Shown here: one piece after another, positions 1 to 4,878 of the stretch | Numbering within the stretch: the first letter of the stretch is position 1 | Layout of the letters: each line of letters starts with the position of its first letter | From: a virus | Lineage: Duplodnaviria; Heunggongvirae; Uroviricota; Caudoviricetes | Length of the DNA: 4,878 nucleotides | Virus record (IMG/VR): IMGVR_UViG_2648501318_000008 | Direction: 5' to 3' (one strand) | The notes under the pieces: model-generated | Databases searched by the model: none | What the model saw: the letters and a program-made list of their open reading frames with translations, nothing else | What the model was told of the DNA's origin: nothing | Program-made: the position numbers and the translations under genes

Positions 1-534
1 AATCTTGGTCAGCCAGCAGGCACGACACCGGAAGCCGATTCAGCGTATGCGCTGAAAGCCGATTCGGGCGCTGTGCAGCAGGTGATGACCGCAAGGCCGG
101 AGCAATCACACCAACTGCAGCAGCCTGAAGCCGATTCCGCCATTCAGCGGGAAGCCGATCGGGTAGTCCCGGAAAACACCGGGCAGCCTGTGGGACGAGT
201 GGATTATCCGGATGTGTTCGAACAGGTCTGGCGGGAATACCCGTTGCGTGCTGGGGCAAACCCGAAGAAATCCGCTTTCAGTGCTTGGAAGGCCAGATTA
301 CGCGAGGGGGTGTCACCAGAGGCCATGCTGGATGGCGTGAGGCGTTACGCAAGATACCTTGCGGCTACCGGGAAAACGGGAACGGAATTTGTTCAGCGAG
401 CGACGACGTTTTTTGGACCGGACCGGAATTTTGAAAACCCCTGGCTGCTCCCGGTAAGCGGCACGAACAACCAGCGTTGTGTGAATCATATTTCTGAACC
501 GGATACCGAAATTCCACCGGGCTTCAGGGGGTAA
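1..534 (+). CDS. Phage replication-initiator-like protein, C-terminal part (5' end lies upstream of the window)
   Basis: Frame 1 is open from base 1 to TAA at 532-534, so the gene starts upstream. Translation contains FEQVWREYPLRAGANPKKSAFSAWKARL...NPWLLP, which matches the pattern I recall for the conserved phage C-terminus found on replication initiation / replisome organiser proteins (F..W..YP....KK.A...W.K). Position upstream of nin-like small genes fits. Family assignment is from memory, not a search. Confidence 0.55.
   Translation, partial: NLGQPAGTTPEADSAYALKADSGAVQQVMTARPEQSHQLQQPEADSAIQREADRVVPENTGQPVGRVDYPDVFEQVWREYPLRAGANPKKSAFSAWKARLREGVSPEAMLDGVRRYARYLAATGKTGTEFVQRATTFFGPDRNFENPWLLPVSGTNNQRCVNHISEPDTEIPPGFRG
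27..166. repeat. Four iteron-like direct repeats (core GAAGCCGAT[TC]) inside the replication gene; candidate origin
   Basis: Core copies at 31-41 (GAAGCCGATTC), 56-66 (AAAGCCGATTC), 127-137 (GAAGCCGATTC), 151-160 (GAAGCCGATC), arranged as two pairs about 25 bp apart. They encode a repetitive EADS/KADS/EADR linker. By analogy with lambda ori, whose iterons lie inside the O gene linker. No adjacent AT-rich tract is visible. Confidence 0.3.
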
Positions 535-574
535 GTGTTAATTTCTGGTCATGAGGTAATTTTCAGGAGGACTT

Positions 575-985
575 GTGGCAAAAGTTTTTACACAAGAAGA
601 GCGAGAAAAAATTAAAGGGCAGGTTGTTGAACTCGTACGCCAGAGTGGGCGTGAGACGTTACGGCAACTGGAAGTCAAAACAGGTGCGACAAGATATCTG
701 ATGAGCGTTCTTGCCAGAGAGCTGGTTGCTAGTGGCGATGTATACAACTCTGGTTACGGGTTATTTCCGTCTGAACAGGCTCGTAAGGACTGGCAAAATG
801 CCCGCAAAAAATTATCGAGGGCAAAGCTGAAGAAACCGGTTGTGGTTGATCCGGACCTTATCTGGTCATTACCTGACGGAGAAATACGTCGCTACGACAG
901 TCGCCTAAACATAATCTGTCGCGAGTGCCGGAAGAGCGAAGTTATGCAGCGCATATTGTCGTTTTATCAGGGGAATTTTCAGTAG
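575..985 (+). CDS. Hypothetical phage early protein, 136 aa, possible winged-helix N-terminus
   Basis: GTG start at 575 preceded by AGGAGG at 565-570; ORF ends TAG 983-985. No recognisable catalytic motif. The overlapping minus-strand ORF 538-747 has no comparable signals. Confidence 0.55.
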   Translation: MAKVFTQEEREKIKGQVVELVRQSGRETLRQLEVKTGATRYLMSVLARELVASGDVYNSGYGLFPSEQARKDWQNARKKLSRAKLKKPVVVDPDLIWSLPDGEIRRYDSRLNIICRECRKSEVMQRILSFYQGNFQ

Positions 986-1054
986 GTGGTGCTGTGAGTG
1001 AAATTAGCTATCAGGCTTCAATTGCCGCTGGCATTCGCATCAAAGGAGAGGAGC

Positions 1055-1411
1055 ATGGAAATAAAACCAGAAGATGAGTTAAGTAATATTGTTTTATTTC
1101 CGGTAAAAGAGGATGACCCACGTAATCAGGTTAATTTTCTTTATGAGCCATCGGAAAGACCATACTGCCATCACGCCTCTGTCCGGGTTGACGAAAAAGA
1201 TCGCCAGGTCCGCTGTAAAATCTGCGGTGCAGTTGTGGAGCCATTTGACTGGATGCTCTCTGTGGCGAAAAGAGAAACCAGGCTGGCAGATGATGTAAAG
1301 CTATTGCGCCAGGAGGAACAGGAAAGGCGGAAAAATATAGAAAAGTTAATTCAGATTGAGCGTAACGCGAAAGCGCGGATACGCAGGGCGACAAAATCCA
1401 TAACTGAATAA
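1055..1411 (+). CDS. Hypothetical protein with zinc-ribbon-like C-x-H-H...C-x-x-C motif and basic coiled-coil tail (118 aa from ATG 1055; track start 998 is a GTG further upstream)
   Basis: ATG at 1055 preceded by GGAGAGGAG; motif PYCHHASV...(14)...CKICGAV; C-terminal LLRQEEQERRKNIEKLIQIERNAKARIRR is heptad-like and basic. Stop TAA 1409-1411. Confidence 0.55.
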   Translation: MEIKPEDELSNIVLFPVKEDDPRNQVNFLYEPSERPYCHHASVRVDEKDRQVRCKICGAVVEPFDWMLSVAKRETRLADDVKLLRQEEQERRKNIEKLIQIERNAKARIRRATKSITE

Positions 1412-1447
1412 TTAAATTTAGCACTGTAAATAAAATCAAATCCTTAA

Positions 1448-1500
1448 CCGGAGGGATTTCTGCACCCTCAAATCATCCGGAGGCCGCCCGAAAGGGCGGT
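1448..1500 (+). promoter_or_regulatory. Structured intergenic element: direct repeat CCGGAGG (1448-1454, 1477-1483), each copy opening a stem-loop; the second is a GC stem with GAAA tetraloop
   Basis: Hairpin 1: GAGGG 1451-1455 pairs with CCCTC 1465-1469 (9-nt loop). Hairpin 2: CCGCCC 1484-1489, GAAA, GGGCGG 1494-1499. No U-tract follows on either strand, so it is not a classic intrinsic terminator. It resembles boxB-like or RNA-processing hairpins and sits between the replication module and the small-gene block. Confidence 0.3.
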
Positions 1501-1535
1501 AATAAAAATGGCTGAACTAATCGGAGAATAAAACG

Positions 1536-1718
1536 ATGAAAAACCGTAAAGCAAAGATTCTGTTAGTTCGTAGAAACGCTCCTGGCGTCTGGCAGTGGGT
1601 GAGACTCAGCAACCGACGGATGGGGTTAATGAAACATTACGGGATGATGGATTGTGGTTTTTGCAAAAAGCCTACCGCGGCACAGAACAGGCGGAAGAAA
1701 GGGTACGCAGTACGATGA
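1536..1718 (+). CDS. Small basic protein, 60 aa, paralog A of a tandem pair
   Basis: ATG 1536 with GGAG at 1523-1526. Shares MKNRKAK, QW.R.SNRR and AAQNR blocks with the next ORF. Stop TGA 1716-1718 overlaps the next start (ATGA). Confidence 0.45.
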   Translation: MKNRKAKILLVRRNAPGVWQWVRLSNRRMGLMKHYGMMDCGFCKKPTAAQNRRKKGYAVR

Positions 1719-1906
1719 AAAACCGTAAAGCAAAGATGCTTATTTCCCGTGTATACAGACGTTGCCATCCCAGCCAGTGGTTGAGAGTTAGCAATCGCCG
1801 TGTGGTGTTGTACTTATATTCTGGAATTGCCAGAGAGGGAGTCAAAGATAAGCGCAGCGCGGCGCAAAACCGCTGGAAAAACCACTTGCGTACTAAAGGA
1901 GAGTGA
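1715..1906 (+). CDS. Small basic protein, 63 aa, paralog B of the tandem pair
   Basis: ATG 1715 lies inside the track ORF 1595-1906 and overlaps the stop of paralog A. The 26 nt around the start (ACGATGAAAAACCGTAAAGCAAAGAT) are identical to those around the paralog A start. Differences in the conserved SNRR block are synonymous (aac/aat, cga/cgc, cgg/cgt), which argues for real coding sequence. Confidence 0.45.
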   Translation: MKNRKAKMLISRVYRRCHPSQWLRVSNRRVVLYLYSGIAREGVKDKRSAAQNRWKNHLRTKGE

Positions 1907-1907
1907 T

Positions 1908-2123
1908 ATGGCTATCGCTGCAAGTTACACCATGCATCTCTATTGTGATTGCCTCCAGTGTACAAATGGCAAATATAAGTCGCCAGATTTTGGTGAGTAT
2001 ATCGGTACGTCATGGGCTGGCTGTGCAAAAGAGGCACGTAAAGATGGGTGGCGAATAAGCGCCGACAAAACGCGTGCTTTTGCGCCAGGGCATAAAATTT
2101 TGAGGAGCAACAAAGGAGAGTGA
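1908..2123 (+). CDS. Small Cys-rich protein, 72 aa (CDC..C...C), possible zinc finger
   Basis: ATG 1908 follows AAAGGAGAG and a TGA-T-ATG junction with the upstream gene. Cysteines at 13, 15, 18 and 39. The track ORF 1800-2123 is an N-terminal extension without a ribosome-binding site. Confidence 0.45.
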   Translation: MAIAASYTMHLYCDCLQCTNGKYKSPDFGEYIGTSWAGCAKEARKDGWRISADKTRAFAPGHKILRSNKGE

Positions 2124-2124
2124 T

Positions 2125-2343
2125 ATGCCTACATTATTCAGAAAAGAATATCCGCGAAAAAGTAGAGCGACAGAATTTTTGTTTCTCATTCTGTTTATCG
2201 TGTTGATGATACCGATATCCCCGCTATTACTGGCCTGGATAATCGGAAAAGTAATTGAGCCCGTTATTGAATTGTATAACGACGTTGTATGGGCCCCGTT
2301 CAACACACTGCACAATAAAATTAATCCGTATAAGGAAAACTGA
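2125..2343 (+). CDS. Small single-pass membrane protein, 72 aa
   Basis: ATG 2125 after an identical AAAGGAGAGTGATATG junction. Hydrophobic segment FLFLILFIVLMIPISPLLLAWII (about 23 aa) flanked by basic residues. Confidence 0.45.
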   Translation: MPTLFRKEYPRKSRATEFLFLILFIVLMIPISPLLLAWIIGKVIEPVIELYNDVVWAPFNTLHNKINPYKEN

Positions 2344-2344
2344 T

Positions 2345-2608
2345 ATGGCAACTTTGACAAAAAAAGAACAGGCATGGTTGAACGAATTACAGGACGTCAT
2401 TGATCGCTGTCCATCACCGAAAAAAATTGGCTTTTACACCATTGGCGATAAAAACATTTACCTGTATGACCTACGCCGCATGGATGAAATCATGGAGGCT
2501 CTTGATAATCGTTCGTCGGTGGATTGGTGTGTTGCTGTTCATGATATGAATGCAGGGTTTGATGAAAAGATTTTGTTCCCCTCATCAGTTGAAAGCACTG
2601 CGGGTTAA
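2345..2608 (+). CDS. Hypothetical protein, 87 aa
   Basis: ATG 2345 in a third TGA-T-ATG junction (2341-2347). The track ORF 2255-2608 extends upstream in frame, but the internal ATG fits the coupled-junction pattern. Stop TAA 2606-2608. Confidence 0.45.
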   Translation: MATLTKKEQAWLNELQDVIDRCPSPKKIGFYTIGDKNIYLYDLRRMDEIMEALDNRSSVDWCVAVHDMNAGFDEKILFPSSVESTAG

Positions 2609-2618
2609 GGAGTAACAC

Positions 2619-2963
2619 ATGACCACTTTTACCAGAGAGCAGTTAATAACTCACGCAGAGGAGACTATTGAAGCACAGAGACTGTGCATACCAGGCACAA
2701 TCGACCATGACATCATCCGCACATATAAAATGGATATTGCTGTTTTGGAAATCGCATTGGCATCGCTGGCAGCAGAGCCAGCCGGTAAATTGCATGAATA
2801 CAAACCAGTGGGATATCAGCGTCTGGTCGACGAGTTAACCATGCTGGTAAAGCAGTTAACCTGGCAACTGAGGAAAGTGAAGCCGGACTGTAAATTGCCG
2901 GATAAGGCGATGGACTACCTGAAGCGGAACGAACTGATAAGCGCGGAGGATGTTTTGCGATGA
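2619..2963 (+). CDS. Hypothetical protein, 114 aa
   Basis: ATG 2619 with AAGGAG at 2607-2612 (6-nt spacing); clean ORF to TGA 2961-2963. Confidence 0.55.
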
Positions 2964-3043
2964 CCTGGCCTGAAGCATTCACAACGGTAGGAATTGCAAT
3001 GGCGGTGGCGCTGGTGGTGTATTCGATTTGCCGCTGGGGTTGA
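2960..3043 (+). CDS. Possible small hydrophobic peptide, 27 aa ([27 protein letters not shown])
   Basis: ATG 2960 overlaps the upstream stop (ATGA), suggesting translational coupling. Almost entirely one transmembrane-like helix. Below the ORF-track size cutoff; no homology check possible. Confidence 0.25.
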
Positions 3044-3073
3044 CGAAAACGGAGGCACAAAGTTATATTTTCT

Positions 3074-3109
3074 CTGTGTGGTCGGTAACTCGCCCACACA
3101 GTTTGTGTT
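3074..3109 (+). terminator. Candidate intrinsic terminator closing the phage small-gene operon
   Basis: Perfect 8-bp inverted repeat CTGTGTGG (3074-3081) / CCACACAG (3094-3101) with a 12-nt loop, followed by TTTGTGTT. The loop is long for a terminator, so an operator is an alternative. Confidence 0.35.
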
Positions 3110-3125
3110 CGTAAAAATACCATGT

Positions 3126-3134
3126 TGTTAGAAT
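3126..3134 (+). promoter_or_regulatory. Candidate extended -10 promoter (TGtTAGAAT) for the AT-rich cassette
   Basis: TG at 3126-3127 and TAGAAT at 3129-3134, about 25-30 nt upstream of the cassette's first start codon. No good -35 hexamer, which is consistent with an extended -10 promoter. Confidence 0.3.
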
Positions 3135-3159
3135 GTCGTATGCGGATTCATAAGGATAA

Positions 3160-3453
3160 ATGATGAAATTCACAGGGCTACAGTCGTCAGCGTTACCTGA
3201 TACTTCTGATTCAGTAAAAGAGTGTGTGAATCTCGGGCAGTGGATGCTGTTCAAATCTTATGCGCATGAAGTAACCACAACATTTGAAGTGGTGTTTTTT
3301 CTGAAAACTGGCGATGAAATATTTGGTTTGAATGAAAGAGGGCAAATAACGTCCACCCAAATTACTGAACATTTAAGCATCGATGAGCTTTTTTACTTTA
3401 TTGATATACCAAAGCCACCATCTTTCAGTAATGCAATGCCTCCTAAATATTAA
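3160..3453 (+). CDS. Small acidic protein, 96-97 aa, first gene of the AT-rich cassette; unknown function
   Basis: Tandem ATGs at 3160 and 3163; AAGGA at 3152-3156 fits the second better. Net acidic by my count (about 12 D/E versus 7 K/R). AT-rich. Its translation-initiation region GATTCATAAGGATA matches that of the downstream gene at 13 of 14 positions. Confidence 0.55.
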   Translation: MMKFTGLQSSALPDTSDSVKECVNLGQWMLFKSYAHEVTTTFEVVFFLKTGDEIFGLNERGQITSTQITEHLSIDELFYFIDIPKPPSFSNAMPPKY

Positions 3454-3493
3454 CAAAATTTTAACTTAAAACATTCGAATCATAAGGATATGT

Positions 3494-4390
3494 ATGAGCC
3501 TTAGGTCTGAGCGTACGAAATGGGTTATGTTTTTGCCTTGTTCTAAAGAAGAAGTTGAATCGCGCCACGTTTTGGATATTGTTTTTGGCGTGCTATGTCT
3601 TGAGAAGGCCGGTATAAATCCACGAGACATATCAATATATATTGACAGCCCTAACAGGAATTTTGATGATTTTTTTTCATCAGCCTCGAAGTATCCTTAT
3701 GCGTCAAAAGCATCAGCAGATTTCTTTAATGACTTGCGTGATAATAACTACAATAACATAGTAATGTTTGTTACTGGTCATGGTTGCCCACAAGGACTGG
3801 ATGCAAAAAATCCTATTACTCCTCATCAACTTCTCAAGGCTTTAAAAGGAGCACCTAATTTAAACAATGCTATTGTTTATTTTGGACAGTGTTATGCAGG
3901 TACGTTCAATTTTGTTGGGGCGGGTAAAAGAAAGGATGGCGAGCCTGAGGTTGTTTTAATTGGGGCGACTAATCTTACTGAGAGTCTGAGTATAGCGACT
4001 ACTGAAACGTTTCTTGATGGAGATGAATTTCCTTGGACGGCCAATATTTTTCTCCTTCATGTTTTTAAATGGATGTCAAAACCTTCTGATATAGATGGTG
4101 ATGGCCGTTATACTGTAATGGATTCTTATAAGCATGCTGGTATTTTTACTAACTTTGTGAATAAAAAAACAAAAACAGATATGTTTGGTGAGATAATTAA
4201 TATGCATGCAGAGTGTAATAAACTCATGGCACTGGCTTCTTCGGGGACAGGGAATTGGATAATTGATACGACAAATGAGTTAAATTATAAAGCCAAAAAA
4301 ACACAACTACAAAATTTATTGATTGCGCACCACACTCATCAAGAATGTTGGATATTAAATGCAAGACCAGCGCAAAAAATTGAGTTTTGA
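3494..4390 (+). CDS. Putative clan CD / family C13 (legumain-like, caspase-fold) cysteine peptidase, 298 aa, no signal peptide
   Basis: ATG 3494 with AAGGA at 3484-3488. Hydrophobic strand then His-Gly (NIVMFVTGHG, His96) and hydrophobic strand then Cys (AIVYFGQCYAG, Cys133), 37 residues apart. N-terminal KWVMFLPCS...RH...AGINPRDISIYID and later VVLIGATNLTESLSIA parallel, from memory, legumain KHWVVIVAGS...RH...NGIPDEQIVVMMYDD, FIYFTDHG, VFYIEACESG and NVYATTAANPRESSYA. Needs profile or structure confirmation. Confidence 0.6.
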   Translation: MSLRSERTKWVMFLPCSKEEVESRHVLDIVFGVLCLEKAGINPRDISIYIDSPNRNFDDFFSSASKYPYASKASADFFNDLRDNNYNNIVMFVTGHGCPQGLDAKNPITPHQLLKALKGAPNLNNAIVYFGQCYAGTFNFVGAGKRKDGEPEVVLIGATNLTESLSIATTETFLDGDEFPWTANIFLLHVFKWMSKPSDIDGDGRYTVMDSYKHAGIFTNFVNKKTKTDMFGEIINMHAECNKLMALASSGTGNWIIDTTNELNYKAKKTQLQNLLIAHHTHQECWILNARPAQKIEF

Positions 4391-4696
4391 CTAATCGTTA
4401 TGTCAATTAATTACAATAACGACTTATCATGGTGAGCAAAAACGGTTTGCGGGAAAAGGAGAGTTAAGTAGAATTGCTGCGGGTGCTTGAGGCTATCTGC
4501 CTCGGGCATGAACACCAAAAGGCAGATAGAGAAAAGCCCCAGTTAACATTACGCGTCCTGCAAGACGCTTAACATTAATCTGAGGCCCAATCTATGTCTC
4601 ACAAATGTAGGTTAGCCTCTTACGTGCCGAAAGGCAAGGAGAAGCAGGCTATTGTTAACACCAAGCTGTAATGTCCCCTTTGAACCATTCTAAAAT

Positions 4697-4726
4697 GTCC
4701 CCAGACAATTCTCTGGGGGATTTTTC
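4697..4726 (+). terminator. Canonical intrinsic terminator immediately upstream of, and overlapping the ribosome-binding site of, the transposase-like gene
   Basis: Stem CCCCAGA 4699-4705 / TCTGGGG 4712-4718 (plus flanking T-A and G-U pairs), 6-nt loop CAATTC, then GGGGGATTTTTC with five Ts at 4721-4725. The GGGGGA inside the stem is the likely Shine-Dalgarno for ATG 4727. Confidence 0.5.
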
Positions 4727-4878
4727 ATGATCAAAGAGACTGTTACGATGAGTCATAAGGAACTCCACCGACTTCAGATTATTCAGGAGTCAATTAATCG
4801 ACATATTACTCAGGAACAAGCTGCGGCACGCATTGGCATTTCTATTCGGCAGGTTAAACGTCTGGTGCAACGGTATAG
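4727..4878 (+). CDS. Transposase-like HTH protein, N-terminal fragment (IS element, possibly ISNCY or IS481-type); continues past the window end
   Basis: ATG 4727 (alternative in-frame ATG 4748). Translation MIKETVTMSHKELHRLQIIQESINRHITQEQAAARIGISIRQVKRLVQRY is a classic N-terminal helix-turn-helix of IS transposases (compare IS21 IstA ...IATQIGCSERTVRRYLK). Family is from memory and uncertain; IS boundaries are not determinable here. Confidence 0.45.
   Translation, partial: MIKETVTMSHKELHRLQIIQESINRHITQEQAAARIGISIRQVKRLVQRY

Follow-up and report, generated by a model that had tools for sequence, protein, structure and literature searches.

A putative replication origin of phased GTCACG repeats inside the initiator gene of a lambdoid prophage common in Escherichia coli

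The DNA analysed here, referred to as the window, is a stretch of 4878 nucleotides, positions 1-1000 of which are 100% identical to a lambdoid prophage located beside mtfA and a tRNA-Ser gene in Escherichia coli CV839-06. Matches to the first 1 kb of the window were found in 4124 of 5426 complete E. coli genomes. Positions outside the window are given on the corresponding locus of the CV839-06 record (L001), where a window coordinate equals the L001 coordinate minus 8000. The window opens with the second half of a replication-initiator gene, in which the following parts are distinguished:

Window 1..534, + strand: 3' half (aa 182-358 and the stop codon) of the 358-aa replication-initiator gene
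Window 1..198, + strand: coding sequence of the inter-domain linker (aa 182-247), rich in P, E, A, D, S and Q
Window 199..456, + strand: C-terminal helical domain (about aa 248-333); pLDDT of 86-98 in the equivalent region of the Salmonella homologue P0150
Window 457..531, + strand: C-terminal tail ending in QRCVNHISEPDTEIPPGFRG, like the tail of DnaT

The whole gene occupies L001 7458-8534 and encodes 358 aa. Upstream of it are cI/cro-like and YdaT genes, and downstream lies a DUF977 gene. The whole protein is covered by a match to PHROG 3729, 'replication initiation protein' (E 3e-256); it also shows weak matches to the 'replisome organizer' families PHROG 4880 (5e-7) and 5968 (1e-4), and carries the RefSeq name 'phage replisome organizer'. 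The PHROG 3729 match and the RefSeq name identify it as a phage replication initiator, in agreement with a preliminary description of the window that had called it a replication gene. In Pfam, the full protein matched no family at E <= 0.01 and hence not the replisome-organizer N-terminal family, which we take to be PF09681. A 99.4% identical gene is present in phage Tritos (46 kb), where it likewise comes after cI/cro-like and YdaT genes. No helicase-loader gene follows the initiator in the prophage or in Tritos; DnaC-like genes do follow the initiators of relatives with the same C-terminal domain.

Searches with each half of the protein showed that it is modular. The first ~140 aa recur in combination with many different C-termini, and the linker together with the C-terminal domain is found with several unrelated N-termini. 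Compared with most relatives, the linker is an insertion. Structural information was taken from the AlphaFold2 model of full-length P0150, that is, of the Salmonella homologue and not of the window protein. The model contains a confident N-terminal domain of helices and a beta-hairpin (aa 4-93), and its pLDDT falls below 50 across aa 136-193, EAD repeats included; the linker in the window corresponds to this segment, which is predicted to be disordered. The C-terminal domain is common to initiators with several unrelated N-terminal domains, at 40-95% identity, and is presumed to recruit a partner protein or the helicase. Foldseek comparison of the P0150 model with the PDB gave no significant match, the top weak matches being winged-helix regulators, and therefore no family was assigned on the basis of fold.

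The C-terminal tail has a likeness of its own. Its last ~23 residues (ISEPDTEIPPGFRG) nearly match the tail of the E. coli primosomal protein DnaT, SEPDxxIPPGFRG, and gave matches to the PDB chains 6aep, 2ru8 and 9zbt with E-values of 0.004-0.016. The NCBIfam DnaT model scored 18 bits against a cut-off of 201. Since there is no similarity outside the tail, the initiator is not a DnaT homologue. The tail is also found on C-terminal regions that differ in all else, a hint that a contact within the host primosome is being mimicked. In the sections consulted, the 2026 preprimosome structure paper (PMC13377028) makes no mention of the tail.

A scan of the 4878-nt window found GAAGCCGAT exactly at 31-39, 127-135 and 151-159 and, with a single mismatch, as AAAGCCGAT at 55-63, all on the + strand, with no further match at one mismatch or fewer. 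Four matches were reached in 0 of 200 dinucleotide-preserving shuffles, the mean being 0.97. The copies form two pairs, with 24 nt within each pair and 96 nt between pairs, and each pair lies in one of two 36-nt units that are 75% identical to each other:

Window 28..63, + strand: repeat unit A, 36 nt, with copies 1 and 2; family D1, the pair limited to the lineage of the window
Window 31..39, + strand: copy 1, GAAGCCGAT, encoding E192-A-D
Window 55..63, + strand: copy 2, AAAGCCGAT, one mismatch, encoding K200-A-D
Window 124..159, + strand: repeat unit B, 36 nt, with copies 3 and 4; the ancestral pair
Window 127..135, + strand: copy 3, GAAGCCGAT, encoding E224-A-D
Window 151..159, + strand: copy 4, GAAGCCGAT, encoding E232-A-D and overlapping the sole GATC of the repeat stretch

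All four copies are in frame with the 5'-open reading frame and give the peptides PEADS, LKADS, PEADS and READR. Three of them are extended by 'TC' (GAAGCCGATTC, AAAGCCGATTC, GAAGCCGATTC), while the fourth is GAAGCCGATCG, with CG in place of TC. The preliminary description had reported four copies, with TC as a bracketed extension, in two closely spaced pairs, encoding a repetitive linker. The pairing was borne out, as was the linker, which joins two domains and whose counterpart in P0150 is predicted to be disordered; the repeats themselves are real and above chance, but only three are exact and the last one lacks the extension. The G+C content across window 1-200 is 0.58-0.66, and an antisense open reading frame at 9..143 was taken as a by-product of the G+C-rich repeat and rejected. 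Since a spacing of 24 nt amounts to 2.3 helical turns, the copies of a pair do not lie on one face of the helix.

The same description had considered that more copies might lie upstream of the window. No more GAAGCCGAT was found upstream in the source prophage. The upstream part of the initiator gene contains instead a family of GTCACG repeats that is much stronger than the GAAGCCGAT repeats, together with an A+T-rich tract:

L001 7586, 7596, 7606 (reads GTCACA) and 7617 (window -414..-378): array 1, four copies of GTCACG
L001 7649-7654 (window -351..-346): inverted copy of GTCACG
L001 7846, 7856, 7866, 7877 and 7887 (window -154..-108): array 2, five copies of GTCACG
L001 7895-7950 (window -105..-50): A+T-rich GATA tract of ~55 bp, GATAAAGATACAGATAAAGATACAGATACAGATCAAGAAGATC, directly after array 2

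In both arrays, the copies are spaced by 10 or 11 bp. Array 1 lies inside the region encoding the N-terminal domain and array 2 follows ~260 bp downstream. The 17-kb locus contains 14 copies of GTCACG, a number reached in 0 of 200 shuffles, and nine of them fall within 310 bp of the initiator gene. The G+C content of the GATA tract is 0.30, compared with about 0.55-0.6 in its flanks. The tract abuts array 2, whereas the GAAGCCGAT repeats are at least 80 bp away from it; the earlier remark that the usual A+T-rich tract is not evident thus holds beside the repeats but not for the gene as a whole, the tract being present upstream of the window. Between L001 7300 and 8700, no IHF consensus and no DnaA box closer than one mismatch were found, and the GATC sites are limited to two in the A+T tract and the one in copy 4. 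The GTCACG arrays and the A+T tract are considered, with good confidence, to form a putative replication origin.

This assignment was examined in relatives of the gene. The Pseudomonas phages phita81A and P7869 encode an N-terminal domain 69.5% identical to that of the initiator, joined to another C-terminus and followed by primase/helicase. Their GTCAC copies lie at gene nt 129/139/149/160 and 388/398/408/418, nearly the same positions as GTCACG in the E. coli gene (129/139/149/160 and 389-430). A scan of species-representative genomes returned 53 loci, and about 25 of these keep both arrays; they belong to Gamma- and Betaproteobacteria, with a locus G+C of 34 to 70% and hosts of 33-70% G+C. 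Synonymous sites were compared in 22 diverse genes (locus G+C 34-70%), with the following codon usage:

Ser44 (iteron core): TCA in 21 of 22
Val47 (iteron core): GTC in 22 of 22
Thr48 (iteron core): ACG in 22 of 22
Gly50 (iteron core): GGT in 21 of 21
His51 (iteron core): CAC in 21 of 21
Val54 (iteron core): GTC in 21 of 21
Thr55 (iteron core): ACG in 20 of 21
Spacer codons Arg45, Arg49 and Val52 and flanking four-fold codons: 3-6 codons each, with an entropy of 1.5-2.2 bits

The GTCACG arrays are therefore under constraint at the DNA level beyond coding. More distant relatives present CGAACGC at both array positions instead (about a dozen loci), and GTAACGC(AG) occupies both positions in L198, L204 and L286. 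Among the 40 loci whose array-1 window contains three or more copies of a 5-mer, 36 have three or more copies of that 5-mer in the array-2 window as well, and outside the two windows the gene is almost free of it. In most relatives, array 2 is succeeded by an A-rich simple repeat. The GTCACG arrays thus co-vary with the DNA-binding domain and with each other. Genes of a second class (type-2) have two arrays of their own, about 250 bp apart and the second beside a simple repeat, with the iterons GAAGCCCCTTC in PhiR5_2, AAGGGTT in L432 and AAGCCTTTCA in L221. On account of these arrays, type-1 and type-2 genes share one layout: an array, about 250 bp, an array with a simple or A+T-rich repeat, and then the linker and the C-terminal domain. 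The position of the arrays, the frozen synonymous sites and the co-variation are the marks that would be expected of cognate iterons.

The GAAGCCGAT repeats in the window behave differently, and the co-variation with the N-terminal domain that had been proposed as a check on them fails, the motif being found behind GTCACG, GTAACGCAG and unrelated type-2 N-terminal domains. The identical linker with its four copies follows an unrelated type-2 N-terminal domain devoid of GTCAC (P0124, from L223), three copies accompany a type-2 N-terminal domain in L354, and a related linker with the repeat pair stands behind a GTAACGCAG-type domain in L286. PhiR5_2 and the Shigella phage 75/02 encode a type-2 N-terminal domain, followed by DnaC, and their copies are GAAGCAGAT, GAAGCCGAT and a third out of frame, in which the DNA of copy 4 is read as G-K-P-I; in PhiR5_2, GAAGCAGAT corresponds to copy 1, and there is no copy 2. 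Neither the Pseudomonas phages nor any of the ~50 non-enterobacterial relatives of the N-terminal domain contain the motif. It is also absent from Scandinavium L186, which has both domain families, the GTCACG arrays and a six-residue linker; from L431, whose C-terminal domain is about 95% identical to that of the window and which has its own 15-nt iterons; and from Salmonella L432 (type-2) and the cdtI, mEp460, Stx and Klebsiella phages, which have their own repeats instead. Some of these relatives, in which the motif is absent but the gene is counted as functional, are prophages that may or may not be competent for replication.

Among relatives carrying the linker, the copy number varies from 2 to 4. 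Natural in-frame deletions remove exactly 24 nt (copy 1 to 2) or 96 nt (copy 1 to 3), and copy 2 is lost with the 24-nt deletion in P0131 and L354, as expected from direct-repeat slippage in a linker that tolerates changes in length. The lack of co-variation, the absence from relatives and the variation in copy number indicate that GAAGCCGAT is not a site of this initiator's N-terminal domain. The repeats probably arrived with the linker and C-terminal domain module.

The conservation of the core of the repeats was nevertheless higher than its coding role suggests. The comparison covered five lineages, namely the window type, PhiR5_2, L220 from Salmonella, the metagenomic L221 and L286. The pair of AAGCCGAT 8-mers at window 128-135 and 152-159, which are the cores of unit B, is invariant in all five, with a spacing of 24 nt (23 nt in PhiR5_2), while the linkers are otherwise barely alignable and identical amino acids elsewhere in the module share their codon in only 45-55% of cases for L220 and L221. 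The alternation of E and K leaves the 8-mer intact. For 53 linker haplotypes, whose loci had been collected solely by protein similarity, polymorphic sites amount to 2 of 32 in the cores and 56 of 201 elsewhere in the linker (Fisher p 0.007), and third codon positions are polymorphic at 0 of 12 and 20 of 65, respectively (p 0.03); among shifted placements of the cores, 1 of 104 was as clean. A parallel site-class sample that included motif-fetched loci is biased and was not used, and region-wise polymorphism among close relatives was too coarse to discriminate. With only five lineages, the statistics of the core are thin; moreover, copy 1 has GCA in PhiR5_2, and copy 2 is dispensable. In PhiR5_2 and 75/02, two exact 41-nt copies, ACACCAACCGCAGCAGCCTGAAGCCGATTGGGTTAACCCGG, lie 90 nt apart upstream of the gene, within a 72-aa open reading frame. 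Scanning IMG/VR for AAGCCGAT-N16-AAGCCGAT returned mostly coding low-complexity repeats reading K/E-A-D, with the exception of this phage family and one new lineage, L286, so that the pair is no general signature. Taken together, AAGCCGAT appears to be conserved as DNA beyond what a neutral coding repeat would show, which is puzzling.

Three other explanations of the repeats were weighed against these data. The puzzle would be met if the AAGCCGAT repeats, or at least the pair at 127-159, were a functional element at the nucleic-acid level in the right arm of the origin that does not depend on initiator specificity, that binds some host factor or a further phage protein or acts as single-stranded DNA or RNA, and that travels with the linker and the C-terminal domain. 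The invariant 8-mers at constant spacing across lineages, their clean synonymous positions amid low codon identity in the divergent lineages, the survival of the 8-mer through E to K changes, the persistence of an out-of-frame copy in PhiR5_2 and the additional 41-nt copies of PhiR5_2 and 75/02 all speak in its favour. However, no partner can be identified, with neither a DnaA box nor an IHF site found nearby, natural variants have lost copies, L431, L432, L186 and the cdtI, mEp460 and Stx phages do not have the motif, the IMG/VR pairs are mostly of the coding low-complexity kind, and the five lineages give little statistical weight; such an element is considered unlikely. The narrower proposal that the pair 127-159, along with the duplicate at 31-63 that is confined to the lineage of the window, provides these origins with a second DNA element independent of initiator specificity is viewed with slightly more doubt. 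Its shuffling together with the linker and the helicase-recruiting module would explain the frozen synonymous sites, and the origins would then be bipartite, the initiator-specific iterons and the A+T tract making up the left part and an element linked to the module the right part. A binding motif required by the C-terminal domain was also considered and rejected, since the roughly 95% identical domain of L431 comes with no repeats; as far as the sequences tell, the motif is clearly dispensable for closely related C-terminal domains.

The DNA-level conservation might also be only a by-product of a conserved peptide, an acidic (E/K)-A-D-S motif in the disordered linker contacting a partner protein. 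All four copies in the window are in frame, the peptide recurs in the linkers of the divergent relatives P0150 and P0151, and the segment predicted to be disordered in P0150 is the usual setting of short linear motifs. Yet the change from E to K reverses the charge, the residue after D is variable (S, R, P, L, W), PhiR5_2 has one copy out of frame, conservation is as high at synonymous as at non-synonymous sites and many relatives miss the motif, which makes a peptide explanation very improbable. The preliminary description had itself taken the GAAGCCGAT repeats as iteron-like and as a possible embedded origin; on this reading, they would be bound by the N-terminal domain of this initiator and form the core of that origin. 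Four same-strand copies inside an initiator gene, encoding its linker, do recall lambda O, and the type-2 iteron GAAGCCCCTTC matches GAAGCCGATTC at 9 of 11 positions, in initiators sharing this linker, so that the repeats could be relics of, or weak sites for, a type-2 initiator. Against this reading, the repeats do not resemble GTCACG, show no co-variation with the N-terminal domain, are entirely missing from relatives with the same N-terminal domain and are spaced off one face of the helix, and the A+T tract adjoins the GTCACG array instead of them; moreover, the type-2 relatives L221 (AAGCCTTTCA) and L432 (AAGGGTT) keep the motif unchanged or lack it. It can hardly be maintained. Since the other type-2 iterons differ while the motif is unchanged or absent, relic type-2 iterons would be only a minor possibility as the source of GAAGCCGATTC.

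The explanation preferred here is that the embedded origin lies upstream of the window and that the four (G/A)AAGCCGAT copies are in-frame duplications within the linker and not sites of the initiator, which is regarded as probable from the sequence comparisons. The idea of an origin embedded in this gene is well supported, but it is placed in the upstream GTCACG arrays and not in the repeats for which it had been proposed. Such an origin, of the classical kind, is very probably present within the gene. No published description of this origin type was found in the searchable literature, which is weak evidence of absence; one candidate, PMC2647930, was discarded because it concerns a plasmid-like island.

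Several known systems can be compared with this arrangement. In lambda, as in phi80, 82 and P22 (gene 18), the origin is located inside the initiator gene; the sites of ori-lambda are roughly 19 bp long. As in lambda O and ori-lambda, direct repeats followed by an A+T-rich tract are found here within the coding sequence near the inter-domain region, and the N-terminal domain would carry the specificity and the C-terminal domain the recruitment of a partner, the halves being shuffled between phages. Unlike lambda O, the initiator matches no Pfam family at E <= 0.01, the lambda O family included. Unlike ori-lambda, the repeats have 6-bp cores at 10/11-bp phasing and form two arrays 260 bp apart, one of them within the region encoding the DNA-binding domain, and no P-like loader gene comes after the initiator. 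The 'replisome organizer' G38P of the Bacillus phage SPP1 binds the oriL repeats inside its own gene. Like G38P, whose RefSeq family name it shares, the initiator combines an N-terminal DNA-binding domain with a presumed C-terminal partner-binding region, although the host is proteobacterial and this prophage, unlike SPP1, has no phage helicase or loader gene. Plasmid iterons (those of pPS10 RepA, F RepE and R6K pi) are about 17-22 bp long and intergenic. Phased direct repeats with an adjacent A+T-rich element are common to both, the plasmid initiators being of the winged-helix type, whereas the 6-bp cores here are embedded in coding sequence.

By analogy with lambda O at ori-lambda and G38P at oriL, initiator molecules would occupy the phased GTCACG cores of the two arrays, all along the same face of the helix. 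The 260 bp between the arrays would be bent or looped, the A+T-rich GATA tract would be opened, and the C-terminal module would recruit the host helicase system, the host being proposed since no phage loader gene follows in the prophage. The case for the origin is built on sequence anatomy, conservation and co-variation; binding, unwinding and helicase recruitment are inferred.

Origins located inside the initiator gene are a classical concept, and the finding is therefore unsurprising in kind. Judged by its features, the locus would work like a classical lambdoid origin within the initiator, and by sequence it stands outside the lambda O and Pfam replisome-organizer families. The prophage family is very common in E. 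coli, and Tritos carries the same gene. The probable origin and the identity of its iterons would be useful for annotating, engineering and curing these prophages, and the relatives provide a natural data set of three iteron 'dialects' at fixed positions, inside the gene that encodes their reader.

The left boundary of the shared module of linker and C-terminal domain in the initiator is a block kept as DNA immediately 3' of the A+T-rich tract in lineages with an EAD-type linker:

L001 (the E. coli prophage locus) 7947-7973, window -53 to -27: block TGGTYCATGGCGAAAAAAYCGCC, with equivalents in L003 (PhiR5_2), L221 (metagenomic) and L286 (a further relative)

The Salmonella version (L220) is more diverged. 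The block contains CCATGG, and in 3 of 5 lineages it also holds the inverted repeat GGCGA-N5-TCGCC.

Repeats of their own are present in initiators bearing other N-terminal domains (L003, L432 and L431):

L003 2184-2214 and 2439-2470: arrays of the type-2 initiator of PhiR5_2
L432, gene nt 177/188 and 420/431/443: repeats in the initiator gene
L431, gene nt 348-393: repeats in the initiator gene

In the type-2 domains, a class unrelated to that of the window, two arrays are again found about 250 bp apart, and array 2 adjoins a simple repeat coding for QEQEQE or PEPEPE. The two arrays of PhiR5_2 are in mutually inverted orientation, and the HTH_36-type gene of L431 shows one single run of 15-nt repeats.

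Linker and arrays also vary by natural deletion (P0125, P0132, L256/L358 and P0131/L354). Among the natural variants, a 24-nt and a 96-nt deletion each lie exactly between copies of GAAGCCGAT, the 8-mer core of the linker repeats. In the P0125 protein, 'CHGAS' is fused straight to 'PEADS' and array 2 is gone together with the A+T tract; presumably, this is a replication-dead prophage. The Escherichia albertii locus (L168) carries 6 + 5 GTCAC copies, with an insertion giving array 1 two extra iterons and the corresponding peptide, and its initiator has another C-terminus.

Linker sequence was also found upstream of the initiator gene in PhiR5_2, as two exact 41-nt copies 90 nt apart, with an identical finding in Shigella phage 75/02 Stx (L004):

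L003 1820-1860 and 1910-1950: the two copies of ACACCAACCGCAGCAGCCTGAAGCCGATTGGGTTAACCCGG

Both are held in a 72-aa ORF between cII and the initiator. ACACCAACCGCAGCAGCCTGAAGCCGATTGGGTTAACCCGG is identical to the linker sequence minus the 23 nt separating its two GAAGCCGAT copies, and it includes the palindrome GGGTTAACCC.

Downstream of the initiator, the window contains the following features:

575-985 (L001 8575-8985): DUF977 gene (PHROG 'Ren-like exclusion protein'), next after the initiator
1536-1718 and 1715-1906: two neighbouring small ORFs
3494-4390: 298-aa ORF containing GHG...QCYAG
4481-4653: hok/sok module, represented by its sok antitoxin RNA (Rfam RF01794, 114 bits)
4727-4878: 5' part of an ORF that matches transposase-type HTH families (HTH_28, HTH_23), after sok and continuing past the window end

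The gene after the initiator in L001, DUF977, is not a helicase loader, and phage Tritos is arranged likewise; DnaC/IstB-like genes follow the initiator in PhiR5_2, L221, L431 and L432, relatives with the same C-domain. The small ORFs, without any Pfam match, begin with the same N-terminal peptide (MKNRKAKILLVRR... and MKNRKAKMLISRV...), share WxRxSNRR, and appear to be tandemly duplicated copies coding for a small basic protein. Likewise, no Pfam match was obtained for the 298-aa ORF, possibly a moron or defence gene; its GHG...QCYAG spacing is reminiscent of a caspase-like His/Cys dyad, and the L001 annotation has a shorter CDS at its counterpart. The ORF after sok is possibly an insertion sequence beside or inside the hok locus.

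The initiator itself ends in a near-match to the C-terminal tail of DnaT, a primosomal protein of the host (PDB 6aep, 2ru8 and 9zbt; E 0.004-0.016):

window 457-531: initiator C-terminal tail QRCVNHISEPDTEIPPGFRG

The same tail also closes several otherwise unlike C-terminal regions of relatives (P0031, P0039, P0041, P0049 and P0098), and it may represent mimicry of a host primosome contact.

Follow-up and report, generated by a model that had tools for sequence, protein, structure and literature searches.

A tandem pair of small basic PHROG 1380 genes in the early region of a lambdoid Escherichia coli prophage

The small genes of the exo-xis and nin regions of lambdoid phages bias the lysis-lysogeny decision and hence the production of Shiga toxin (PMC8614690). 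The two genes analysed here (A and B) can be compared with those of lambda Orf60a (DUF1317) and Orf63 (DUF1382), which are likewise adjacent and overlapping early accessory lambdoid genes of similar sizes (60 and 63 aa). In Stx phages, members of PHROG 1380, the family of A and B, are found in the same exo-xis region as Orf60a and Orf63 (PMC8614690). Homology to these two proteins was rejected, with an hhalign probability of 0.1 against each and no Pfam match at E<=0.1, and the match in length is a coincidence. Orf63 is an all-helical dimer (PMC10869804), the folds of both lambda proteins differ from the fold predicted for the PHROG 1380 family (PMC8614690, PMC10869804) and there is no paralogy between Orf60a and Orf63 as there is between A and B.

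A second parallel is provided by the linkers of mosaic lambdoid genomes, which are likewise short conserved gene ends flanking variable bodies in combinatorial modules (PMC2327257, PMC3945230). Unlike these linkers, the conserved junctions described here lie inside paralogous coding sequences, so that recombination at them would alter the copy number, swap C-terminal tails and also exchange alleles.

Over positions 1400-2000, the window (the whole stretch of 4,878 nt that was analysed) matches four complete E. coli chromosomes with 100% identity. In one of these strains, E. coli CV839-06, the pair is located inside a lambdoid prophage integrated beside a tRNA-Ser gene. The gene order there starts with repressor and Cro-like HTH genes, followed by YdaT, a replication gene, DUF977 and a gene for a 118-aa protein, and continues with A, B, several small genes, hokD, DUF968, RusA, Q, lysis and terminase genes. 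This order assigns the pair to the early rightward operon, at a position equivalent to that of the lambda nin region, and thus substantiates the phage early region that had been proposed as their setting. The features of the locus are as follows.

1523-1526, plus strand: Shine-Dalgarno sequence GGAG of ORF A, 9 nt 5' of the ATG
1533-1558, plus strand: 26-nt repeat, copy 1 (ACG, codons 1-7 and 2 bases of codon 8 of A)
1536-1718, plus strand: ORF A, 60 aa (RefSeq WP_000797277.1; hypothetical protein according to PGAP)
1608-1619, plus strand: S-N-R-R codons of A (AGC AAC CGA CGG), at the predicted beta1-beta2 turn
1677-1691, plus strand: AAQNR block of A
1712-1737, plus strand: 26-nt repeat, copy 2, across the A/B junction
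1715-1718, plus strand: ATGA overlap read in the sequence (ATG of B, 1715-1717; stop codon TGA of A, 1716-1718)
1715-1906, plus strand: ORF B, 63 aa (RefSeq WP_001384637.1; hypothetical protein according to PGAP)
1790-1801, plus strand: S-N-R-R codons of B (AGC AAT CGC CGT)
1859-1873, plus strand: AAQNR block of B
1895-1914, plus strand: 20-nt junction linker AAAGGAGAGTGATATGGCTA / AAAGGAGAGTGATATGSCTA, repeated at 2112-2131
1908-2123, plus strand: downstream gene, 71 aa, PHROG 926 (labelled as unknown function in PHROG)

The initial annotation described A and B as small basic paralogs with identical 5' ends and a stop/start overlap, which share the blocks QW.R.SNRR and AAQNR and are diverged elsewhere. 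These statements proved correct. The 26-mer ACGATGAAAAACCGTAAAGCAAAGAT occurs exactly twice in the window, whereas none of 200 shuffled sequences contained any match, and the repeat can be lengthened to 29 nt at 97% identity (one mismatch). BLASTP aligns the two proteins over 55 residues with 49% identity (E=4e-12). Both fall into the same PHROG and are indeed strongly basic, with pI 11.7 and net charge +16 for A and pI 11.6 and net charge +15 for B (7 kDa each). The overlap ATGA was found at 1715-1718, and the three differences between the S-N-R-R codons of A and B are all synonymous, as had been noted.

Profile searches, which the initial annotation had suggested, assigned both peptides end to end to a catalogued family. 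Protein A matched the phrog_1380 profile HMM with E=3.5e-36 (residues 1-60 on positions 1-60 of 62) and protein B with E=2.5e-32 (residues 1-63 on positions 1-62 of 62); as judged by these alignments, both are full-length members of PHROG 1380, which carries the label unknown function. Proteins A and B both carry the three motifs of the family, M-K-N-R-K-A-K at the start, the S-N-R-R turn, and K-x-S-A-A-Q-N-R close to the C-terminus. Residue conservation was taken from alignments comprising 38 and 43 members, in which N3, R4, S25/26, N26/27, N51/52 and R52/53 were invariant or more than 90% conserved, and so was M1, counted outside the motifs. Scans of A and B against Pfam (E<=0.1), NCBIfam and PADLOC gave no match, no family recurred when the 43 members were all scanned against Pfam at E<=10, and a PDB sequence-profile search gave no match at E<=10. 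No literature was found on the family, including its members p50 of phiV10 and p08 of VT2-Sa.

The family is narrow. When 1.84 billion cluster representatives were searched exhaustively with the profile, only 50 proteins were returned. One of them, P0141 (196 aa), has a C-terminal extension which yields no domain clue, and two multi-repeat matches, P0137 and P0149, were rejected as spurious low-complexity or NHL-like repeats. The species representatives in GTDB are essentially free of the family; the one contig that was returned (228 nt) is probably a contamination. The named sources are Escherichia, Salmonella, Enterobacter, Citrobacter and Phytobacter, and the family is restricted to temperate phages and phage-plasmids of Enterobacteriaceae, including Stx phages such as 933W, phiV10, HK225 and the D6 and P1-like phage-plasmids. 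Its location is always early, either behind the replication genes (O/P or DnaB-type) or, in the exo-xis region, downstream of ea22. Within E. coli, 2120 of 5426 complete genomes contained matches to a 601-nt query (window positions 1400-2000). The family is thus very common in this species, yet it has neither a name nor a structure. It was already known as a catalogued family, proteins identical to A and B are held in RefSeq, and the GenBank record of phiV10 notes that p51, also a family member, resembles p50 in tandem. In 933W (L084, NC_000924 3766-3951, minus strand), the family ORF is intact and unannotated, and p08 is annotated with a long N-terminal extension over it. In E. coli EC2 (L002), the first copy (4014-4196) was likewise left unannotated by PGAP.

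The AlphaFold predictions, based on the 38- and 43-sequence alignments, gave the same alpha-beta3-alpha order for A and B, with pLDDT of 76.5 and 74.2, respectively. The predicted elements are H4-13, E19-23, E28-33, E38-43 and H48-58 in A and H4-13, E20-26, E29-34, E39-44 and H49-61 in B. On this predicted fold, which is consistent between the two proteins and had no informative fold match to anchor it, the three nearly invariant patches of the family would be placed with NRKAK in the N-terminal helix, SNRR in the beta1-beta2 turn and K-x-SAAQNR at the start of the C-terminal helix, whereas the variable part, which defines at least seven sequence types, would correspond to the beta2-beta3 region. 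The median net charge of the family is +13. The charge, together with the conserved Arg, Asn and Gln patches, suggests nucleic-acid binding, and we regard this activity, with differences between the types residing in the variable hairpin, as about evenly balanced between true and false. The conserved basic patches would bind DNA or RNA, the variable centre would give each paralog its own specificity or partner, and two or three copies in a phage would then provide two or three specificities. A and B would act as early accessory modulators. Taken as a whole, the reading in which they are early accessory proteins with nucleic-acid-binding activity, made by translational coupling and brought together as old paralogs recombined at their gene ends, seems to us somewhat more probable than its negation.

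The element order raised the idea of a double-stranded RNA-binding domain (dsRBD, PF00035). The dsRBD fold is alpha-beta-beta-beta-alpha with three RNA-contact regions. The predictions for A and B share this order and the size (~65 residues) at a pLDDT of only 74-76, and the three conserved patches of the family occupy what we take to be positions analogous to the three RNA-contact regions. Identity with the dsRBD was rejected, since both three-dimensional similarity and a match to the Pfam profile were absent.

The main rival to nucleic-acid binding is the possibility that A and B are anti-defence or host-takeover effectors, roles raised by the initial annotation, and act by binding a host protein, the variable centre and the multi-type arrays being products of an arms race with host targets. 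We consider this explanation rather unlikely. The genes lie in accessory early regions, where effectors of this kind cluster, the paralogs are stacked combinatorially, the ends are conserved around a variable centre (omega 0.8-1.06 in codons 30-46), and the family is fast-evolving and narrow in host range, as its 50 representatives among 1.84 billion proteins indicate. However, omega is clearly above 1 in no segment, and a net charge as high as +15 in 60 residues is seen more typically in proteins that bind nucleic acid. The searches in PADLOC, Pfam and NCBIfam gave no match, the fold comparison gave no informative one, and no literature was found. If either nucleic-acid binding or counter-defence is true, the family would add a missing player to the regulation of the lysis-lysogeny decision and Shiga-toxin production.

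The arrays themselves have a regular anatomy. The family divides into seven or more sequence types (A, a, B, b, C, c and D). Of ~110 distinct contexts, ~60 hold a single copy, 41 hold a pair and one holds a triple. The pairs were C-A (27), a-B (4), c-B (4), C-B (3), A-B (2) and c-D (1), and the triple, at the locus L006, was C-A-B. All 41 pairs and the triple are joined by the same -4 ATGA overlap. The tail of the protein depends on the position in the array: inner copies end in QNRRKKGYAVR and a stop codon, which continues into the next ATG, as in ORF A of the window (type A), and last copies end in QNRWKNHLRTKGE and a stop codon, as in ORF B (type B). Type A itself carries RRKKGYAVR if it is an inner copy and RWKNHLRTKGE if it is the last one. 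The last-copy tail also encodes the Shine-Dalgarno sequence AAAGGAGAG and a TGAT-ATG linker for the following gene. The 20-nt junction linker at 1895-1914 covers the last codons of B (K-G-E-stop), a Shine-Dalgarno sequence and the beginning of the gene that follows. In other phages it likewise closes most of the family's arrays, and it may be a linker for recombination. The gene behind it differs among arrays (PHROG 926, DUF4014 and others), which indicates that the family is an independent module; the PHROG 926 gene is its frequent but not obligatory neighbour.

More than half of ~100 arrays tallied are preceded by a 58-aa ORF with an Arg-rich tail (ending in AARRAAKRRRRAKR or RRRAKR before the stop codon) and an ATGA overlap of its own; examples are L002 3841-4017, L003 3702-3878 and p49 of phiV10. 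This ORF was rejected as a homologue of the family (hhalign probability 0.1). The homology between the window and L002 begins at 1523, and the bases 1522-1539 (CGG AGA ATA AAA CGA TGA) look like a remnant of the tail of the 58-aa ORF and its ATGA junction, of which just the last ~14 nt of the ORF (1522-1535) remain in the window.

A more far-reaching version of the recombination scheme would treat the arrays as shuffled cassettes, in which the conserved 5' and 3' ends (26-57 nt shared without a difference by adjacent copies) serve as crossover sites. Temperate enterobacterial phages would use them to accumulate between one and three micro-proteins that differ in their hypervariable beta-hairpins, the whole being a locus of evolvability that serves counter-defence or control of the host. 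Each micro-protein would then have a target of its own among host nucleic acids or defence components, and the position-specific tails would keep translational coupling in any combination. We put this forward as a speculation that is probably wrong in this full form. The arrays are a clean example of how conserved gene ends permit the shuffling of copy number and alleles in phage genomes, and the combinatorial arrangement with position-specific tails and homogenised ends is, together with the formal evidence for coding and purifying selection given below and the consistent fold prediction, what this analysis adds to the existing records.

As for the origin of the pair, A and B of the window differ with pS 0.60, dS ~1.2 and dN 0.50, and this saturation at synonymous sites indicates that they are old paralogs. 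The initial description of a tandem duplicate therefore holds in part: the two genes are adjacent paralogs, but a local duplication is contradicted by the dS and by the occurrence of both types alone or in other pairs, so that A-B is to be viewed as one combination in a recombining family. A recent tandem duplication within this prophage, with the 26 nt held identical by gene conversion, is largely refuted and very unlikely. In its favour, the copies are adjacent with an identical 5' stretch and differ less at synonymous sites near the two ends than in the centre, but besides the overall dS and the presence of types A and B alone and with other partners in many phages, the arrays A-B, a-B and C-A-B also occur in unrelated phages such as phiV10, and the 5' stretch is conserved across all types of the family.

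The divergence is distributed unevenly along the genes. Between types A and B, pS was 0.31 in codons 1-9, 0.13 in codons 47-58 and 0.55-0.63 in between. At the N-terminus (codons 1-9), omega stayed at 0-0.2 throughout the comparisons, and most of these also gave ~0.2 towards the C-terminus, compared with 0.8-1.06 in codons 30-46. Adjacent copies in other phages share 8-23 identical nt counted from the ATG, and those of the triple array share 57 nt; judged from these sequences, the 26-nt identity is at the upper end of a family-wide property and is no mark of recent duplication. The homogenised ends, the codon bias at R4 (see below) and the conserved 5' stretch suggest that the gene ends have repeatedly undergone recombination or gene conversion, by which types would be shuffled, copy numbers changed and tails swapped. 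The pair would thus have arisen by recombination between already diverged family members at their conserved ends. Such events agree with the demonstration that diverged sequences of lambdoid phages are readily recombined by phage recombinases (PMC2327257, PMC3945230).

Both A and B are genuine protein-coding genes under purifying selection. In a sample of 309 copies from 220 loci, which gave 97 distinct DNA versions, the frame of 55-66 codons was kept in 93 of the 97, and dN/dS within the sequence types was 0.13-0.44. When the six frames were compared, only the annotated frame was free of stops, for B in 23 distinct versions, and its dN/dS was the lowest of the six except for the mirror frame, which contains stops. 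At invariant residues, synonymous codons are used: AGC and AGT for S26, AAC and AAT for N27, five codons each for R28 and R29, and AGG, CGC and AGA for R54. The conservation of the frame and the low dN/dS show that the ORFs are real genes, and the selection at the protein level that had been proposed from the S-N-R-R codons is borne out across the family. A and B are accordingly real, selected and ordinary accessory genes of a catalogued phage family.

These data also bear on the suspicion that the repeat is a non-coding RNA element, a protein-binding site or a recombination site and that the ORFs are incidental, to which we assign a very small probability. The first seven codons do vary less synonymously than other invariant codons do (R4 is CGT in 91 of 93 versions, compared with three to five codons at R28, R29 and R54), and a weak hairpin can be drawn across the A/B junction (-16.7 kcal/mol, z=-1.8). 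However, folding of the RNA around both starts and the junction gave z-scores of -0.9 to -1.8, which are not significant, promoter and terminator scans gave no signal above shuffled controls, and Rfam 15 contained no covariance model matching within 1536-1906, the sole real match in the window being sok at 4481-4653. Frame conservation and dN/dS strongly favour coding, and an additional constraint at the 5' end is expected from the translation-initiation region and from recombination at the gene ends. Of the two observations that the initial annotation had named as refuting, tolerated frameshifts in related phages and evidence for an RNA element, neither was made.

Different signals for translation initiation were found in front of the two genes. 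ORF A has its own Shine-Dalgarno sequence, GGAG at 1523-1526, whereas none was found within 5-10 nt upstream of B (ggcggaagaaagggtacgcagtacgATG); the purine run nearest to B, AAGAAAGGG, ends 14 nt 5' of its start. The junction thus has both sequence marks of a coupled pair, the overlapping stop and start codons and the lack of a normally spaced Shine-Dalgarno sequence for the second gene, which together imply coupling by termination-reinitiation. B is therefore probably translated by reinitiation after A: ribosomes finishing A would restart at the ATGA and produce B. Such overlaps are commonplace across these operons, beyond this pair.

The ATGA overlap and the gene sizes also resemble type II toxin-antitoxin operons. 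A toxin-antitoxin-like nature of the pair is highly improbable, as its partners are paralogs of one family and both strongly basic, and the copy number varies (~60 of ~110 contexts are single-copy and one has three copies), so that the pair is not obligate; PADLOC and Pfam also gave no toxin or antitoxin match. It is equally improbable that ORF B is unreal and that the PHROG 926 gene has a long N-terminal extension over its 3' half, as annotated for 933W p08 in the same frame, since, although a GTG-started ORF (1800-2123) is open in the window, the upstream open stretch varies from 13 to 51 codons across 42 distinct contexts, the frame of B has the properties described above for the 23 versions, and the strong Shine-Dalgarno sequence AAAGGAGAG lies immediately 5' of the ATG at 1908.

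Several further observations were made in the window. The 118-aa protein upstream of the pair (1055-1411) belongs to PHROG 1621; its matches to a TFIIB-type zinc ribbon (E=1.7e-4, which does not reach the Pfam cutoff) and, in PADLOC, to an LmuB-like coiled coil (E=0.0025) were both weak. The 124-nt gap 5' of A contains a G+C-rich hairpin, GGCCGCCC-GAAA-GGGCGGT, at 1481-1499, which is without a T-run and gave no call in the terminator scan. Between the small early genes and hok/sok, a 298-aa ORF (3494-4390), annotated by PGAP in CV839-06 as a shorter gene of 828 nt, contains His-Gly and Gln-Cys motifs (TGHGCPQG and YFGQCYAG) and had a faint match to Peptidase_C13 (E=0.088) and none in PADLOC; it may be a caspase-like protease moron. 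The sok antitoxin RNA at 4481-4653 was identified by Rfam with 114 bits (E=2e-26). In the closest E. coli genomes, the match to the window ends at 4652 and hokD is located there, whereas the DNA of the window from ~4653 is unrelated to those genomes and includes an HTH-like ORF starting at 4728 (MIKETVTMSHKELHRLQIIQ...). The DNA past ~4653 is probably an insertion sequence that cuts hokD.

Follow-up and report, generated by a model that had tools for sequence, protein, structure and literature searches.

A mobile two-gene cassette of E. coli prophages pairs a legumain-like cysteine peptidase with a small acidic protein carrying a conserved tail asparagine

What does a two-gene insert of about 1.4 kb do for the lambdoid E. 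coli prophage that carries it? The window, i.e. the whole stretch of 4,878 nt of viral DNA analysed here, was originally predicted to contain an AT-rich module encoding a cytoplasmic legumain-like peptidase and a small acidic protein. A joint role in defence or as a toxin would be plausible. The answer depends on whether the two genes form one mobile unit, on what the peptidase and its partner resemble, and on how their products could act on each other.

The insert is AT-rich and its open reading frames lie where predicted (Table 1): its GC content is 36.7%, against 47.8% in the left flank and 45.2% in the other. Alignments revealed an empty-site allele in E. coli S163-2, where both flanks are joined, and an alternative cargo in strain UTAK-3, where an ORF6N gene occupies the same slot. 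We placed the approximate bounds of the cassette as in Table 1 because of these two alleles, which directly confirm that the pair was imported as one unit. In lambdoid prophages the slot belongs to the early-right region, with nin-like ORFs on one side and the Q antiterminator on the other. Matches to our query, mostly to short flanks, occur in 2424 of 5426 complete E. coli genomes, and 13 of the 5426 have the full cassette. In this species the cassette is thus rare, and it is often decayed: there are two IS1 insertions, a frameshift of the protease in one lineage and a frameshift of the partner in one genome. Such decay fits weak selection as well as a cost.

Table 1. Coordinates of the cassette and its features in the window.
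Feature	Positions	Strand	Remark
Whole cassette	3040-4436	+	1.4-kb insert in a lambdoid prophage; its neighbours are a small membrane ORF and the hok/sok locus
Terminator-like hairpin and U-rich run	3074-3109 (stem 3074-3101)	+	inside the cassette, 5' of the genes
Extended -10-like element TGTTAGAAT	3126-3134	+	read from the sequence
Initiation region of the small gene, GATTCATAAGGATA	3145-3158	+	Shine-Dalgarno AAGGA; one of two 14-mer copies
Gene for the 97-aa acidic partner	3160-3453	+	small beta-rich domain and disordered C-terminal tail
Asn91 codon	3430-3432	+	candidate P1 residue; tail motif P-x-S-[LF]-S-N, then 6 variable residues
Initiation region of the protease gene, GAATCATAAGGATA	3477-3490	+	second 14-mer copy
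Gene for the 298-aa legumain-like (clan CD) cysteine peptidase	3494-4390	+	cytoplasmic build
Arg24-His25 codons	3563-3568	+	HMM alignment to asparaginyl endopeptidase 6azt, on legumain Arg44-His45 (S1 pocket)
Catalytic His96-Gly97 codons	3779-3784	+	conservation; placed after model strand 88-93
Catalytic Cys133 codon	3890-3892	+	conservation; placed after model strand 125-130
DxDxDG-type loop D199-I-D-G-D-G-R-Y-T-V-M-D210	4088-4123	+	candidate Ca2+ site

The cassette has candidate expression signals of its own. The hairpin stem is followed by UUUGUGUU, and the 66-nt stretch that contains it (3060-3125) has a folding energy of -16 kcal/mol, lower than that of shuffled sequences (z = -2.67). The predicted terminator-like hairpin is therefore present as a stem that folds better than shuffles, but a simple consensus terminator scan did not call it. 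Downstream of it, the predicted extended -10 element was found as a putative promoter. It is identical in a cassette variant with 93% identity over 395 aligned nt, and it is unlisted by our promoter scan because that scan requires a -35 element. The two genes were also said to share a sequence in their initiation regions. Indeed, the 14-mer GA[T/A]TCATAAGGATA has exactly two occurrences in the window, one before each gene, where 0.01 would be expected by chance. The 14-mer is nevertheless not conserved beyond this cassette lineage, and we rejected it as a conserved regulatory site. The two copies are best seen as two strong putative ribosome-binding sites, because only the AAGGA-type Shine-Dalgarno survives in orthologous cassettes. 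An inverted repeat 3' of the protease gene was likewise rejected as a downstream terminator, since it folds like shuffled sequences (z of -0.2).

We then concentrated on the 298-aa protein. The predicted clan CD signature is found as VMFVTGHG at residues 90-97 and VYFGQCYAG at residues 128-136, with His96 and Cys133 spaced by 37 residues. In the structure model a strand precedes each dyad residue, and among 138 representatives of the family at 50% identity His96 is conserved in 97%, Gly97 in 100% and Cys133 in 100%. When the model was compared with the PDB using Foldseek, the best 36 matches were all legumain-type enzymes, although with a sequence identity of only 13-17%; the first was entry 4n6o, a complex of legumain with cystatin E/M, matched through its legumain chain. 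A profile of the protease family searched against the PDB also retrieved almost exclusively legumain-type structures and aligned both the Arg-His and the His-Gly/Cys blocks. The Pfam Peptidase C13 model (PF01650) gave a less clear assignment. The window protein scored 12.8 bits (E = 0.088), below the gathering cut-off of 22.8 bits, while 18 of 36 homologues matched at E up to 1, the best at 2.8e-6. The family thus sits at the edge of the Pfam C13 model: the nearest structures are of the predicted type, but the window protein falls short of the Pfam threshold. Together, these results support a clan CD fold that is closest to legumain/C13 and has a conserved His-Gly...Cys dyad.

Legumain has Asn as its P1 residue, a specificity set by Arg44, His45, Ser216 and Asp231 (PMC4357240). 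The residues of the cassette protease aligned with the first two are Arg24, which is Arg in 89% of the 138 representatives, and His25, which is His in 75% and Phe in 17%; the nearby Asp28 is conserved in 99%. Ser164/Ser166 and Asn184, conserved at 91-98%, are candidate counterparts of the S1-pocket residues on loop L5, i.e. of legumain Ser216 and Asp231. The protein has no signal peptide, as predicted, and its N-terminus forms the first beta-strand of the fold model (residues 8-14), which suggests a cytoplasmic build. Its C-terminus is modelled as a long hairpin of two helices (208-249 and 255-280) and bears a conserved HQE-W-L motif. Just before it lies the DxDxDG-type loop, in which D199, D201, D203 and D210 are each conserved in 98-99% of the representatives. 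The loop has an acidic residue at position 12 and runs into helix 208-249 of the model, and from established knowledge of the motif we take it to be a putative metal site. Asn289, in the C-terminal motif, was considered as a self-processing site and dropped because this position is Asn in only 70% of the representatives and His in 26%.

The linkage of the two genes, claimed from this single locus, extends to other genomes. Its sequence identified the partner 5' of the protease in 21 loci, and most of the others were recognised from position and pattern; 25 of the 25 viral contigs that include upstream sequence have it. The small gene is immediately 5' of the protease gene in nearly all intact loci. 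The two genes are 40 nt apart in the window and between -4 and 47 nt apart on the viral contigs, and at some loci in genomes they overlap by as much as 13 nt. The pairwise distances of proteases and partners are strongly correlated (r = 0.91, a value reached in 0 of 2000 permutations). Clustering 303 neighbouring ORFs revealed no third conserved gene beyond close relatives. Family representatives are mostly about 270-350 aa long, and none of the 150 listed, the longest of 354 aa, is fused to the partner or to an extra domain.

The partner is acidic as predicted (pI 4.77), and its C-terminal tail is disordered in the structure model. The most informative feature of this tail is an asparagine. 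We compared 34 diverse partners that are only 15-50% identical, and found the Asn in the aligned column in 26 of them and within one column of it in 29; this column is among the nine best-conserved of the partner. As some 46% of proteins would have an Asn anywhere in a 12-residue tail by chance, the weight lies on the aligned column. The residue lies 2-13 positions before the C-terminus and is followed by variable residues, while the motif Ser-[Leu/Phe]-Ser-Asn before it occurs in 24 of 25 viral-contig partners. The original prediction took this acidic protein for an inhibitor, an immunity protein or a sensor. We recast it: the sequences point to a dedicated substrate or pseudo-substrate, a better reading than a generic acidic inhibitor, because the disordered tail has a conserved Asn, the residue that an enzyme of the legumain type is expected to take at P1. 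Its conservation suggests that Asn91 could contact the active site.

The pair has a broad distribution, from Proteobacteria to Spirochaetes and Cyanobacteria, and the protease family comprises around 270 clusters at 50% identity in many phyla; sources naming its members mostly label them 'hypothetical protein'. It is encoded in prophages (including 27 IMG/VR contigs that are apparently prophage-derived), integrative islands, some defence islands and non-phage chromosomal islets. Searches with tblastn found the family in none of 50,697 isolated phage genomes and none of 72,556 plasmids. Its neighbours vary. For example, the pair adjoins SIR2_2 and PLDc_2 genes in P. fragi, SymE in Leclercia and hok/sok in the E. 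coli window, and it lies in an island with a resolvase, an integrase and Imm72 in Burkholderia. Gabija GajA, Drt8, a TOTE primase-polymerase or a type I restriction enzyme are immediate neighbours at some loci, resolvases and integrases also occur near the pair, and many other loci have ordinary housekeeping neighbours. The link with defence islands is only partial. Taken as a whole, the cassette is best described as a self-contained module of two genes that moves horizontally.

How might such a module work? We tentatively favour, as an explanation that still falls somewhat short of probable, a mobile Asn-specific C13-like protease that is gated by its partner's tail, or cleaves it, and works in conflicts between phages and hosts or in those of mobile elements. 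The 298-aa product would be an active cytoplasmic clan CD cysteine endopeptidase, predicted from its sequence to cut after Asn, and would represent a sister family of legumain/C13 that had not been filed before, probably controlled through the invariant calcium-type DxDxDG loop. The partner's P-x-S-[LF]-S-Asn91 tail and its short variable end would enter the active site and place Asn91 in the S1 pocket, where the site may either be cut or be held as a pseudo-substrate gate. Use in phage-host or mobile-element conflict seems the most likely. In a lysogen, the pair would be made from its own promoter and be harmless, until a trigger (for instance an infection, an influx of ions or the loss of its partner) frees the protease, which may then cut other proteins after Asn and halt infection or growth. 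A conserved cytoplasmic legumain relative of bacteria and prophages with an Asn-tailed partner would extend C13 chemistry to prokaryotic conflict systems and give the caspase-fold enzymes of bacterial immunity a further protease family, in a two-protein module of around 1.4 kb with a substrate site predicted to the residue.

The same features could have other explanations. The enzyme might join rather than hydrolyse, as an asparaginyl transpeptidase comparable to the peptide asparaginyl ligases of plants or to PIG-K of the GPI transamidase. The protease would then remove the tail after Asn91, form a thioester with the partner and pass the partner on, either to an amine of a target protein or to the N-terminus of the partner itself or of the enzyme. 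The partner does have what a transpeptidase tag would need, i.e. a conserved Asn near the C-terminus followed by 2-13 variable residues in a disordered segment. However, the loops that determine ligase activity in OaAEP1, butelase and VyPAL2 cannot be mapped onto the cassette protease at this divergence, and PIG-K/GPI8 acts in a membrane complex that is absent from the cassette. We regard ligation as rather unlikely. A full bacterial conjugation system, in which a cytoplasmic legumain-type transpeptidase uncaps the partner at its C-terminal Asn and uses this Asn to ligate it to host or phage proteins, seems to us a little more doubtful still; if true, it would follow the logic of ubiquitin-like tagging with C13 chemistry rather than E1/E2 enzymes. 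Ligation instead of hydrolysis would also make the pair a new system for tagging proteins, with an enzyme that could serve as a tool at neutral cytoplasmic pH. Precursor processing raises a related option, since plant asparaginyl endopeptidases mature cyclotides: the protease might trim or cyclise its partner to yield a product that is secreted or used in signalling. A conserved cleavage-type residue before a short leaving tail would suit such a precursor. This explanation is very improbable for a folded domain of about 90 residues with neither a signal peptide nor a hypervariable core, and with no transporter or other gene conserved nearby.

The architecture of the locus also recalls a classical type II toxin-antitoxin system, in which a constitutively toxic protease would be plugged by the tail of a labile acidic antitoxin. 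The similarities include a small gene 5' of a larger one with short gaps or overlaps, the size ratio of the products, an acidic partner whose C-terminal tail is disordered, and mobility, with type I toxin systems next to the module at some loci. Both IS1 insertions are in the protease and spare the partner. A simple antitoxin role is nonetheless disfavoured because one E. coli genome, L059, encodes a partner frameshifted to 56 aa beside an intact 298-aa protease that keeps its catalytic residues, even if a sequencing error is possible there. The partner has no recognisable DNA-binding domain, the residues after its Asn are not conserved, unlike in a cleavage-resistant inhibitor, and the family is lacking in the 72,556 plasmids searched, where addiction modules would be expected to be common. 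Overall, we judge this explanation unlikely. It is less likely again that the module brings the prophage a benefit other than defence, by processing host or phage proteins at induction or by disabling a host defence protein. Its position between nin-like ORFs and the Q antiterminator and its presence in viral contigs are consistent with such a benefit, but the pair is also found in non-phage islets and integrative islands, is missing from the 50,697 isolated phage genomes searched, and is preceded by a hairpin and a promoter-like element of its own, which would be expected if it is expressed in lysogens.

We finally compared the cassette protease and its partner with known systems. Neither protein matched PADLOC-DB 2.0 at E up to 10, which agrees with the earlier statement that no named defence system is known to be built on a C13 peptidase; NCBIfam had nothing for the cassette proteins, and our literature searches found no paper on the protease family or on its accession numbers. 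Enzymes of the legumain type (C13) are known from the lysosomes and vacuoles of eukaryotes and from their machinery for GPI anchoring. The cassette protease is 13-17% identical to legumain/asparaginyl endopeptidase (MEROPS C13, PF01650) and below the Pfam cut-off; it is bacterial and cytoplasmic, and a small partner gene always accompanies it. Legumain has a signal peptide and an LSAM pro-domain, whereas the structure model of the cassette protease has neither and ends in the two-helix hairpin with HQE-W-L. It also has the invariant DxDxDG loop, and Glu or Asp at the position of legumain Asn42. Cystatin E/M and caspase inhibitors such as p35 insert a P1 residue substrate-like into the S1 pocket of their targets, and the partner tail could act likewise. 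The partner shares no fold with cystatin, and its Asn is in a disordered C-terminal tail instead of a rigid loop. Among the caspase-fold proteases of bacterial immunity, the gasdermin-activating proteases, TPR-CHAT/Craspase and SAVED-CHAT differ from the cassette enzyme, which is C13-like, not C14 or CHAT, and has no fused signalling or sensor domain among the 150 representatives listed. In place of a gasdermin, Csx30 or a nucleotide sensor, its partner is a soluble domain of 97 aa. Metacaspases are also clan CD enzymes activated by Ca2+, but they cleave after Arg or Lys and use other residues to bind Ca2+, while the motif of the cassette protease is a DxDxDG loop placed just before the C-terminal helical hairpin.

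The 298-aa protease is, in our reading, an active cytoplasmic cysteine peptidase of clan CD, from a sister family of C13. Both predicted ORFs exist, and the motifs VMFVTGHG and VYFGQCYAG lie at residues 90-97 and 128-136 of the protease. The family lies at the margin of Peptidase_C13. As a single sequence, the window protein remains under the Pfam cut-off (E 0.088, 12.8 bits against 22.8 bits), and would thus be placed outside C13 by Pfam's own threshold. Yet 18 of 36 diverse family members match Peptidase_C13 (E up to 1, best E 2.8e-6), and the PDB matches of the family profile are almost all legumain-type enzymes (best E 7e-4), aligned across the N-terminal block and the His-Gly/Cys blocks. 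The family comprises 220 clusters at 90% identity (E up to 0.001) and 270 at 50% identity (search of 1.84 billion representatives); among the 150 matches listed, none exceeds 354 aa and most have about 270-350 aa. The predicted catalytic dyad, His96/Cys133, is conserved in 97% and 100% of 138 representatives at 50% identity, as are Gly97 (100%), Asp28 (99%), Arg24 (89%) and His25 (75%, with Phe there in 17%). The HMM alignment places Arg24-His25-x-x-Asp28 on Arg-His-Gln-Ala-Asp of legumain, whose Asn-specific S1 pocket consists of four residues, Arg44 and His45 among them (PMC4357240). Unlike legumain, the protease ends in a two-helix hairpin followed by a conserved HQE-W-L strand. Also unlike legumain is a D199-x-D-x-D-G-x5-D210 loop, where each Asp is 98-99% conserved in the 138 representatives and which fits the DxDxDG calcium-binding pattern. 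There is no signal peptide, as the original prediction states; the fold opens with a strand at residues 8-14. We consider it highly probable that the protein is an active C13-like peptidase. Some Klebsiella-type family members (proteins P0019, P0022 and P0017; columns 278-340 of the family alignment A1) carry at the tip of the C-terminal hairpin a long acidic, repeat-like insertion, rich in E, A and S, of up to ~50 residues.

Judged by their sequences, protease and partner are a co-inherited module. The partner matches PHROG 30138 (function unknown), and nothing in Pfam, PADLOC or NCBIfam. We analysed 42 loci from species-representative genomes of Gamma-/Betaproteobacteria, Alphaproteobacteria, Spirochaetes, Bdellovibrionota, Myxococcota, Cyanobacteria, Melainabacteria, Bacteroidota and Clostridia. 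BLAST places the partner immediately 5' of the protease in 21 of them, and in most of the others this position is taken by an ORF of 80-115 aa on the same strand that shows the partner's pattern. A profile retrieved it in all 25 IMG/VR loci with upstream sequence, from a 4 nt overlap to 47 nt ahead of the protease start. The pairwise distances of the two proteins are strongly correlated (r = 0.91, exceeded in 0 of 2000 permutations), and no further gene is common to the loci. The expected linkage is thus found in other genomes, and the two genes almost certainly form an obligate unit.

The partners share 15-50% identity and have three invariant columns. An Asn near the C-terminus occupies the same column in 26 of 34 partners (within one column in 29), which is among the nine most conserved. 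Its context varies between lineages (a slash marks the predicted cut after the Asn): P-x-S-[LF]-S-N/ and 3-10 variable residues in Proteobacteria, PES-I-D-N/FQPAWA in Treponema, V-P-N/ in Cyanobacteria, K-[LV]-N/Y-[GA] in Bdellovibrio and a deltaproteobacterium, and P-E-N/ and 12 residues in rumen Alphaproteobacteria. In the AlphaFold model of the partner (a helix and six strands, pLDDT 74), residues 89-97 are disordered, including Asn91. A floppy-tail Asn with a short variable end, beside an enzyme that keeps the S1 Arg-His of legumain, is what one would expect of a dedicated P1-Asn site. From these sequence patterns, the tail Asn rather likely engages the S1 pocket; it may serve as a genuine site of cleavage or ligation, or else plug the pocket as a pseudo-substrate.

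The window comes from a Rac/Qin-like lambdoid prophage of E. coli, of which it is the early-right region. Strain 14EC029 holds an identical stretch between DUF977/DUF4014-type small genes (both domains confirmed by Pfam in the window) and hokD, followed by RusA, the Q antiterminator, lysis genes and HK97-type head genes. The best proof that the pair is one imported unit, as predicted, is an indel: the flanks are joined directly in E. coli S163-2, and an ORF6N gene fills the slot in UTAK-3 and others. The insert has a GC content of 36.7%, against 47.8% in the left flank. Of 5426 complete E. coli genomes, 13 have the full cassette and 2424 match the query, chiefly through its short flanks. The predicted hairpin and -10-like element are present, the latter as sequence only. 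The 14-mer GA[T/A]TCATAAGGATA, proposed as a common initiation region, does occur twice, once 5' of each start codon (0.01 expected), but orthologous cassettes keep only its AAGGA Shine-Dalgarno.

Features of the window and their positions
Feature	Position	Remarks
Paralogous small ORFs	1536-1718, 1715-1906	Adjacent; both begin MKNRKAK; common W-x-R-(L/V)-SNRR core
27-codon ORF	2961-3043	Single hydrophobic helix; ends exactly at left cassette junction
Insert (+)	~3040-4436	
Hairpin stem, then U-rich run	3074-3101	Fold of 3060-3125: -16 kcal/mol, z -2.67
TGTTAGAAT	3126-3134	
Partner ORF	3160-3453	97 aa
Protease ORF	3494-4390	298 aa
hok/sok (Rfam)	4481-4653	sok match 114 bits
hok/sok region	4481-4878	Intact to ~4652, the hokD start codon
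ISEsa1 (IS1202-like)	from ~4652	Transposase ORF from 4727

Among related prophages, the slot immediately 5' of hok/sok is empty or holds an ORF6N-domain gene or the protease cassette (loci L049:1461-1733 and L050:1814-2365); both cargo types have the left junction TTGACG(A/T)AA. The 27-codon ORF takes its stop codon from the cassette; in the empty-site allele its frame continues into the hok/sok leader. Identity to the intact 14EC029 locus stops where ISEsa1 begins, at the hokD start codon, so the Hok toxin gene is disrupted in the window genome. The paralogous small ORFs have no Pfam family and look like a tandem duplication in a nin-like region.

No member of the family occurs in 50,697 isolated phage genomes or in 72,556 plasmids, whereas 27 IMG/VR contigs, apparently prophage-derived, carry one. 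The family adjoins SIR2_2 and PLDc_2 genes in a Pseudomonas fragi chromosomal islet and SymE in one of Leclercia, and lies with a resolvase, an integrase and Imm72 in a Burkholderia island. The two nearest genes to either side of about 36 loci include GajA of Gabija, Drt8, a TOTE primase-polymerase and a type I restriction enzyme (one each), three resolvases and two integrases, but also housekeeping types (aldolase, pyruvate dehydrogenase, ribonucleotide reductase). This suggests an accessory, conflict-type module, the neighbour counts being no statistical proof.

Our best account, tentative as a complete chain, is a module in which the partner tail would fill the protease active site and Asn91 would take the P1 position. 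The DxDxDG loop would probably gate the enzyme, and a trigger would free or redirect it to cut cellular or phage proteins after Asn. A role in defence or abortive infection is likewise plausible without being the safer bet. Asn-directed ligation, i.e. protein tagging, seems unlikely, and a classical toxin-antitoxin pair slightly more so. The cassette frequently decays in E. coli, and one genome (L059:3001-4230) bears on the latter explanation: a one-base deletion leaves a 56-aa partner next to an intact 298-aa protease, whose 21 substitutions spare the catalytic residues. Unless the deletion is a sequencing artefact, the cells can live with the protease in the absence of a full-length partner, which argues against an enzyme whose action is lethal without its antitoxin. 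In two other strains, STEC409 and 0-4, the protease gene is interrupted by independent IS1 insertions and the partner gene remains intact; either a cost of the protease or the preference of IS1 for AT-rich DNA may explain this. These elements are IS1A and IS1B, in opposite orientations and at different positions. A further lineage (loci L060-L062, protein P0125) is a recombined, decaying copy: a DUF7167-type N-terminus of 59 residues replaces the first 30 of the partner, and the protease gene is frameshifted at residue 253. A protease that benefits the phage is improbable, and precursor maturation very much so.

The claim that the pair belongs to no named defence system stands: no family in PADLOC, NCBIfam or curated Pfam covers it, and full-text literature searches, also for RefSeq accession numbers, yielded nothing on it. 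There is a smaller chance that the pair represents a new conjugation chemistry. We know of no C13-like protease with an Asn-tailed partner in bacterial immunity, a repertoire that includes caspase-fold proteases with operon partners.

Follow-up and report, generated by a model that had tools for sequence, protein, structure and literature searches.

What is known of legumain-type peptidases comes mainly from the lysosomes and vacuoles of eukaryotes, from plant peptide ligases, and from GPI transamidase; the legumains and asparaginyl endopeptidases (AEPs) cleave after Asn. In bacteria, gasdermin systems form compact operons in which a clan CD protease is encoded beside its substrate and removal of a short C-terminal peptide triggers activity, and such gasdermin-protease systems occur in defence islands. 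Dedicated sensor domains, or a partner TIR or CRISPR component, relay the nucleotide signals that switch on the type IV Thoeris caspase-like effector, SAVED-CHAT, and TPR-CHAT (Craspase). Bil operons and the CBASS Cap2/Cap3 systems rely on a small precursor with a C-terminal motif and a dispensable tail that is removed by a dedicated Cys or JAB enzyme.

The cassette described here, consisting of two co-oriented genes (orfA and orfB), lies in a 4,878-nucleotide stretch of DNA (the window) from IMG/VR virus record IMGVR_UViG_2648501318_000008; all coordinates refer to the window, and all features other than the direct repeat at the junctions are on the plus strand. Like the gasdermin systems, the cassette places the gene for a predicted clan CD protease next to a putative substrate gene. 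However, orfA is a protein of only about 93 amino acids with no gasdermin fold match, its C-terminal tails are as short as one residue and thus too short for auto-inhibition, and the protease resembles family C13 rather than C14 or CHAT and has no sensor domain. In contrast to type IV Thoeris, SAVED-CHAT, and Craspase, the pair includes neither a signalling enzyme nor a ligand-binding domain. The precursor-motif-tail layout of Bil, CBASS Cap2/Cap3, and sortase/GPI8 substrates does resemble that of orfA, but no E1 or E2 and no beta-grasp fold were detected, the motif ends in Asn and not in Gly-Gly, and conjugation, unlike in Bil and CBASS, is purely hypothetical.

An AT-rich segment inserted in a lambdoid prophage

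The region from 3150 to 4440 had been singled out in an initial annotation, made by eye, as an island more AT-rich than the flanking phage genes, and GC content, GC3, and codon usage all bore this out. The GC content of the region was 36.3% (469/1291), compared to 47.3% in the rest of the window (z = -8.0; binomial P = 1.2e-15). The sliding-window GC and codon usage comparisons proposed in that annotation gave significant differences from the flanks: GC3 was 0.35 in orfA and 0.28 in orfB, versus 0.42 to 0.60 in nine flanking open reading frames (ORFs); the pooled GC3 values for the cassette and the flanking ORFs were 0.30 and 0.50, respectively (Fisher P = 4e-11); and synonymous codon usage also differed (chi2 = 85; df = 41; P = 6e-5). 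The long A/T runs reported for the island were likewise found, with the cited string, AATTTTGATGATTTTTTTTCATCAG, located at 3659 and 7 of the window's 12 A/T homopolymer runs of at least 6 falling inside the island. The flanks, put at roughly 50% GC in the annotation, measured about 47 to 48% and were uneven (47.7% at 1-3050 and 45.4% at 4441-4878, with 59% at 1-300 and 39 to 41% at 2101-2600).

Low GC could in principle represent ordinary mosaic variation of the lambdoid early region, with no separate acquisition. The backbone does have further AT-rich patches, such as the one at 2101-2600, and dicB and another small ORF of the same prophage have a GC content of 34 to 36%. However, in the 24-kb prophage of Escherichia coli 14EC029, in which an identical cassette is present, the cassette had the lowest GC content among 452 sliding 1291-bp windows (median, 47.9%), and its cross-phylum homologues are AT-rich even in hosts of 60 to 70% GC. 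Moreover, the presence/absence data contradict mosaic variation, as the cassette behaves as a clean indel and 477 sites lack it, and we consider such variation extremely unlikely.

Alignment with the cassette-free phage vB_EcoS-689R5 delimited an inserted AT-rich segment of approximately 1.39 kb (36.7% GC) at 3040-4437, with the left breakpoint within 3040-3052 and the right breakpoint within 4437-4445. In this lambdoid (lambda-like) E. coli prophage, the insert separates a small phage ORF (2960-3043) from the hok/sok leader; matches to the hok leader in 666 genomes begin at 4437. In phage vB_EcoS-689R5 and in 477 complete E. coli genomes, the small ORF is joined directly to the hok/sok leader, so that the junction is uninterrupted. 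The cassette was carried by 12 of 5,426 complete E. coli genomes, with the same two junctions every time, and the junctions of a 92.5% cassette variant were identical as well. Comparison of these 12 carriers with the 477 empty sites, a check that had been proposed for related prophages, was complemented by homologous cassettes found elsewhere, both at different positions in unrelated prophages and in the non-phage islands of distant phyla. Together, the deviant composition, the presence/absence polymorphism, and the homologous cassettes elsewhere support the separate horizontal acquisition that the initial annotation had proposed, and we are highly confident that the island was acquired separately from the phage backbone.

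Comparison of the junctions revealed a 7-bp direct repeat, AAAACGG, common to both (left copy, 3046-3052; right copy, 4439-4445), a single copy of which is held by the empty sites (ATAAAAACGG). Since the bases that adjoin the two copies differ (ATA versus TTGACG), the repeat would represent microhomology and not a clean target-site duplication; microhomology-mediated illegitimate recombination thus appears to fit the junctions better. A transposon-like origin was also considered and rejected, because the insert has no transposase or integrase, its long-range inverted repeats are weak (75 to 81%), and the neighbours of AAAACGG are nonidentical. Rather, a single insertion at the junction of the small ORF with the hok/sok leader would have brought in the segment, and the cassette would then have spread through recombination among prophage backbones.

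The island shares the features of phage morons (Hendrix-type "more DNA" units), being a putative additional transcription unit set among backbone genes, with a base composition distinct from that of its neighbours, with presence or absence at the same junctions in close relatives, and with a terminator-like hairpin and promoter-like elements upstream. It differs from such units in nothing of kind, and only the cargo is new.

Putative regulatory elements around the cassette

The initial annotation had placed a terminator and a promoter in the flanks. On the 5' side there is a real and significant hairpin, G+C-rich and terminator-like, at 3074-3101 with 11-bp arms followed by UUUGUGUU (dG = -14.9 kcal/mol; z = -3.67). 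The hairpin was kept in the 92.5% variant, with two changes in the arms, and as judged from its sequence and position it would shield the cassette from early transcription arriving from upstream. The annotated promoter fared less well. A promoter-like site, TTGACG-18-TATATT (10/12), is present at 3040-3069 as a consensus match only, with a -35 element created by the junction, and promoter-like hexamers were no more common than in shuffled sequences (4 found versus 5.9 expected). A putative extended -10-like element, TGTTAGAAT, could be read from the sequence at 3126-3134, after the hairpin and 26 nucleotides before orfA, and was also kept in the 92.5% variant. Finally, the AT-rich palindrome at 4395-4422, just after the orfB stop codon, was confirmed to be weak, as annotated (dG = -6.5; z = -1.8). 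It was rejected as a convincing terminator and is probably not one, given its weak dG, its low z, and its lack of a T run.

The predicted legumain-like peptidase

The 298-amino-acid product of orfB (3494-4390) is predicted, from a fold model and a family profile, to be a cytoplasmic legumain-like (C13-like, clan CD) cysteine peptidase. The structure model (pLDDT, 91.5) has the caspase-hemoglobinase alpha/beta/alpha fold. A single-sequence phmmer search of the PDB returned noise alone, and a profile search was required; the orfB family profile retrieved plant AEPs and peptide asparaginyl ligases (PALs), with the RHxxD, H-G, and C positions aligned, and the closest solved relatives include OaAEP1, VyPAL, butelase-like PALs, and GPI transamidase. 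In this alignment, R24-H25-V-L-D28 (3563-3577) corresponds to the S1-pocket residues R44-H45-Q-A-D48 of legumain. Among 35 homologues from different phyla, R24 was present in 33 and D28 in 34, and position 25 was H or F. The catalytic His, within G95-H96-G97 (3776-3784), aligns with legumain H148-G and was conserved in all 35, and the catalytic Cys, within G131-Q132-C133 (3884-3892), aligns with legumain E-A-C (C189) and was conserved in 33, the 2 sequences without Cys133 appearing to be frameshifted. We therefore regard orfB as very likely to be an active legumain-like cysteine peptidase. Its preference for Asn is a more conditional matter. Two S1 residues of legumain are not conserved, E187 being replaced by G131 and the equivalent of D231 not being clear, and position 25 is Phe in the cyanobacterial and Bdellovibrio clades, where the Asn of the partner protein is still kept; a preference of orfB for Asn is thus only inferred, on the circumstantial ground of the conserved Asn (rarely D or E) in the C-terminal motif of its partner.

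The identity of orfB to the legumains, AEPs, and PALs (MEROPS C13, clan CD) is 13 to 14%. Unlike these enzymes, orfB is bacterial and cytoplasmic; no signal peptide was found, and the N terminus is strand beta1. The LSAM prodomain of legumain is absent, and in its place are an EF-hand-like loop, a two-helix hairpin at the C-terminal end, and a conserved C-terminal QExWILN. The DxDxDG loop (D199-I-D-G-D-G-R-Y-T-V-M-D210; 4088-4123) lies between helices 185-195 and 208-249 and forms a helix-loop-helix in the model; D199, D201, G202, D203, and D210 are invariant among the homologues, and the loop is a possible Ca2+ site. With PF01650, the only family hit by orfB across PADLOC, NCBIfam, and Pfam, orfB of the window scored 12.8 bits, below the gathering cutoff of 22.8, and 18 of 40 relatives matched at an E value of ≤0.1 (best, 2.8e-6). 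By these profile scores, orfB belongs to a divergent sister group of C13 and is not a curated Pfam member.

The small partner and its C-terminal Asn

The upstream ORF, orfA (3160-3453; 97 amino acids), encodes a small acidic protein (pI 4.8). Its probable start is the second ATG, at 3163, with the Shine-Dalgarno sequence AAGGA at 3152-3156. Its homologues are 73 to 113 amino acids long, with a median pI of 5.0. No family match was obtained in PADLOC, NCBIfam, or Pfam, no HTH, RHH, or AbrB domain was found, the fold was not recognisable as beta-grasp, and fusion to another domain was never seen. The sole deeply conserved linear feature, kept across phyla, is a C-terminal P-x-P-x-S-L-S-N motif, represented here by P86-P87-S88-F89-S90-N91 (3415-3432; family motif, P-x-S-L-S-N). 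The Asn91 codon (3430-3432) is followed by the variable tail AMPPKY; in the family, the tails beyond the motif Asn are 1 to 14 residues long and unconserved. The motif was seen in most of 76 cluster representatives, and an Asn near the C terminus was present in 33 of 35 cross-phylum sequences. The Asn was missing in a few homologues (L031, L035, and L051) and was occasionally replaced by D or E, substitutions that match the P1 preferences of legumain. The orfA of P. reidholzensis only seemed to break the Asn rule: a T run in it carries a +1 frameshift, and reading on in the shifted frame gives ...SLSNSFP. Asn91 is the predicted P1 residue, and we lean slightly toward the view that orfA, the dedicated partner of orfB, is bound or processed by it by way of this Asn, as its ligand or substrate.

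Distribution and genomic context of the pair

In nearly every locus examined, the orfA homologue was either 0 to 40 bp upstream of orfB or overlapped it by 4 to 13 bp. The pair is common to Proteobacteria, Spirochaetes, Cyanobacteria, Bacteroidota, and Clostridia, reaching at least eight bacterial phyla, and was almost always more AT-rich than the host genome. In 28 IMG/VR proviral loci it was found beside head, integrase, NinB, or hok genes, and in one Yersinia locus it was located within the tail module. Elsewhere, in a tally of 32 sampled loci that had no matched background control, the nearest neighbours included SIR2 plus HerA, GajA (Gabija), Drt8 (DRT), mad3/mad8 (MADS), PARIS-like ATPases, integrases, and resolvases. 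Searches with tblastn returned no match for orfA and orfB among 50,697 deposited phage genomes and none for orfB among 72,556 plasmids, and Foldseek against BFVD returned no viral relative. Since the pair is absent from the deposited phage genomes and from BFVD, all of the phage evidence consists of prophage predictions. PADLOC-DB v2.0.0 contained no family matching orfA or orfB at an E value of ≤1, and literature searches covering caspase-like or legumain proteins with defence, C13, bacterial AEPs, and clan CD immunity retrieved nothing on the pair.

The proposed reaction and its alternatives

In the most likely mechanism, orfB would bind the C-terminal motif of orfA and attack the Asn91-Ala92 bond, and cleavage would release the orfA tail to yield either mature orfA or an acyl-enzyme intermediate. 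Within a mobile conflict system, this step at Asn91 would act as the switch or as the output, possibly under the control of the EF-hand-like loop in orfB; the system would most probably serve in anti-phage defence or abortive infection, as a function that the prophage provides to its host. The base composition, the insertion, the conserved gene pair, the fold, and the catalytic residues are shown by the analysis. We infer the enzyme-substrate relation, the defence role, and any control by Ca2+, and we consider the chances of an anti-phage or conflict role to be about even; the same balance holds for the complete chain of separate acquisition, active peptidase, orfA partner, and conflict role.

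Two independent IS1 insertions in orfB were present among the 12 E. coli carriers, with orfA intact and the strains viable. These insertions suggest a cost, or they may be neutral, because IS1 prefers AT-rich DNA. The same two viable strains speak against a constitutively toxic orfA with orfB as its antitoxin. In the reverse arrangement, orfB would be a toxic protease and orfA its cognate inhibitor, a pseudosubstrate or suicide substrate with an SLSN tail that fills the active site; cystatin inhibits legumain and p35 inhibits caspases, and both serve as models for an inhibitor held in the active site. Infection would then release the protease, either by removing orfA or by outcompeting it. As in type II toxin-antitoxin loci, a small upstream gene adjoins or overlaps a larger one, to which it is often translationally coupled; moreover, orfA is acidic, IS1 struck orfB only, and a conserved Asn would suit a substrate-like inhibitor equally well. 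On the other hand, the DNA-binding domain typical of type II antitoxins is missing from orfA, single-residue tails would add little primed-side inhibition, and disruption of either gene appears to be tolerated, as an intact orfA lies beside a frameshifted orfB in loci L032 and L053 and an intact orfB beside a frameshifted orfA in L027 (possibly a sequencing error). We regard the inhibitor arrangement as rather unlikely, and its release by infection likewise.

If orfB instead acted like a peptide asparaginyl ligase, GPI transamidase, or sortase, a thioester would form at Asn91, the tail would leave, and orfA would be transferred to an amine of a target protein or, by cyclisation, to its own N terminus. 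The closest solved relatives of orfB do include AEP-type ligases and GPI transamidase, and the substrate logic fits, with a P-side motif ending in Asn and an obligatory, unconserved tail of at least one residue, as in ubiquitin precursors and PAL substrates. Ligation also needs no other gene, in keeping with the strict two-gene conservation. However, sequence cannot separate a ligase from a hydrolase outcome, no acceptor is identifiable, orfA lacks a recognisable beta-grasp, and no cytoplasmic bacterial precedent was found in the literature. Ligation of this kind is in our judgment quite unlikely. It is similarly improbable that the pair is an ATP-independent tagging immune system in which orfA would be ligated to phage or host targets or circularised; by analogy, such a system would follow a ubiquitin-like conjugation logic through sortase/GPI8-like chemistry, without E1 or E2.

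Mobile cargo with a role other than defence, such as counter-defence, processing of a small regulator, or lysogenic conversion, would be consistent with the absence of a match to any known defence family in PADLOC-DB v2.0.0 and with the many roles served by prophage morons. Yet the pair also occurs outside prophages, beside integrases, resolvases, and known defence genes. A role in host virulence is disfavoured by its presence in free-living cyanobacteria, spirochaetes, and predatory bacteria, and a general counter-defence gene by its absence from the deposited phage genomes, most of which are lytic. We hold a nondefence role to be very unlikely. The orfA-orfB pair probably represents a new conflict or anti-phage system that is based on a protease.

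As a compositional island, the segment is a routine, classic prophage moron, and the interest lies in its cargo. This compact and widespread pair, which couples a peptidase of the legumain type with a small protein bearing a conserved C-terminal Asn motif, is carried by prophages and defence islands and is absent from both PADLOC-DB v2.0.0 and the literature searched. Should orfB prove to be a ligase, the pair would offer a possible two-component, genetically encodable, cytoplasmic Asn-ligase tool. If the pair is an immune system, the C13 branch of clan CD would join the caspase-like proteases known in bacterial immunity.

Base composition of the cassette and its flanks

The initial annotation had described an AT-rich cassette between phage genes of roughly 50% GC and had read it as a separate horizontal acquisition. 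GC content was 36.3% over 3150-4440, compared with 47.7% over 1-3050 and 45.4% over 4441-4878, and the island differed from the remaining window (47.3% GC) with z = -8.0 (binomial p 1.2e-15). In a sliding-window profile, GC fell from 44-51% at 2700-3100 to 33-39% over 3100-4400 and returned to 41-44% past 4400. The two cassette genes, orfA (3160/3163-3453, 97 aa) and orfB (3494-4390, 298 aa), had GC3 values of 0.35 and 0.28, versus 0.42-0.60 in nine flanking ORFs (pooled, 0.30 versus 0.50; Fisher p 4e-11), and synonymous codon usage also differed from that of the flanks (chi2 85, df 41, p 6e-5). Within the 24-kb prophage of E. coli 14EC029, which carries an identical cassette, the cassette had the lowest GC among 452 windows of 1291 bp (median 47.9%). 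The low-GC island is real and well past chance. The flank figure needed correction, being 47-48% as measured, with patches at 39-41% (2101-2600). Since this second, milder AT-rich patch, which contains a DUF4014-type membrane ORF (2125-2343, 38.4% GC), lies in the backbone, the phage flank is itself mosaic.

Prophage context and insertion history

The window is early-right DNA of a lambdoid prophage. At its start lies the C-terminal end of an O-like replication protein, followed by a DUF977/LygF protein (Pfam 1.3e-29), a run of small Ea22-region ORFs matching PHROGs of unknown function, the cassette, a hok/sok locus (4481-4653; Rfam RF01794, 114 bits), and the left end of an IS1202-like ISEsa1 element (window 4653-4878). 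ISEsa1 begins at ~4653, just past 'AT', the first two bases of the hokD start codon, so that the Hok toxin gene is cut off, with the sok/leader region intact; this hok-leader/ISEsa1 joint is common to 666 complete E. coli genomes. Within the O-like gene, GAAGCCGAT(T)C repeats at 28-159, in which a 36-nt unit with two copies per unit recurs 96 nt apart, are reminiscent of lambdoid ori iterons. The adjacent ORFs 1536-1718 and 1717-1906 share 97%-identical 29-nt starts (1533-1561 and 1712-1740; MKNRKAK...) and look like a tandem duplication with diverged downstream parts.

Phage vB_EcoS-689R5, ~94% identical to the flanks, lacks the cassette, and there a 27-codon hydrophobic ORF (2960-3043 in the window, overlapping the upstream gene's stop codon as ATGA) joins the hok leader directly. 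This ORF is kept in cassette-free phages; the insertion altered its stop from TAA to TGA. Alignment placed the breakpoints at ~3040 and ~4437, and hok-leader matches in 666 genomes begin exactly at 4437. Each junction carries a copy of AAAACGG (left, 3046-3052; right, 4439-4445), which makes the two look like products of microhomology-mediated illegitimate recombination; transposition was rejected as the entry route because the bases beside the two copies differ.

A survey of 5,426 complete E. coli genomes showed the cassette in 12 (9 at >=99% identity and 3 at ~92.5%) and the uninterrupted junction in 477. The prophage that harbours the 92.5% variant differs in its replication module and yet has identical cassette junctions, which points to a single probable ancestral insertion, later moved between backbones by recombination. 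The anatomy is that of a Hendrix-type moron, a kind already known, so the acquisition reading of the initial annotation is supported and the island as such is ordinary. Separately, P0125, an E. coli protein of 126 aa annotated as DUF7167, is 89% identical to orfA across 73% of orfA length, which suggests that some E. coli strains may have an alternative left junction or a fused gene.

As for the proposed flanking terminator, promoter, and hairpin, the G+C-rich 5' hairpin (3074-3101) at the head of the unit, followed by UUUGUGUU, was significant (dG -14.9, z -3.7) and the 3' hairpin was weak, as described, but promoter-like hexamers were not enriched; an extended -10-like TGTTAGAAT lies downstream of the 5' hairpin at 3126-3134. 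A 14-nt repeat, GA(T/A)TCATAAGGATA, precedes orfA (3145-3158) and orfB (3477-3490) and contains the AAGGA Shine-Dalgarno site of each, and the two genes thus share a near-identical ribosome-binding context.

orfB is a predicted legumain-like peptidase

At least 220 close members of the orfB family, ~296 aa long and 45-72% identical, occur in Enterobacteria, Pseudomonas, Burkholderia, Vibrio, and Xanthomonas, and more distant ones (28-38% identity) in Spirochaetes, Cyanobacteria, Melainabacteria, Bacteroidota, Clostridia, Bdellovibrio, Myxococcales, and delta- and alpha-proteobacteria. The family profile matched no PDB proteins other than plant asparaginyl endopeptidases and peptide asparaginyl ligases (best E 7e-4), aligning R24-H25-V-L-D28 of orfB with legumain R44-H45-Q-A-D48, G-H96-G with the catalytic His, and G-Q-C133 with the catalytic Cys. 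PF01650 (Peptidase_C13) was matched by 18 of 40 orfB relatives and C14 by none of the 40; the window orfB scored 12.8 bits against PF01650, under the 22.8-bit threshold, and is not assigned as a curated C13 member. In 35 sequences from all phyla, GHG was invariant (35/35), GQC was present in 33 (the two exceptions being apparently frameshifted), and R24, D28, and S164 were conserved in 33, 34, and 33, respectively; by reading of the legumain sequence, S164 would be equivalent to S215. We concluded from these sequence features that orfB is predicted to be an active, divergent legumain-like peptidase. Because its N terminus is strand beta1, orfB has no signal peptide and hence is cytoplasmic.

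Three features are specific to the family: a long two-helix hairpin (208-280), a conserved C-terminal QExWILN, and an invariant DxDxDG loop, D199-D210 (DIDGDGRYTVMD; 4088-4123), between two predicted helices. In the model, the loop is a putative EF-hand-like helix-loop-helix inside a legumain-like protease, and analogy with metacaspases suggests that orfB may be under Ca2+ control.

orfA is a strictly coupled partner with a conserved C terminus

No family in Pfam, NCBIfam, or PADLOC matched orfA; its sole family match was a PHROG of unknown function (phrog_30138, full length, 1.2e-62), presumably derived from a prophage entry, and orfB matched no PHROG. The predicted orfA structure was of low confidence (pLDDT 58), and no fold match was found with that model. 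An orfA homologue of 73-113 aa lies directly upstream of orfB, separated from it by 0-40 bp or overlapping it by 4-13 bp. This arrangement was seen in Pseudomonas, Enterobacter, Burkholderia, Vibrio, Yersinia, and Xanthomonas (where the gene is uncalled), at nearly all of 42 genome loci, and at each of 28 proviral loci having upstream sequence. A search of orfA against 1.84 billion cluster representatives gave 83 clusters, almost all of them stand-alone and 87-105 aa long; fusion to another domain occurred in none of the 83.

The strongest conserved feature of orfA is a C-terminal [FY]-F-x-D-[LIV]-P-x-P-x-S-L-S-N, followed by 1 to 14 unconserved residues. The window orfA ends SFSN/AMPPKY (the slash marks the motif end), and other homologues end SLSN/TRLY, SIDN/FQPAWA, VVPN/FSKL, KVN/YA, or VSN/G. 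Asn was present among the last 12 residues in 33 of 35 cross-phylum sequences, versus ~39% predicted by the frequency of Asn alone; now and then its place is taken by D or E.

The pair as mobile cargo

The orfA-orfB pair travels as mobile cargo. Its neighbours in IMG/VR proviruses are genes for head-maturation protease and capsid (4 loci), NinB (3), integrases (3), and MokW/hok (3), as well as tape measure and HNH genes. In Pseudomonas it lies downstream of a PLD gene and a SIR2-HerA system; the Burkholderia copy shares an island with an integrase and a resolvase, and that of a Yersinia myovirus-like prophage is embedded in the tail/baseplate module. At 32 loci, the 120 ORFs nearest to the pair gave PADLOC matches, in a plain tally rather than an enrichment against background, to SIR2 and HerA, GajA, Drt8/RT_UG10, mad3/mad8, AriA/PbeA-like ATPases, HEC-02A/Cas3-like helicases, and a TOTE primase. 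This mobility and these neighbours suggest that the pair may act in conflict or defence. The cassette proteins had no match in 50,697 deposited phage genomes (GenBank; tblastn with orfA and orfB), 72,556 plasmids (tblastn with orfB), or BFVD, and the pair therefore behaves as prophage or island cargo and not as a core phage gene.

Across genome and proviral loci, the cassette was AT-richer than its host almost everywhere, as is typical of often-exchanged accessory modules: 37% versus 67-70% GC in Chromobacterium, 44-45% versus 57-65% in Burkholderia and Xanthomonas, and 36-41% versus 45-55% in enterobacterial proviruses. It was ameliorated in a few lineages (67% GC in one deltaproteobacterium and 26-30% in Treponema).

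Possible modes of action

Since a peptidase of Asn-directed type is strictly coupled to a small protein with an Asn-ending motif and a dispensable tail, we infer that the arrangement points to an enzyme-substrate or enzyme-ligand pair, in which orfB would attack the Asn91-Ala92 bond of orfA. By a gasdermin-like logic, this processing may activate or mature orfA, but one-residue orfA tails would hardly be inhibitory. By analogy with PAL, GPI8, and sortase enzymes, orfB may instead transpeptidate orfA onto a target, and of the three versions considered this best suits a leaving group that is obligatory yet unconserved. The third version, with toxin-antitoxin-like logic, is that orfA may be a substrate-like inhibitor of a toxic protease, orfB.

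IS1 interrupts orfB in 2 of 12 E. coli carriers, at 2500-3268 of the STEC409 locus (L059; window ~4121-4128) and at 2309-3101 of the 0-4 locus (L060; window ~3939-3954). The insertions are independent, being IS1A and IS1B at two sites and in opposite orientations, and orfA is intact in both, as it is in two MAGs with a frameshifted orfB. A constitutively toxic orfA that needs orfB to neutralise it was rejected on these four cases. The insertions hint that orfB is costly or that the protease is counter-selected; IS1 favours AT-rich DNA, which is an alternative account of them.

In its working the pair would resemble the clan-CD protease modules that serve bacterial immunity (gasdermin-protease operons, type IV Thoeris, and CHAT systems). 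Structurally, the nearest enzymes are legumain, AEP, and PAL enzymes; unlike the partner in gasdermin-protease operons, orfA is not a gasdermin, and the module falls in none of the PADLOC families (database version of 2023). The literature, covered in part and with a recent description possible, yielded no bacterial legumain-like defence pair and none of these accessions. That orfA-orfB is an ATP-independent protein-tagging immune system is an unlikely proposal. The cassette is routine as a moron. Its cargo, a two-gene legumain-like module that is uncharacterised and spread across phyla, gives a sharply testable prediction, namely, Cys133-dependent cleavage or ligation at Asn91.

Follow-up and report, generated by a model that had tools for sequence, protein, structure and literature searches.

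The window, by which is meant the whole 4878-bp stretch analysed, is the early region of a lambdoid prophage, and the question it raises is what occupies positions 4391–4726, between a 298-aa ORF and the window-end ORF that starts at 4727. A sequence-only reading had taken these 336 bp as one structured unit, either an sRNA or the left end of an insertion sequence (IS). Every sequence feature named in that reading is present, a few of them shifted by one position, but as an interpretation it is borne out in part for 4653–4726 alone. The stretch instead resolves into the junction of two units, a hok leader (4437–4652) and a transposon arm (4653–4726), and we consider it highly probable that it represents the regulatory half of a hok/Sok locus whose toxin start codon is interrupted by an ISEsa1-type transposon, present here with its left end. 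The DNA leading up to these two units is arranged as follows.

First part of the window, before the nin-type ORFs: 3′ part of a replication-protein gene, with iteron-like repeats
Between the replication-protein gene and the two-gene insert: a string of small nin-type ORFs
3160–4390: AT-rich two-gene insert
4391–4436, plus strand: region 3′ of the 298-aa ORF, containing a weak AT-loop hairpin (4395–4422), outside both the hok module and the transposon

Neither the 298-aa nor the 97-aa upstream ORF has a match in Pfam or PADLOC, and the former also has none in NCBIfam or among PDB sequences. The hairpin claimed at 4395–4422 does exist and has a 7-bp stem; it is weak, the 50-nt fold (−6.5 kcal/mol, z = −1.1) being no better than chance. 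Similarity to Qin-type hok leaders begins at 4437. The earlier impression that the region lacks a convincing ORF holds for ORFs of at least 30 aa and overlooks a truncated mok frame of 25 codons at 4594–4671.

An Rfam scan of the whole window (E up to 1) gave a single real match, to the sok/hok model RF01794 (‘sok’), with 114.3 bits against a gathering score of 59 (E = 2e-26); a snoRNA match of 21.9 bits was rejected as noise against its gathering score of 70. The RF01794 match spans the full model (1–157) at window positions 4481–4653 on the plus strand. Despite its name, this model matches the sense strand of the hok mRNA, and its last three consensus positions, AUG, align to 4651–4653 of the window, which read AUU. 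Because uninterrupted genomes continue from this point into an annotated HokD, 4437–4652 is, as judged by its sequence, the control half of a hokD-type locus, comprising a putative hok promoter, the mRNA leader, the mok start and a predicted Sok gene. The plus-strand features are given below, with element names (tac, ucb, dcb, mok SD, sokT) taken from PMC9841398.

4469–4474, plus strand: putative hok promoter −10, TAGAAT, placed 6 nt upstream of 4481, where the hok mRNA begins
4481–4652, plus strand: hok mRNA leader, based on RF01794, covariation over 16 leaders and the intact hokD that follows it in locus L002
4481–4488, plus strand: tac, an element of the hok leader
4493–4529, plus strand: hairpin of the hok leader, arms CTATCTGCC (4493–4501) and GGCAGATAG (4521–4529)
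4534–4540, plus strand: ucb/anti-SD, AAGCCCC
About 4537–4582, plus strand: sokT hairpin
4582–4585, plus strand: mok SD, GAGG
4594–4671, plus strand: truncated mok-type frame, ATG at 4594, 25 codons, with its TAA end inside the left inverted repeat (IRL) of the transposon
4615–4619, plus strand: dcb, GCCUC
4626–4635, plus strand: GNRA hairpin, GCC-GAAA-GGC
4638–4641, plus strand: hok SD, GGAG
4651–4652, plus strand: first two bases of the hok ATG

The GTAGAAT that includes the putative −10 stands at a constant distance from GG(G)TGCTTGAGG in four loci that otherwise differ in their upstream DNA. No promoter passed a sigma-70 consensus scan of 4200–4878, so the hok, Sok and tnp promoters named here are placed by position.

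A consensus structure was built from 16 diverse leaders of hok, each of which had been found flanking this same mobile element. The tac/ucb stem (GGUGCUU 4482–4488 with AAGCCCC 4534–4540) and the mok SD/dcb stem (GAGGC 4582–4586 with GCCUC 4615–4619) are kept in 15–16 of the 16 leaders, with the exception of the second mok SD/dcb pair (A-U), which is kept in 13. The stem formed by CTATCTGCC and GGCAGATAG, which had been noticed from the letters alone, is conserved in this set and shows compensatory changes at two pairs (UA/AU/GC and UG/CG/AU). The GNRA hairpin is likewise real, at 4626–4635 where 4625–4636 had been claimed, and its stem persists in 15–16 of 16 leaders with the loops GAAA, GCAA, GCGA, GGAA, GUAA and GGGA. 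The AGCCT/AGGCT stem said to enclose it is present in the minimum-energy fold of the window (4614–4618/4646–4650) but is not the conserved pairing of the family, in which GCCUC 4615–4619 pairs with the mok SD region GAGGC 4582–4586. The covariation analysis that had been suggested for the hairpins thus recovers four leader elements over the 16 leaders.

On the opposite strand lies a second, putative gene, the features of which are as follows.

4530–4601, minus strand: Sok-type antisense RNA gene with putative ends; 5′ tail over the mok start and SD, terminator hairpin and U-tract
4609–4637, minus strand: putative Sok promoter overlapping dcb; −35 TTGCCT (complement of 4632–4637), 17-nt spacer, −10 TAACCT (complement of 4609–4614)

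The minus-strand fold of 4530–4600 reaches −30.4 kcal/mol (z = −5.6) and is followed by CUUUUCU. The same GCCUC...GGGGC hairpin and U-tract recur in 16/16 leaders despite differing loops, and in all 16 the hairpin is 6–17 kcal/mol more stable on the minus strand, because several of its pairs are G-U there. The direct repeats TTAACATTA, reported at 4542 and 4569, are indeed two copies, at 4543 and 4569, but they form the two arms of one long hairpin, which is far more stable on the minus strand; two copies also arise in 2 of 200 shuffles. The position of the candidate promoter is in keeping with PMC9841398, in which a Sok promoter mutation lies in dcb and the Sok promoter of R1 is at dcb. An insertion at 4653 leaves both the Sok gene and its candidate promoter intact. 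In terms of sequence and fold the minus strand appears to carry a complete Sok gene, with putative promoter and ends, that points away from the transposase gene.

The locus shares with known hok/Sok systems the tac/ucb and mok SD/dcb pairings, a mok frame, and a predicted antisense Sok with 5′ tail and terminator hairpin, and its uninterrupted allele encodes a 51-aa HokD-type toxin. It differs in that the toxin gene is detached, the leader ending at the second base of the hok ATG, and in that the 3′ fbi element, which pairs with tac, would, if still present, lie kilobases away behind the transposon. It differs further in the mok frame, which in this hokD lineage is in frame with hok: in the uninterrupted allele it runs directly into hokD (19 + 51 = 70 codons), and a 70-codon ancestral hokD is mentioned in PMC6379469.

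The point at which the leader ends is fixed by comparison with genomes that lack the insertion. Four complete genomes, that of E. coli 14EC029 among them, match window positions 1–4652 at a listed identity of 100.0%; across this point they read ...GGCTAT-G-AAG-CAG-CAA... into an annotated 51-aa HokD, and 14EC029 has no IS there. The window departs from this empty site exactly at 4652/4653, which splits the hok ATG after its second base. The window holds a disrupted hok locus and not an intact one, since the ATG is broken at 4652/4653, no Hok ORF follows the leader within the window, and the 100%-identical allele has hokD at that position. A search of 172 loci and of the complete E. coli genomes gave no case of the exact leader variant of the window joined to the element, and the copy in the window could be a fresh insertion or a recombinant. 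The last bases of the leader are also the sequence that is duplicated in complete copies of the element.

4638–4652, plus strand: GGAGAAGCAGGCTAT, 15 bp, left copy of the target-site duplication (TSD), duplicated at the other end in complete copies

In locus L001 the left flank reads ...GGAGAAGCAGGCTAT directly against IRL, and the right flank continues from the right inverted repeat (IRR) into GGAGAAGCAGGCTATG and hokD. A second empty site was obtained from the IncHI2 plasmid context: removal of the element and of one duplication copy leaves a 236-bp sequence that is present at 100% in the 12 plasmids listed, including NC_005211.1, and for which 448 records have a best match of at least 99%. 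The 14EC029 and IncHI2 empty sites provide two before-and-after pairs.

The remainder of the window, 4653–4878, is the left end of the transposon.

4653–4678, plus strand: left terminal inverted repeat IRL, 26 bp, TGTTAACACCAAGCTGTAATGTCCCC, starting at the break with the empty site and with a TGT tip
4684–4702, plus strand: inner IR-core repeat, ACCATTCTAAAATGTCCCC, offset inwards by 24 bp from the first copy, a two-copy repeat family
4698–4725, plus strand: hairpin (4698–4719) and T-run (4721–4725), with the tnp SD GGGGGA (4715–4720) in the right arm
4727–4878, plus strand: first 50 codons of an ISEsa1-type transposase with an N-terminal HTH, the ORF running off the window

We collected 170 left junctions from genomes, plasmids, metagenomes and viral contigs. 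In all 170, TGTTAACACCAAGCTGTAATGTCC(CC) comes after different DNA, and the same 26-bp IRL abuts 38 different flank clusters. IRL and the reverse complement of IRR match at 19/26 positions (16/22) and carry TGT...ACA tips. The IS boundary and duplication that the sequence-only reading had wished to see placed can be given: the end is the TGT at 4653, and a TSD of 13–16 bp is seen in related complete copies. Within the end, a 19-nt repeat occurs at 4660–4678 and 4684–4702, spaced by 24 bp, and the comparison of IRL with IRR gives a corresponding pair in the right end, spaced by 25 bp. The shorter direct repeats AATGTCCCC at 4670 and 4694 are exact, with two copies against 0.03 expected by chance. 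They had been thought to mark either the IS terminus or transposase binding sites: a terminus there would lie 17 bp too far in, while the layout fits the terminal IR plus inner binding site of IS1202, and by this analogy the IR-core repeats are probable transposase-binding sites.

The hairpin at 4698–4719 has eight pairs, five of them G-C, and is followed by TTTTT; its left arm is the inner repeat. It had been called a textbook terminator (4697–4726) with a stem that covers the transposase Shine–Dalgarno. The second part of this description is borne out, as the right arm holds GGGGGA at 4715–4720. The hairpin and T-run are found as described, but they fall within chance expectation (one such site in a terminator scan against 0.6 expected, which is not significant alone), and the T-run is lost in relative L173, 85% identical over the left end, in which the hairpin is kept. 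In relative L174 (78% identical over the left end) the fold is different and still pairs the tnp SD. The hairpin and T-run may shield tnp from read-through by SD sequestration and possibly by termination. A weak candidate tnp promoter, below the scan threshold, is formed by TTGAAC (4680–4685), 18 nt and GACAAT (4704–4709); it would start transcripts inside the hairpin, and so the SD would be freed. In IS10 and IS50, RBS-sequestering hairpins at the IS ends block the translation of read-through transcripts. The present hairpin is similar in that it lies directly upstream of tnp and holds the SD in its 3′ arm; it differs in that its left arm appears to double as the inner repeat, and the T-run adds the look of a terminator.

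The 50 residues encoded in the window match Pfam HTH_28 and HTH_23. A full-length 446-aa orthologue, identical over the stretch in the window, scores 465.5 bits on NCBIfam NF033594 (ISNCY family transposase, cut-off 250), and the PGAP name of the ORF is ‘IS1202-like element ISEsa1 family transposase’. Past 4878, where the window stops, would lie the cargo, the IRR and the second duplication copy of its own element.

The extent of the element was taken from complete copies, in which the order, as read from their sequences, is IRL, tnp, variable cargo, relB, relE and IRR. These copies range from 3301 to 7694 bp, with the exception of L010 (2575 bp), in which most of tnp is missing. In every complete copy examined tnp is at the left and relB-relE (93–100% aa identity) lies against the IRR; the right end behind relE reads ...CTTCTGCTTTGCGTTGACA, and the IRR terminates ...GCGTTGACA. 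Duplications of 13–16 bp are seen in at least six contexts of complete copies, among them the following.

E. coli Qin prophage, 3301 bp copy: GGAGAAGCAGGCTAT
IncHI2 plasmids, 6093 bp copy: GGAGAAGAAGGCCAT
Kluyvera, 4487 bp copy: GATGTTAGCCATG
7694 bp copy: GGAGATGTATGGGTCC
Non-hok site: an imperfect 15-mer

ISEsa1 is listed in PMC10132070 with 1609 bp, an IR of 15/22, no TSD and no target. By the junction sequences, the ‘no TSD’ entry is contradicted by the 13–16 bp duplications. An IRR at about 1609 bp, the ISfinder length, was considered and rejected, the best match there being 12/22 against 16/22 behind relE. A right end just after tnp was likewise rejected; alignment in that region gave cargo variation and the ISEsa2 insertion point only. 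Position 1609–1610 is where the IS110-type ISEsa2 is inserted in the IncHI2 copies, and the cargo diverges there between copies. Compared with ISEsa1 as listed, what moves here is 3.3–7.7 kb, with relBE at the right end and hok as the preferred target. The element resembles the IS1202 family (Harmer, Pong and Hall 2023, PMC10132070) in its NF033594-type transposase, TGT...ACA tips, imperfect IR of ∼24–26 bp and inner IR-core repeat. In the long-TSD group of that family several members have 16–17 bp, to which the 13–16 bp here come close, and the two others listed have 27 and 28 bp (PMC10132070). The ISAjo2 group of the same family also inserts site-specifically, in one orientation, by a conserved site (dif/pdif) (PMC10132070); its target is a Xer site, whereas here it is the region in which translation of a toxin gene starts.

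The 170 left flanks fall into 38 clusters, and at least 20 of these are hok leaders cut 15–16 nt after the first G of the hok SD GGAG. One more cluster is the same hok site in reverse orientation, and several further clusters are hok sites already occupied by another IS. As ∼12 of the 38 are not hok, this is a strong preference and not an absolute rule. A search for a motif common to these ∼12 sites gave no more than a loose (G)GCAA, which some of them have immediately 5′ of the duplication and which is too weak to claim. Relatives whose left ends share only 85% and 78% identity with this one occupy the hok position as well, in other hok leaders. Moreover, the insertion point is held where the ATG lies elsewhere (L024) and where the duplicated bases are foreign IS DNA (L008, L029), and for this reason the determinant is probably the conserved ...GCC-GNRA-GGCAA box (...GCCGAAAGGCAA) 5′ of the duplication. 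Between contexts the element is 92–99.9% identical at its left end and 99–100% at its right end, compared with 61–85% for the leaders and 63–75% for the hok regions; an element that is near-identical while the hok loci have diverged points to insertions that are independent and recent. Two other elements, an IS481-like IS and one of the IS3 family, are likewise found repeatedly in hok leaders, at fixed positions.

The junction could also recur without any choice of target, through recombination of a few old insertions or through selection for insertions that disarm hok, and we regard this as unlikely. Recombinant copies do exist, namely L171, with a foreign leader at the left and the Qin hokD at the right, and L078, with one mismatch between its duplication copies, and most copies in E. 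coli descend from a single Qin insertion. A crossover in flanking DNA, however, would bring in the duplication of the donor, whereas in each context both copies of the duplication match the local hok sequence. Selection for harmless sites remains compatible with the sequence data, yet by itself it would not give a position that is constant to the nucleotide, and the insertion stays 15–16 nt from GGAG even in L024, L008 and L029.

An independent plus-strand sRNA that runs towards the transposase gene and stops at the putative terminator at 4698–4726 has very little left in its favour. The plus strand at 4481–4735 does fold well (−83.5 kcal/mol, z = −4.4), and a hairpin with a T-run stands at the 3′ end of such a candidate. 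The structure, however, is that of the known hok mRNA leader, and the two halves have separate histories: 4481–4652 occurs without 4653–4726, and hence without the IS, before an intact hokD, and 4653–4726 occurs behind dozens of unrelated flanks. These separate histories contradict an independent sRNA, and the predicted Sok gene is on the other strand; a chimeric transcript made by read-through may exist, but as a by-product of the insertion. The notion that the whole ∼330 bp is an IS left arm, with a hok-like leader carried inside the mobile element, we find scarcely credible: a hok-like leader is directly joined to the element in many E. coli genomes (∼790 by the left end) and in many plasmids, but the joined leaders are only 61–85% identical while the element is 92–100% identical, the duplication is the leader's own last 13–16 bp and differs from site to site, empty sites are found in two contexts, ∼12 flank clusters have no hok leader, and IS DNA is limited to the 74 bp at 4653–4726, with 4437–4652 present at 100% in 14EC029.

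Insertion of the transposon into the hok start codon has a direct counterpart in E. coli K-12. In MG1655 the right 2071 bp of the element is followed by IRR, GGAGAAGCAGGCTAT and hokD, and ydfW corresponds to the final 49 codons of the transposase gene. The K-12 Qin relBEF region thus has the same junction of relE, IRR, GGAGAAGCAGGCTAT and hokD and the same flxA, ydfV and ydfW cargo; it differs in that the hok leader and the element's left 1.2 kb have been lost, and the window holds exactly that part. Among 5426 complete E. coli genomes, at least 80% of a 201-bp query across the relE-IRR-hokD junction is present in 1166, and at least 80% of the 226-bp left end (4653–4878) in ∼790; this left end follows directly after ...GGAGAAGCAGGCTAT in all six copies whose upstream flank was read.

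We therefore propose the following order of events. The transposase would recognise the conserved DNA just 5′ of the duplication (...GCC-GNRA-GGCAA), and the transposon split the hok start codon after its second base. With the transposon in place, the hok promoter would make a truncated leader, with which Sok could still pair, and hok would be uncoupled from mok/Sok control. As the duplication spans the SD to AT(G), in related complete copies hok keeps an SD and a start codon and sits directly behind relE; by its sequence, this placement of a duplicated SD and ATG before hok is the relB-relE-hokD arrangement of K-12. Ramisetty and Santhosh 2016, as cited in PMC6379469, attribute the shortening of a 70-codon hokD to relBE integration. 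In the literature on ISEsa1, on hok together with IS1202/ISNCY and on relBE-hokD, leaving aside Ramisetty and Santhosh 2016, we found no account of the true ends, the duplication or the hok preference.

The stretch itself is ordinary, a known RNA leader beside a known IS family and not a new sRNA, and the interest of the junction is in what it reveals about the transposon. We think it likely that ISEsa1-type elements are a TA-carrying transposon family that homes to hok translation-initiation regions on plasmids and prophages by reading the leader DNA 5′ of the hok SD, that duplicates the segment from SD to ATG and splits hok from mok/Sok behind relBE, and that gave rise to the K-12 relBEF; the start of hok would then be a general landing pad. 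ISEsa1 would need redefining with corrected IRL-to-IRR ends, a 13–16 bp duplication and a preferred target, which would affect every annotation pipeline that calls ‘ISEsa1’ as well as ydfW. We found no earlier description of a DDE transposon that targets a type I toxin locus. The targeting of hok parallels the hunting of dif/pdif by the ISAjo2 group, and a single-protein transposase that finds a conserved site of ∼25 bp, common on conjugative plasmids and prophages, would be a tractable model of target choice. Finally, the insertion would give a concrete origin for the K-12 hokD, which lies behind relBE without sok and mok, and relBE, a much-studied ‘chromosomal’ TA system, would be the cargo of a transposon.

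The transposase gene of the ISEsa1-type element, the IS1202-family transposon whose left end lies at 4653 in the window, has a remnant in Escherichia coli K-12 MG1655, where ydfW (1647174-1647323) corresponds, in frame, to its final 49 codons and the transposon cargo includes flxA and ydfV. In neighbouring elements of the same type, at the loci L096 and L174, other type II toxin-antitoxin modules are found in the same place. At L096 a tandem element with the same right terminal inverted repeat lies ∼500-1000 nt upstream of the left terminal inverted repeat (IRL) and, as read from its ORF sequences, appears to carry a GNAT/DUF1778 (TacAT-like) pair. At L174 (10014-12236) an HTH gene and a RelE/ParE pair come after an ISNCY transposase. 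E. coli E2865 (L003, 2960-3000) shares a deletion with 16 further loci in its cluster of similar left flanks. Bounded by the short similar sequences GTGCCGGAAG and GTGCCGAAAGG, this deletion removes the DNA separating a DUF977 gene from the final ∼20 nt of the hok leader (the mRNA leader of the hok/Sok locus) and leaves the DUF977 ORF joined to the end of the transposon.

Elsewhere in the window, the prophage region contains an insert of distinct composition:

3160-4390: AT-rich insert of two genes (97 aa and 298 aa)

The GC content of this insert is 33-38%, as against 44-59% in the rest of the prophage region, and a box, GA(T/A)TCATAAGGATA, is located upstream of both genes (3145 and 3477). 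Searches of Pfam and PADLOC gave no match for either protein, and the 298-aa protein likewise gives none in NCBIfam or among PDB sequences. To the eye, VTGHG ... GQCYAG motifs in the 298-aa protein are reminiscent of the His/Cys dyad found in clan CD peptidases. Repeats also lie elsewhere in the window, outside this insert. In its 3′ portion, the replication-protein ORF contains iteron-like repeats at 28-159 (CCGGAAGCCGAT and related sequences, in at least four copies), which are likely to represent the prophage origin. At 1533-1906, two tandem paralogous small ORFs, each beginning MKNRKAK, share a 29-nt repeat (1533 and 1712, 97% identity), the second being listed only within a longer GTG-start ORF (1595-1906). 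Finally, copies of a start block, AAAGGAGAGTGATATG, occur at 1895, 2112 and 2332 (1895-2351) with a spacing of ∼218 bp, and at each copy a small ORF ends and the following one begins.

Two further insertion sequences were observed in hok leaders within the left flanks of the ISEsa1-type element and its relatives:

L056, 5672-6765 (also L008, L029 and L076): IS481-like element within the left flank
L007, L008, L014, L173 and L174: end of an IS3-family element, ∼60-70 nt upstream of IRL

The IS481-like element (∼1.1 kb, termini TGTATGGGTCCACCACATATTGCAA ... TTGCAATATCTGTGTGAACTTACACA) is inserted exactly at the hok Shine-Dalgarno sequence (SD) in several leaders, with a 5-bp duplication of GGAGA or GGAGT, and is sometimes directly adjoined by the ISEsa1-type element. 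The IS3-family end, TGTCCAACTTTTTGGGGTCAGTACA, occurs in five different hok leaders, where it stops 3-5 nt short of the mok SD (CGAGGCC) on the 5′ side, and the Sok terminator hairpin contains the junction. This placement suggests that the IS3-family element is a third insertion sequence whose position within hok loci is fixed.
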